Made by a program: the position numbers and the translations under genes. Of a stretch of 64,000 nucleotides of DNA, positions 1 to 64,000 are shown one piece after another. The stretch covers positions 1,376,001 to 1,440,000 of the forward strand of contig CBDCMT010000001.1 in assembly GCA_965219095.1 (NCBI GenBank), read 5' to 3'. Source of the stretch: Bdellovibrionales bacterium. Lineage in GTDB: Bacteria > Bdellovibrionota > Bdellovibrionia > Bdellovibrionales > UBA1609. The notes below the pieces were generated by a model. It did no database searches, was not told the DNA's origin, and worked only from the letters and a program-made list of their open reading frames with translations. The stretch's first letter is position 1; each line of letters begins with the position of its first letter.

Positions 1-320
1 GACTTCCATAAAAAAGGCTTTACATCTTTACTCACTCGTTCCATAGCCCAATGGTTTAAACTATGAGAGCCTGTGTGAAGAGGTTCATCGAGCAATTCTT
101 CAAGCCAAGGCAAAAGGTAACGGGCTTCAGGAGTTTCAGGTAGAAATTCACAAAACAATTCCATTTGAGAAGAATTATCAAAATGACCTAAAGACAACTC
201 TTCTTCATAAAGCCATAAAGTTTTAAGACCTTTTCTCTGACACTCTAAGGCAATAAGTCCTGAAGACAAATCATTTCCTACAACAAAGGCTTCATAAAAG
301 GAAGGGGCTAGATTCTCCAT
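1..320 (-). CDS. 5' part of a protein with a degenerate Rossmann/FAD-binding-like N-terminus (runs off the window)
   Basis: Manual translation from ATG at 320: MENLAPSFYEAFVVGNDLSSGLIALECQRKGLKTLWLYEE..., open to position 1. Confidence 0.55.
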   Translation of the reverse strand, partial: MENLAPSFYEAFVVGNDLSSGLIALECQRKGLKTLWLYEEELSLGHFDNSSQMELFCEFLPETPEARYLLPWLEELLDEPLHTGSHSLNHWAMERVSKDVKPFLWK

Positions 321-486
321 AAGTTCATTGTGGCATAGCTTTTTTTAAAGTTCTATTGCGTTGAAAAAACCCCCTTGACTTAAGTAAAGACAAGTTCTTG
401 AAATATACTCATATGGATGACCAGGTTTTTTTCTGCTTAGCATCAGGACAAAAATATAAGAACAGGGCATAAAGAAAGAGAGGCTA

Positions 487-2226
487 ATGATAAGAGTTCT
501 TATAGGCCATAGAGGTGCAGGGAAAACAAGTTTCCTAAAAAAGCTTTTAAAAGAAAACCCTCATCTCTTAGGTTTTGATTTAGATGAAGAGATCGAAAAA
601 GAAATTTCTATTGAAAGTTTTTTCTTAAAGCATAAAGAACACGAGTTTAGAAAAAAAGAACAAGAAGTTTTTAAAGCTCTTGCTGTTAACAAACCTGATA
701 TTATTTGTTTAGGGGCAGGCTTTGATTTAAGCTCCCTTAGTTCTGACTTTGAAATCCTTTGGATCAGAAGAGAAAGTGATAAGGAGTATCGTATTTTCTT
801 TGATAGGCCTCGTCTCAAACCTCAGCTATCAGCTCTTGAAGAATCAAAAGCTCTTTTTTTAGAAAGAAACTCATACTACAAGAAAAAAGCTCATAGAGTT
901 TTGACTCTTCCCGAAGGACAAAAGGGATTTAAAGCATCTGAGTTTTTGCAACCTAAAGATTTTTCTTCCCTCTCTACTACAGTGTTAGATAAAAAAGAAT
1001 CTAAAGCATTTTCAAAAAATAATTTTAAATTTTTAGAACTGCGAAGTGATTTGTTTAAAGACTCAACCGAAAAGGAATTAAAAGAACTTCTCTCATTCAT
1101 TGATGAGACAAAAAGACTTCTTAGTTTTCGCTCCCAAGATCATTTAGATTTCCTAGCCTCTCAGAAAGGTGCAAAAGATTGGCCTTTAGAATTAAAAAAT
1201 CCTCCCTCTTCAATAAAAGTTGACATTTTCTCCCTTCATGAAAGCTCTTCTATGGAAGAAGCAATTAAAAAATTAAACTCATTAAATTTACAAGAAAATC
1301 AGCACATAAAACTTGCTGTTGAAGTTAGAAGCTTTAAAGATCTAAAGAAAGGACATCTTTGGCAACAAGCTCAACCTAAGAGACGATCGTTTTTACCTCG
1401 TTCACAGTCTGGACGTTGGAGGTGGTATAGAGTTTTTATGCAAAAAAAACAGAAACTAAATTTTTTCAGAGCAGGAGAATCAAATTTTTTAGACCAACCT
1501 TTTTTCTTTGAATTGAGAGAAAAACCTTTTTTTCTTTTTGCTGCTATTTTAGGAAACCCTGTGGAACACAGCCTTACACCTTCTGAACATAAAAGCTTTT
1601 TTGAAACATTTAACCAGCCTGTTTTAACGATTCCTATGAATAAAGAAGAAGCCTCTTATGAAAGTTTCAAGTTTTTAAAGTCTCTAGGTTTAAGGGCTTG
1701 TGCCATAACCTCTCCTTTAAAGAAAAAAGTCTATAGGCTTTTTCCCCATGACAATAACGAAGGATCTTACAACACCCTGTTTTTAAGAAAAAACAAAATC
1801 GTTGGAGGTAATACAGACATTGATGGATTTCGATGGATATTTAACACCCTTCCACAAAACACAAAAGAGGTTGTTTTATGGGGAGGAGGGGGTGTAATAG
1901 AACCTTTTAAAAAAGTTTTTTCTCAAGGCCTTGTTTATTCTTCCAAAAAAGGAGAACCTAAAAAAAACTCTTCACCAGCTTACAGGCCTGATGTTCTCAT
2001 TTGGGCTGTTCCCCCTCACAGACCCTTTCAAAAACCACCATCATTTTGGAAATTCAAAGCAATTTTTGATCTCAACTACAAGCACAACTCTTTTGCAAAA
2101 CAATTAGCCCTTCAAACAAAAGCTGACTATTTTTCTGGACACAAATTTTTTGAAAAACAAGCCTTAGAACAAAGAAAATTCTGGAAGCCTTTGATCCATA
2201 AGGAAGGATTTTCATCTGAAAGTTAA
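487..2226 (+). CDS. Shikimate kinase + type I 3-dehydroquinate dehydratase + shikimate dehydrogenase fusion (AroK-AroD-AroE)
   Basis: P-loop GHRGAGKT, DLD and RP motifs (AroK); ELRSD, LLSFR, SLH, IKLAV (AroD-like); LGNPVEHSLTP, TSPLK, NTL, NTD, GGGG, DLNY (AroE). Confidence 0.8.
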   Translation: MIRVLIGHRGAGKTSFLKKLLKENPHLLGFDLDEEIEKEISIESFFLKHKEHEFRKKEQEVFKALAVNKPDIICLGAGFDLSSLSSDFEILWIRRESDKEYRIFFDRPRLKPQLSALEESKALFLERNSYYKKKAHRVLTLPEGQKGFKASEFLQPKDFSSLSTTVLDKKESKAFSKNNFKFLELRSDLFKDSTEKELKELLSFIDETKRLLSFRSQDHLDFLASQKGAKDWPLELKNPPSSIKVDIFSLHESSSMEEAIKKLNSLNLQENQHIKLAVEVRSFKDLKKGHLWQQAQPKRRSFLPRSQSGRWRWYRVFMQKKQKLNFFRAGESNFLDQPFFFELREKPFFLFAAILGNPVEHSLTPSEHKSFFETFNQPVLTIPMNKEEASYESFKFLKSLGLRACAITSPLKKKVYRLFPHDNNEGSYNTLFLRKNKIVGGNTDIDGFRWIFNTLPQNTKEVVLWGGGGVIEPFKKVFSQGLVYSSKKGEPKKNSSPAYRPDVLIWAVPPHRPFQKPPSFWKFKAIFDLNYKHNSFAKQLALQTKADYFSGHKFFEKQALEQRKFWKPLIHKEGFSSES

Positions 2227-2926
2227 GCTTTGTTGAATGAATACCTCCATCAGCATACAAGCTTATTCATGAGTTCAGAGGTAGGCTAAAATTATATACT
2301 GCTTTAAATTTTGGCTCCTCCCGGGAATCTGTGGGTGAAAAGTAGCTAGAAATCCCCCAAAAAGGCTCATATTAATCAAAGCAAGAGTAAGACATTCTAT
2401 CTTGTATTTTTGAGTTCTTTGAGGCCCTTACTGGCCTCTATCACCTCCGGTGATTGAACTCAAAAACATTCATTTTATTTGCTTTTATTTGCTGTGTTAC
2501 ATTAAAATTTTAAAAAAGAAGCACCTACTTCCCAGATGCCTTAAAATGTTATTCAAAAAAAAAAAGGAGGGAAGAGATGCTTTTGAAGACTATACTAAAT
2601 GATTGTTTAAGATGGAAGTCTTTTGTGTACGGAGACATTTATTTTTCAAAAGATAGAAAGTCAATTAATGTTCCTATTAAGGCTCATAAAAATGGCCAAG
2701 CTTTTTGTAGTGTTTGTAAGAAGCCCTGTTCAGTGTATGACAGCAGTAAATCATCACGGGACTTTGAATCCCTTCTTATTTTAAGTTACAGGGTGTTTTT
2801 TGTTTATTTTGTAAGAAGAGTTAATTGTCCTTGCTGTGGGGTAAAAGTTGAACATTTACCTTGGGCAGATGGGAAGAAAAACCGTAACTCGGTTGTATGA
2901 CCGCCCTATCCAAGATTAAATTTTTC

Positions 2927-4283
2927 GCCTCCTCAAAAGAATCTGTGGGTTCCCGGAGGTTCTGGCAGTTTTCCAAGGTTATGATATAAGGCGATTTTTA
3001 TAGCTTTAGAGGTTCTAAAGCCGTAAGATTTTCTCATAGTGAGTTTTACTTTGTTGTTTAAACCCTCTACAATCCCTGAGGAGAAGGTTTTTTTAGCCTT
3101 GAAGTAATTAAGAATAAGTAGCTTATGTCTTCGTATGGTTTTTGCTTCTCTTTTCATAGGTTCAATTTTTGAAAGCATGACTCGTCTCGTCCAACTGTCT
3201 ATAAATTTACCAGCCCAAGTTGGTGAAACATAGGTCCATAACTGTCGGAAGTCTTCTTTTAAAAGATAACAGCGGATACTTTTTAAATTGTACTGTATTA
3301 AATGCCTTAATTTTACTTTTTCATAAGATTTTAAATTTTCTGCATTTTTTAACAAGGGCCATCTAGCTTTTGTTAAAAGGGGTTCATACCCATCTTCTTT
3401 ATCTCTTTTGACTTCTCTCTTAGTAAATCAAAGAATTTTCTAAAACTCTTTTCTGTTCTTTTTTCTCCTATCCACAACAAGCGTACACGGGTTTTGCTTA
3501 TTTCATAGACTAAGGTGAGATACTGATGGTTCTTTTTCCATTGTATTTCATCTACACCTATAGCTTGTATTCCCTTTAAAACCCTTTGTTTTAAACCATA
3601 TTCTACGACCCATTCTACCGAAGCATAGACCTGATTCCAACTGACCTGAAACTTACAAGAAACCTCTTTCCAAGACAGGTGACGACACCAGTCTGCTAAA
3701 TACTTCATGTAAAAGATCGTTAAACTCTTCTTACCATCGGCCCAAGGTAAATGTTCAACTTTTACCCCACAGCAAGGACAATTAACTCTTCTTACAAAAT
3801 AAACAAAAAACACCCTGTAACTTAAAATAGGAAGGGATTCAAAGTCCCGTGATGATTTACTGCTGTCATACACTGAACAGGGCTTCTTACAAACACTACA
3901 AAAAGCTTGGCCATTTTTACGAGCCTTAATAGGAACATTAATTGACTTTCTATCTTTTGAAAAATAAATGTCTCCGTATACAAAAGACTTCCATCTTAAA
4001 CAATCATTTAGTATAGTCTTCAAAAGCATCTCTTCCCTCCTTTTTTTTTTTTTTGAATAACATTTTAAGGCATCTGGGAAGTAGGTGCTTCTTTTTTAAA
4101 ATTTTAATGTAATACAGCAAATAAAAGAATGTTTTTGAGTTCAATCACCGGAGGTGATAGAGGCCAGTAAGGCCTCAAAGAACTCAAAAATACAAGATAG
4201 AATGTCTTACTCTTGCTTTGATTAATATGAGCCTTTTTGGGGGATTTCTACTACTTTTCACCCACAGATTCCCGGGAGGAGCC
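2927..4283 (-). mobile_element. ISL3 copy with internal deletion, nested in IS66
   Basis: Both IRs present, 8-bp TSD AATTTTTC; ORFs 3373-4029 and 2933-3355 lack the central part of the 415-aa copy. Confidence 0.9.
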
Positions 4284-5300
4284 AATTTTTCTTATAAGTT
4301 TTTCTTAAGAGGAGGGATTTTATGGAAGAAGGGATTAATTTAAAAAAGAAGATACAGCTTTGTCGAGAGGAGAATTCCAACAAGAAGCTTATCCGCTACC
4401 CAGAAGCTCTTAAGAGAGAGATTCTAGATTTTTTGAAAGAGAGAAAGGTTTCTAAATTTTGTAAAGAGACAAAGGTCACCTCTTCCACGATCAATAACTG
4501 GAAGAAGTCTTATGTTTCAACAGTTTCTCACAAGAAGTCTCTTTTTAAGGCCGTTTCTTTGAAAAAGGAAAAGTCATGTGATGAAAGAGAAGGTCTTAGT
4601 CTTAAAGGGTCTAGATTGGGAAGAGGTTTTAGAGTTAGTGAGGAGTTTATGATCTTTTTATCTGAAGGCTACCGTATTTTTGTCTGCTCTCAAAAGATAG
4701 ACATGCGATGGAGTTTTGAGAGGTTAAGTTATCTGGTAAGAAGTGAGATGAAAGGAGAGATCAACTTGGGAGATCTTTATCTTTTTCTAGGTTTTAACAG
4801 AAAGAGATTAAAAGGGCTGTTCTATGATGGGAGTGGTCTTGTTTTACTAACAAAGAGGATGGAGAAAGAAAGGTTTATGAGTTTAAGTGATTTAAGTTCT
4901 CCCGAGTTAACAAGGAGTGAATTGAATCTTTTAGTTCATGGTTCGATTTTAAGAAAGTACGAGCTTAAGAAAAGATAATTTTTTTAGATTATTTTTTTAA
5001 ATTTTTTTTATTTTTTTTTAAAAAAAGCTTGCAAAACAAAAACAGACATGTTGACATTAATGTATGCAGATGAGTCTTTTTCCTTATTTAAAAAAAAGCG
5101 AAAACCCTGAATACAAACATCTTCCTTCATTTCTTCAAGAGGAAAAAGATCTGGAAAATGTAAAGTTGATTTCTAATGAACTCATTCACCTTTATAAAAA
5201 AGAAAATAATCTTTTAAAAAGAGAGTTAAATGAGCTTAAGAAGAAAAAGGCCAAAGAAGATCAATTAAAGCTTTTTAATGATGAGCTACTTAGTAAGTTC

Positions 5301-6831
5301 GTAACTGCTCACCTACATTGTTCAGTTATCCCTAACTTTAGACCTGTTTTAAGATAAAAGTCTTGCTCATATAGATTTTCTTTTAAATACTTTTTTCAAA
5401 TGACAATAAATAAGACCTCCATCAGAAATGAGATTGAAAATATAAGAAGTGACTTTGATAAGTTTGCAAAGAAAGGTTCTATGCCTACTGAGATTTCTGT
5501 GATTGTTGAATCTCTCTTTAAGGTTGTGAACATTCTGATTGTTGTGCTTTTAGAAAAACAGGTTCGAAAAAATTCCAGCAACAGCGGTCTTCCTCCTTCG
5601 CAAGATTTTAGTCGTCAAGGGAATCGTAATAAGAAGGCTAGGGAGAGTCAAAAAAAGGGCTCTAGGCTTATCAGTAAAGATACAAAACAGCGAGGAGACT
5701 GTCTCTCCCTCAGAGTGTTCTCAGTGTGGGATGTTTTTAAAGACAGCAGAGGTAAAAAGCCTTGAGAAGCGTAAAAAGATTGATATTTTTTATGAAATTC
5801 AGACCCATACTGTAACTTCTGAGGTTAAGGATTGTCCCTCATGTGGAGCTAGAAATAAAGGTCAATTCCCTAAAGGTATGAGTGGTCCTCTTCAGTATGG
5901 TATAGGCATTAGAGCTTCCATCATCAATTTCATTATAGTTCAGATGCTGTCTTTTAGAGCGTGTTGGGGAACATTACATGGGGCTTATAGGTCGAATGAT
6001 TTCTCCTGCAGTTATGTTGAGATACATTGCTGAATTAGGAGAGTTTCTTAAAAGTTGGGAAGAGCAGATGAAAGAAAAGATACTTGAATCAGAGGTCATT
6101 CATGTTGATGAGACCTCTATGAGGGTTAAGGGTAAAAACTACTGGATTCATACTTATAGTTCAGGAGAATTAGTCTTGCAGTTTCTCCACCTTTCAGGTG
6201 GAAGGGAAGCCATAAAAGATATTGGTCTCTTGGATAGATATGGAGGAGTGCTTGTGCATGATTGTTGGAGTCCTTACTTTTGTTATGATAAGATAACTCA
6301 TGCTTTGTGTGTGGCTCACCTTTTGAGAGAGCTTAAATTTATAGAAGAAAGCAATGGATTCAAATGGGCTACAAATCTCAAAAAACTTCTTAAAGAGACT
6401 GTGGAGTTAGTTCATAAAAAAGAGTCAAGAGTTCTGACTTAAAAAGAGTACGAAACTCTTCAGAGAAGGTATAGGAGTATTCTTACAAAAGGCTTAAAAG
6501 AGCTTCCAGAATTTCCTAAGAAAAATGGCAAGAAAGGACGAATAAAGCATACACAAGCTCAAAACCTTTGGCTGCGATTTAAAAAGTATGAAGCAGAAAT
6601 ACTGTGCTTTGCTAAAAGAAAGAACGTAGATCCTACTAATAACAGAACTGAAAGAGATCTAAGAATGACTAAAGTGAAAAAGAAAGTGTCAGGGTGTTTC
6701 AGAACAGAAGAAATGGCGAAATATTTTTGTCGTATTACCAGCTATGTTAAAACAATGAGAAATAGAGGGTATTCTTCTTTAGAAGCCATCTCTATGGCTT
6801 TAAATAAAAACTTACGAGAGTGAGCAGTTAC
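5301..6831 (+). mobile_element. IS66 family, single-ORF (ISBst12-like) element, transposase pseudogenised
   Basis: IRs GTAACTGCTCA / TGAGCAGTTAC, TSD GTAAGTTC; motifs NSSNSGLPPS, VIHVDET, LCVAHLLREL, PTNN.ERDLR. Confidence 0.9.
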
Positions 6832-8150
6832 GTAAGTTCAAGAAAATAGTATTTGGAAAATCCAGTGAAAAAAGAAAACTATCTTCTCGTAGTAGAAAGA
6901 AGCTTAAAAAGACAATTCTTCTTGAATCTGAGAGTTTAGTTCCTGCTCCTAAAGAAGGGGAGGTGAAGGCCTTAAAAGAGATAAGAGTAGATCATAAGCT
7001 CACAGACGAAGAACTTTCTGATATAGCACAGCAGTATGGTTATCCTAAGGACAGTGAGTGGGAGGAATTAAAGATTCAAGACGTGTCAAAAGAGGTTGAT
7101 GTTCATGTAAGAAGCTATGTTAGAAAGACGCATCGTCTTTAGAAGTACCGTCTGAAGGCAAGCAAAGTGGGAGAAAAAGAGATCATAGTATCAGCTCCTG
7201 TTCCTAAGAAAATTGTTCCAGGATCTAAGTACTCCCCAAAATTTGCAATAGAAGTAGCGAGTCAAAAGTACTTGTATCACCTTCCTTTAGAGAGAGTAAG
7301 AAGAATGATGGAATCAGATGGTTTGAAGGTGAATTGTAGAACTCTTTATAATCTTTGTTATTTTGTGAGTTGTTATTTAGAGCCTGTGAGAGAAAAGATC
7401 AAAGAGGAACTTCTTAAACTAGACAGAACGATTCATATTGATGAAACTCCATGGCCTATTAATAATTCACATCAAAAGGACGGCTACATGTTTGTTATAA
7501 GTCATCAGGGAGGAAGTTTTTATTACTTTAGTGAGAGCCGTTCAGCCTGTTCTATTAAAAAACTCTTAGGCTCTTATAAGGGGCCTATTTTAACAGATGG
7601 ATACGTTAGTTATAAAACACACTTTAAGGGTGAAAAGGGAATTGATCTTGCTTTTTGTTGGTCTCAGTGATAAGAAAGTTTATTGACATAGAACAGAATT
7701 ACCCTGAGGAGTGTGGAAAAGTATTAAAGCTTATGGGGAAGATTTTTAAAGTTGAATCAAAGGCAAAAACTTATGAAGAGCTCAAAAGTTTAAGACAAAC
7801 AGAATCAAAGGATTTAGTTCTTTCTCTGCAAGATCTGTATTATAAACTTTATGGAGAAGCTCGTCCTGAGAGTGGGTTAAAAAAGGCTATTGATTATAGC
7901 TTTAATCACTGGGATGGCTTAAATTTATTCTTAGAAAATGAGAAAATTCCTATGACAAACAATGAAGCAGAAAGAACGATTCGACATTCTGTGATGGGAA
8001 GAAAGAACTTTCATGGGTCAAGGACTCAGAGAGGAGTTGAAACAGCATCAGTACTTTACAGTATTGTGGAAAGTTGTAAGAAGGTGGAATTAGATCCTAA
8101 GGACTATATTTTAATGGTTGTGGGAAACTCCCTCGATAAGATGCCTATTA

Positions 8151-9558
8151 TACCAATTACAGAAATTAATTCGACATTTTTATGTTCAAATTTAAAATTT
8201 TAAAATTGACTTAAGGAAAAGTTTCAATTAGGAGGCTTTAAAAAAGTTTTTTTTGAAGGGAGGTTGAGTTTTCATAAGATATGTTTATTTTATGTATATC
8301 TATTGTTGTGTGAATCGATTGATGGGTTAAAATAAGTGTAAAAAAGTGAGGTTAAGATGTAAAATGAAAAAAATCAGTTACGCAATTTAATTTATAGGTT
8401 CAAATTAATTTACAAGCTTGATTCATCTTGTTGTTTTGCCCAAGATCGAGTGCATAATTTTTTAATCCTGCCCTCCTGATCGCAAAAAGTATTCCAGGCC
8501 TCACAACAAGTATTCAGTATATGGTCATAGTTTTTAAAACATGCATTCGATAATTTGATCCTTCGTAATTGTTGCCAGACTTGTTCCATGGGATTTAATT
8601 CTGGACTATAAGGAGGTAAAGGCATCAGGGATAAATTCTTAGGAACTATCAAAGTCTCTGTGGTATGCCAACTGGCTCTGTCCATTAAAACAATTCCATG
8701 ATAGTTTTCTTGAATATTTTTAGATATCTCATCTAAGTGAATTTGCATCATCCCTGAATTACATTCCGGTAAAACCCAAGCACAGCCTTTATCTTTATCC
8801 GGACAAACTGCTCCAAAAATATAAGTAGATAAAAATTGTCTTTGTCTCACAACTCTAGGTCGTGTGCCTTTTCTTGCCCAAATCCTGCTTAAAGAACCTT
8901 GCTGGCCTATTCTGCATTCATCCTGCCACCAAATCTCTATTTTATTAGTCTGAATCTTTTCCTTTATTTTCTCCACCTCTTCTGGAAAATGTTCCTTAAA
9001 CTGTTCCATAGCTTCTTGTGAAGTTTTAGGATGAAGAGAACGACCACTGATCCATACAATATTAAGACGGTCTAAAAGAGCATAAACCCCAGAAAGAGAA
9101 TAGCAACAGTCAAATTCATTTGCTAAAAGTTCCTGTATTCCCTTTGCTCCTATGCTTCCTCCTTCTCTCTTGTCTTGAATTTCATCTAACTTGATTTTGA
9201 AGTTCTCTTCTTCTGTCACTGGTAAACGAGGCTTGCGCCCTCTGCCTTCTCGATCTATCAACCCCTCGTAATCAAAGTCTACAAAAAAAGACTGTAACCA
9301 GGATTTGATACTGTGACGGTGATAGAAAACTATACTTGCTGTTTCTTGAATCGATTTTCCTTCTTGCATATGCTGCAAAGCTTGGAGTTTTATCTTGATG
9401 TTGGCACTTCTTTCTACTTTGTAAGTAGCTAGAAAATCATACCCTTGAATTTGTGTAACTAAATCTTTTTTCGACACTCTAAAAATTTAACAGAGTTTGA
9501 TCAAAAAGCCAGGACGCTATGCGTTAAAAGAATGTCGAATTAATTTTTGGAAATGGTA
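8151..9558 (-). mobile_element. IS630-family element A with intact transposase (8410-9477)
   Basis: IRs TACCAATTACAGAAATTAATTCGACA / TGTCGAATTAATTTTTGGAAATGGTA, flanked by TTA; WWQDECRIG, MDRASWH, LPPYSPELNP. Confidence 0.92.
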
Positions 9559-10295
9559 TTAAAACGCCTTTTGAGTATACAAGTGAGCTTCGTTCTTAAA
9601 GAATAAAGCACAAAAAAAATCAAAATTACGAAAAAAAACTAAGAATTATTCTTTTAAGAACTTCTCTAATACTTTTGTAACAGGGAAGGCCTTAGGAAAA
9701 CGTCTTACAACACCGTTTTACAACAAGATCAATAAAAACTTCTCCTTTAAAATCTAAGAAATATCCTCCTCAGTAGAAGTCAAGGGCTGTTAAAAAACCG
9801 ACTTACGAAAAACCTAACAATTTTTTACATGAAGTACTTAGCAGACTGGTGTCGTCACCTGTCTTGGAAAGAGGTTTCTTGTAAGTTTCAGGTCAGTTGG
9901 AATCATGTCTATGCTTCGGTAGAATGGGTCGTAGAATATGGTTTAAAACAAAGGGTTTTAAAGGGAGTACAAGCTATAGGTGTAGATGAAATACAATGGA
10001 AAAAGAACCATCAGTATCTCACCTTAGTCTATGAAATAAGCAAAGAAAGTGTTCGTTTGCTATGGATAGGAGAAAAAAGAACAGAGGAGAGTTTCAACAA
10101 ACTCTTATCCTTAATTACTTCAAGGCTAAAAAAACCTTCTCCTCAGGGATTGTAGAGGGTTTAAACAACAAAGTAAAACTCACTATGAGAAAATCTTACG
10201 GCTTTAGAACCTCTAAAGCTATAAAAATTGCCTTATATCATAACCTTGGAAAACTGCCAGAACCTCCGGGAACCCACAGATTTTTTTGAGGAAGC

Positions 10296-10426
10296 ATTCT
10301 TTCTTGATATGTCATTTTTGTTATCCTTTCTCCACCCTTTGGGGTGGTATTGTTTATTTAAAAGGGTAACCTCTTTTCATCTCTTTGACATTTCGAGACG
10401 TGTCAGATTAAGTTGCGACTATTACA
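10296..10426 (-). mobile_element. Probable IS481-type left-end remnant
   Basis: Minus strand starts TGTAATAGTCGCAACTTAATCTGACAC, then SD and MTYQER.. Confidence 0.4.
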
Positions 10427-10738
10427 GTTGAGGCAATCATTGGTCATATGAAAATAGATTCTCGTATGGGAAGGAACTTTTTATTAGGATCACAAGGGGA
10501 TGCTATTAATAGTCTTTTATCAGGAGCTTCTCAAAATTTTAGAAAGTTAATGCTAGAGGTTGCGTCTTTTTTCGTTTTTTTCACTGAAATGGCTTAAAAG
10601 GCCTGTACGCCTTCTTGAAAACTACTGTTTTGTTTAAGTTATGAAAAAATATTTAACCCTCTATAGTAGAAAGTAACAGGAATAAAGATCATACAGCATA
10701 AAAATCCTAGGCTTTTGTCAATTTTTCACGTTCGACTA
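10427..10738 (+). mobile_element. 3' remnant of the IS5-family element
   Basis: Near-identical to the 3' end of 20784-22349 including IR TTTTCACGTTCGACTA. Confidence 0.85.
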
Positions 10739-10915
10739 AGTTATAGGCTGTGTCAAAAAATGATTTTTTCCTGAGCTTGAACGATTGAACAACCTTTTGC
10801 AGGAAACGGACTGTTATATGACAACTTATGTGACAACTTAGATTTTTTAACTCAATGGGTCATCAAGGTCAATTCATTGTTATTTTTACAATTCTTTTTG
10901 AAAATTATATGTCTA
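10739..10915. repeat. Shared intergenic module R, copy 1 (others at about 19246, 22350, 29564)
   Basis: AGTTATAGGCTGTGTCAAAA...TGACAACTTATGTGACAACTTA...CAATGGGTCATCAAGGTC near-identical in four places. Confidence 0.9.
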
Positions 10916-11133
10916 CTTCTGTCCACTTCTGTCCACTTCAATATGTTTGAAAAGCATCTATGAAAAAGTATAAGTACTTTAAGAAGGGAGGAGAATGGTT
11001 CTTAAATAACTGAAGCCAAAAGATAGGGATAAGAGTTCTTTAGCCTAAGTAAATAGAACTCAAAATAAATTAAATAACAGAAGGATGTTAACTTTTTAAG
11101 TTTCACATCTTTCATAGAACATAGGAGAAAAAT

Positions 11134-11802
11134 ATGAAAATTATGAATTTTATTAAAATCATAGCAGTTACTTTTTTAGTATCTCTGTCCAGCTTTGCTT
11201 TTGCCATGGATAAAAGTCACTGTAGTGAAGGATTGCCACTTTGCTTAGAAAAAATATCTGATATATCTGAGAGCACTCTTAATGTGGGGAGAATATTTGC
11301 TGAAACTTTTGATGCAGACATTGGATTTTGGAAGAGTATCTTATCTAGTTGTGGTGGTTCTAGTTGTGAAATACATGCTAGTACAAGGCTTTTAAGGAAT
11401 CTAATAGAACAGGGTAATGACGACAAAAAAGGTATGAGTAGTATTAGTTTAATTCTTTCAGACTGGCTTAGAGACGTTGAAAGTTTTGTTAAAGAATGTG
11501 CTAAAAGTCACTGTAATAAAAAATTGCCAAGTTACATAGAACTAATATCTGATACATCTAAGGATATTCTTGACGAGGGCGTATTCTATTCTAAATATAA
11601 TGATATGTACATCTGGCTTTATGAGAAGGCCTTACCTTTTTGTCAGGATAATGGTCTATGTACAATAGTCTATAAACGAAGCACGGTAAGGAATCTGATA
11701 GAATCTACAAGTAATATCAAAGAAGAAAAAATGAGCATATTTCACTTATTATCAGACAATCTTAAAAACATTGAAAGTTTTGTTAGAGAATGTGTTAAAT
11801 AA
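11134..11802 (+). CDS. Secreted Cys-rich protein with two tandem ~97-aa units, paralog 1
   Basis: SD AGGAGA, signal peptide ending AFA; repeated KSHC..LP, RNLIE and ESFVxEC. Confidence 0.85.
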   Translation: MKIMNFIKIIAVTFLVSLSSFAFAMDKSHCSEGLPLCLEKISDISESTLNVGRIFAETFDADIGFWKSILSSCGGSSCEIHASTRLLRNLIEQGNDDKKGMSSISLILSDWLRDVESFVKECAKSHCNKKLPSYIELISDTSKDILDEGVFYSKYNDMYIWLYEKALPFCQDNGLCTIVYKRSTVRNLIESTSNIKEEKMSIFHLLSDNLKNIESFVRECVK

Positions 11803-11816
11803 TTCGATTAATTTAC

Positions 11817-11840
11817 GAGCCTGTAAATTACAGGCTTTTA
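11817..11840 (+). terminator. Probable intrinsic terminator
   Basis: GAGCCTGTAA-A-TTACAGGCTTTT hairpin just after the stop codon. Confidence 0.55.
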
Positions 11841-12144
11841 ATTTACCCGAAAAGCCCCCCATGGAATCCATGCAATTCTTTTGAGGGGCTTAATTATACC
11901 AACTACAGAAATTAATTAAGCATTTTTTATTTTCAAATTCAAAATTTTAGAACTGACTTAAAGCTTCAGAGGTTACAAAAAGACGATTCAAGCAGTTCAT
12001 CTAAGGAAAGTTTATAGGCTTTCTGATTTTTATAAAACTTAAGATTTCCATAAACCTGTTGAGAATCTGTTTTGTCTCAGCTTGGCATTACAACTGCGCT
12101 AAGACTTGATTATTGGAAATTGATTGTAAGAGCCAGTTTATGAC

Positions 12145-12789
12145 TCAATGTACTTGATGCAGATGATAAACCATACTAAGAGTACAGGTGTCATAAATAG
12201 CATAGAGGTGTCGTAAATTAATTGACTTATAGGAATTTTGGAGGGTGGCGTTTTGAAAACGTCTATATTCATCATCAGTCATTTTGCAAGAATGATGAAA
12301 CAAATCTTTATATTTTTCAGAAAAATCTCCTCTGTTCAAATAAACCAAATCTTGCCTTATAGAAAATGATTTTCCTGAGTAAATCGTGTTTAAAAAAAAG
12401 TCCATGTTAAAATCTTTTTCTTTTCTTGAAAAATCATAAATGTACTCTGAGGATAATTCCTTTAGGCTTTCACATTTATGAATCATGCATTTTAAAATTA
12501 AATGATTTTTTGCTGCCTCTACAGTATTTCCATATCCTATTTTTTTTTCTGATTGTGTTGCAAACATACTCTTAAATGGAAAAAGCTTTGTAAATTGATC
12601 TACAGGAGTAGCCGTGTATAGAATTTTTTGATCCTTTTCTAGATCATAAACAGACTTTAGAAGAGAGTCTGTATCCTTTAACAGAAAATGCATTAAGATC
12701 TCTCTTTCTCCGTTCTGTTTTCGATATTGAGAGAAACCATTCAGTTCGAAAAAAAACATGATTAAGACAAAAAATATATATTTTTTCAT
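12145..12789 (-). CDS. Secreted hypothetical protein (identical copy at 24459-25103)
   Basis: N-terminal signal peptide; last gene of a 3-gene operon. Confidence 0.8.
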   Translation of the reverse strand: MKKYIFFVLIMFFFELNGFSQYRKQNGEREILMHFLLKDTDSLLKSVYDLEKDQKILYTATPVDQFTKLFPFKSMFATQSEKKIGYGNTVEAAKNHLILKCMIHKCESLKELSSEYIYDFSRKEKDFNMDFFLNTIYSGKSFSIRQDLVYLNRGDFSEKYKDLFHHSCKMTDDEYRRFQNATLQNSYKSINLRHLYAIYDTCTLSMVYHLHQVH

Positions 12790-12811
12790 AAATTACCATC
12801 CCCCTGAAAGT

Positions 12812-13945
12812 CTAGGCCTCGCCCCCCCCATACAAAATTTTTGATGTAGAAAAAAAGGCCCCTAATTGTATTTTGGATATTTGACGACAAAGATCACTCC
12901 ATCCATCTTTAAGGTTTACTTCTTTTAGCAATTCAAGGTTTTCTTGTGTTCGAGATTCAGCCTCCCTACACGTTAAAGGAGCGCTAGGAGGATTCCATTT
13001 ATAGAGAATGTGATTTTGAGTCACTTCATTATAAAGTAATTTGAAGTCTAAAAGAGCTCCGTTACCAAGAAGACCGTTCCATATGGCTAGAGAAAAAGGT
13101 TTTATTTTTTTTATAATTTCATCTATTTTTTTAACACAAGATGTTTCTTGTAAAAAACTTAAAGTTTCTTTTGAGTAAAAATAAGAAACATCTTTGTCAA
13201 TCATATCAGAAATTTCATTAATGATATTCCACTCAAGCTGAAAAGCTCTTAAGCTAGAAAAAGCGGACTGAAGAACAGGAGAGCCTAATAAAGGATCAAA
13301 TTTTTTCAGTTGATTATAATGGGGAGATGTTATTTTATCTGCAAAATGGGATTGATATTGAAAACCAGCATCTAATTGTATGGATAATTCGTGGACTAAA
13401 ATGGGAATTAACCTTTTTTCAGAGAAACTACTTTCATATAAAATGATTTCTCCTGTATGAGACCAAGAATCAAAAATATAAGAACTCTCTGAAAGGAAAT
13501 CTTCATTATTTATATAAAAATATTTCATCTTTTCATAAGTTGGAAAAAAAGTTGTTTTGTTAGATTGTAGTTTTACCTCAATAGGAAAGAAAGGTTTATA
13601 GGCCTTCTTTTTTGGAAGGGGTGCCTCTTCGCAGCCTAATAAAATATTAGAAATGTCGGACTCACCTAATCCTAAATAGATGTTGGCTATTTTTTTATCA
13701 CATAACAAAGTTTGACGAAGCATATAGTAGAGAGCTGTAGGGGTTGAAAGTATTGTCTTATAGGCAGAAAGTATTTTTTTATAATTTTCACTGCCCCTTT
13801 CAATTTCTCTCTTTTTTTCATGACTATGAAAAGAAATTCCATGAATCTTTTGACAACTATGCCGCCCTGTTTCAACAGAAGCGGCCTCCCTATTAAAAAA
13901 AGAAAAAAGCAGAACAAAAATAAATAAAAATTGAAAAGACGTCAT
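12812..13945 (-). CDS. Secreted hypothetical protein with HELSI motif; C-terminus frameshifted relative to copy 2
   Basis: Signal peptide; G8 tract here versus G7 in 25107-26258. Confidence 0.8.
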   Translation of the reverse strand: MTSFQFLFIFVLLFSFFNREAASVETGRHSCQKIHGISFHSHEKKREIERGSENYKKILSAYKTILSTPTALYYMLRQTLLCDKKIANIYLGLGESDISNILLGCEEAPLPKKKAYKPFFPIEVKLQSNKTTFFPTYEKMKYFYINNEDFLSESSYIFDSWSHTGEIILYESSFSEKRLIPILVHELSIQLDAGFQYQSHFADKITSPHYNQLKKFDPLLGSPVLQSAFSSLRAFQLEWNIINEISDMIDKDVSYFYSKETLSFLQETSCVKKIDEIIKKIKPFSLAIWNGLLGNGALLDFKLLYNEVTQNHILYKWNPPSAPLTCREAESRTQENLELLKEVNLKDGWSDLCRQISKIQLGAFFSTSKILYGGGEA

Positions 13946-15312
13946 TTAACTCCTAATTTTATATGTTGGTTTTTTGATATTTTTATTTTCTGAACTTTGA
14001 AAACAGACTCCTCTCTTAAAGTTAATCCATAAATTCTTTTGTTTAATCTCTTAAAAAGGATTCTTGTTTTATCAATGGCCATAAAGCTAAGGGATTCGTT
14101 ATAGAGCAATTGGATCACTTCTTCCATTGAACAAGAGGTTTTTTCAGAAAAAATTTGAAAAACTTTTTCTACAACTTCAATGTTTTTTAAAAATACTTTT
14201 TGGTCTTTGAACACAAGACTTCCATCTCTCTTATGGACATAAATATAAAGCTCATCTAAGGGAATTTGTAAGTCAAGTTTTTTCCTCCAAAGATTTCTTG
14301 TTTTTTGAGAAAACTTATATAGAAGTAAATTTACAAAGTCTAACAAGGAGTCCTTGTTCTGAGCTCTTCTTAGAGATAGTACAGAAACTTTTAAAACCTC
14401 GGAAAAAATCATTTTGTTCTTTAGCTCCACAACTTCTCTAAGAGATAAGCTGTAATTTTTATTCTCAAGAAAATTAAGAAGAATTTTTTCATACAAAGTT
14501 AAAAATTCACTTTTCAGTATAGGCTTAATTGTCTTTAGATCTATGGGCTTATCATGGATCAAACAATGTTCAATGAATTCTGTCAGAAACAAATTGATAT
14601 CTGTTGGGTTTTTTATTTTACTGCTTTTCAAGACATTAAAAAGTCTTGCCTCTGCAAGACTTTGTTTTTTCACTCTCAACTCAGCTAAGAATAGAGCATG
14701 CTGTGTTTCAATGAATAAGGAATGATCACCCCCTATATCCGAATACTCTAATAAATTGAAATAAGCAGAGTTAATGTCTTGGGTCGTTCCACAAACGGAC
14801 TCTATTCTTAAAATTTGCGATAAGCAAAGAAGAACATCTTCTGTTTTTTGTCCTTTAAATATTTTCAAAAGATGTTTATAACTTTTTAAAGCTTCATAAA
14901 TATACCCATCAAGTTCTAGGAATTTGTTAATGTTGATCCTTGTTCTAAAAACAGTTCTTGGTTCTAAAAGAAAATGGTTTTTTCTAAGGTATTCTTCTAT
15001 CTTCTTCCATTTTTTTCTCCAACTTGAAAAATCTGACATTAAAAGGAATAAATTAGCCTCTTCACACAGCATTTTTACATGAGGAGGATGCCTTTCCTTG
15101 TGACCTTTTATAACCTCTAAAGCTTTTTCATATTTACCTTGAAGTAAAAAGTTTTTAGATTTTAAAAAATTTTTTTCACTCATGAGCTCATGATTTAAGC
15201 CTTCATCTTGAATGGTGTTGATGATGTTTCTATTTTTCTCAAAATCAGAATCTTCCAAAGCTTTATAAGCAGTTTGGAGTTTTTTTACTAAGCTCTTATT
15301 ATTGATATTCAT
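13942..15312 (-). CDS. Helical TPR-like protein with probable C-terminal winged-helix domain (putative regulator)
   Basis: TPR-like GKYEKALEVI; C-terminal SMEEVIQLLY...KTRILFKRLNKRI resembles an OmpR-type wHTH; ATGA coupling to the next gene. Confidence 0.6.
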   Translation of the reverse strand: MNINNKSLVKKLQTAYKALEDSDFEKNRNIINTIQDEGLNHELMSEKNFLKSKNFLLQGKYEKALEVIKGHKERHPPHVKMLCEEANLFLLMSDFSSWRKKWKKIEEYLRKNHFLLEPRTVFRTRININKFLELDGYIYEALKSYKHLLKIFKGQKTEDVLLCLSQILRIESVCGTTQDINSAYFNLLEYSDIGGDHSLFIETQHALFLAELRVKKQSLAEARLFNVLKSSKIKNPTDINLFLTEFIEHCLIHDKPIDLKTIKPILKSEFLTLYEKILLNFLENKNYSLSLREVVELKNKMIFSEVLKVSVLSLRRAQNKDSLLDFVNLLLYKFSQKTRNLWRKKLDLQIPLDELYIYVHKRDGSLVFKDQKVFLKNIEVVEKVFQIFSEKTSCSMEEVIQLLYNESLSFMAIDKTRILFKRLNKRIYGLTLREESVFKVQKIKISKNQHIKLGVK

Positions 15313-15518
15313 CTTTGTATGCCTTCTTCTGAAATTCCTTCTCTGAATAAATCGTCTTAAATCTTATTTCCCTAAAACACAGTCAATTTTATCTAGGCCC
15401 GCAAACACCCTTCTATTCTAGCTTATCTTAGAGGATGTCCGTAATCCCGTTAGGGTTTCAGAAGGGACTTTTTCATAATTAAGCTATCTCCATTTGTTTT
15501 TCAAGGGTTATTTTATTT

Positions 15519-17911
15519 GCATCCTCGAAAGAATCTGTGGGTTCCCGGAGGTTCTGGCAGTTTTCCAAGGTTATGATATAAGGCGATTTTTATAGCTTTA
15601 GAGGTTCTAAAGCCGTAAGATTTTCTCATAGTGAGTTTTACTTTGTTGTTTAAACCCTCTACAATCCCTGAGGAGAAGGTTTTTTTAGCCTTGAAGTAAT
15701 TAAGAATAAGTAGCTTATGTCTTTGTATGGTTTTTGCTTTTCTTTTCATAGGTTCAATTTTTGAAAGCATGACTCGTCTCGTCCAACTGTCTATAAATTT
15801 ACCAGCCCAAGTTGGTGGAACATAGGTCCATAACTGTCGGAAGTCTTCTTTTAAAAAATAACAGCGGATACTTTTTAAATTGTACTGTATTAAATGCCTT
15901 AATTTTACTTTTTCATAAGATTTTAAATTTTCTGCATTTTTTAACAAGGGCCATCTAGCTTTTGTTAAAAGGGGTTCATACCCGTCTTCTTTCATTTTTT
16001 TGTGTTCTGAAGCTCTCACTTCATCTAAAGCCTTATTGAGTCTTGCTACGATATGAAACCGATCTAATATGTGTAAAGCTCCACTTGCCCTCTCCTTTAT
16101 GACTTTTAAATAAGGCTTCCACATATCAGAACACACAAACCGTATATCTTTTGACTTCTCTCCTAGGGCGTGTCCTCATTTGCCTAGACCTTTTTCAAGA
16201 CCTTAGGCCTGTTGAATATTTATAAAGATTGTAAAAAGCTCATAACAAAGGGGGTATTTATGTTAAGAAAAGTTTTAACAGATTCTATGTGAAAGGATCT
16301 GGAAGCTATTATAAGAGGGAAGGGCTGTTATCATTCAGCAAACAATAGAAATATTATGGAAGCCATTTTATGGAAATTACGTACAGGCAGTCCGTGGCGT
16401 GACATTCCTGAACAGTTCTGTCCTTGGAAGAGAGCATATAATCGCTTTAATAGGTGGGCACAAAAAGGGTTATGGAATGATTTTTTTTTGCTTTACAAGA
16501 AGAAGTTGATACAGAGTGGGTGTCCATCGACGGAAGTTACGTATCGGTTCATCAGCATGCTAGTGGAGCTCGGCGTGGAGAAAGTCGTGCTGTGGGAAAA
16601 TCTAGAGGTGGATCCACAACAAAAATACACATGGCCTCCGATGCGCATGGAAATCCACTCTGTTTTAAAATCACTGGGGGTGAAGTCCACGACAGTCAAG
16701 TTGCAGGTGATTTAATTGATGAGTTTCATAGTGAGTATTTGATTGCTGATAAGGCCTATGATTCAGATGAGATACGAGATAAAGCTCATAGTAAGAAGAT
16801 AAAGCCTGTAATACCGAGACGAAAAAATAGCAAAAAGAAAAATAAAGATTTTGATCGTCATATTTATAAATCTCGACATCAGATAGAAAACCTTTTTGCT
16901 CGTCTTAAACATTTTAGAGGCATTGCTACTCGATTTGAAAAGCTTGCTAGAAATTTCAAAGCTATACTATCTATAGCGTGTATGTTTATTTGGCTTAAAC
17001 TTCAAAGCAAAGGTCCAGTCAAATGAGGACACGCCCTAGTAAATCAAAGAATTTTCTAAAACTCTTTTCTGTTCTTTTCTCTCCTATCCACAACAAGCGT
17101 ACACGGGTTTTGCTTATTTCATAGACTAAGGTGAGATACTGATGGTTCTTTTTCCATTGTATTTCATCTACACCTATAGCTTGTATTCCCTTTAAAACCC
17201 TTTGTTTTAAACCATATTCTACGACCCATTCTACCGAAGCATAGACCTGATTCCAACTGACATGAAACTTACAAGAAACCTCTTTCCAAGACAGGTGACG
17301 ACACCAGTCTGCTAAGTACTTCATGTAAAAGATCGTTAAACTCTTCTTACCATCGGCCCAAGGTAAATGTTCAACTTTTACCCCACAGCAAGGACAATTG
17401 ACTCTTCTTACAGCATAAACAAAGAACACCCTGTAACTTAAAATAGGAAGGGATTCAAAGTCCCGTGATGATTTACTGCTGTCATACACTGAACAGGGCT
17501 TCTTACAAACACTACAAAAAGCTTGGCCATTTTTACGAGCCTTAATAGGAACATTAATTGACTTTCTATCTTTTGAAAAATAAATGTCTTCGTACACAAA
17601 AGACTTCCATCTTAAACAATCATTTAGTATAGTCTTCAAAAGCATCTCTTCCCTCCTTTTTTTTTTTTTTGAATAACATTTTAAGGCATCTGGGAAGTAG
17701 GTGCTTCTTTTTTAAAATTTTAATGTAACACAGCAAATAAAAGCAAATAAAATGAATGTTTTTGAGTTCAATCACCGGAGGTGATAGAGGCCAGTAAGGG
17801 CCTCAAAGAACTCAAAAATACAAGATAGGATGTCTTACTCTTACTTTGATTAATATGAGCCTTTTTGGGGGATTTCTACTACTTTTCACCCACAGATTCC
17901 CGGGAGGAGCC
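15519..17911 (-). mobile_element. ISL3 copy interrupted by IS5
   Basis: TSD TTTTATTT; ORF halves 17019-17645 and 15513-16136. Confidence 0.9.
16166..17036 (+). mobile_element. IS5 family (IS427-like, two-ORF) element
   Basis: IR GGGCGTGTCCTCATTTG, inserted at CTAG (TA duplication); RTGSPWRDIP, SRGG.TTKIH, ADKAYDS, IENLFARLK. Confidence 0.9.
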
Positions 17912-19649
17912 TTTTATTTATTTCTTCTATAAATAGAGGGATTTGTTTATGTCCCCTGATAGTGCGAAATTTTTTCTCGACATGTAACAAGGAAGCTGCG
18001 ACCCATAAGGAGATTTGTCGAGGATTTTTTTTCCAATTCTTCACTCTTCCTGTTTGTTGACGAACGATAGAGAAGGCACTTTCTATTGGGTTCGTAGAGC
18101 TTAAAGTCTTTCGTAAAAGAGGAGGAGTTTTTAAACGAAGGACTGTCAATGTTTCTAAATGGGCTTCTTTAAGACTTTCTGAAGCTTCAGAGCTTATTTT
18201 TTTAAGCCACTTCAGAAGACTATCATGTTCTTTTTTAGCACTTTCATAATCTTCCAATCCATGAAGTTTTTTCCAACGTCTTTTAAACTCTAAGTGCTTT
18301 TCTTTGGGAAGATAGGAGAGGATATTCCTCTCCTTATGATGAATGCATCTTTGAACCAAAGAGTTCTGTCCAAAAACATCATTGATGGATTTGCGAAGAG
18401 CTTTGCTTCCGTCAGTCACAAACAGTTTTTTGCTATCTTGTGGAAGACCACGTTCTATAAGATTTTGCAAGAGGTCTGTCACGATGACAGCGTTCTCTGT
18501 AGAGCCTTCTCTGAGACCTAAAATCATCTTTTTTCCTTCACTTGTAATTCCAAGAACGCAAATCACTGTTCTTTTTGAAAATTCAATGCCGTCAATCATT
18601 AAAGCCACGAAACTTTCTTGTGAAAGATTCCGAGACTGAATGGCTTCCAAAGACTTTTGACAACTCATCTTGAAAGCTTTACTGACAGAGGATTTTTTTA
18701 AACCTAAGCCGTCTTCCAACTTCCTTTGTAAAGGCTCATAGTTTCTGGTGCTGACTCCTCATAGCCCTCATTACATCTTCACAGAGAAGATCAAAGCTCT
18801 GGAGAACTGTATAACTCTCCAGAGGAACTTCCTCTTTGTTTTTTCTAAGACGAGGACGTTGAACTCTTATCCTCTGTCCTTGAAGAATAACAGATCCTTT
18901 TCCACTTCCTCCTCTGTGACAGAGACCCTCTGACTTTTTGTGGGAAAAGGGCTTTCCGCAGAGTCTTTTTACTTCCTCTTGGAAAAGATCATGGACTAAT
19001 TTCAGCGTTGCTCCTTCAAGCTGCATAGCAATAAGCTGGCGAATCTTCTCATGTTTATTTTTTACCATTTGTAACTGGGATTGATATTGTGTATCTTTCA
19101 TTTGGGGCTCCTTTTTGGTTTGTTTATAATACCCTGAGTTTAGCTCAGGGGAGCCCCTTCTTCAAACCCTAACGACTTTACGGACAATCTCTTATCTTAT
19201 CTACTTAAAGAGAGCCTAAAATCTAATGATTAGGTTTATATCATAAGTTATAGGCTGTGTCAAAAAAATTATTTTTTCCTGAGCTTGAACGATTGAACAA
19301 CCTTTTGCAGGAAACGGACTGTTATATGACAACTTATGTGACAACTTAGATTTTTTAACTCAATGGGTCATCAAGGTCAATTCATTGTTATTTTTACAAT
19401 TCTTTTTGAAAATTATATGTCTACTTCTGTCCACTTCTGTTCACCTCAATATGTTTTAAAAGCGTCTATCAAAAAGTATAACTACTTCAAGAAGGGAGGA
19501 GAATGGTTCTTAAATAACTGAAGCCAAAAGATAGGGATAAGAGTTCTTTCCCCTAAGTAAATAGAACTCAAATGAATTAAATAAATTAAATAACAGAAGG
19601 ATGTTAACTTTTTAAGTTTCACATCTTTCATAGAACATAGGAGAAAAAT

Positions 19650-20324
19650 ATGAAAATTATGAATTTTATTAAAATCACAACAGTTACTTTTTTAGTATCT
19701 CTGTCCAGCTTTGCTTTTGCCATGGATAAAAATTACTGTAGTGAAGGATTGCCACTTTGCTTAGAAGAAATATCTTATATATCTAAGCAGTTTCTTCAAC
19801 TAAGAAAATCAAATTCTAAAGAGTATGATGCAGACATTAGATTTTGGAAGAATCTCTTATCTATTTGTGATGGTTCTACATGTACAATAGATGTTAATAG
19901 AAGGACTTTTAGGAATCTGATAGAAGTTAGCAATGACTCAAAAGAAGCTACAAGTAGTATTGTTTTAAAGCTTTCAAACCGGCTTAGAGACGTTAAAAGT
20001 TTTGTTAGAGAATGTGTTATAAATAAAAGTCACTGTAATAAAAAATTGCCAAGTTACATAGAACTAATACATTCAGTATCTGAAGAGGTTCTTATTATAG
20101 TAGGCAGATCCCATTCTAAATATACGGATTCAAGAATCAGTAGTTATGAGAGGGTCTTATCTTTGTGTGGTGCACCTCGATGTAGAGTAACTTATAACCT
20201 AAGTGTGGTAAGGAATCTAATAGAAATTACAAGTGACTTCAAAAAGGCTCTAAATGAGTATGATTTATATTTCTCAAAAACTCTTAAAAACATTGAAAGT
20301 TTTGTTAGAGAATGTGTTAAGTAA
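19650..20324 (+). CDS. Secreted Cys-rich tandem-unit protein, paralog 2
   Basis: Same leader, framework and flanking DNA as 11134-11802. Confidence 0.85.
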   Translation: MKIMNFIKITTVTFLVSLSSFAFAMDKNYCSEGLPLCLEEISYISKQFLQLRKSNSKEYDADIRFWKNLLSICDGSTCTIDVNRRTFRNLIEVSNDSKEATSSIVLKLSNRLRDVKSFVRECVINKSHCNKKLPSYIELIHSVSEEVLIIVGRSHSKYTDSRISSYERVLSLCGAPRCRVTYNLSVVRNLIEITSDFKKALNEYDLYFSKTLKNIESFVRECVK

Positions 20325-20468
20325 TTCGATTAATTTACCCACAGAGCCCCCCTGGAATCCATGCAATTCTTTTGAGGGGCTTAATTATACCAACTACAGA
20401 AATTAATTCAATATTTTTTATTTTCAAATTCAAAATGTTTAGAATTAACTTAAAGCTTTTAGATTGTA

Positions 20469-20615
20469 AAAATTTTTTTCACTCATGAACTCATGATTTA
20501 AGCCTTCATCTTGAATGGTGTTGATGATATTTCTATTTTTCTTAAAATCAGCATCTTCCAAAGCTTTATAAGCAGTTTGGAGTTTTTTTGCTAAGCTCTT
20601 ATTATTGATATTCAT
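20469..20615 (-). pseudogene. 5' fragment of the TPR-wHTH regulator gene
   Basis: Matches about 15166-15312 and its upstream region, then truncated. Confidence 0.75.
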
Positions 20616-20783
20616 CTTTGTATGCTTTCTTCTGAAATTCCTTTCTGATAAATCGTCTTAAATCTGATTTCCCTAAAACACAGTCAATTTTATCTAGGCC
20701 TGCAAACACCCTTCTATTCTAGCTTATTTTATCTCTTAAAAGAGCCTAAAATCTAATGAAATGATAAGGGTTACATCATAAGT

Positions 20784-22349
20784 TAGTCGAACGTGAAAAA
20801 TGCACAAACAGCTAAAAACACTTGTTTTTTTGTAATTTTTGCATAAAAATAATTGCAAGGAAGTGGAAAAACAGATAAAAAACCTTGCAAAACAGAAAGG
20901 AAAAAAGATGAGGCCAAAAGACATGTTCAGCACACAAAAGAGAAGCCCTCTTAATTTTAGAGTAAACGACATTGTTCATAAGAAGCATCCGCTTGTCATT
21001 TTAGCTAATAAAATAGACTGGGATCGTTTTGATAAAGATTTTGGTTCGAAGTATGATGAAAAAAAAGGTCGTCCAGGTCTTTCAACTCGTTTAATGGTGG
21101 GACTTCAGTGCTTGAAATACATTTATAATTTAAGTGACGAGAAGACAATAGAAATGTTCAAAGAGAGTCCTCAATGGCAGTATTTTTGTGGTCAGCCTTT
21201 TTATTCTTATGAAGATCCCTGTGATAGAAGTTCATTGACTAACTGGAGAAAGAGGATGGGGGCTGAGAAGATAGAAGTTCTCTTAGAGGAAACCATTGAT
21301 TTAGCTTTGAGAGAGGATTTTGTAAAAAAAAAAGAGTTTGAGAATGTAGTTGTTGATACAACTGTTCAAGAGAAAGCAATAGCTTTTCCTACAGACAGCC
21401 GTCTTTATTACAAAGCTTTAAAGACTTTAGTTCACAGGGCTAAAAAAGAGGGTTTAGTTTTACGTCAAAGCTATAAAAGAAAGGCCAAGGAGTGTTTGTT
21501 TAAGAATGCTCGTTATGCTCATACAAGAAAAATACGTTTAGCAAGAAAACAGCAAAGAAAGCTTCATACTTATCTAGGTCGTGTGATAAGAGATGTTACA
21601 AGAAAAGGAGGTCCTAAGTTCTTGGAAGAGAATACATCTTTAAAAAGATGTTTATCTTTATGTGTAAGAATTTATAACCAAAAAAGAGGGGATAAGAACA
21701 AGGTGTATAGTGTTCATGCTCCTGAGGTTTATTGCATAGGGAAGGGCAAAGCCCATAAAAAATATGAATTTGGCAATAAGGTGAGTGTGGCAACTTCATC
21801 AAAAAATTGCTGGGTTTTAGGGGTAAAGTCATTTGAAAAAAATGTATCAGATGTTCACAGTTTAAAGCCAGCCTTATCTCAAGTTGAATCCTTAACAAAG
21901 GTTAAGGCAAAAAATTTGTATGTAGATAAAGGTTATCGTGGCAAAGAGCATCATCCTTCGGGAGTTAATGTTCATATTGGGGGAATGAGTAAAACATTAA
22001 GTCCCTACAAAAGAAAACTTCACAGAAGAAGAAGTTCAGTTGAGGCAATCATTGGTCATATGAAAATAGATTCTCGTATGGGAAGGAACTTTTTATTAGG
22101 ATCACAAGGGGATGCTATTAATAGTCTTTTATCAGGAGTTTCTCAAAATTTTAGAAAGTTAATGCTAGAGGTGCGTCTTTTTTCGTTTTTTTCACTGAAA
22201 TGGCTTAAAAGGCCTGTACGCCTTCTTGAAAACTACTGTTTTGTTTAAGTTATGAAAAAATATTTAACCCTCTATAGTAGAAAGTAACAGGAATAAAGAT
22301 CATACAGCATAAAAATCCTAGGCTTTTGTCAATTTTTCACGTTCGACTA
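20784..22349 (+). mobile_element. IS5-family element with intact transposase (about 20908-22248)
   Basis: IR TAGTCGAACGTGAAAAA, duplicated AGT; VDTTVQEKAIAFPTD, GKAHKKYEFG, YVDKGYRG. Confidence 0.92.
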
Positions 22350-22658
22350 AGTTATAGGCTGTGTCAAAAAAATGATTTTTTCCTGAGCTTGAACGATTGA
22401 ACAACCTTTTGCAGGAAACGGACTGTTATATGACAACTTATGTGACAACTTAGATTTTTTAACTCAATGGGTCATCAAGGTCAATTCATTGTTATTTTTA
22501 CAATTCTTTTTGAAAAATTTATATGTCCACTTTAGTACACTTCAGTCTGTTTTAAAAGTGATCTCATTTGATTATGTTTGTGCTGGAATGTGTATACAAA
22601 TCAAAATGTGTAATGCAAATCACACATCATTTATAAAAACAAAAAAAAGAGAATAAAA

Positions 22659-23724
22659 ATGAATATAAAAACTTTTATACCACTTATATGTACTGGGCTC
22701 TGGGGATTTTCATCTCATGCTGTGTCCTATCACCACTCTGAATCTAAACACATAAAAGCTCTCCAGAATCCTCTTGTTTGCGATTTGATTCCTTATATAC
22801 CCAAATTCCACGCTAAAAATGATCACTACATTGCTCTAACATAGGATAAGTTCCATAAGACAGAAATTTTCCAGTAAAAATGGGGTTATTGCCCTTTTTT
22901 TCTGTGAAAAGCTCTTGCCATTCTATTTTTAAGTAGTTACCATAATGGTAACTACTATGAGTTTTATAAAGAAGATTAAAAGAGGAGGCAGCACTTATTT
23001 AGCAGAGGTGAGAAATATCCGAGTCAAGGGCAAGGTCGTACATCAGAATTTTAAAAGGAGTTACAAATTTAAATCCTGTACGACACTGGCTTTGCAACAG
23101 AGTAGTGGCTCATTTTTTTATTTGTTATTTATCTTATCTTCTGCTTTCCGTATTAAAGTTACATCTCTACAATTTGGATTTGGATATTTCGCCCATTCAA
23201 GCATTAAAAGAGCTAGAAAACCTGTACAAAGTTTATTTTTCTGATAAAAAGAAAAAAGTTCAAATGTCTCGGACAGTTGCTCTAAGCAAAATTCAAGAAA
23301 ATATCATAAAGGCTATTGACAAAAAGCTTCTCAGAGAAATGAAAACCAGTAGTGATCATTTTTAGCGTGGAATTTGGGTTATATAGTCTTACAAAAAAAT
23401 GAAGAAGCTATGAATAGCTATGAAATCAAAGACAGAGCAGGTATCTTATGGCATGGAAGTACTGTGGAGGTTATTGATAACAAGGTTTATACTGGCCTTG
23501 GCGTTCAGTTCGTCAAGGTTAGAGTTGTAAACAACTTGATTTCAAAATTAGATCGAGACAGGAAGCAAATACTTCTTCAAAATGGTAGCATTGGTCATCA
23601 AATGTGTGAAACTTGCACAATGGACAAAGTGTATCTAGCTAAAGTTGGAGAGGTAGGTTTTATAGACTTAGTTAGTGTGGGTCAAGAAACTGATTTACAT
23701 AGAAAACTTTGCGAGAGGATTTAA
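22659..23724 (+). pseudogene. Secreted ~159-aa protein with SH3b-like domain, split by an IS1634 derivative
   Basis: Removing 22800-23378 and one TSD restores ...DLIPYIVLQKNEE...; LWHGSTVEVID..FVKVRV..GEVGFID pattern. Confidence 0.7.
22800..23378 (+). mobile_element. Internally deleted IS1634-family derivative (579 bp)
   Basis: Perfect 30-bp IR CCCAAATTCCACGCTAAAAATGATCACTAC; TTATATA duplicated; N- and C-terminal transposase fragments (AHFFICYLSYLL). Confidence 0.85.
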
Positions 23725-23791
23725 GTTCACTCTAATTTATTAAAAACATTTAAGTTATGAATGAGTGAAAGTAAGAAGGGATAAAGAAAAT

Positions 23792-24037
23792 ATGAAAAAA
23801 ACCATTTTTACAGGATTTATTTTAGGTTTCATCTTGAGTTTTTCTACGCAAGCTATTGGGGGAAGTTTTGGGAATCCTGCAAATTTATCTGGAAGTTCGA
23901 TGCCAAACAAACAACGAAAAGCTAAAAGTAAAAAGCCTCCTCAAAAGAAGGGCAGAAAACAACAGCACAGCAAAAAAGAAGATCGAAGTAGAAAGAAGGA
24001 TTTAGAATTATGCAAATTATTTTCTCATAATTCTTAA
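23792..24037 (+). CDS. Small secreted basic protein, possibly truncated
   Basis: Signal peptide MKKTIF...STQA, then GGSFGNP and a Lys-rich tail. Confidence 0.55.
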   Translation: MKKTIFTGFILGFILSFSTQAIGGSFGNPANLSGSSMPNKQRKAKSKKPPQKKGRKQQHSKKEDRSRKKDLELCKLFSHNS

Positions 24038-24458
24038 TATTTCTAAACATTTAGCTTTTTTATGAAAAAATAATTTGCATAATTCTAAATCTTTCTTTTA
24101 AAGCTTTGGAAAATGATGATTTTAAGAAAAATAGAAACATCATCAACACCATTCAAGATGAAGGCTTAAATCATGAGTTCATGTGTGAAAAGATTTTTTA
24201 CCTCCTCAAAAGAATCTGTGGGTTCCCTGAGGTTCTGGTAGTTTTCCAAGGTTATGATATAAGGCGATTTCTAGAGCTTTAGAGGTTTTATAAAAAGACA
24301 ATTCAAGCAGTTCATCCAAGGAAAGCTAATAGGCCTCTGATTTTTATAAACCTTAAGGTTTCCATAAACCTGTCAAGAATCTGTTTTGTCTCAGCTTGGC
24401 ATTACAACTGCGCTAAGACTTGATTATTGGAAATTGATTGTAAGAGCCAGTTTATGAC

Positions 24459-25103
24459 TCAATGTACTTGATGCAGATGATAAACCATACTAAGAGTACA
24501 GGTGTCATAAATAGCATAGAGGTGTCGTAAATTAATTGACTTATAGGAATTTTGGAGGGTGGCGTTTTGAAAACGTCTATATTCATCATCAGTCATTTTG
24601 CAAGAATGATGAAACAAATCTTTATATTTTTCAGAAAAATCTCCTCTGTTCAAATAAACCAAATCTTGCCTTATAGAAAATGATTTTCCTGAGTAAATCG
24701 TGTTTAAAAAAAAGTCCATGTTAAAATCTTTTTCTTTTCTTGAAAAATCATAAATGTACTCTGAGGATAATTCCTTTAGGCTTTCACATTTATGAATCAT
24801 GCATTTTAAAATTAAATGATTTTTTGCTGCCTCTACAGTATTTCCATATCCTATTTTTTTTTCTGATTGTGTTGCAAACATACTCTTAAATGGAAAAAGC
24901 TTTGTAAATTGATCTACAGGAGTAGCCGTGTATAGAATTTTTTGATCCTTTTCTAGATCATAAACAGACTTTAGAAGAGAGTCTGTATCCTTTAACAGAA
25001 AATGCATTAAGATCTCTCTTTCTCCGTTCTGTTTTCGATATTGAGAGAAACCATTCAGTTCGAAAAAAAACATGATTAAGACAAAAAATATATATTTTTT
25101 CAT
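24459..25103 (-). CDS. Secreted hypothetical protein, copy 2
   Basis: Protein identical to 12145-12789. Confidence 0.8.
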   Translation of the reverse strand: MKKYIFFVLIMFFFELNGFSQYRKQNGEREILMHFLLKDTDSLLKSVYDLEKDQKILYTATPVDQFTKLFPFKSMFATQSEKKIGYGNTVEAAKNHLILKCMIHKCESLKELSSEYIYDFSRKEKDFNMDFFLNTIYSGKSFSIRQDLVYLNRGDFSEKYKDLFHHSCKMTDDEYRRFQNATLQNSYKSINLRHLYAIYDTCTLSMVYHLHQVH

Positions 25104-25106
25104 AAA

Positions 25107-26258
25107 TTACCATCCCCCTGAAAGTCTAGGCCTCGCCCCCCCATACAAAATTTTTGATGTAGAAAAAAAGGCCCCTAATTGTATTTTGGATATTTGACGA
25201 CAAAGATCACTCCATCCATCTTTAAGGTTTACTTCTTTTAGCAATTCAAGGTTTTCTTGTGTTCGAGATTCAGCCTCCCTACACGTTAAAGGAGCGCTAG
25301 GAGGATTCCATTTATAGAGAATGTGATTTTGAGTCACTTCATTATAAAGTAATTTGAAGTCTAAAAGAGCTCCGTTACCAAGAAGACCGTTCCATATGGC
25401 TAGAGAAAAAGGTTTTATTTTTTTTATAATTTCATCTATTTTTTTAACACAAGATGTTTCTTGTAAAAAACTTAAAGTTTCTTTTGAGTAAAAATAAGAA
25501 ACATCTTTGTCAATCATATCAGAAATTTCATTAATGATATTCCACTCAAGCTGAAAAGCTCTTAAGCTAGAAAAAGCGGACTGAAGAACAGGAGAGCCTA
25601 ATAAAGGATCAAATTTTTTCAGTTGATTATAATGGGGAGATGTTATTTTATCTGCAAAATGGGATTGATATTGAAAACCAGCATCTAATTGTATGGATAA
25701 TTCGTGGACTAAAATGGGAATTAACCTTTTTTCAGAGAAACTACTTTCATATAAAATGATTTCTCCTGTATGAGACCAAGAATCAAAAATATAAGAACTC
25801 TCTGAAAGGAAATCTTCATTATTTATATAAAAATATTTCATCTTTTCATAAGTTGGAAAAAAAGTTGTTTTGTTAGATTGTAGTTTTACCTCAATAGGAA
25901 AGAAAGGTTTATAGGCCTTCTTTTTTGGAAGGGGTGCCTCTTCGCAGCCTAATAAAATATTAGAAATGTCGGACTCACCTAATCCTAAATAGATGTTGGC
26001 TGTTTTTTTATCACATAACAAAGTTTGACGAAGCATATAGTAGAGAGCTGTAGGGGTTGAAAGTATTGTCTTATAGGCAGAAAGTATTTTTTTATAATTT
26101 TCACTGCCCCTTTCAATTTCTCTCTTTTTTTCATGATTATGAAAGGAAATTCCATGAATCTTTTGACAACTATGCCACTCTGTTTCAGCAGAAGTGGCCT
26201 TCCCATTAAAAAAAGAAAAAAGCAGAACAAAAATAAATAAAAATTGAAAAGACGTCAT
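25107..26258 (-). CDS. Secreted hypothetical protein, copy 2, ending GGARPRLSGGW
   Basis: Near-identical to 12812-13945; stop lies 3 nt before the next start. Confidence 0.8.
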   Translation of the reverse strand: MTSFQFLFIFVLLFSFFNGKATSAETEWHSCQKIHGISFHNHEKKREIERGSENYKKILSAYKTILSTPTALYYMLRQTLLCDKKTANIYLGLGESDISNILLGCEEAPLPKKKAYKPFFPIEVKLQSNKTTFFPTYEKMKYFYINNEDFLSESSYIFDSWSHTGEIILYESSFSEKRLIPILVHELSIQLDAGFQYQSHFADKITSPHYNQLKKFDPLLGSPVLQSAFSSLRAFQLEWNIINEISDMIDKDVSYFYSKETLSFLQETSCVKKIDEIIKKIKPFSLAIWNGLLGNGALLDFKLLYNEVTQNHILYKWNPPSAPLTCREAESRTQENLELLKEVNLKDGWSDLCRQISKIQLGAFFSTSKILYGGARPRLSGGW

Positions 26259-27215
26259 TTAACTCCTAATTTTATATGTTGATTTTTTGATATTTTTATT
26301 TTCTGAACTTTGAAAACAGACTCCTCTCTTAAAGTTAATCCATAAATTCTTTTGTTTAATCTCTTAAAAAGGATTCTTGTTTTATCAATGGCCATAAAGC
26401 TAAGGGATTCGTTATAGAGCAATTGGATCACTTCTTCCGTTGAACAAGAGGTTTTTTCAGAAAAAATTTGAAAAACTTTTTCTACAACTTCAATGTTTTT
26501 TAAAAATACTTTTTGGTCTTTGAACACAAGACTTCTATCTCTCTTATGGACATAAACATAAAGCTCATCTAAGGGGTTTTGTAAGTCAAGTTTTTTCCTC
26601 CAAAGATTTCTTGTTTTTTGAGAAAACTTATATAGAAGTAAATTTACAAAGTCCAACAAGGGATCCTTGTTCTGAGCCCTTCTTAGAGATAGCACAGAAA
26701 CTTTTAAAACCTCGGAAAAAAGCATTTTTTTCTTTAGCTCCACAACTTCTCTAAGAGATAAGCTGTAATTTTTATTCTCAAGAAAATTAAGAAGAATTTT
26801 TTCATACAAAGTTAAAAATTCACTTTTAAGCATAGGCTTAATTGTCTTTATATCTATGGGCTTATCATGGATCAAATAATGTTCAATAAATTCTGTCAGA
26901 AACAAATTGATATCTGTTGGGTTTTTTATTTTACTGCTTTTCAAGACATTAAAAAGTCTTGCCTCTGCAAGACTTTGTTTTTTCACTCTCAACTCAGCTA
27001 AGAATAGAGCATGCTGTGTTTCAATGAATAAGGAATGATCACCTCTTATATCTGAATACTCTAATAAATTGAAATAAGCAGAGTTAATGTCTTGGGTCAT
27101 TCCATAAACGGACTCTATTCTGAGAATTTGCGATAAGCAAAGAAGAACGTCTTCTGTTTTTTGTTCTTTAAATATTTTTAAAAGATGTTTATAACTTTTT
27201 AAAGCTTCATAAATA

Positions 27216-27285
27216 TAGCGAATACGCTTAGATTCTCCGGTCGATTCTCTAGAGAAAAAAACTGAAAACCTAAACGGAAACACTA
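27216..27285. mobile_element. 70-bp IS630-end MITE
   Basis: Right end AACTGAAAACCTAAACGGAAACACTA resembles IS630-B; flanked by TA. Confidence 0.6.
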
Positions 27286-27289
27286 TATA

Positions 27290-28989
27290 CCTAAGTTTGA
27301 GACAATTTTTACTCACTAGGATTTAAGAAAGTATGGAAGTGCGATTTCTCAAAATTCCTAAATCTATGGAATTCAGTATTTTTTCTTGCTTCTTATTTAA
27401 AGTAACAGTTTTCATCAACCTTACTTTTTTCTTTTTATCAGAAAAATAAACATTATACATTGTTTCCAGCTCCTCAATGGCTTTTTGTGGAGATATTCCA
27501 ACATTTTTATGATTTAATCTCATTTTTAAAATTGATAATAAAAGATAGGATAAATAACATATGAACACATGGGCTTTAACTTTTTTGTTTAGCCAAAATC
27601 TGATAGGTTGTATATTCGAGATACCTTTCAATACTTTAAAAGCTTGTTCTATAACATCCTTGTCAAAATAAATCCTTACCATTTCCTTTTCTGAAATGGA
27701 TTTCTTTGTGCAGAAAAGACAAAAAAATCCATCCAACTCTTCCTCTCTTTTTAAAAGCTCTGTCCTGATTCTGCCAGTGGCTGTTAAATATCTTTCAAAA
27801 CGTTCATTTATCTTTTTCCCTTTTTTTCTTAATTCTTGAGCCTCAAGAAGGCCCAATCTTCTTGATTCTGTTTCCTCTAATTTTTTCGATGCATTATAAC
27901 AAATTACCAATTTTCCACTAATTGAAGCTAATTTATAAGCAACTCCTCCCACATAAAAACTACTCTTATTGACTCGGACTATGCTTGATATGTTGTCCAG
28001 GAATTTTTTATTTGAAAACTTTCTTATAATAGCCTTTTCTTTCTCTCGAATGGGCAAGCCACATAAGGTATTTAAGCCTATTTCTCTAGAGGACATCAGA
28101 TTTTTTTTAGAAACTACACCCCGATCATAAACAAACAGTTGAGGACGAATTTGACTTTTTCGTAAATACTCTAGAACGCATGAAAGAGTTCTTGCGTCAT
28201 GAATATTTCCATCAAATGTTTTGTGAAATACAGGAACTCCTTCATTTTGTGTTGTCACCAAAGCTATTTGAATAAGATCATTTTGTCTTTGACCATCCTT
28301 ACTTCTTCCTTGTTTTCCCATTGAGCAGGCCTTTCCATGAAAATAAGTGTTTGTAGTGTCATAAACTAGACCTTTGGTATCTAATTTATATGTTCTCTTG
28401 ACCTTATTAAAGATGGTTTTCTGATAAGCTTCTATTTGCTCATCGTTAATATCGACTTTCTGTCAAAGAATCTAAGTTTAGAAGCAAATTTAAATCAGTT
28501 CTTTCATACCATTTTGGCATATTCCGTAAGCTTTTATAATTTATACAGTGAGCGTAAGTCATGCTTAGTATTTCGTTGGAGTATTCCCCCTAAAATTTCT
28601 GGAAGATTTATTTTTTTTGCAATGCTGTGAAAGGCAAGCAAGGGACCATAGATTTTTAACCATCCATTTGAATATCTTTTGATGAAAGAGAAATGACAGC
28701 CTCTTTATTAACTTCTTTTCCAATATGACGGATGTATTTCTGAACAACTTTACCTTTAACCCATCGATTTTCTACTTCTGCAAGATAAACGACACCACCC
28801 TTTTTGTATCTTCTAATAAAGCTCATGAACACCTCCTAGTGAGTATAATACTCACTATAAACCTAAGAAAAGTCAAGGCTTATTTTTCTTTGGATTGAAA
28901 ATTCCTGTATTTCCCCTATAGAAATGGAGTTTCTTTGAGGTGACCTAAAATGGAAAATCCTAGTGAGTAAAATTTATCTCGAATTTAGG
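27290..28989 (-). mobile_element. IS1634-family element, frameshifted transposase (27323-28826)
   Basis: IRs CCTAAGTTTGAGA..ACTCACTAGG / CCTAGTGAGT..TCTCGAATTTAGG; YDTTNTYF, GRSKDG, YDRG, IEQAF, AHVFICYL. Confidence 0.88.
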
Positions 28990-29661
28990 TATATACCCAT
29001 CAAGTTCTAGGAATTTGTTAATGTTGATCCTTGTTCTAAAAACAACTCCTGGCTCTAAAAGAAAATGGTTTTTTCTAAGGTATTCTTCTATCTTCTTCCA
29101 TTTTTTTCTCCAACTTGAAAAATCTGACATTAAAAGGAATAAATTAGCCTCTTCACACAGCATTTTTACATGAGGAGGATGCATTTCCTGGTGGTCTTTT
29201 ATAACCTCTAAAGCTTTTTCATATTTACCTTGAAGTAAAAAGTTTTTAGATTTTAAAAAATTTTTTTCACTCATGAACTTATGATTTAAGCTTTCATCTT
29301 GAATGGTGTTGATGATGTTTCTATTTTTCTCAAAATCAGAATCTTTCAAAGCTTTATAAGCAGTTTGAAGTTTTTTTGCTAAGCCCTTATTGTTGATATT
29401 CATCTTTGTATGCCTTCTTCTGAAATTCCTTTCTGATAAATCGTCTTAAATCTTATTTCTCTAAAGCACAGTCAATTTTATCTAAGCCTGCAAACACCCC
29501 TCTATTCTGGCTTATTTTATCTACTTAAGAGAACCTAAAATCTAATGATAGGTTTATATCATAAGTTATAGGCTGTGTCAAAAAAATGATTTTTTCCTGA
29601 GCTTGAACGATTGAACAACTTTTTGCAGAAAACGGACTGTTATATGATAACTTATATTTTT

Positions 29662-29709
29662 GCCTTCTCAAAAGAATCTGTGGGTTCCCGGAGGTTCTTT
29701 TGAGGAGCC
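29662..29709. mobile_element. 48-bp ISL3-derived MITE inside module R copy 4
   Basis: ISL3 ends flanked by 8-bp TSD ATATTTTT. Confidence 0.8.
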
Positions 29710-29920
29710 ATATTTTTTAACTCAATGGGTCATCAAGGTCAATTCATTGTTATTTTTACAATTCTTTTTGAAAAATTTATATGTCCACTTCAGTACACCT
29801 CAGTCTGTTTTAAAAGTGATCTCATTTGATTATGTTTGTGCTGGAATGTGTAATACAAATCAAAATGTGTAATGCAAATCACACATCATTTATAAAAACA
29901 AAGAAAAAAGGAGAATAAAA

Positions 29921-30060
29921 ATGAATATAAAAACTTTCATACCACTTATATGTACTGGGCTCTTGGGATTTTCATCTCATGCTGTGTCCTATCACCACTC
30001 TGAATCTAAGCACATAAAGGCTCTTCAGAATCCTCTTGTTTGCGATTTGATTCCTTATAT
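29921..30060 (+). pseudogene. 5' part of SH3b-like secreted gene copy 2, cut by an IS630-B end
   Basis: Matches 22659-22799, then TAGTGCTTCCGTTTAGG. Confidence 0.8.
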
Positions 30061-30106
30061 AGTGCTTCCGTTTAGGTTTTCAGTTTCCTAAGATAGAGAA
30101 GTTATC

Positions 30107-30834
30107 GAGGATGTCCCATTTCTCGGTGGAATTCTGTTCAAAAATGGAGCAGATAAGAGGACTCCCTGGTGGATTTTTAAGTCCACCTAGGATTTAATAA
30201 ATATTTAGAATGAATTAAAAATTAAACAAAAGGAGTCCAAAATGAAGAATACAAAAGAAAAAATATCAATTCAAGAACTATCGGATCACAAGGAGATTCA
30301 AGATGCTGTTCATAACTATATGAAGCATAGAATTCTTGACGTAATCTACCGGATATTTAATGACGAAGTCACTAAGCTCTGTGGTCCACTATACGATCGA
30401 GAGGAAGAATGCATGCGAAATGGAAGCGATCCTGGGTCTGTTTATGCTCAAGGACAAAGAGTTTCGATTCGAAAGCCCAGAGTTAAAAAAGACGGAAAAG
30501 ATGTCAAACTGCGAACATACTCTGCTTTGAGAAACTACGATGTTTTCACTGAAAAGATTCAGAACCACCTTCTCCATGGAGTTTCAACAAGGGACTACGA
30601 TCCTCTTTTAGAGGAGATCTCTGGTGGCACAGGAGTTAAGAAGAGTTCTGTTTCTAGAGCTTTTGTAAATTCCTCTAAGAAGGCTTTAGATGAGATAAGC
30701 TCTAAGGACTTGTCTAAGCATGAGTTTGTTTCAGTCATGATAGATGGAGTAGGCTTTGGAGATCGTACAGTGGTGGTTGCTTTAGGTATCGACGTGACGG
30801 GCAAAAAGCACATTATAGGGTTACGAGAAGGAAC
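30107..30834 (+). mobile_element. Truncated IS256-family element (second type)
   Basis: Left end GAGGATGTCCC; ORF from 30242 with GVSTR and VMIDG. Confidence 0.8.
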
Positions 30835-30907
30835 GAGGATGTCCCATTTCTCGGTGGAATTCTGCTCCATTTTTGAACAGAATTCCACCGAGAAATAGGA
30901 CATCCTC
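30835..30907. mobile_element. 73-bp palindromic mini-element made of two IS256 left ends
   Basis: 30-bp arms with 1 mismatch, both matching 30107 onward; followed by an ISL3 right-end remnant to 30937. Confidence 0.75.
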
Positions 30908-31130
30908 CCGGGAACCCACAGATTCTTTTGAGGAGGCAAAAAATCTAATTATATTAAATATTTATAATTATTGCATCGCTCCGAAACACTGAACTCAGGA
31001 TAAAGACAAAATCTTCATAACATAAAATCACTAAAACCCATAAATTAACTCTTGCTTTTCCTCCCATAACTCCTACTATAGAATAGAAGTTTAGACAGAA
31101 AAATTTAACAGAAGAAAGGGCTTTTTTATT

Positions 31131-31556
31131 ATGAGGTATATTTTGTTTTTGACTTCAGTGGCTTTCATGGCTTCAGGATGTTCTTCCTACAGTTACAGAC
31201 CTATTCTGTACAACAATGCAGAATACAGAAAAGTAGGACAAGCTGAAGCAGAAAGACAAGTAGATTTTTGCTTAGCCGAAGCTGATCGATTTTTAAAAGG
31301 GCCTAAGGCTATAGCCTTTAAACAAAATCTCAAACGTTCTATGACAGCAGGAGGAATTTTAGGTGGTGTTTTAGGTGCAACAACAGGAAAACCCTCCCAA
31401 GCCCTTAAAGGTGTTGCAGGAGGTGCTGCTGTTGGTGCCGGCTCGTCCCTTATTGATGAATCCATCAAAGACAAACTCACACCCGATCAACTCAAATCAA
31501 GATATGTCGTACGTTGCCTTAAAGACAAAGGATTTGAAGTAATTGGTTGGATGTGA
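31131..31556 (+). CDS. Glycine-zipper lipoprotein
   Basis: Lipobox ASGC; GGILGGVLGA / GVAGGAAVGAG; C..C pair with terminal CLKDKGFEV. Confidence 0.75.
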   Translation: MRYILFLTSVAFMASGCSSYSYRPILYNNAEYRKVGQAEAERQVDFCLAEADRFLKGPKAIAFKQNLKRSMTAGGILGGVLGATTGKPSQALKGVAGGAAVGAGSSLIDESIKDKLTPDQLKSRYVVRCLKDKGFEVIGWM

Positions 31557-32443
31557 TTTTTAAACCAAAAGAAACTTTTGTCTCAAGTTTAAAAAAAGCA
31601 TGTTCTTTCCTAAAAGATCACTTTCCTGAATCTATCGCCTATAAAGAAACTTATGAAATAGCTTCTTTTGTTTTTAAAAAAACTAAAGAACAACTTATCA
31701 TAGATTCGAATAAAAACATCTCCCCTTCTGAATCTGAGACTTTATTTCGTCTGTTAAAAAAACGATCACAAAAATACCCTTTAGCTTATCTTCTAGAAAC
31801 AGAAGAATTTTGTGGCTTAAGATTTAAAACCGGTCCTGGAGTTTTCATTCCAAGACCTGAGACAGAACTTCTTGTAGAGTTTGGACTTGACTTTCTAAGA
31901 CGTATGCATAGAAAAGCTTCCAAGGTTCTGTGTTGTGACCTAGGTGCAGGAACAGGTTGCATTAGTTTATCCATAGCAAAAAACTTTCCCTCTTCTTTTT
32001 TTTATGCCGTAGAATCATCTCAAGAAGCTTTTTTTTATTTAGAAGAGAACATTAGAAGACTCGAATTAAAAGACCGCATCAAACCTCTTCTTATGACATG
32101 TGAAGAGTTTTTTCATACATTTTCACAAAATTTTGATCTTGTTGTTTCAAACCCCCCCTATCTTGACAAAAATGATATTCATATAGATCAAGAGGTAAAA
32201 GACTATGAACCTCACAAAGCTTTATGGAGTGAAGATAAGGGGCTTTTTTTTCTAAAAACATGGTCTAAAAAGGCAGGAGAAAATCTTATTCAACCTCAAG
32301 GCCTTCTTGCTTTAGAAATAGGACAAGACCAAAGACCTGATCTTGAAAGCTCCTTACTCTCTCAAAATCTATGGTCTTGTCTACAATTCCATAAAGACTT
32401 ACAGGGAAGAGAACGTATTGCTACTTGCTATAAATCTTTTTAA
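31547..32443 (+). CDS. prmC: Release factor glutamine methyltransferase
   Basis: PLAY, FIPRPETE, DLGAGTGCI, NPPY, LEIG. Confidence 0.95.
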   Translation: MDVIFKPKETFVSSLKKACSFLKDHFPESIAYKETYEIASFVFKKTKEQLIIDSNKNISPSESETLFRLLKKRSQKYPLAYLLETEEFCGLRFKTGPGVFIPRPETELLVEFGLDFLRRMHRKASKVLCCDLGAGTGCISLSIAKNFPSSFFYAVESSQEAFFYLEENIRRLELKDRIKPLLMTCEEFFHTFSQNFDLVVSNPPYLDKNDIHIDQEVKDYEPHKALWSEDKGLFFLKTWSKKAGENLIQPQGLLALEIGQDQRPDLESSLLSQNLWSCLQFHKDLQGRERIATCYKSF

Positions 32444-32452
32444 ACTAAAAAG

Positions 32453-35362
32453 ATGAAGAGAGAACGAAAGTGGATTGTCAAAAAAAAGTCCTCAGGTCGT
32501 ATTCTAGGCCCCTATAAAACTTCAGAGATTTTAACACTTTTGTCCTCAGAAGATATTAACGAAGACGACCATATCTCTTTATATCCTGGAACTGACTGGC
32601 ACCCCATATCTCAAACTCCTTGTTTCTTTGATCACCTTATCAGCTTACTCGAAAAATCTTTACCAAAACAAAGCACTCAAACTTCTCTTGATGAAACTGT
32701 AAGCCCTGAGGATATTAGGATTTCTAAGAGTTTAGGAGAAAATAGCAGTTCAAAAAAAGATAAGGAATTTGAAGCAAAAAATAAATCCTCCATGAAAAGG
32801 TTGGAAAAAATCACAGACCTTAGCTCTTTAAAACAAAAACCTACTATTGAACTAAGAGCTAAAAAACATATTCTTAAAAAAAGTAAATTTAAAAAAATTC
32901 TTCTCTATAGCTCCTTTTGTCTATCTTTTTTAGCTTTAGCCTTTTTTGTTGTTATTTATGGTGGAAACTTTCAAGAAGCCCAAAATCAAGTACGTTTGAA
33001 GAAACCTCAATCATTAACAAATAACAAAATATCAAAGGAAGATATGAGAAAACTTTTAAGCCTTTCTCTTTTAAATTTTTTCTCAGACACTTTTACTAGT
33101 TACTCTAAAGCCCAAAATCATTTAATTCATATTATAGAAAATTATAAAAACCACAGCCAAGCTCTTGGCCTACTTTGCATAAACTATTTACAACTATGGC
33201 CTTACTCTTACCAAGACACAAAAGACTTAGAAACTGTAGGCTATGCTTTTCAAAAAGCTGTAAGAAGAGTTGAGCCTTTAGATTCAGGACTTTGCAAAAC
33301 GGTCTATTATTTGCTACAAAGTCGTTTTGATGATGCTAGAAAGGAGACATGGAAAGCTCTCACCCAACTTTCAAAATCTGAATACAAAACAGATAGCCAA
33401 GCTTGGATTTCACAACTATCTCCATCCGACTACCGTGTTTTTTTTTTCTACTTGAGAAGTCTAATTCATAGAGAGAAGATTTTTGAATCAGAGGTTTCCT
33501 TAAATTATGCTACCTCAGCTATAAGACTACTTAAGGAACAAAAGGTATCTTGGCTAGCACTTCAAAGACTTCAAGCTAGAATTTATCAAAGCCAAGGAAG
33601 GTTGTCTGAAGCTGCTAAAGTTTACGAACAAAATCTTAAGATCAATCCTGATCATATCCTATCCCAAATTGAATTAGGAATTATTATGTCAAAGAAATTT
33701 AAGAAAAAAAATCAAGCCTACTCTTTACTTTCTAAGGCCTCTCAATCTAAGTTAAAGATTCCCAGTTCTTTACGAAGTAAGGTTTTTTTAAATTTAGCCC
33801 TTATTGAGCTAGATCGGCAACAAAAACAAAAAGCTATTCATTTTCTAAAACAATCTTACAAATGGGATCCTCTGAATAAGGCAACTAAAAATCTTTTAGT
33901 ACAAATGAAAGGTCAAGAAAAATTAGACATCACTTACGTCAATGTTCAAAGGTTTATTTTTACAGGAGATCAATACTTCAGAGAAGGAGATATTGAGTCT
34001 GCTTGTTCGCATTATAAATCAGGCTATGAAATCCAGCCCTCAAGCCCGATTGCCTTAAAGATTGGAGAGTGTTTATGGAGACTTGGTCGTTCCTCTGAAA
34101 CCATATATTGGTTAGAAAAAGCAATTCAAAAAGACCCTAAATTCATTGAACCCTATATAAAATTAGCTGATTACTATAGTCAAAGATACAACTTTAAAAT
34201 TGCCTCCAAGATTCTTTTCAAAGCACAAACACTTTCCCCTGAAAGCCATGAAGTACAAAGAGGTTTCTGTTTATTGCAGTATAGAACAAAAAACTTTGAA
34301 CTTGCTGTTAAATTTTGTGAAAAGGCCTTTAAATTATACCCTAACGATGAAAAAAACCTCATTTTACTAGCTCAATCTTACCTTTTAAACGAAAATTATG
34401 AAAAAGCCCTCAACACGTCCCATAAAGCTATTTTGCTAAGTACTACAACTGTTGAAGCTCAACTCATCTATATAAAAGCTCTTAAAGCCTTACAGGGCGT
34501 AGAAACAGCTATAAAGTACACTGAAAAAATAAGCCTCAAGTTTCCTCAAGTCATAGATTATTACTTAGCCATTTCTGAACTACTTATGGAAGTAGAAAGA
34601 TATAAAGAAGCTAGTTTTTTAATTAAAAAAGCTCATGACTACCAAAAGAATAGTAAAAAGGTTTTCCTACTTCAAGCAAAACTTGAAAAACTCACTAATA
34701 ACAGAAATATGGCTTTAGAAACTTATGGATTCATTGCTACTTTAGATCCCTCTGATCCTCTACCTTTTTTAGAAATCGGTTTGATTTATTTAGAAGCCTC
34801 TCGCTCTAATTTAAAAAACAATCAAATTGAAAGTAGTAAAACTAATTTAAAAGAAGCTAAAAAAAGTTTCCTAATAGTCATTGAAATTAACAAGCTTTAT
34901 CCAAAAATTAACTTATATCTTGCTGAAATTCTTTCTCTAAAGAACAATTTCAAAAATGCCCTTGAGTACCTTGAAAAGGAAAAAAGACTTAACCCCTATC
35001 TTGTTGATTCTTATCTCTTAGCTGCAGACATTTATTTTAAAACCAAAAAATACACATTCTGTGCTAGGGAATACCAACAAGCAATCAGCCTAGCCCCTCA
35101 AAGTTCTGAAATTTATATTAAGGTCGCTATTTGTTATCGTATATCAGGTAAAATTCAAATCGCTGTTCAAATGATCGAACAAGCTAAGAAGCTTGACCCT
35201 GGTAACTTTCATATCTATAAAGAAATGGGGGCTATTTACCAAGTTCTGGGAGAAAGAAGAAAGGCTGTAGAAGCTTACAAAGCTTATCTTTCTTTAAACC
35301 CTGGGGCCAAAGAAAAAAATCAAATTAATATTTATATAAGAAAGTTAAGTTCGGATTACTAA
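32453..35362 (+). CDS. Membrane-anchored TPR protein with N-terminal GYF-like domain
   Basis: W...ILGPY...W motif, one TM helix near aa 150-170, many TPRs. Confidence 0.8.
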   Translation: MKRERKWIVKKKSSGRILGPYKTSEILTLLSSEDINEDDHISLYPGTDWHPISQTPCFFDHLISLLEKSLPKQSTQTSLDETVSPEDIRISKSLGENSSSKKDKEFEAKNKSSMKRLEKITDLSSLKQKPTIELRAKKHILKKSKFKKILLYSSFCLSFLALAFFVVIYGGNFQEAQNQVRLKKPQSLTNNKISKEDMRKLLSLSLLNFFSDTFTSYSKAQNHLIHIIENYKNHSQALGLLCINYLQLWPYSYQDTKDLETVGYAFQKAVRRVEPLDSGLCKTVYYLLQSRFDDARKETWKALTQLSKSEYKTDSQAWISQLSPSDYRVFFFYLRSLIHREKIFESEVSLNYATSAIRLLKEQKVSWLALQRLQARIYQSQGRLSEAAKVYEQNLKINPDHILSQIELGIIMSKKFKKKNQAYSLLSKASQSKLKIPSSLRSKVFLNLALIELDRQQKQKAIHFLKQSYKWDPLNKATKNLLVQMKGQEKLDITYVNVQRFIFTGDQYFREGDIESACSHYKSGYEIQPSSPIALKIGECLWRLGRSSETIYWLEKAIQKDPKFIEPYIKLADYYSQRYNFKIASKILFKAQTLSPESHEVQRGFCLLQYRTKNFELAVKFCEKAFKLYPNDEKNLILLAQSYLLNENYEKALNTSHKAILLSTTTVEAQLIYIKALKALQGVETAIKYTEKISLKFPQVIDYYLAISELLMEVERYKEASFLIKKAHDYQKNSKKVFLLQAKLEKLTNNRNMALETYGFIATLDPSDPLPFLEIGLIYLEASRSNLKNNQIESSKTNLKEAKKSFLIVIEINKLYPKINLYLAEILSLKNNFKNALEYLEKEKRLNPYLVDSYLLAADIYFKTKKYTFCAREYQQAISLAPQSSEIYIKVAICYRISGKIQIAVQMIEQAKKLDPGNFHIYKEMGAIYQVLGERRKAVEAYKAYLSLNPGAKEKNQINIYIRKLSSDY

Positions 35363-35363
35363 T

Positions 35364-35678
35364 ATGAAGTCAATTGCAGAGTACGTAAAATCTATTGAAG
35401 AAACTCATAACCAAAAAAAGCCCACTCCTTTAGATTATTTTTTCAGCCTTCTCAAACTTATTCTTATTATCTTTTTTTCATTAGGAATAGCTATAACAGG
35501 AGAAATTTTTATTGGTTATGGCCCCTTTTCTTTTTATTTCATAACTTTTGTCGTTGCCAGTGTTTCTTTTAAAGTTTCTAGTCAGTGGAAAAAATCTAAA
35601 TTCCTCATAACTGTATTTCTTATATTACTTTTTTGGCTTCTATTTAAAATTTACGTGTTATCTGTTGCAGGAGGGTGA
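35364..35678 (+). CDS. Small membrane protein
   Basis: Three hydrophobic segments; within the operon. Confidence 0.7.
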   Translation: MKSIAEYVKSIEETHNQKKPTPLDYFFSLLKLILIIFFSLGIAITGEIFIGYGPFSFYFITFVVASVSFKVSSQWKKSKFLITVFLILLFWLLFKIYVLSVAGG

Positions 35679-35679
35679 A

Positions 35680-36951
35680 ATGATTAATTTAAAGAAACTA
35701 GAACTGGATCCAGAGATTTTTAAAAAAACCCTTAGAAGTAGAGGCTTTGATTCAAACTTAGTGGATCAAATACTCACTACGAATAAAACAAGAAAGTCTC
35801 TCATTAAAGAGGTTGAAGGGCTAAAAGCTTATCAAAATAAGACAAGCAAAGAAATTGTAAAACTTAAAAAAAAGAAAGAGGATATTTCAAAGCTCCTAAT
35901 GGACATGAAAGATACAAGCCACAAAGTTAGCGAACTTCTAAAGAGAAGACAAGCTATGGAAAAAGAATTAAAAGGTCTTCTCTTACATATGCCTAACCTA
36001 TGTCATAAAGATGTTCCTATAGGGGAAGATGAAAAAGCTAACAAAGTTTTATCTGAGCATGGAAAAACACCTCGGTTTTCTTTTCAACCTAAAAGTCATG
36101 TAGAATTAGGAGAGCACTTAAACTCTCTTGACTTTGAAAGTGCTAGCTCTATTTCAGGAGCTCGTTTTGTTTTTGTGAAGGGAAAGCTTGCTCAACTAGA
36201 AAGAGCGATTGCAAACTTTATGCTAGACTGTCATACACAAAAAAATGGCTATGAAGAAATTAACACTCCTCTTATGACCCATAGTTTGGCTATGGAAGCA
36301 ACAGGTCAACTTCCCAAGTTTTCTGAAGAAATGTTTTACATTCCCTCATCAAAACATTACCTTATTTCTACCTCTGAAATTCCCCTTGTAAATTTATTTA
36401 GAGACAAAATCTTGCAAGACAATCTTCTCCCTATTTATGTCACTGCTTACACTCCTTGTTTTCGTGCAGAAGCAGGAAGCTATGGTAAAGACACCAAAGG
36501 CATGATAAGACAACATCAGTTTCACAAAGTTGAACTTGTAAAAATCACTCACCCTGAAACATCCTATCAAGAGCATGAAAAACTTACTGAAAATGCTACA
36601 GACCTTCTAGATCAATTAGGCCTCTGTTATAGAAAAGTCCTTCTTTCTACAGGAGATATAGGGTTTGCAGCTTCAAAATGTTATGATATTGAGGTTTGGA
36701 TTCCTTCTCAAAACACTTATAGAGAGATCAGTTCTTGTTCTAACTGCGAGGATTTTCAAGCAAGAAGAGCTAACATTCGCTTTCGAAAACAGGGTTCTAA
36801 ACCGCAGTGGGTCCACACACTTAATGGCTCTGGCTTAGCTGTAGGAAGAACTCTAATCGCCATTATGGAAAACTTCCAAAATGAAGATGGATCCATTACC
36901 ATTCCTGAAGTACTACGTCCTTATATGAAAGGTCTTCAAAGCATAAGGTAA
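35680..36951 (+). CDS. serS: Serine--tRNA ligase
   Basis: TGQLPKF, TSE, FRAEAG, RQHQF, EISSCSNC, TLNGSGLA; SD AGGAGG before ATG 35680. Confidence 0.98.
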   Translation: MINLKKLELDPEIFKKTLRSRGFDSNLVDQILTTNKTRKSLIKEVEGLKAYQNKTSKEIVKLKKKKEDISKLLMDMKDTSHKVSELLKRRQAMEKELKGLLLHMPNLCHKDVPIGEDEKANKVLSEHGKTPRFSFQPKSHVELGEHLNSLDFESASSISGARFVFVKGKLAQLERAIANFMLDCHTQKNGYEEINTPLMTHSLAMEATGQLPKFSEEMFYIPSSKHYLISTSEIPLVNLFRDKILQDNLLPIYVTAYTPCFRAEAGSYGKDTKGMIRQHQFHKVELVKITHPETSYQEHEKLTENATDLLDQLGLCYRKVLLSTGDIGFAASKCYDIEVWIPSQNTYREISSCSNCEDFQARRANIRFRKQGSKPQWVHTLNGSGLAVGRTLIAIMENFQNEDGSITIPEVLRPYMKGLQSIR

Positions 36952-37042
36952 AGGAAGTTTTGATTTTGAAAGATTTAAAACTCGGATCTTACTCAGTCTA
37001 CATCTTAAAAAGGAAAATGTTATGACAACACCTGATTGTTTG

Positions 37043-37163
37043 GTAACTCGGTTTTTAAACCGCTCCTAACTTATACTGACTACACTTCTTTCAAAAAAAC
37101 CCTTTTAAAATCTAAGAAACATCCTCCCCACAGAAGTCAAGGGCTGTTAAGAAACCGACTTAC
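37043..37163. mobile_element. 121-bp IS66-derived MITE
   Basis: Same IRs as 2884-9806; 8-bp TSD ATTGTTTG. Confidence 0.85.
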
Positions 37164-37297
37164 ATTGTTTGGACTGAAGTTACACAATTTAATTCACAGG
37201 CTCAATTTTTAATGACTTTTCAGTATTTACTGGACACAGTCTAAAGAAAAAAGACTCATAAAACACATTCTGTAAATTCATACATAAGTCTTGTTCA

Positions 37298-38248
37298 TTA
37301 ATTTTCTCTATCTTGAGAGACTTGAAATGTTTCTGAATGCCATTCTTCTAACTCTTCAACAGTTCTAGGTAAAGCCATATCGACGCTTTTTACTTGAGAT
37401 GCCCTAAGATTGCAGAGAAACCATCCTAAAACAAAACCTAAAACAGAAAGTAAAATAGCAAGACTTGAGAACCACAAGGGAGATAAAATAAGCTTTTTCT
37501 TTGGAGCAATGGGTTGCGATAAAGAAGATATCTTAGGTTTTAACAATGGGAGAGTTAATTTTTTCTTTTGAAACTCTTTTTTTAATTTGTTAACAGATTT
37601 TGTAAATTTTAGATTTTCAGAAGAAAGTACATCTCCTTGAGAGTTTAAAACCATAACACGATTTGGGTTTAAGGTTTTCATGGATGAGGCTACTAAAAAC
37701 ACAATACTTTGAACTTGTTTTGCTGTAAGCAGAACTCCTTCATGTACATCTAAGATAATGGTTGCTGAAGGAGAATGATTTTTTTTATTTTTATACCAGT
37801 ATTTTTTCTGAGGTTTTGTGAGAATCACTTGTGAGGATTTTATAAAGTGAAACCTGTTGATAGCCTGAGCCAGATCTTCTTGTAACTCTTTCTGATATTT
37901 TAGTTTTTGTACATGAGATGAAATAAGACCAAAATAAGGTTTAGAAAAAATACTCTTTGTATTTTGAGCCTTCTTTTTTTTATTTCTTAAATGATTCAAA
38001 ACTTGTTGGGATAGTATAAACTGAGATTTTTTTATCAAAAGTACTGCTCTCGGCCCCTCAAATCTATAATGTATCTTCTTTTCCTTCAAAGCAGAAAAAA
38101 CATCCTCTAATTCAGACTTTTTTATATTTGAAGAAAGAAGTTTGTATTGAGATGAAGACTGTGTTTGTCTAAATGTAAGAAGACATAAAAGTGATAAAAT
38201 AAAAACACAAAGAGCTAATAAAACAGCCTTGTTTAAGCTTTTTTTCAT
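37298..38248 (-). CDS. Short FliF/YscJ-family ring protein
   Basis: N-terminal TM, KYQKELQEDLAQAI, PSATIIL, QVQSIVFLVASS..LNP.RV.VLNSQG.VLS, C-terminal TM. Confidence 0.75.
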   Translation of the reverse strand: MKKSLNKAVLLALCVFILSLLCLLTFRQTQSSSQYKLLSSNIKKSELEDVFSALKEKKIHYRFEGPRAVLLIKKSQFILSQQVLNHLRNKKKKAQNTKSIFSKPYFGLISSHVQKLKYQKELQEDLAQAINRFHFIKSSQVILTKPQKKYWYKNKKNHSPSATIILDVHEGVLLTAKQVQSIVFLVASSMKTLNPNRVMVLNSQGDVLSSENLKFTKSVNKLKKEFQKKKLTLPLLKPKISSLSQPIAPKKKLILSPLWFSSLAILLSVLGFVLGWFLCNLRASQVKSVDMALPRTVEELEEWHSETFQVSQDREN

Positions 38249-38648
38249 AACAATATAGCCATGTTAAGCTTAGAGGAAAGGAATTTCTAGTGAGCTTACC
38301 TTTGTTCTGAACTTTATGAATAGACTTTTAGGACTTAAGTTTAGCTTATTATTGACAAAAACATATTGATTGCACTCTCTTGCTTAAGTTCAAGATTTAT
38401 TTTTTTCATTGATTCCATCAACTTGATCTTGATCTATAATTTTACGTGTCTTTGTTACACGCTGAGCCTATGAGCTTAACTAATACCAATTACAGAAATT
38501 AATTCGACATTTTCATGTATAAGTTTGGATTTTTACTTTTAGAAATTTATAACTTTTAAGTACGGGTAAAGAGTGTATCAAATTCATTGGAAAGATATGA
38601 TTCTCTAATGTTTATATACAATTTAGTTTACAGGCTCTTACAGGCTCG

Positions 38649-38811
38649 TCTCATTTTTTATAATGGAACTTTTCTCTGGCCGATTTTCTTGAAAAATTCC
38701 ATTTTATTATAATCTTCCGTCTGTTCATAATATTCACCCAAGCCTTGGTTCTTTTTCTTAAAGTTTCTATGTCAGGTATTCTTGATTTTCCTAAACATTG
38801 ACGAGAGTACA
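38649..38811 (-). mobile_element. IS630-type transposase 3' remnant
   Basis: SRQCL..RI...W...N...IKWNF...AREKF. Confidence 0.6.
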
Positions 38812-41800
38812 TAGTCGAACGTGAAAAATGCACAAACAGCTAAAAACACTTGTTTTTTTGTAATTTTTGCATAAAAATAATTGCAAGGAAGTGGAAAAAC
38901 AGATAAAAAACCTTGCAAAACAGAAAGGAAAAAAGATGAGGCCAAAAGACATGTTCAGCACACAAAAGAGAAGCCCTCTTAATTTTAGAGTAAACGACAT
39001 TGTTCATAAGAAGCATCCGCTTGTCATTTTAGCTAATAAAATAGACTGGGATCGTTTTGATAAAGTTTTTGGTTTGAAGTATGATGAAAAAAAAAAGGTC
39101 GTCCAGGTCTTTCAACTCGTTTAATGGTGGGACTTCAGTGCTTGAAATACAGCCTCCTCAAAAGAATCTGTGGGTTCCCGGAGGTTCTGGCAGTTTTCCA
39201 AGGTTATGATATAAGGCGATTTTTATAGCTTTAGAGGTTCTAAAGCCGTAAGATTTTCTCATAGTGAGTTTTACTTTGTTGTTTAAACCCTCTACAATCC
39301 CTGAGGAGAAGGTTTTTTTAGCCTTGAAGTAATTAAGAATAAGTAGCTTATGTCTTCGTATGGTTTTTGCTTTTCTTTTCATAGGTTCAATTTTTGAAAG
39401 CATGACTCGTCTCGTCCAACTGTCTATAAATTTACCAGCCCAAGTTGGTGGAACATAGGTCCATAACTGTCGGAAGTCTTCTTTTAAAAAATAACAGCGG
39501 ATACTTTTTAAATTGTACTGTATTAAATGCCTTAATTTTACTTTTTCATAAGATTTTAAATTTTCTGCATTTTTTAACAAGGGCCATCTAGCTTTTGTTA
39601 AAAGGGGTTCATACCCATCTTCTTTCATTTTTTTGTGTTCTGAAGCTCTCACTTCGTCTAAAGCCTTATTGAGTCTTGCTACGATATGAAACCGATCTAA
39701 TATGTGTAAAGCTCCACTTGCCCTCTCCTTTATGACTTTTAAATAAGGCTTCCACATATCAGAACACACAAACCGTATATCTTTTGACTTCTCTCCTAGT
39801 AAATCAAAGAATTTTCTAAAACTCTTTTCTGTTCTTTTTTCTCCTATCCATAGCAAACGAACACTTTCTTTGCTTATTTCATAGACTAAGGTGAGATACT
39901 GATGGTTCTTTTTCCATTGTATTTCATCTACACCTATAGCTTGTATTCCCTTTAAAACCCTTTGTTTTAAACCATATTCTACGACCCATTCTACCGAAGC
40001 ATAGACCTGATTCCAACTGACATGAAACTTACAAGAAACCTCTTTCCAAGACAGGTGACGACACCAGTCTGCTAAGTACTTCATGTAAAAGATCGTTAAA
40101 CTCTTCTTACCATCGGCCCAAGGTAAATGTTCAACTTTTACCCCACAGCAAGGACAATTGACTCTTCTTACAGCATAAACAAAGAACACCCTGTAACTTA
40201 AAATAGGAAGGGATTCAAAGTCCCGTGATGATTTACTGCTGTCATACACTGAACAGGGCTTCTTACAAACACTACAAAAAGCTTGGCCATTTTTACGAGC
40301 CTTAATAGGAACATTAATTGACTTTCTATCTTTTGAAAAATAAATGTCTCCGTATACAAAAGACTTCCATCTTAAACAATCATTTAGTATAGTCTTCAAA
40401 AGCATCTCTTCCCTCCTTTTTTTTTTTTTTTGAATAACATTTTAAGGCATCTGGGAAGTAGGTGCTTCTTTTTTAAAATTTTAATGTAACACAGCAAATA
40501 AAAGCAAATAAAATGAATGTTTTTGAGTTCAATCACCGGAGGTGATAGAGGCCAGTAAGGGCCTCAAAGAACTCAAAAATACAAGATAGGATTCTTACTC
40601 TTACTTTGATTAATATGAGCTCTTTTGGGGGATTTCTACTACTTTTCACCCACAGATTCCCGGGAGGAGCCGAAATACATTTATAATTTAAGTGACGAGA
40701 AGACAATAGAAATGTTCAAAGAGAGTCCTCAATGGCAGTATTTTTGTGGTCAGCCTTTTTATTCTTATGAAGATCCCTGTGATAGAAGTTCATTGACTAA
40801 CTGGAGAAAGAGGATGGGGGCTGAGAAGATAGAAGTTCTCTTAGAGGAAACCATTGATTTAGCTTTGAGAGAGGGTTTTGTAAAAAAAAAGAGTTTGAGA
40901 ATGTAGTTGTTGATACAACTGTTCAAGAGAAAGCAATAGCTTTTCCTACAGACAGCCGTCTTTATTACAAAGCTTTAAAGACTTTAGTTCACAGGGCTAA
41001 AAAAGAGGGTTTAGTTTTACGTCAAAGCTATAAAAGAAAGGCCAAGGAGTGTTTGTTTAAGAATGCTCGTTATGCTCATACAAGAAAAATACGTTTAGCA
41101 AGAAAACAGCAAAGAAAGCTTCATACTTATCTAGGTCGTGTGATAAGAGATGTTACAAGAAAAGGAGGTCCTAAGTTCTTGGAAGAGAATACATCTTTAA
41201 AAAGATGTTTATCTTTATGTGTAAGAATTTATAACCAAAAAAGAGGGGATAAGAACAAGGTGTATAGTGTTCATGCTCCTGAGGTTTATTGCATAGGGAA
41301 GGGCAAAGCCCATAAAAAATATGAATTTGGCAATAAGGTGAGTGTGGCAACTTCATCAAAAAAATGCTGGGTTTTAGGGGTAAAGTCATTTGAAAAAAAT
41401 GTATCAGATGTTCACAGTTTAAAGCCAGCCTTATCTCAAGTTGAATCCTTAACAAAGGTTAAGGCAAAAAATTTGTATGTAGATAAAGGTTATCGTGGCA
41501 AAGAGCATCATCCTTCGGGAGTTAATGTTCATATTGGGGGAATGAGTAAAACATTAAGTCCCTACAAAAGAAAACTTCACAGAAGAAGAAGTTCAGTTGA
41601 GGCAATCATTGGTCATATGAAAATAGATTCTCGTATGGGAAGGAACTTTTTATTAGGATCACAAGGGGATGCTATTAATAGTCTTTTATCAGGAGTTTCT
41701 CAAAATTTTAGAAAGTTAATGCTAGAGGTGCGTCTTTTTTCGTTTTTTTCACTGAAATGGCTTAAAAGGCCTGTACGCCTTCTTGAAAACTACTGTTTTG

Positions 41801-41906
41801 TTTAAGTTATGAAAAAATATTTAACCCTCTATAGTAGAAAGTAACAGGAATAAAGATCATACAGCATAAAAATCCTAGGCTTTTGTCAATTTTTCACGTT
41901 CGACTA
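38812..41906 (+). mobile_element. IS5-family element interrupted by ISL3
   Basis: Same IRs and ORF as 20784-22349; no TSD. Confidence 0.9.
39152..40671 (-). mobile_element. ISL3 element with intact 415-aa transposase (39158-40405)
   Basis: TSD GAAATACA; CxxC zinc motifs, IGVDE, SDMW, DRFH, EGLNNK. Confidence 0.95.
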
Positions 41907-42050
41907 AATAAACTCTTCTCTGACGAGATTGTTTTTTTTCTTTGTCCCAGTAACTGCTTATCTCATACACATAGATGCTTCCATTTCTTTTCTCTTCATA
42001 CCTATAAGACATAGTTCAAATTGAACTATGTTTTAGGGGCTTTGTCAACT
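41907..42050 (-). mobile_element. IS1634-type transposase 5' remnant
   Basis: ATG at 42012: MSYRYEEKRNGSIYVYEISSYWDKEKKQSRQRRVY. Confidence 0.6.
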
Positions 42051-42514
42051 CCCTGTTGATGGCTCAAAACTCTTAACGACAGGATCAAATTTCAATCCAA
42101 AAATAGAGCCTATGAAAAACATAGCTTTAAAAAGACCTATAAAAATAGTGTGTTATAAGTTCTCCAGAAAAACTCAATGAGACTAAATTAACTCGTTCTT
42201 ATGATTTATCAGGAGTATTCTGTTGAAAAAAAACAGGCTCTTAGTCCTGAAACCTAGTACCAAAATTAACAGATTTCAGGATCTTAATGGACACCCTTAG
42301 CTACCTTTTTCACTAAAAGGTTTCTACATTAAATCAAATGAACATACAAAAAGCTTAAACAACTCTAACAGTCTTGTAAAAGGAACTGTCGAAGTCATGA
42401 GAAAAGTTCAGAGGCCTTACAACCAATACATTTATAAATTGAGAAATAAAATTAAATTGAAATGATAATTTTATATAGAGCTTGTAATTAATTACAGGCT
42501 ATTCTACAAGCTCT

Positions 42515-43759
42515 CTATTCTTGTGGTTTGGGCTCACAAGTAATCTGTTTCTGTTCTTTATAAACTTTCGTTAATTCTCTATCTCTAACACTTAAAACAT
42601 AAACCTTGTCATCATCAGAGCCTATGACAATTTTTCCATCATTCATTACAGCAGGAGAAGAATCAACTATACTACCTGTTTTAAAAGAAGCCACTTTAAC
42701 TAACTTCTCACCCAGAAGCTCTAAAACATAAACCTTGTTATCCCAAGAGCCTATGACAATTTTTCCATCATTCATTATAGCAGGAGAGGAGTCAACTATA
42801 CTACCTGTTTTAAAAGAAGCCACTTTAACTAAGCTCTCACCCAGAAGCTCTAAAACATAAACCTTGTTATCCCGAGAGCCTATGACAATTTTTCCATCAC
42901 CCATTATAGCAGGAGAGGAATAAACCGAGTCACCTGTTTTAAAAGAAGCTACTTCAAGTAACTTCTTACCCTTAAGCTCTAAAACATAAACCTTGTTATC
43001 CCGAGAGCCTATGACAATTTTTCCATCACCCATTATAGCAGGAGAGGAATTAACCAAGTCACCTGTTTTAAAAGAAGCTACTTCAAGTAACTTCTTACCC
43101 TTAAGCTCTAAAACATAAACCTTGTTATCCCGAGAGCCTATGACAATTTTTCCATCACCCATTATAGCAGGAGAGGAATTAACCAAGTCACCTGTTTTAA
43201 AAGAAGCTACTTCAAGTAACTTCTTACCCTTAAGCTCTAAAACATAAACCTTGTTATCATCAGAACCTATTACAATTTTTCCATCACCCATTATAGCAGG
43301 AGAGGAGCTAACCCAGTCACCTGTTTTAAAAGAAGCCACCTTAACTAACTTCTTACCCTTAAGTTCTAAAACATAAACCTTTTTATCACCAGAGCCTATA
43401 ACAATTTTTCCATCACCCATTATAGCAGGAGAGGAATAAACTTTATCACCTGTTTTAAAAGAAGCTACTTCAAGTAACTCATTACCTGAAAGCTCTAAAA
43501 CATAAACCTTGTTATCATCAGAACCTATTACAATTTTTCCATCACCCATTATAGCAGGAGAGGAATTAACCGAGCCACCTAATTCTTTACTTAAAGGTCT
43601 GAGGTCAAACCCATAAACTTTCTTTTCTTGAAAGCATCTTTTATCATAAGAACGTCCTAAAGCATGGCATTGTGTTGACTTTTTCTGAAAGACAAAAAAG
43701 CTGGAAAAAGCAAAGACTAGACTTAAGCTTGCTAAATGGAAAAAAATTTTTGTTTTTAT
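42515..43759 (-). CDS. Secreted/anchored PQQ-like (BamB-type) 8-bladed beta-propeller built from 43-aa tandem repeats
   Basis: Eight DGKIVIGS.D.KVYVL / SSPA units at 129-bp period; frame open upstream to ATA at 43759 after AGGAGG, encoding a hydrophobic leader. Confidence 0.8.
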   Translation of the reverse strand: MKTKIFFHLASLSLVFAFSSFFVFQKKSTQCHALGRSYDKRCFQEKKVYGFDLRPLSKELGGSVNSSPAIMGDGKIVIGSDDNKVYVLELSGNELLEVASFKTGDKVYSSPAIMGDGKIVIGSGDKKVYVLELKGKKLVKVASFKTGDWVSSSPAIMGDGKIVIGSDDNKVYVLELKGKKLLEVASFKTGDLVNSSPAIMGDGKIVIGSRDNKVYVLELKGKKLLEVASFKTGDLVNSSPAIMGDGKIVIGSRDNKVYVLELKGKKLLEVASFKTGDSVYSSPAIMGDGKIVIGSRDNKVYVLELLGESLVKVASFKTGSIVDSSPAIMNDGKIVIGSWDNKVYVLELLGEKLVKVASFKTGSIVDSSPAVMNDGKIVIGSDDDKVYVLSVRDRELTKVYKEQKQITCEPKPQE

Positions 43760-44121
43760 TATTTACCTCCTACTTAAATGTTTAATTTTTTAAACCTTTC
43801 TCATGATTATTTTGTTTTTAGGTTCTGTTTTCTATCCATTCAAAATCTTTGTCACTTATTTAAGAGTTTAGCATATAGAATAATTTAACGCAATATATAA
43901 TTTTACAAATGCTTGGCATATCAAAAACTTTTAACAAAGTGAAATATTTTCTGATTGCACTTAAAAAATCCCCCTTTTTATTAGCTAAAAAGGGGTTAAA
44001 ATACGACTATTGATACACGTATATAAAATAGTCTAGAGATGATTTTACAATGAGATCTTTTTTCATTGAGGAATAGCAGGAAGATAGCATAGATTCATCT
44101 AGGTTGTTTTATATATTTTTG

Positions 44122-44436
44122 TCAATAATTACGGCTAGGAATAGAATTTTTATCTAAAGTAAGCCTTACTTCTAAAACCCAAGATTCATCAAAGAAACGA
44201 TTAACTCTCTTTGCAATTTGGTTTCTTAAAAAAATCACATCCTGAAGTTGACTAGCATGTGGTAGGTACACAAAAAGCTGTCCTTTGTTATATTTTACGG
44301 GCATGGTGTTTAAAAATACTTCTTCTTTTAAAAGACGAGGCCAAGCTTGATAAAGTTGTTTGAGACGATAAAAATCACTTAAAGGATCCTTAGTGCCTTT
44401 AAAAAGGCCTTCTAATACTTTTGAGACAGAATCCAT
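44122..44436 (-). CDS. DUF721 / DciA-family protein
   Basis: L.QAWP.L...NT.P.....GQLFV pattern and typical size. Confidence 0.7.
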   Translation of the reverse strand: MDSVSKVLEGLFKGTKDPLSDFYRLKQLYQAWPRLLKEEVFLNTMPVKYNKGQLFVYLPHASQLQDVIFLRNQIAKRVNRFFDESWVLEVRLTLDKNSIPSRNY

Positions 44437-44642
44437 GATTCCATGGTACTCATAAGAGAGCTTTTGTGCAATTTATAGATTATCTAAGATAAAACCCCTT
44501 TTATCTTGCTTAAGAGAATGTATGACACTTAAAGTGAGCGAAACTTCAAAAAGCTTGTTATTTTGAATCTCTACAAAGAAAAGAAGAGCTTAAGCTTTCT
44601 TAGCACATTGCGTTATTTACCTTCCTTGTCAAGAAGATCAGA

Positions 44643-45161
44643 ATGAAGGAAAATAAGGTAATGGTTTTAGCTTTTTTTCTTTGTTTTTTATTAGATGCAG
44701 GCCTTATAGCACCTAAGCCTTTGACAATAAAAGATAAAAGCCGAGTAACTTATGAGGACTTTTATGTAGGAGGACAAGTCAAACATATTACATCTTTGTT
44801 AAACCTCCATAAACAGAGGTTTAAAAAAAGTCCTAAAGAGAGATGGATTTTTTCTTTAGGAGATGAAAAACAGCAACCTATAAAAAATTATTTACCCTAC
44901 ATACAAATCAATGTTGATTCAAAAAACAAACGTCTAATTGTTGATTTTTTTCAATTGAATCAATCTAAAATCAAACTTGAGCAAATACAAAAATTAGTTA
45001 AAAAATCAAAATACATCAAGTCATCAAATTTACTTTTTGATCCTATTGATTCTACAACATCAGTCGTTTTTAACTTTAAAGAAAAAACTCTTGTTAAAGT
45101 CTTTCGCCATAACCACCTAGGCCCTTTAGCCTTTGAACTATACCCTTTTTCTAAAAATTAG
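44643..45161 (+). CDS. Secreted hypothetical protein (AMIN-like beta domain possible)
   Basis: Hydrophobic N-terminus; ERWIF, RLIVDF. Confidence 0.6.
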   Translation: MKENKVMVLAFFLCFLLDAGLIAPKPLTIKDKSRVTYEDFYVGGQVKHITSLLNLHKQRFKKSPKERWIFSLGDEKQQPIKNYLPYIQINVDSKNKRLIVDFFQLNQSKIKLEQIQKLVKKSKYIKSSNLLFDPIDSTTSVVFNFKEKTLVKVFRHNHLGPLAFELYPFSKN

Positions 45162-45220
45162 AAACTTTAAGAGAATGTACTTTTTTGCTTCCTGTGTTAA
45201 GCTTAATAAGTTTTTTCCCT
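45093..45220. repeat. ~130-bp direct repeat (partner 48335-48469) flanking an IS cluster
   Basis: GTTAAAG.CTTTCGCCATAACCACCTAG...GTTAAGCTTAATAAGT..TTTTTCCCT at both sites. Confidence 0.85.
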
Positions 45221-45270
45221 CCTGAGTTCGCCCTTTAGCAAACGACAAAATTCATAAGTATTTGAATATA

Positions 45271-45796
45271 TTAGATTTTTCTGGATTGTCTCCAGATTTT
45301 AGACATACTAGTGTTCGTAAATTGCCAGTTTATTTTTATCCTTTTTTTATTTCTATTTTTTGCCCAAACTGTAATCTCTTTTTCCATCTTAGAGAATTTT
45401 CCTATACGACGATTTAAACACTGTTTTGAAAGGGCTGAAAACTCAATCTCTGCCATATTTAACCAACTCGCCTTCTTCGGTGTGTAAATCATCTTAAAGC
45501 AATTTGCTAAATCAAAAGCACTCTCTGCTTTCATATTTTCATAAAATGAAGAGGGGTTATGAGTGTTCAAATTATCTTGTATCAATGTGATCTTTTCACA
45601 ACCTTTATACTTTGCAGCCACCTTTTTCATAAACCTTGCATAATCTACTTTCGTCTTTCTACGACTCACCTCCACAATCCTCTTTCCTGTCAAAGGCTCA
45701 ACGGCCAATAAAGCTACACACACACCCTCTCTTTTATAATGATAATCCTCTCTCTTTTCTTTTCCAGGACTTACAGGAACCGGAATCAAAACATCA
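45271..45796 (-). mobile_element. IS630-family transposase fragment (third type)
   Basis: DYHYKREG, QDNLNTH, TPKKASWLNMAEIE. Confidence 0.8.
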
Positions 45797-45821
45797 TAGC
45801 AATTACAGAAATTAATTCGAC

Positions 45822-46531
45822 GGTAAATCAAAAAGACAGGTCACTGGTTTAAGCCATGATAGTGACCCTAAAGTACTTGCAGAAGGAGGTGAGCTTTTCG
45901 AGACAAATTCTAAACCCTTTAGCTGGCCTGTTTTTTAAGACAAATGCACTCTCAGTTATAGGAAATAACAATGAATTTAATGATTTTTATGAAGAATTGA
46001 TCAAAAAAAATTTACCACCACATACTGCTAGAAACGCTACCAACTAGAAGAATTGCAGCTTTAACTTTAGGTGTTTTCAAGTCTGGGAAAAAATATAAAC
46101 CTTATGGAGAACGTAAAAATGTAAATAATAATAAAACAACCTTATAAAATCATCTGTTTAAAGTTTCTTGCATAGTAAGTAACAATACAAATAATGACTT
46201 TATGAGATGAGGGTAGATAGCTTAATAAAAATGATATTTATAAAAAATTCATTTCGACGAATAGCACATCCTCTATTCCTGAAATTTACTATAATCTAAG
46301 GTTTTAAATCTTCGGAATAAATTCATGATTTAAAACTAAAAAAGGTTCAGATAGACGCATAATAGGAATATGTTTGTTTTACAATGTGTAAAGGAAGAGT
46401 CATTAAAAAATGGAAAGGAAATGCAGAAAGTTTTCTCTTAGGTGATTAGAATATTCGTGACCGTATGCAAAAAAAATTTTTTATATTTTTTGTAAATGGA
46501 GAAGTGTTTTTTCTTGACATACTTTTTGATA
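45822..46531 (+). mobile_element. Non-autonomous IS110-family element (left end, C-terminal transposase remnant, long 3' non-coding region)
   Basis: GAC at both junctions; empty site AATTCGACATTTTTATG seen at 8168 and 59377; remnant FNDFYEELIKKNLPPHTARNA..RIAALTLGVFKSGKKYKP; TTGACA near the right end. Confidence 0.75.
46205..46372 (+). ncRNA. Putative bridge/seek RNA with target- and donor-binding loops
   Basis: Stem GAGGGT/ATCCTC encloses ATAAAAATG and TTCGAC; stem TATTCCT/AGGAATA encloses ATTTAC and GATAGACG. Confidence 0.65.
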
Positions 46532-47838
46532 GACATTTTTATGTTCAAATTTAAAATTTTAAAATTGACTTAAGGAAAAGCTTCAGTTAAGAGATTTTAA
46601 AAAAACTTCTTTTGAGGGGAGGTTAAGTTTTCATAAGATAAGTTTATTTCAGGTATATCTATTTGTTGTGTAAATCGATTGATGGGTTAAAATAAGTGAA
46701 AAAGTGAGGGTAAAATTTAAAATGAAAAAATCAGTTACACAATTTAATTTATAGGTTCAAATTAATTTACAAACTTGATTCATCTTGTTGTTTTGCCCAA
46801 GATCGAGTGCATAATTTTTTTAATCCTGCCCTCCTGATCGCAAAAAGTATTCCAGGCCTCACAACAAGTATTCACTATATGGTCATAGTTTTTAAAACAT
46901 GCATTCGATAATTTGATCCTTCGTAATTGTTGCCAGACTTGTTCCATGGGATTTAATTCTGGACTATAAGGAGGTAAAGGCATCAGAGATAAATTCTTAG
47001 GAACTATCAAAGTCTCTGTGGTATGCCAACTGGCTCTGTCCATTAAAACAATTCCATGATAGTTTTCTTGAATATTTTTAGATATCTCATCTAAGTGAAT
47101 TTGCATCATCCCTGAATTACATTCCGGTAAAATCCAAGCACAGCCTTTATCTTTATCCGGACAAACTGCTCCAAAAATATAAGTGGATAAAAATTGTCTT
47201 TGCCTCACAACTCTAGGCCGTGTGCCTTTTCTTGCCCAAATCCTGCTCAAAGAACCTTGCTGAGCTTATTCTGCATTCATCCTGCCACCAAATCTCTATT
47301 TTATGAGTCTGAATCTTTTCTTTTATTTTCTCCACCTCTTCTGGAAAATGTTCCTTAAACTGTTCCATAGCTTCTTAATGAACTTTTAGGATGAAGAGAA
47401 CGACCACTGATCCATACAATATTAAGGCGGTCTAAAGAAACATAAACCCCAGAAAGAGAATAGCAACAGTTAAATTCATCTGCTAAAAGTTTCTGTATTC
47501 CCTTTGCTCCTATGCTTCCTCCCTCTCTTTTGTCTTGAATTTCATCTAACTTGATTTTGAACCTCTCTTCTTCTGTTACTGGCAAACGAGGCTTGCGTCC
47601 TCTGCCTTCTCGATCTATCAATCCCTCGTAATCAAAGTCTACAAAAAAAGACTGTAACCAGGATTTGATACTGTGACGGTGATACAAAACCATACCTGCT
47701 GTTTCTTGAATCGATTTTCCTTCTTGCATATGCTGCAAAGCCAATAATTTTGTCTTGATGTTGGCACTTCTTTCTACTTTGTAAGTAGCTAGAAAATTAT
47801 ACCCTTGAATCTGTGTAACTAAATCTTTTTTCGACGAC

Positions 47839-47889
47839 GGTAAATCAAAAAGACAGGTCACTGGTTTAAGCCATGATAGTGACCCTAAA
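47839..47889 (+). mobile_element. Second IS110 left end
   Basis: Identical to 45822-45872; joined after TTTTCGACGAC. Confidence 0.75.
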
Positions 47890-48312
47890 AGATTTTTCGA
47901 TTACCTCTTTCTGATAGTACAAATTAACAATATCTTTTGCAGAGATCTTTTTTGTAGAAAATATACAAGAGTAACCATCAAACTCAGCTTCTAAATTCAA
48001 TCGATCTCTCCTTAATCTTCCCGTTGTAGTAAGGTATTTTTCCAAACCTAGCTTTATACTTTTATTTTTAGACAAAAGAATTTGTGCGTTTGCAATCTCG
48101 TCCAGACGAGATTCTCTTATATCTAAAGCCCTCCTTTGATTATAACAAACAACTAAACGTCCTTTGATTTTTCCAATATTGTGATTAATGCTCTGAGCAT
48201 ACAAGGTGCCACTTGATAACCTGATGCGATGGGATACATCAACAATAAAGCCTAGCTTTATCATTTTTCTAATCACATCCTTCTCTTTTTTTCGGAGAGC
48301 AATCCCACAAAG
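47890..48312 (-). mobile_element. IS1634 transposase internal fragment
   Basis: LVVCYN, FDGYSCIFST, YYQKEVIEKSFR. Confidence 0.75.
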
Positions 48313-48399
48313 GTAACTGTTCAGAAAGATTCTAGTTAAAGCCTTTCGCCATAACCACCTAGACCCTTTAGCCTTTGAACTATATCATTTTTCTAAAAA

Positions 48400-50643
48400 T
48401 TAGAAGTTAACTTTAAGAGAATGTACTTTTTTGCTTCCTGTGTTAAGCTTAATAAGTCTTTTTTTCCCTTGCTTATTTTCAATTCTTATTTGTACAACGT
48501 GATTCATAGGAACTTTATAAGAAAATTTCCACTGTTGTCCTGTAGGAGGAGGCATCTTCCTATTATTGATAAAAATATTTACTTCCTGTATGGGACGTAT
48601 ATCTAGGTATATAGTAGAATATGAAGCCTTAATAAGTTTAATGTCGATAGAATAATTCTTTTTTAAACCTTCTTGTTCTTCACTCTTAGTAGTGAAAGTA
48701 CCTTTATAGTTAATATAGCCTGACTTCTTAAGCTCTAATCTAAATTCCTTCTTGGGATTAAAAAAGAGTTTTCTTGGAGTAATACCTCTATACTTATTAT
48801 CTATATAAATTGATGCTCCCGAAGGATTGGTTCTAAAAATGAAGGATTTTGGAATGGGCTTCTGGTTTTCTACAGATGTAAAAATTTTGGTGTTTTCTTT
48901 GTCCTCTTTGAGCTTTGAAGTCTTATCTGATGAGGAATTATGATCTGTTGGGTCTGGATTTAAATAATATAATACATTTTTAGTATATTTTATTTTGTCT
49001 AAATGGGGTATGCTTTTCACAAATTCATAAGCAATGCGTTTTACTTTCCTGTCTTCAGGGATACTAAATTTATAGACAAAAAGGAAATAAAAAAGAAAAC
49101 CTGTATAGAAAAATAGGAAAGAGTAGCCTAAAAAAAATAAGGTTTTGTTAATAAAAATTTTTGCTATACTTTTAGTGGTACTTTTTTCCGCTAAGATCTT
49201 CCTTCTATCATAACCACGGACATGTTTTTTTTCAAATTCTTTTGCTAATTTTTCATAGTTTGTTTTTCTATGTTCCTGTAATAAAGAACGATCTAAATCT
49301 ATTATTTTTTCTGCATAAGAATCTCTAAGGACCTCTTTAAGAGAATCTCGATCTCTTTTAGAATGGGTTCTGTCTCCTTTTTCTTTATGCTTTATAGCAT
49401 CTTCAACTTTAGCTATAGGATCTTTTAAATATTCTCTATCAGTATCCAATTCTAAAATTACTTTTCTAGATGGCTTTTCTAATTTTGCAATTTTTCTATC
49501 TTCTTCGGCAAAAGTGTTTTCACCAATGGAAAACTTATTTGTACGTTCTGAAAGATCTCCTTCTACAAAAAATTCTTCTATATCGTCTGTATTAAGATCT
49601 GTATGAGCCTCTGTGTTTTCCTCTATATGATGATATATTCTTTTCATGTGAAGCTTATATCTTTCAGAAAACTCTTCTATTTCTCCATAAAATATTTTTG
49701 ATAGATCTTTAGCAATTTCTGATTCATTAAAAATAGGATAACTGCGATTCATAAACTCAGAAAGATCTTTATACATAGCCTTTGCTGTTTGATAACGATT
49801 ATCAGGATCTCTTTCTAAAGCTTTACTAACAATTCTTTGGACATAGCTTGAAATGTTGGGATTATACGCACTAAGCTTTGGTATTTCTAGGTTTTGAATC
49901 TTTTTTAAACTCTCTCGCTCATTACTTCCATGAAACAGGCGCTTTCCTGTTAATAACTCCCATAAAACAATTCCCAAAGAAAAAATATCTGTTCTATGAT
50001 CTAAAGGACTTCCTTTAGATTGCTCAGGACTCATGTAGCTAAACTTCCCTTTAAGTGTCCCTGCCTCAGTTTCTTCTGTGACACCTAAAGCTTTTGCAAT
50101 ACCAAAATCCACAATCTTCACAGATCCTTGAAAGCTTATCATAATGTTTTGCGGACTAATATCTCTATGAATAACCCGCCTTACATCTTCAGTATGATAT
50201 TTAAATTTATGAGCATAATCTAAACCATTGGCAATTTCTTTAACAAGATAAAGAATGGCAGGTAAAGATAAACTTTGTTTTTTGGAGCTTAATTTTCTTG
50301 TAATCTGACGTAAATTGCGACCTTCGATAAATTCCATAACAAGATACAAGTTCCCCTTGAATTCACCAAACTTGTAGATGGAGACAATGTTGTTATGGCT
50401 GAGTTTTGTAGCCATACGAGCTTCATCTTCAAACATCTCTTTGAGATTTTGAGCTTCACCGGAAAGCTCTTTGTTGCTAGCATACTTGTTATGTATAGTT
50501 TTAAGGGCAAAAAGCTTTCCAATGCCCTTAACAGCCTTCTTAGGGTAGGCCAAATGAACCTCAGCCATACCTCCTACTGCAAGCTTCTCTAATAAGAAGT
50601 ATTCATCAAAGGTTTTTAGCGGTTCTGAAGGATCTATTTTCAT
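48400..50643 (-). CDS. Hanks-type Ser/Thr kinase with TM helix and C-terminal PEGA domain
   Basis: GGMAEV, ALK, HRDISPQN, DFGIAK, YMSPEQ, DIFSLG; TNPSGASIYID (PEGA); likely start MKIDP. Confidence 0.93.
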   Translation of the reverse strand: MKIDPSEPLKTFDEYFLLEKLAVGGMAEVHLAYPKKAVKGIGKLFALKTIHNKYASNKELSGEAQNLKEMFEDEARMATKLSHNNIVSIYKFGEFKGNLYLVMEFIEGRNLRQITRKLSSKKQSLSLPAILYLVKEIANGLDYAHKFKYHTEDVRRVIHRDISPQNIMISFQGSVKIVDFGIAKALGVTEETEAGTLKGKFSYMSPEQSKGSPLDHRTDIFSLGIVLWELLTGKRLFHGSNERESLKKIQNLEIPKLSAYNPNISSYVQRIVSKALERDPDNRYQTAKAMYKDLSEFMNRSYPIFNESEIAKDLSKIFYGEIEEFSERYKLHMKRIYHHIEENTEAHTDLNTDDIEEFFVEGDLSERTNKFSIGENTFAEEDRKIAKLEKPSRKVILELDTDREYLKDPIAKVEDAIKHKEKGDRTHSKRDRDSLKEVLRDSYAEKIIDLDRSLLQEHRKTNYEKLAKEFEKKHVRGYDRRKILAEKSTTKSIAKIFINKTLFFLGYSFLFFYTGFLFYFLFVYKFSIPEDRKVKRIAYEFVKSIPHLDKIKYTKNVLYYLNPDPTDHNSSSDKTSKLKEDKENTKIFTSVENQKPIPKSFIFRTNPSGASIYIDNKYRGITPRKLFFNPKKEFRLELKKSGYINYKGTFTTKSEEQEGLKKNYSIDIKLIKASYSTIYLDIRPIQEVNIFINNRKMPPPTGQQWKFSYKVPMNHVVQIRIENKQGKKRLIKLNTGSKKVHSLKVNF

Positions 50644-50652
50644 ATCATAAGA

Positions 50653-50680
50653 ATATCGGCATAAAAAGCTTAAAACATAA
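50653..50680 (-). promoter_or_regulatory. Possible sigma-28-type promoter of the kinase gene
   Basis: GCCGATAT -10 element 9 nt upstream of ATG; -35 element weak. Confidence 0.3.
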
Positions 50681-50752
50681 ATCTTAATAGCTCTCAACCC
50701 TATAAAATAAGAATTTTTTGTTATTTTATTGGAAATTTAGTAAGACTAAAGA

Positions 50753-51466
50753 CTAGCCATCTTTTAAATGATCTTCGAAGAAATGGGGTGCTGTAACTGA
50801 AAACCAGGACTTTTTAGGAGTACATGTGCCGCAATGGACTGTGTCTAAAAAAATGATTTGAACTTCAGGGGCTTCTTTTTCTATACGCAATAGGTTTTTA
50901 GGATCGTTATCAAAAAACCAAACCTCTTCAAATCTCTTTGCTAAAAGCCTAATAACATAAGTTTTGTAAATCGAATCAACATCTTGAAAATCTTCTTTTT
51001 TGAGAAAGAGGTGATCATGAATAACAGGAAAACTCCATTTTTTTAATACCTTTTGAGTGTGTGTGCGTGATTTTTCCGAACGTGCTGTAAGGTAGAAAAT
51101 TTGATTTTGGTTTTTCGCAAGTTTTTGCACAAAATCTACAGCTCCTTTATAAGGAAGATCATACTGAAAACTTTCTCCTCTGAAAAAATGTTCTTGCCAA
51201 AATACATTTAAATACTTTACAAAATCTTTTGAAAAACCGCTCCCATACTTTTGAAAAGTATCTTTTAAGCCCCAATCTTTAAATTTTATACCTATTGTTT
51301 TAACTTTTCTACACTCTTTAGGGAATTTTTTCATGATATGTGGCAGTTGAATGAATGTATATACAATTTTTTTCGTACGCTGGCTTACATCAAATAGAGT
51401 GGAGTCTAAATCAAAAACAACAGCAATACCTCCATGACTTTTTGCTAAAAGCTCTTTAAGCTTCAT
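50753..51466 (-). CDS. HAD-superfamily hydrolase
   Basis: VFDLDST, YLTAR, FFDND. Confidence 0.85.
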   Translation of the reverse strand: MKLKELLAKSHGGIAVVFDLDSTLFDVSQRTKKIVYTFIQLPHIMKKFPKECRKVKTIGIKFKDWGLKDTFQKYGSGFSKDFVKYLNVFWQEHFFRGESFQYDLPYKGAVDFVQKLAKNQNQIFYLTARSEKSRTHTQKVLKKWSFPVIHDHLFLKKEDFQDVDSIYKTYVIRLLAKRFEEVWFFDNDPKNLLRIEKEAPEVQIIFLDTVHCGTCTPKKSWFSVTAPHFFEDHLKDG

Positions 51467-51716
51467 AAGTAAACCTCTTTTAAATAAAGAAAAGATAACA
51501 TAAATCCATGGCAGGGAGAGTTTATTTTATTAAAACGAAAAAATAAACTCTCTGTACCAACCAACTTTATAGAAATGTCTTCAAAAGGACCCATTTTTTG
51601 TTCTCCTAATAACAACACATATAAATTTTCAACACTATCGTAAAGATAGCTTCCAGATCTTAATTATAATAATAGAAAGAGGAAATCAAGGGAAAATTTC
51701 TTTATACGAGGAGCTA

Positions 51717-52130
51717 GAGCGTGTCGTCAATTAATTTAACCAAACCATAGAAGAAGCTAACATCACCTAAGCCTAAGAAGTTTTTTACCCTTTTTTCATA
51801 TCTTGTTGTTACTCCTCCCAAAGTTCTTTAATTTGAAAAAACCATTCTTTCAATTTTGTTTCTCAATTTGTAAATCTTCTTATCGTAAAATCTCTGAACT
51901 TTTCTATTAATCTTTAGTGGTATAACAGCTTCAGACCTTTACTCTTTTATCTGATCCACAAATTCTTGTTTATCATACACTCTTTAGCTATAACAAAATC
52001 ACAGTTCAAACCTCTTATTAAATCAGAAGCTTGAGTGATGCCATGTGCTTCTCCTCTTGTTGAACTCAAACGCACAGGCACCGCCTAAGCCATCACTTAT
52101 AAGATGAATTTTTGTACTTAAACCTCCTCC
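51717..52130 (-). mobile_element. Decayed IS5 (IS427-like) remnant
   Basis: End GAGCGTGTCGTCAATT; fragments TKIHLISD, VYDK, YDKKIYKLRNKIE. Confidence 0.65.
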
Positions 52131-52275
52131 TTAAAGAACCTTGTTGAGCTTATTCTGCATTCATCCTGCCACCAAATCTCTATTTTATTAGTCTGAATCT
52201 TTTCCTTTATTTTCTCCACCTCTTCTGGAAAATGTTCCTTCAAACTGTTCCATAGCTTCTTAATGAACTTTTAGG

Positions 52276-53808
52276 GTAACTGCTCACCTACATTGTTCAG
52301 TTATCCCTAACTTTAGATCTGTTTTAAGATAAAAGTCTTGCTCTTACAGATTTTCTTTTAAATACTTTTTTCAAATGACAATAAATAAGACCTCCATCAG
52401 AAATGAGATTGAAAATATAAGAAGTGACTTTGATAAGTTTGCAAAGAAAGGTTCTGTGCCTACTGAGATTTCTGTGATTGTTGAATCTCTCTTTAAGGTT
52501 GTGAACATTCTGATTGTTGTGTTTTTAGAAAAACAGGTTTGAAAAAATTCCAGCAACAGCGGTCTTCCTCCTTCGCAAGATTTTAGTCGTCAAGGGAATC
52601 GTAATAAGAAAGCTAGTGGGAGTCAAAAAAAGGGCTCTAGACTTGATAACAGTAAAGATACAAACAGTGAGGAGACTGTCTCTCCCTCAGAGTGTTCTCA
52701 GTGTGGGATGTGTTTAAAGACAGCAGAGGTAAAAAGCCTTGAAAAGCGTAAAAAGATTGATATTTTTTATGAAATTCAGACCCATACTGTAACTTCTGAG
52801 GTTAAGGATTGTCCCTCATGTGGAGCTAGAAATAAAGGTCAATTCCCTAAAGGTATGAGTGGTCCTCTTCAGTATGGTGTAGGCATTAGAGCTTCCATCA
52901 TCAATTTCATTATAGTTCAGATGCTGTCTTTTAGAGCGTGTTGGGGAACATTACATGGGGCTTATAGGTCGAATGATTTCTCCTGCAGTTATGTTGAGAT
53001 ACATTGCTGAATTAGGAGAGTTTCTTAAAAGTTGGGAAGAGCAGATGAAAGAAAAGATACTTGAATCAGAGGTCATTCATGTTGATGAGACCTCTATGAG
53101 GGTTAAGGGTAAAAACTACTGGATTCATACTTATAGTTCAGGAGAATTAGTCTTGCAGTTTCTCCACCTTTCAGGTGGAAGGGAAGCCATAAAAGATATT
53201 GGTCTCTTGGATAGATATGCAGGAGTGCTTGTGCATGATTGTTGGAGTCCTTACTTTTGTTATGATAAGATAACTCATGCTTTGTGTGTGGCTCACCTTT
53301 TGAGAGAGCTTAAATTTATAGAAGAAAGCAATGGATTCAAATGGGCTACAAATCTCAAAAAACTTCTTAAAGAGACTGTGGAGTTAGTTCATAAAAAAGA
53401 GTCAAGAGTTCTGACTCAAAAAGAGTACGAAACTCTTCAGAGAAGGTATAGGAGTATTCTTACAAAAGGCTTAAAAGAGCTTCCAGAATTTCCTAAGAAA
53501 AATGGCAAGAAAGGACGAATAAAGCATACACAAGCTCAAAACCTTTGGCTGCGATTTAAAAAGTATGAAGCAGAAATACTGTGCTTTGCTAAAAGAAAGA
53601 ACGTAGATCCTACTAATAACAGAGCTGAAAGAGATCTAAGAATGACTAAAGTGAAAAAGAAAGTGTCAGGGTGTTTCAGAACAGAAGAAATGGCGAAATA
53701 TTTTTGTCGCATTACCAGCTATGTTAAAACAATGAGAAATAAAGGGTATTCTTCTTTAGAAGCCATCTCTATGGCTTTAAATAAAAACTTACGAGAGTGA
53801 GCAGTTAC
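52276..53808 (+). mobile_element. ISBst12-like IS66 element, copy 2 (pseudogenised)
   Basis: Same IRs and sequence as 5301-6831; no TSD. Confidence 0.9.
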
Positions 53809-53816
53809 AAATTAAA

Positions 53817-54040
53817 TTAGTTTAAACTTTCGCCCATTCTTACTTCCTCTAAAACTTTCTGAGACTCCTATAAGGGTGCATCACTACAACAGTGCTTCTC
53901 ATACAAAACACCCCTAACTCATCTCCTTTTTGAAACCTCTGCTCTTCAAAAACTTCCAAACTTAAACTCTCCACATTCAAAGCCCTTACCATCACTACAA
54001 TGATTGTGTTTTTTGTTTCAAACTCTTCAACAAAAAAGAT
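53817..54040 (-). pseudogene. psd: Phosphatidylserine decarboxylase C-terminal remnant
   Basis: Manual translation VVMVRALNVESL...FQKGDELGVFCMRSTVVV, frameshift, EVRMGESL*. Confidence 0.6.
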
Positions 54041-54118
54041 AAGCCTTTTGTTTCGAAATCAGAAGATCGAATAAATTTTTCATAAAATAAGGTCTTACAG
54101 GCTAAAGAGAACCTTATA

Positions 54119-55217
54119 TAGTGCTTCCGCTTAGGTTTTCCGTTTTTTTTTGAGTTGAGGTCTAGTTTTTATTCTAAGGCCTTGATAAAAAGTCATTTAT
54201 TTTTAAAAATAGGTAACTGCTCTATGAACTATCTCTAGAGAAAAATATTAAATACGTAAAAAGGATTATGACAATTCTCCATTTAGATAAAGGTGAGTTG
54301 TGTAAAGATATTTCCCGTTTTCTTTTCATTGATGAGGGCACGATAAGAGCCTGTAGAGATCGTTATAACAAAGGTGGGATAGAGTGCTTAATCAACGACA
54401 ATTACAACCCTAAAAGGTCCTTTTTAACTAAGAAAGAGGAGAAAATGCTTTTAAAGGAGTTAGAAAAAAGAATTTTTCCGTCATCACAGTCTGTTATTCA
54501 GTTCATTGAGGAGAATTTTGGTGTTACGTACTCAACAAGTGGTGCGATTGATCTTCTCCATCGCCTTTGTTTTTCTTATAAAAAAGCCACAGCGATACCG
54601 GGTAAGGCAAAGAGAGAAGAGCAGAAAAAGTTTGTGCGTAAATACAAGAGAATTAAAAAGAAAGACGGTCCTGTTTACTTTGCTGATTCCACACATCCTG
54701 AGTGGGGCCCTACGATTTCATATGGTTGGATAAGAGAGGGTAAGAAGTTTGAAGTGAAGACCAATTCAGGCTGGAGAAAAAGAGTGAATGTTTGTGGAGC
54801 TATTGAGATCAATAGTTTGAAGACGGTAGTCAGGAGTTATAAGACAGTTAACCATGTTTCCATATGTGATATGCTCCATCATATTCGCAAGAAGCATCCC
54901 GATGAAAAAGAGATTCATCTTATCTTAGATGGGGCCGGATACAATAGATCGAAGTCTGTCAAGAAGTTAGCGAAAGAGTTGAATATAAAACTTGTTTATC
55001 TTCCTCCGTACTCACCGAATTTAAATCCTATAGAAAGACTTTGGAAGTTTATGAAAAAAGAGGTCACGGCGAATCGATATTATGAAAACTATGACGATTT
55101 CAAGGGAAGTTTAAGTCAATTTTTTAGAGGAATACGAAAACACAGATCTAAATTAGAAACTTTGATAACTGATAACTTCTCTATCTTAGGAAACTGAAAA
55201 CCTAAACGGAAGCACTA
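54119..55217 (+). mobile_element. IS630-family element B (transposase 54268-55197)
   Basis: IR TAGTGCTTCCG(C/T)TTAGGTTTTC, TA duplication; FADSTHP, LDGAGY, LPPYSPNLNPIERLW. Confidence 0.92.
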
Positions 55218-55345
55218 TAGATATGTTCATTTCAGGTATACTATTTGTTGTATGAATCAATTGATGGGTTAAAATAAGTTTGAAAAATTGAGGGTAAAAT
55301 TTAAAATGAAAAAATCAGTTACACAATTTGTTTACAGGCTCAAAT

Positions 55346-56707
55346 CTAAGGATTTAGGTAAGGAGACCATTTAGGAGTTTCATAATGGTAATTATCAAAA
55401 GTGATTCTTCTCACATACTCACCATCATATGACATAAGATAAAGTTGTTTGTTTGCTGTATGCCGATCACTAGCAAACACAATAAAACGACCATCAGGAG
55501 AAAAAGAAGGTGAAGCATGATGAGCCGCTCTTCCATTTTTCTTTACATAGCTTGTTAGTTTCTTAATTTGCTTTGTAGCCAAATCTAAGGAATAAATATC
55601 GTAATGAGCTTTTTGGTAGCTGGCAAACACAATGGCTTTTCCATCAGGTGACCATACAGGATTAGAATTGTAACGACCAGAAAAGGTTAATCTTTCGGTT
55701 TTTCTTCTGGCTAAAATGTCGGTCATATAAATCATAGGCTTTCCTCCCTTATTGGAAGAAAAAACCAAACGTCTTCCATCAGGAGAAATGTCAGGCTCTA
55801 AATTTAAGGTATGGGAAGGTTTTGTGATAATGGGTTTGAGGATTCGAGTCCTTAAGTCCATCCTGTAAATATGAGCCCCCCCTCTTTTGGAAAGCGTATA
55901 ATAAAGGTGTCTTCCTGTGGGATCAAAAACGGCTCCTGAATTCATACCTTTATGATGGGAGATTAACTTTGTTTTTTTTGTTTTTAAATCTAATAAAAAA
56001 AGATCGGGATTAAAAACTCCAGCACTTTTATGTTTTACGTAAGCTGTAAAAGCAATTTTATCTCCCTTTGGAGACCAAGCAGGAGATAAGGAAAGAGATC
56101 GAAATCCTCTACCTGTAACTTTTTTAAGATTCTCTCCGTTCCAATCCAAAGTATAAATTCCTTTTTTTCCTCTTACTTTCACTGTGGCAACTATTTTTGT
56201 AGAAAAAATACTTTTCTTTCCTGTGAGGGCTTTAATAAGATCATCGCAAAATCGATCTGCTATTTTATTAGAATAAGTCTGTTTGACCCTGTAAATTCTT
56301 CCAAAAGCCAGCTTTCCAGAACTTACATAGTAAGCATAAATTTCTAATTGTAATTGATCGCCTCTTGTTCTATAAGTCCCTCTGATAAGAAGATGGGCTT
56401 TAAGCACACGCCACTTCTCAAAATCAAAACCACGCCTGTCTTCTGATAAAGGTCTAGGGCTGACTTTTCTTACATCTTCTATAAAACTTTTAGGATTAAT
56501 CAAACGAAAAAACCCTGAAATATAAAGATGGCTTCTGATTCTTTTGTAAACTTTTTCTCCGTAATGACCTTTTCCTCCCTGATTGCGGAACTTAGGTAAA
56601 GCCAAAGAGGCTTGGCCTTTTTTAGCATGGCCCACATTGATAGATACTTTTTTGCAGACAGCATAAAAAGAAAAGCAAAAGAAAAAGAAAAATATAATAT
56701 ATTTCAT
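55346..56707 (-). CDS. tolB: TolB family protein
   Basis: TolB N-terminal domain plus PD40 repeats (PAWSPKG, ISPDG, WSPDG, FSPDG); operon context. Confidence 0.9.
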   Translation of the reverse strand: MKYIIFFFFFCFSFYAVCKKVSINVGHAKKGQASLALPKFRNQGGKGHYGEKVYKRIRSHLYISGFFRLINPKSFIEDVRKVSPRPLSEDRRGFDFEKWRVLKAHLLIRGTYRTRGDQLQLEIYAYYVSSGKLAFGRIYRVKQTYSNKIADRFCDDLIKALTGKKSIFSTKIVATVKVRGKKGIYTLDWNGENLKKVTGRGFRSLSLSPAWSPKGDKIAFTAYVKHKSAGVFNPDLFLLDLKTKKTKLISHHKGMNSGAVFDPTGRHLYYTLSKRGGAHIYRMDLRTRILKPIITKPSHTLNLEPDISPDGRRLVFSSNKGGKPMIYMTDILARRKTERLTFSGRYNSNPVWSPDGKAIVFASYQKAHYDIYSLDLATKQIKKLTSYVKKNGRAAHHASPSFSPDGRFIVFASDRHTANKQLYLMSYDGEYVRRITFDNYHYETPKWSPYLNP

Positions 56708-56710
56708 GAC

Positions 56711-57352
56711 TTACTCCGGAAACTTTAAAATAAAATTGATCTTATAAAACAATTTTTTAAGCCTATCGGGAGGACGAGGTAAAGGTTCAGCCTTTATTAT
56801 TGCCTCCAGAGCTTGTTGATCAAATAACTCATTTCCTGACTCTTTTATAAATGATTTTGTAATAATTCTTCCCTCATCGTCAAGGGTTACTTCAATAGTA
56901 GCACTAAGATTCGTTAAATCAAGCCATTGGGGTATGACAAAGTGCTTTCTTACGGCCATTCCCACTTCTTCATAGTATCTTTCCATAGAAAGACGATTAA
57001 GTCCTTCTAAGCTCTGCCCTTGGGAAAGGAAATTCCCCTTAAACATCGTTCTGGTCTCTTTTTGGGGCGATTTGTTGTCTTGATCTTCCTTTTTAAGGTT
57101 CTTTGGACTTTGCTTTTGCTTTAAAATAAGAGTTTTGTTATCTTTTTTTTTCTTTTGAGGAGGTCGTTTCTTTTTTACTTTTTTTGAGGTTCTTTCTATT
57201 TTTTTTATCTTATCAGGGAGATCAATAACATCCACTTTTAAAGAGGAAGTTATGTTTTTATGAAAAGAGAAATTCCAACTTAATAGAACAAAAACAGCTA
57301 AGTGAACTCCTAGGGAAACTTTCAACCAATATGGGAAATTTTTGTCTTTCAC
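56711..57352 (-). CDS. tolA: TolA/TonB family energy transducer
   Basis: TM with SxxxH (SLGVH), Lys-rich linker, ESGNELFDQQAL..AEPLPRPP. Confidence 0.8.
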   Translation of the reverse strand: MKDKNFPYWLKVSLGVHLAVFVLLSWNFSFHKNITSSLKVDVIDLPDKIKKIERTSKKVKKKRPPQKKKKDNKTLILKQKQSPKNLKKEDQDNKSPQKETRTMFKGNFLSQGQSLEGLNRLSMERYYEEVGMAVRKHFVIPQWLDLTNLSATIEVTLDDEGRIITKSFIKESGNELFDQQALEAIIKAEPLPRPPDRLKKLFYKINFILKFPE

Positions 57353-57756
57353 TTTGCAGTTGTTATAAGTCCTATATTATAGAGTCCAGCTGATTTAACT
57401 TGTGCCATAACCTGTGCCACAAGACCATAAGACACTCTTCTATCAGCTTGAATATAAATACTTTTATCTTTTCTTGCTTTTGTAATAGCCCTTATCTTAA
57501 CAGGGAGTTGTTTTATAGAAAACCGTAAACCAGATAAATACAAAACTCCGTTCTTTTTGATAGTTAAGATAAGAGGTTTTTCAGGAATGGCAAGACCTGA
57601 GGCTTTGGTTCTGGGAAGTTGTACCTTAAGGCCTTGGTGACTTAAAGGAGCTGTTAGCATAAAAATCACTAAAAGTACTAAAACTACGTCAACAAAAGGT
57701 GTAACATTAATTTCATTTAAGGGTTTTCTGTCCTTAACAAATTTCATGATGACCAC
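57349..57756 (-). CDS. tolR: TolR/ExbD
   Basis: EINVTPFVDVVLVLLVIFM, ADRRVSYG. Confidence 0.9.
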   Translation of the reverse strand: MVIMKFVKDRKPLNEINVTPFVDVVLVLLVIFMLTAPLSHQGLKVQLPRTKASGLAIPEKPLILTIKKNGVLYLSGLRFSIKQLPVKIRAITKARKDKSIYIQADRRVSYGLVAQVMAQVKSAGLYNIGLITTAK

Positions 57757-58505
57757 GTCCTGCTTTCATGAAAAAAATTCCTTTTCACCAAACTGAGGAA
57801 GTCTTTAGAAAAGCTGTGAAGAGTGAGTTCTTGAGTTCTTATTTCAGAGAGAAAATAGTTGTAGGCAATGGAAGCTGGTATGGCTGCAAAAAGACCTACA
57901 GCTGTTGCATAGAGTGCTTCAGATAAACCGGGTGCTACAATAGTGAGACTTGCTGATTGGTAAAGAGCAATTTTCTGAAAAGAACCTGTGATGCCTAAAA
58001 CAGTGCCAAAAAGCCCAATAAAAGGTGCTGAGGTTCCTATACTTGCTAAAAGCCCTACTTTTTTTTCAACATCAACCATTTCGTTTTCAATAGCTTTATC
58101 CAAAGAACGTTGTAAGTTATCTAAACCATCATAAAACTGTGCTCTTTGTTGCTGTCCTCCCATTCCTATGGAATCCATCTTTTCTAATTCTTTGTAGCCC
58201 ATGGAAAAAACCCTTAAGAGATTGCTTTCTTTAAAAGCACTTCTCTTCTTATCCATTTCCTCCAAAGACTCTAATTTTTCGAAAGACAACAAAAAACTTT
58301 TATTCACTTCCTTTAATTTCTTGAACTTTTTGAATTTAAAAACAATAACAGCCCAGCTAAAAACACTCATGCCTACTAAAATAAGAAATGTTATTTGTAC
58401 AAAAAAGTTAGCCTCCAATAGAGCAGACCAAAAGCTAGTAATACTTTGTGTTTCAGGAAGTTCTATCCCCTTATCCGCAGCCCACACCCTGTTCATAAAG
58501 ATCAT
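57744..58505 (-). CDS. tolQ: TolQ/ExbB
   Basis: APFIGLFGTVLGI, VAPGLSEALYATAVGLFAAIPA. Confidence 0.92.
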   Translation of the reverse strand: MIFMNRVWAADKGIELPETQSITSFWSALLEANFFVQITFLILVGMSVFSWAVIVFKFKKFKKLKEVNKSFLLSFEKLESLEEMDKKRSAFKESNLLRVFSMGYKELEKMDSIGMGGQQQRAQFYDGLDNLQRSLDKAIENEMVDVEKKVGLLASIGTSAPFIGLFGTVLGITGSFQKIALYQSASLTIVAPGLSEALYATAVGLFAAIPASIAYNYFLSEIRTQELTLHSFSKDFLSLVKRNFFHESRTWSS

Positions 58506-58879
58506 TTTAAGGCTTTTTATTTTTATTGTTGAGTCTTTTTAAGAAACCTAGAAATTTGTCGTGGTAAGGGATGATTATACCTTGTACGAAAACAGTCCCA
58601 AGTATACAGGGGGTCAAAGAGTACATAGTAGATCTTCTGATGAGAGCGAATCTTCTGGTACAACACAGGAGTGAAGCCAGAGGGAGACTATGATTTTCTG
58701 ACAGTAGGAGACATGAGAATCCTTGTTTCATCTAAGAAAACAAGAATTGCCTTTAATTTTTTCGCTTTTTTTATTTTCTCCCCATCTTTTTGAACCCATC
58801 CCTGAATCTCTTTTTTCAAAGAACTGCTTCTCTCCATTAAAGAGTATCTTGAACATACAAAACGACAATGTGTTTCTCC

Positions 58880-59236
58880 TTCTGTGTTCAGAATATGGAC
58901 ATAGTTAAAAGACCTTTTTTATAATAAATGGCCAGTCTCTTGCTATCTAATCAATCTATTTTGACTCGATCCGATGAAATCTCTGGAATCATGGAAGGAG
59001 ATATGACATCACAGGCCATTTTTGCTTCGTCAAACTGTCTTTTGAGACTAAAGCCTATGTAAGTCGCCTCATAACAGACCTTTAATTGGTAGCCTTCTTT
59101 TATAAACCTCTCTATCTTTTTCTTTAAAGGCTTTAAAGTTTGGACGGCTCTTTATACTTATGACCTCGTCACTTAAGCCCTCTTTGACTAAGCTAGCTGT
59201 GAAACTTTTATCATCGATGTCTAGGCCGATATACAT
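58880..59236 (-). pseudogene. IS110 transposase N-terminal (DEDD) pseudogene, followed by an IS630-like fragment toward 58560
   Basis: MYIGLDID, VCYEATYIGFSL, ISPSMIP, DRVKID*LDSKRLA. Confidence 0.75.
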
Positions 59237-59359
59237 TATAGACTCCCCCCCCCCAACTTCATTGATTTGAAGACAAAAAGTATCAAATTAATTTTTATAA
59301 TTGGTGTTATTTTTTAATTAAGCTCCACTTAACTTTCATTTTAAAAGTGTAGCTGTTAA

Positions 59360-60764
59360 TACCAATTACAGAAATTAATTCGACATTTTTATGTTCAAAT
59401 TTAAAATTTTAAAATTGACTTAAGGAAAAGTTTCAATTAGGAGGCTTTAAAAAAGTTTTTTTTGAAGGGAGGTTGAGTTTTCATAAGATATGTTTATTTT
59501 ATGTATATCTATTGTTGTGTGAATCGATTGATGGGTTAAAATAAGTGTAAAAAAGTGAGGTTAAGATGTAAAATGAAAAAAATCAGTTACGCAATTTAAT
59601 TTATAGGTTCAAATTAATTTACAAGCTTGATTCATCTTGTTGTTTTGTCCAAGATCGAGTGCATAATTTTTTAATCCTGCCCTCCTGATCGCAAAAAGTA
59701 TTCCAGGCCTCACAACAAGTATTCAGTATATGGTCATAGTTTTTAAAACATGCATTCGATAATTTGATCCTTCGTAATTGTTGCCAGACTTGTTCCATGG
59801 GATTTAATTCTGGACTATAAGGAGGTAAAGGCATCAGGGATAAATTCTTAGGAACTATCAAAGTCTCTGTGGTATGCCAACTGGCTCTGTCCATTAAAAC
59901 AATTCCATGATAGTTTTCTTGAATATTTTTAGATATCTCATCTAAGTGAATTTGCATCATCCCTGAATTACATTCCGGTAAAATCCAAGCACAGCCTTTA
60001 TCTTTATCCGGACAAACTGCTCCAAAAATATAAGTAGATAAAAATTGTCTTTGTCTCACAACTCTAGGTCGTGTGCCTTTTCTTGCCCAAATCCTGCTTA
60101 AAGAACCTTGCTGGCCTATTCTGCATTCATCCTGCCACCAAATCTCTATTTTATGAGTCTGAATCTTTTCCTTTATTTTCTCCACCTCTTCTGGAAAATG
60201 TTCCTTAAACTGTTCCATAGCTTCTTGTGAAGTTTTAGGATGAAGAGAACGACCACTGATCCATACAATATTAAGACGGTCTAAAGAAACATAAACCCCA
60301 GAAAGAGAATAGCAACAGTCAAATTCATTTGCTAAAAGTTCCTGTATTCCCTTTGCTCCTATGCTTCCTCCTTCTCTCTTGTCTTGAATTTCATCTAACT
60401 TGATTTTGAAGTTCTCTTCTTCTGTCACTGGTAAACGAGGCTTGCGCCCTCTGCCTTCTCGATCTATCAACCCCTCGTAATCAAAGTCTACAAAAGACTG
60501 TAACCAGGATTTGATACTGTGACGGTGATAGAAAACTATACTTGCTGTTTCTTGAATCGATTTTCCTTCTTGCATATGCTGCAAAGCTTGGAGTTTTATC
60601 TTGATGTTGGCACTTCTTTCTACTTTGTAAGTAGCTAGAAAATCATACCCTTGAATTTGTGTAACTAAATCTTTTTTCGACACTCTAAAAATTTAACAGA
60701 GTTTGATCAAAAAGCCAGGACGCTATGCGTTAAAAGAATGTCGAATTAATTTTTGGAAATGGTA
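59360..60764 (-). mobile_element. IS630-A copy with intact transposase (59619-60683)
   Basis: Same IRs as 8151-9558; flanked by TAA. Confidence 0.92.
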
Positions 60765-60939
60765 TAAGCAAGCATTTCAAAAAAGAGAGTTTTTGTACAT
60801 TAAATCCATTTTTTTTGTAAGAAAGTTCTCACACTCTATTGTGCAGTATGACTTTCGATAACTTAAAATCTAAAGTTATAATTTACCTCTAGAAGTAGTT
60901 TCTATCAAATATTGACTAAACAAGGAGGTCTTCTTAATT

Positions 60940-61542
60940 GTGATGTTAGTAAAGTTTTTTTTGATTTGTTTTATATTTACTTTTCCCTTTGTGGTCGCAG
61001 CTAAACTTGTAAATTACAAACTTGATAGAGCTCATAGTTCTATTAATTTTAGTGTCAATCATTTAGGAATTGTTCCTGTAGAGGGGAAGTTTGATGATTT
61101 TGAAGGAAGTTTTAAGTACAATACAAAAACAAAAGAAATTACAAATATCTTTATCAAAGTGGACGTTGATTCTATTGACACAAATGAATCCGATAGAGAT
61201 ACACATTTAAAAAGCAATGATTTCTTTGGTGTTCGAGATAAGTTCGCTAACATTGTGAAAAAAAGAAAGTACATTATATTTAAATCTAAAAAAGCTAAAA
61301 TATCTCAAAAAAGATTAAAAGGAACTCTTCAAATTCTAGATACGAAAAAAAAGGTTAGTTTTAAAGCTGATATGAAGGCATTATCTGGTATGATAGGGGG
61401 AGTGTTTAAATTATCTATCAATCGTCATCATTATAGGCTGACTTGGCAAAAACCTAACACAGGAATTCTTAAAAAAGTCGCAGGAAAGTCTGTAGGTGAT
61501 ATTGTAAAAATAAAAGTAAATGTATTAGCTAAAACTAAATAA
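60940..61542 (+). CDS. YceI-family periplasmic protein
   Basis: Signal peptide; YKLDRAHSSINF, GKF, SIDT..RDTHLKS.DFF. Confidence 0.9.
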   Translation: MMLVKFFLICFIFTFPFVVAAKLVNYKLDRAHSSINFSVNHLGIVPVEGKFDDFEGSFKYNTKTKEITNIFIKVDVDSIDTNESDRDTHLKSNDFFGVRDKFANIVKKRKYIIFKSKKAKISQKRLKGTLQILDTKKKVSFKADMKALSGMIGGVFKLSINRHHYRLTWQKPNTGILKKVAGKSVGDIVKIKVNVLAKTK

Positions 61543-61555
61543 AAAATGAGGAGTT

Positions 61556-61891
61556 ATGAAATTAAAAAAAGAATTGCCATTAGTTTTATGTGCTACAGGA
61601 CTTATAACAGGACTTTCTGTTGAGGCTGGAAAAAATAAAAACACAAAGCCTAGCTACTATAAATGCAAAGGAATTGCTACAAAATGGGCTGGAGACTGTG
61701 GGGCTAATGGACACAACTGTGCTGGAAAAAACAATGATGATTTTGATGCAAATGAATGGGTAAAAGTTTCTAGAAAAAATGATTGTACTGCTATTCAAAA
61801 CGCACTTAAAAATCCTGCAATTAAAAAGTATATCTTAGATATGCAAGCTAAAACTGTAGTGGCATCAAAAACAGGAAAGTTCGATAAATAA
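61556..61891 (+). CDS. DUF2282 (BufA1-like) RiPP precursor / periplasmic metallophore
   Basis: Signal peptide; CKGIA..AGDC....HNCAG.....D..EWVKV....C four-Cys pattern. Confidence 0.8.
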   Translation: MKLKKELPLVLCATGLITGLSVEAGKNKNTKPSYYKCKGIATKWAGDCGANGHNCAGKNNDDFDANEWVKVSRKNDCTAIQNALKNPAIKKYILDMQAKTVVASKTGKFDK

Positions 61892-61900
61892 ATTATATGT

Positions 61901-63343
61901 ATGAATCACAAAAGCTTTCAAGGGGCGGGTCTTAGTGCACGCCCTTTGCATTTTTCTAAACTCCTTAAAACCCCTCATACTTCTTGGATTGAAATTCTTG
62001 TAGATAACTACTTGGAAAACTTTCCACATACAAAAACCTTAGAAAAGCTCTCTGAACTTTATGCACTTACTTTCCATAGCGTAAACCTTAGTTTAGGAAA
62101 TGTAAAAGAATTGGACTGGACGTTTCTCAAAAAAATAAAAAATCTTGTTAAAAAATACAAGCCTGCCCTTATTTCCGACCATCTTTGTTGGACGAATCAT
62201 AAGAATCATTATTTCCATGATCTTCTACCTCTACCTTATAATGAAGAAACAGCTTTGAGAATATCTTGTCGCATAAAAATCCTTCAAGATTATTTTGAAA
62301 CACCCTTAGCTATAGAGAATATATCAAGCTATCTTGATTTTAAAGCTTCCACTTTCGATGAGATTGATTTTATTAATTTTATTGCTGAAAAATCTCCATG
62401 CCTGATCCTTCTAGATGTGAATAACATTTATGTTAACTCTTTGAATCGAAACATAGACCCCTATAGTATGCTTAAGAAGTTAAGCTTTCAAAAAGTGGCC
62501 CAATATCATGTAGCAGGCTTTATAAAAACAAAAAAAGGATATGCCATAGATACTCATAGTCGGGACGTTAGTCTTGCAGTTTGGAATCTTTTTAAGAACG
62601 CCGTTGAAATCATAGGACCTCGTCCTTGCTGCATAGAATGGGATCAAAACATCCCTGAGTTTGAAGTCCTTTTAAAGGAAGTAGAAAAAATAAAATCTTT
62701 TCTTAAATCTCCCTTTAAAATAAAAAAAACTAAACCTAAAATTTTTTCTTTTAAAAACTTTCAATCACCTACCGGTTCTTCTCCTGAGATGCCTTCTGAA
62801 ACATTTTTTGAAGCACAGAATGCTTTTTCTCAAGTTCTCATAAAAAAAGATAGTTTTACTTCTAGAAAGATCGAGAGTTTGTTTAAGCCTCTCTCTAAGA
62901 TCTCCCTAAACGAAGCTTTTGAAATCTATAGAAACAATTATGCAAAAAGCCTTCTTGAAAGTCTTAAAGATACATTTGAAGCTACTGAAAAATTTCTAGG
63001 AGAAAAAAGATTTAAACAACTATCATTACAGTTCATAATGAAAAATAAAGCCACCACTCCTTTTTTGTCAGATTATGGAGGAGAATTTCCTAAATACTTA
63101 GAGGTACAAGAGCATTTAAAAAACATTTATTTCTTAAAAGATTTGGCTCGTTTTGAATGGTTTATCAAAGAAAGTGCTTTAAAAAATGAAACTCAAGTCT
63201 TAAAAACTAAGCATCCTGTTTATGAAATTTTCTTACACTTAATGAACAAAGTTCCTATAAATGAGTTAAGACCTTTAGGAGATCATCACAGATTCACAAT
63301 TAACTTTAATCAGGAACTCTTAGTAAAGTCTCACAATGTCTAA
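61901..63343 (+). CDS. MNIO (DUF692) fused to a DUF2063 partner domain
   Basis: EILVDNY, SDHLCW, DLLPLP, IENISSY, LLDVNN, YHVAG, IDTH, IEWD; C-terminal IYRNNY..L..TF..LGE..F..YGGEFP..DLARFEW. Confidence 0.9.
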   Translation: MNHKSFQGAGLSARPLHFSKLLKTPHTSWIEILVDNYLENFPHTKTLEKLSELYALTFHSVNLSLGNVKELDWTFLKKIKNLVKKYKPALISDHLCWTNHKNHYFHDLLPLPYNEETALRISCRIKILQDYFETPLAIENISSYLDFKASTFDEIDFINFIAEKSPCLILLDVNNIYVNSLNRNIDPYSMLKKLSFQKVAQYHVAGFIKTKKGYAIDTHSRDVSLAVWNLFKNAVEIIGPRPCCIEWDQNIPEFEVLLKEVEKIKSFLKSPFKIKKTKPKIFSFKNFQSPTGSSPEMPSETFFEAQNAFSQVLIKKDSFTSRKIESLFKPLSKISLNEAFEIYRNNYAKSLLESLKDTFEATEKFLGEKRFKQLSLQFIMKNKATTPFLSDYGGEFPKYLEVQEHLKNIYFLKDLARFEWFIKESALKNETQVLKTKHPVYEIFLHLMNKVPINELRPLGDHHRFTINFNQELLVKSHNV

Positions 63344-63621
63344 GACATAGAAAGGTGTTCTTTAAGAATGGTCTCTGCTACGGCTTCCATGTCAACCTCA
63401 TAAGTTCCTTTGTCAATTTTTTCTTGAAAAACTTTTATTTTTTCAAGATTAACACTTCTATCAGAAACTACTTCTAAAGCCTTACTTAAAATTTGTGCTT
63501 CTTTTGAAAGATGAACTTGATCAAGTTGAGTACAATGTTTTACATCTGCTACTTCTTTTGCTGAAGATGTTTTATTGATCTCTCGTAACCCTTCTAATGC
63601 TTGTTGAATTTGAATTTTCAC
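63340..63621 (-). CDS. flgM: Anti-sigma-28 factor FlgM
   Basis: DQVHLSKEA, EKIKVFQEKIDKGTYEVD..AVAE; GTG start after AGGAGG. Confidence 0.85.
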   Translation of the reverse strand: MKIQIQQALEGLREINKTSSAKEVADVKHCTQLDQVHLSKEAQILSKALEVVSDRSVNLEKIKVFQEKIDKGTYEVDMEAVAETILKEHLSMS

Positions 63622-64000
63622 AAACCTACCCTCCTCCTTTATAAGCAAATATAACATGGAGATAACATGAAAACAATCTTAGACGGAAGTAGGGCTTTGA
63701 GTCGATCTAGACTACACAGATAACAATCTATTGGTTACATATTATATAGATGAAGCCTTATCTCCTTTCTTTTTTTATGATAGCAAGCTTTCTTGACTCT
63801 TCTTACCTTAAAGCACATTTTACAATTCAACAAAAGCCACATTTTTATAAAAGTTATAAGAACATTTCTGATCTTCCCATAAAAAACAATTGGCATGTAA
63901 GGTATTGGATACGTTATTTTCAAAGAAAGGGGCGACCTTTTTTTGAAAAGGCTCTTGCTCGCTCTCATCGCTATCTTCCTAAATGGAAAAAAATCTTTTT

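Follow-up and report, generated by a model that had tools for sequence, protein, structure and literature searches.

Right-end seekRNAs or bridge RNAs have been described for ISEc11, ISKpn4 and ISPa11 of the IS1111 group (Siddiquee et al. 2024, PMC11187229; Durrant et al. 2024, PMC11208160). According to these accounts, the sub-terminal inverted repeats of the group measure 7–17 bp (PMC11208160), and its seekRNAs carry the top-strand match 5' of the bottom-strand match (PMC11187229). Homing of IS110-family elements into other mobile elements is also on record: IS4321 and IS5075 target the terminal repeats of Tn21-family transposons (cited in PMC11208160), and ISEc21 is reported to target a conserved stretch inside IS3-family transposase genes (PMC11187229).

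The element analysed here, from a Bdellovibrionales genome, is a decayed member of this already described kind and leaves the known mechanism unchanged. With the IS1111 group, as outlined in those reports, it shares the recombinase type (DEDD, ~334 aa), inverted repeats in sub-terminal position, and a long non-coding stretch downstream of the gene that harbours a predicted structured RNA, in which the match to the top strand precedes that to the bottom strand. A -35 box at the extreme right end (RE) facing the left end (LE) is likewise shared, as is insertion in a fixed orientation into a repeated sequence, the two junctions having no more than a short core in common. Unlike the known IS1111 elements, it has a distant recombinase (at most 27.4% identical to plasmid-borne IS110-family genes) and an RNA without Rfam match, its hosts are Bdellovibrionales and other environmental MAGs (by database labels), and all of its copies in the present genome are broken. 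The IS621 bridge RNA, as presented in PMC11208160, likewise has two internal loops for target and donor, one arm per DNA strand and a short common core, whereas it is located ahead of the gene, within the left end, and its arms come in the reverse order.

In homing into the terminal repeat or the transposase gene of another mobile element, the present element resembles IS4321/IS5075 and ISEc21 as described in the cited papers. It differs in that the host belongs to the IS630 family, both kinds of site occur in one such element (the repeat and the start of the transposase gene), and the two sites are served by two guide variants differing by three bases. No literature linking IS110-family guide RNAs to IS630 targets was found, as judged by title or abstract. 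Scattered partial IS110-family modules with an RNA gene and no transposase gene are also reported for ISPpu9/ssr9 of Pseudomonas putida (PMC12288879); according to that report these modules circularise and transposition does not require Ssr9, whereas the partial copy described here arose by a single deletion event and shows no sign of mobility.

Insertion site, element ends and recombinase family

Within the window, by which we mean the whole 64,000-nt stretch that was analysed, the 23-bp terminal repeat of an IS630-family element is interrupted by a 710/711-bp insert (Table 1). Based on the evidence assembled below, this insert is very probably a dead, internally deleted copy of an IS110-family element with IS1111 architecture, whose 3' region encodes a two-loop RNA matching the target and the donor joint. 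The left junction (45821/45822) reads ...AATTAATTCGAC/GGTAAATC and the right one (46531/46532) ...TTTTTGATA/GACATTTTTATG; the coordinates and letters that a preliminary description gave for the insert, the junctions and both hairpins agreed base for base. Empty sites AATTCGACATTTTTATG were present in the window at 8168 and 59377 and, with one mismatch, at 38501, three matches against 0.08 expected (at least three in 0/100 shuffles). Genome-wide, 47 empty sites of this class (TTCGACATTTTTAT) were found, with TA directly before each. Insertion took place in a single orientation, at a point that coincides exactly with the inner edge of the 23-bp repeat. The interrupted IS630-family copy, of a type with DDE_3 and HTH domains, extends rightwards of the insert, and its own transposase gene is broken into frames at 46780-47250 and 47355-47861 on the minus strand. 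Elsewhere in the window, at 8410-9477, an IS630-family transposase gene is intact (355 aa).

The IS630 terminal repeat had been proposed as the target, and the match to this site, hereafter site A, was borne out. Targeting is not limited to this site, since other copies occupy the start codon of the IS630 transposase gene (site B), the end of an rve-type IS or a ~200-bp repeat. Comparison of the site classes also altered the proposed core of GAC. Sites C and D have xAAC on the left and GAC on the right, which limits the shared core to AC, or to C alone, and the G of the right-junction GAC is part of the family-wide conserved RE terminus ...ATAG.

Table 1. Features of the interrupted repeat and the inserted copy in window coordinates
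Feature	Position	Strand	Remarks
Left half of target site A = outer 23 bp of IS630-family terminal inverted repeat (GCAATTACAGAAATTAATTCGAC)	45799..45821	+	empty sites
Core AC at end of left target half	45820-21	+	
Left end + leader (full-length positions 1-118)	45822..45939	+	LE terminus GGTAAATC
-10-like TAAATC	45824-29	+	
Left sub-terminal inverted repeat ATCAAAAAG	45827-35	+	9/9 complementary to 46522-30
Deletion joint, 8-nt microhomology TTTTTAAG	45932..45939	+	HSPs 1-118 and 1055-1651 overlap by 8 nt
Transposase C-terminal remnant	45940..46140	+	aligns to P0001 residues ~268-334
Predicted target-binding loop (hairpin 1)	46209..46273	+	basal stem GAGGGT 46209-14 / ATCCTC 46268-73
Predicted donor-binding loop (hairpin 2)	46274..46370	+	basal stem TATTCCT 46274-80 / AGGAATA 46364-70
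Remainder of 3' non-coding region + right end	46371..46532	+	
-35 TTGACA	46514-19	+	
Right sub-terminal repeat CTTTTTGAT	46522-30	+	complementary to 45827-35
Conserved RE terminus ATAG	46529-32	+	
Core AC (46533-34) + right half of target site A (ATTTTTATGTT)	46533..46545	+	

The parent element is ~1.65 kb long and comprises the LE, a leader, a gene for the ~334-aa DEDD recombinase and a ~440-nt 3' non-coding region ending in the RE. Full-length copies in the genome carry the IS110-family PF01548 domain, in agreement with the family assigned earlier. The window copy corresponds to full-length positions 1-118 plus 1055-1651 and is single-copy; it alone covers 1-710, the longer copies carrying ~940 bp more of the recombinase gene. 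The deletion links position 118 to 1055 and removed 936 bp of leader and transposase gene, leaving a remnant that has one of the four frameshifts of the full-length copies and no Pfam match. The sub-terminal repeats are positioned 5 nt inside the LE and 2 nt inside the RE. Both ends read ATGAGAAAG in relatives, by reading of the listed ends, and the RE motif CTTGAC..ATAG was present in most related loci.

PF01548 (N-terminal, DEDD/RuvC-like) scored 31.4 bits in a piece of a full-length copy against a cut-off of 29 and matched at 17 places in the genome, the corresponding part being deleted from the window copy itself; PF02371 (C-terminal, Transposase_20) scored 20.4 bits in an own-genome piece, just below its cut-off of 21.3. 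Among 1259 homologues of the recombinase, the best was the intact P0001 (337 aa; 84% identical over the N-terminal 140 aa), which carries both domains (PF01548, 42.6 bits; PF02371, 42.8 bits against 21.3). P0001 aligned to positions 1-342/343 of NCBIfam NF033542, 'IS110 family RNA-guided transposase' (E = 4.5e-33), with 114.8 bits against a curated cut-off of 140, and shared no more than 27.4% identity with any plasmid-borne IS110-family gene, the best of which carry only the annotation 'IS110 family transposase'. The element was therefore placed in the IS1111 clade by architecture only, namely by its 9/9 complementary sub-terminal repeats, by an RNA situated downstream of the gene and by a top-strand match that precedes the bottom-strand one. 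Protein similarity to IS621 was marginal (8wt6, E = 4.7e-4, C-terminal part only). The IS621 bridge RNA is also the subject of a structure paper (PMC11208158).

The two-loop RNA and its guides

The 3' region contains a predicted seek/bridge RNA of ~170 nt with two loops. In the target loop, the 5' arm AUAAAAAUG (DNA ATAAAAATG, 46225-33) is complementary to the top strand C-ATTTTTAT, and the 3' arm UUCGAC (46253-58) reads in the sense of the left target half plus core. The donor loop, with an inner stem at 46301-10/46327-36, carries a 5' arm AUUUAC (46284-89) complementary to GTAAAT of the LE, a match of 6 nt only, and a 3' arm GAUAGACG (DNA GATAGACG, 46350-57) identical in 8/8 positions to the RE end, the core and the first LE base. 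Per 400 nt of one strand, the genome-wide frequencies of these words are 0.015 for ATAAAAATG, 0.059 for TTCGAC, 0.004 for GATAGACG and 0.17 for ATTTAC, the last match being weak on its own.

Minimum free energy folding reproduced both hairpins with an energy not unusual for AT-rich sequence (z = -0.65), so the evidence for RNA structure comes from covariation instead of energy. A DNA search with the 3' region in 40 related genomes gave no homologue, only four short matches of 24-45 nt (E = 6e-5 to 8e-4), and relatives were collected via the protein. In the window element and the 26 relatives aligned with it (alignment A2), the RNA is located 160-330 nt before the RE. Across these 27 homologues, 95.1% of 669 helix cells were paired compared with 41.5-55.4% for slid partners, 21/25 helix pairs changed on both sides, and any of these measures was reached in 0/500 shuffles. 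RNAalifold independently found compensatory changes in 19/21 pairs. The earlier suggestion that hairpins 1 and 2 are the target- and donor-binding loops of a conserved structured RNA is supported by these helices and by the guide comparisons below. An Rfam scan of 45700-46700 with E up to 10 yielded no match, its four hits (E = 1.6-6.5) lying far below the gathering score, and a promoter/terminator scan showed no excess over shuffles (three promoter-like sites against 4.3 expected, and no terminators). Once the ends are joined, the -35 TTGACA (46514-19) stands 17 nt before TAAATC of the LE, which agrees with TATAAT in 3/6 positions by hand count and is a poor -10 box; relatives have TAAAAT.

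By analogy with characterised seek/bridge RNAs, the excised circle would join the RE to the LE, and loop 2 would pair with both strands of this joint through GAUAGAC(G) and AUUUAC. Loop 1 would pair with both target strands, AUAAAAAUG binding C-ATTTTTAT of the top strand and UUCGAC the bottom strand at TTCGAC, and the recombinase would exchange strands at the (A)C core. Subsequently, a microhomology deletion removed the 936 bp from the window copy. The insertion boundaries, the complementarities, the covariation in relatives and the conserved RNA helices are observed; that the RNA is made and binds the recombinase, and that the chemistry is as in the characterised systems, is presumed from the same analogy.

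Covariation of guides with target and donor across homologues, whose absence had been named beforehand as one of the refuting outcomes, was observed, in favour of the guide reading. The 5' arm showed at least six contiguous matches to its own right flank in 14/22 distinct elements (median 8) compared with 1.5% of 460 non-cognate pairs, and the 3' arm at least five matches to its own left flank in 14/23 elements (median 6) compared with 1.0% of 504. The observed mean was attained in 0/5000 permutations on either side. Low scores occurred in 8/22 right-side and 9/23 left-side cognate pairs, some stemming from mis-detected ends (e.g., L041 and L068); one locus of the 10-copy relative L086, with a shorter left flank, was left out of the boundary alignment. 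On the donor side, the loop-2 dinucleotide after ATAG equalled the RE-junction dinucleotide (AC, GC or TC) in 14/18 rows, and covariation of the 5' arm was thin (C/T versus G/A in three elements, by eye).

Within the genome, minor letters made up 16.0% of the 5' arm, 6.6% of the 3' arm and 0.4-2.8% elsewhere among 19 copies. Guide 1 (7 copies) is the reverse complement of CATTTTTAT, i.e., site A, and guide 2 (9 copies) that of CACTCTAA, site B; the three substitutions between them all mirror the differences between the two sites. The guide of a copy often does not predict its own site. Among five independent copies with concordant left and right flanks (C1:222877 and C2:2394665, both in one 100%-identical duplicated segment, being counted once), only the window copy (guide 1 in A) and C1:307487 (guide 2 in B) matched the site of residence, and guide 1 was also found in D and guide 2 in A.

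None of the surviving guides in the genome cleanly matches site C or D. Guide 3 agrees with the left side of D but with the right side of C only if a 1-nt bulge is allowed, and the exact site predicted for it is absent from the genome; the family model R1, run on the same genome, returned 21 modules, all already known and none a guide for C or D. Empty sites combining A-left with B-right or B-left with A-right were sought in the genome and not found. Junctions defined by the LE word lay in IS630 repeats in 25/45 cases, and 20 right junctions lay at the IS630 start codon. The RE word search (12 nt, one mismatch) was too loose, with 37 of its 120 hits in classes A-D and most others looking like chance.

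Mobility of the window copy and alternative readings

The complementarities might be chance in AT-rich DNA, with the protein alone choosing the site. ATTTAC is indeed frequent (0.17 per 400 nt), the folding energy is ordinary, and such words recur, the element itself holding ATTTTTATG at 45984-92. This explanation is hardly credible against the comparison of cognate with non-cognate pairs (0/5000 permutations on both sides), the three substitutions between guides 1 and 2 that each track an A/B site difference, the roughly tenfold concentration of polymorphism in the arms and the covarying RNA helices.

The preliminary description had regarded the mini-element as a surviving non-autonomous guide carrier, and such a copy could still be mobilised, or still supply guide RNA, with a recombinase acting in trans. 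Its LE, RE and both loops are intact, it scored 86.5 bits against the family model (built including this copy), and seek RNAs work in trans according to PMC11187229. The mixing of guides and sites among copies fits past trans action, and the same four frameshifts occur in both full-length copies, as if broken copies had multiplied. Nevertheless, we consider a living carrier quite improbable: the 710-bp form was found once in the genome, and a simple deletion at a microhomology accounts for its joint. The genome, 94% complete by marker genes, yielded no intact transposase frame; the longest open ones measure 149 aa under a PF01548 hit and 68 aa under PF02371. Contigs of four runs from one study, possibly of the source sample, were aligned to a full-length copy and had neither an indel at any of the four frameshifts nor an RE-LE joint, in a type of data that cannot show rare forms. 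A 'go back' joint from 399 to 131 in these contigs, with 39 letters between, proved to be a nested genomic copy and not a circle joint. Because the genome is 94% complete, the helper gene may be lost or unassembled. As no working recombinase gene was found in the genome, where the family amounts to roughly 60 decayed fragments, the window copy is most probably immobile at present, in keeping with a dead, internally deleted element.

A further scenario, possible though rather doubtful, is that the ~60 copies lacking a recombinase once contributed to a common, diversified pool of trans-acting guides, and that double hits at A and B of a single IS630-family element then removed its entire transposase gene. 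With such a pool, each copy could have been directed to any one of several sites in other mobile elements, which would explain the guides uncoupled from their resident sites. At C2:1748080 and C2:1168783, an IS1111-type copy is framed by both IS630 terminal repeats and TA duplications. If true, this scenario would represent RNA-guided elimination of one insertion sequence by another, and possibly a composite carried by the IS630 transposase.

The locus provides a natural, internally controlled example of retargeting, in which three point changes in one arm shift the element between two sites of the same host insertion sequence, with no change in the other arm or the donor loop. The locus further points to large-scale homing of one insertion sequence against another in this genome, with the IS630 body lost after some hits. 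The conserved ~170-nt RNA is now defined by a model and an alignment for a divergent, widespread branch of the IS110 family outside Rfam, and the model could aid annotation and supply new pairs of recombinase and RNA.

The relic and its IS630-family host element

The insert lies in a Bdellovibrionales genome (G000) of 3.11 Mb in two contigs with 34% G+C, in which the empty site TTCGACATTTTTAT occurs 47 times. At these empty A sites, with TA and variable DNA directly upstream, begins a 1.4-kb repeat carrying an intact gene, whose DDE_3 and HTH domains are the make-up of the IS630 family. The insert entered at the inner edge of the 23-bp terminal repeat located downstream of this gene, and the IS630-family copy carrying the insert is broken too. 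The positions in the preliminary description all agree with the sequence, and its observation is correct; its central reading, an IS110-family relic with an RNA programmed against the IS630 repeat, is well supported by the comparative evidence.

The insert shares several features with the IS1111 group, namely sub-terminal inverted repeats, a long non-coding region 3' of the recombinase gene and a TTGACA box in the right end (RE). Two reports describe such features for the group, in which the guide RNA is located in the right end (PMC11187229, PMC11208160). When RE and the left end (LE) of the insert are joined through AC, the box comes to lie 17 nt from TAAATC.

The 710 bp are matched end to end by the window copy alone; elsewhere in the genome, positions 1–118 or 111–710 occur separately. 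A search for the full-length parent proposed earlier led to copies of 1651 and 1590 bp, the longest in the genome. The window copy corresponds to positions 1–118 plus 1055–1651 of the former, and the overlap of these two parts by 8 nt (TTTTTAAG) indicates a microhomology deletion. In both full-length copies the IS110-family recombinase is in pieces (PF01548, 31.4 bits; PF02371, 20.4 bits), with four common frameshifts relative to P0001, the best intact homologue. No indel was seen at these four places in the contigs of four publicly available runs of a single study, possibly of the source sample, so assembly error is not the likely cause. A six-frame HMM search of the genome (94% complete) found no working recombinase gene, only 17 PF01548 places, where the longest open frame is 149 aa, and two PF02371 places, where it is 68 aa. 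Homologues number 1259 proteins at E <= 0.001, and among the best 120 intact ones of 330–340 aa with PF01548 and PF02371 are numerous. The NF033542 model, 'IS110 family RNA-guided transposase', finds P0001 at E = 4.5e-33, with a score under its cut-off; the match of P0001 to IS621 is marginal, and its identity to plasmid-borne family members is at most 27.4%.

Some copies have themselves been interrupted, one in the loop-2 3' arm and another in the 5' end of the recombinase gene by a TA-flanked miniature element, and two in the 5' side of loop 1 by about 1.7 kb, with a repeat of about 9 nt at the break. The right half of target A also occurs inside the recombinase-gene remnant, probably by chance in AT-rich DNA.

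Locations and sequences of the relic, its relatives, guides and target sites (bare positions, window; C1 and C2, contigs of G000)
Feature	Location	Sequence	Remarks
Insert	first letters at 45822; last letters at 46532	GGTAAATC; ...TTTTTGATAG	710/711 bp; flanks ...AATTAATTCGAC (left), ACATTTTTATG... (right)
Unsplit word	8168; 59377	AATTCGACATTTTTATG	
Sub-terminal inverted repeat	45827-35 / 46522-30		9 bp; 5 nt and 2 nt inside ends
RE box	46514-19	TTGACA	
Right half of target A	45984-45992	ATTTTTATG	without TTCGAC left half
Possible long-range pairing	46141-46152 / 46196-46207	CCTTATAAAATC / GACTTTATGAGA	
IS630-family repeat	8153-9551		
Host-element gene	8410-9477, minus strand		355 aa
Third IS630-type repeat of window	38501-38517	AATTCGACATTTTCATG	site empty, one mismatch
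Variant IS630-like repeat	C2:1243183	ACAAAAATTAATTTCGAC / ATTTTTTTC	empty x1, filled x3
Longest copies	C2:601330-602980; C2:1748080-1749669		1651 bp; 1590 bp
IS630-replacement copies	C2:1748080-1749780; C2:1168783-1171950		
Miniature element	C2:705279-705439; C2:522034-522400	TATAGTGCTTCCGTTTAGG...GCGTATTCACTATA	~70 bp; outside window
Loop-1 insertions	C1:170458-173195; C1:307487-310840		element position ~1345
Duplicated segment	C1:222677-225834; C2:2391708-2394865		100% identical
Second subfamily	C1:10583-10894, minus strand	RE ..TTTTTCATAG; loop-1 5' arm AAGTAAATCA	diverged
Right ends with matching flank	C2:625729; C2:2072007; C2:705044	TGATTTAC	
Guide 1		ATAAAAATG	7 copies, window among them
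Guide 2		T(T/G)TAGAGTG	9 copies
Guide 3		ATAATAGCG	3' arm GTTAAC; 2 copies
Site A		TTCG-AC-ATTTTTAT	47 empty; IS630-family terminal repeat
Site B	9477	TTTTCG-AC-ACTCTAAA	26 empty; GTG start codon of same IS630-family gene
Site C		ATATA-AC-GTCTATTAC	5 empty; 50 nt beyond stop of 361-aa HTH + rve gene; end of another IS
Site D		GGTTA-AC-GCATTAAG	4 empty; within ~200-bp repeat
52%-identical element, stem		GAGCAGA/TCTGCTC	
52%-identical element, 5' arm		AAGGCTCA	versus flank TGAGCCTT
52%-identical element, loop-2 arm		GGATAGGTGA	versus RE ..CCATAG followed by GT
52%-identical element, LE match		AAATTTAT	versus LE ATAAAT

Structured RNA and guide arms among relatives

Related loci (n=78) were, going by record titles, mostly from environmental MAGs (Bdellovibrionales, 'delta proteobacteria', Omnitrophota, Ignavibacteria and others) and conserve the RE motif CTTGAC-N-ATAG and the LE motif G(G/A)TAAA(A)T. 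Upstream of RE they share a layout that runs AGGTGAGGGGAGAGAGCTCA-[arm]-GTAACA..hairpin..GATAGTTCA-[arm]-GATTAGCC-CCCCTC and then TATTCCTGGAATTTATCGTAGCCC..hairpin..GAGAGCTCAGATAG-NC-G..AAGGAATA. RNAalifold, applied to an alignment of 27 distinct sequences including the window (A2), recovered the basal stem of the target-binding loop 1 and the inner stem of the donor-binding loop 2, with compensatory changes in 19/21 pairs. When the loop-2 basal stem was added, 95.1% of 669 cells of the resulting 25-pair structure were paired, versus 41.5–55.4% with partners slid by 1–3 columns, and both sides changed in 21/25 pairs; none of 500 shuffles reached any of five measures. The count for the loop-2 basal stem is conservative because the window and one relative (L036) are offset there by two columns. 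The helices therefore covary. Just upstream of loop 1, two segments of the window could also pair, the same pairing being visible by eye in two relatives (L036, L037); a longer form of the RNA may thus have an additional helix.

The arms were compared with the flanks using one representative per distinct arm sequence. As its reverse complement, the loop-1 5' arm matches the right flank from the second base after ...ATAG onwards, over six or more contiguous bases in 14/22 elements (median 8; window 9) versus 1.5% of 460 non-cognate pairs. The 3' arm has the same sequence as the left flank up to the junction, and five or more bases match in 14/23 elements (median 6; window 6) versus 1.0% of 504 non-cognate pairs. 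On either side, 0/5000 permuted pairings reached the observed mean; guide and target thus vary together across homologues, which speaks for the preliminary reading. Among the low scorers (8 and 9 elements), some mismatches are real and some ends were mis-set by the regular expressions (L041, L068 and L102). The dinucleotide that follows ATAG in loop 2 is the one that follows the ATAG of RE in 14/18 rows (classes AC, GC and TC). The left flank shares just the final C with this dinucleotide in most elements, so the common core may be one base in the wider family; all four target classes in G000 have AC. The same logic, with other letters, holds for a 52%-identical element of which one MAG has 10 copies (9 aligned).

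Guides and target sites within the genome

Loop 1 is spanned by 19 copies in G000, among which the minor-letter share reaches 16.0% in the 5' arm, where 5/10 columns are polymorphic, and 6.6% in the 3' arm, versus 0.4–2.8% in the remainder of the 402 nt. The 5' arm is present in 18 copies and falls into three guides; one more copy, lacking it, carries a fourth 3' arm. Four site classes, A–D, were defined from filled and empty sites. The right half of site A is matched in reverse complement by guide 1 over 9 nt, and that of site B by guide 2 over 8 nt; the three substitutions between them are exactly the A/B differences at those positions, and the left half matched by their common 3' arm is identical in both sites. 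Guide 3 fits the left half of D and, only with a 1-nt bulge, the right half of C; its exact site is absent from the genome. With the left half of the variant IS630-like repeat, the match of the 3' arm extends over 7 nt instead of 6. The loop-1 5' arm of a diverged second subfamily is reverse-complementary to the right flank found at three right ends. At C2:705044 this flank consists of the left end, inverted, of another copy that lies in an IS630 repeat, so three insertion sequences may be nested there.

A copy's guide is no predictor of its resident site: the two agree in 2/5 independent copies with concordant flanks, counting once C1:222877 and C2:2394665, which lie in one identical duplicated segment. 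This segment includes 200 bp or more upstream of the element and 1700 bp or more downstream; as its C2 copy is 2.4 kb from the contig end, it may reflect either a true duplication or an overlap in the assembly. The uncoupling would be explained by past action of guide RNA in trans, which has been shown experimentally in the IS110/IS1111 family (excerpts of PMC11187229); recombination between copies would explain it as well. Left junctions (45 LE-word hits) fall to A in 25 cases, B in 4, C in 4, D in 2 and others in 10, and right junctions to B in 20, A in 8, C in 6 and D in 3. Some copies combine an A left flank with a B right flank, and no empty A-left/B-right site occurs in the genome. Two such copies are framed on the left by TA and the 23-bp IS630 repeat and on the right by the final 77 nt of the IS630-family element, with the other repeat, and TA, indicating that the 1.3-kb IS630 body has been replaced. 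Homologous recombination could have produced the hybrids from two insertions within the same IS630 copy, as could recombinase-mediated 'half-match' events of the kind outlined in a preprint (bioRxiv 10.64898/2026.08.31.748434).

Relation to known guide-RNA elements

The mechanism class, seek and bridge RNAs of IS110/IS1111 elements, is already published (PMC11187229, PMC11208160), as is homing into other mobile elements. IS4321/IS5075 insert into Tn21-family repeats (cited in PMC11208160), ISEc21 inserts inside IS3-family transposase genes and ISMch6 shows natural redirection by three bases (both PMC11187229), and partial RNA-only modules are known for ISPpu9 (PMC12288879). By title and abstract, no paper on IS110, IS630 and bridge RNA together was found; the supplementary tables of two 2024 papers may list relatives. 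The element is a new and divergent member of the IS110/IS1111 guide-RNA elements, extinct in this genome, and the points worth a specialist's look are the polymorphism of its guides within the genome and the structures in which an IS630 body was replaced.
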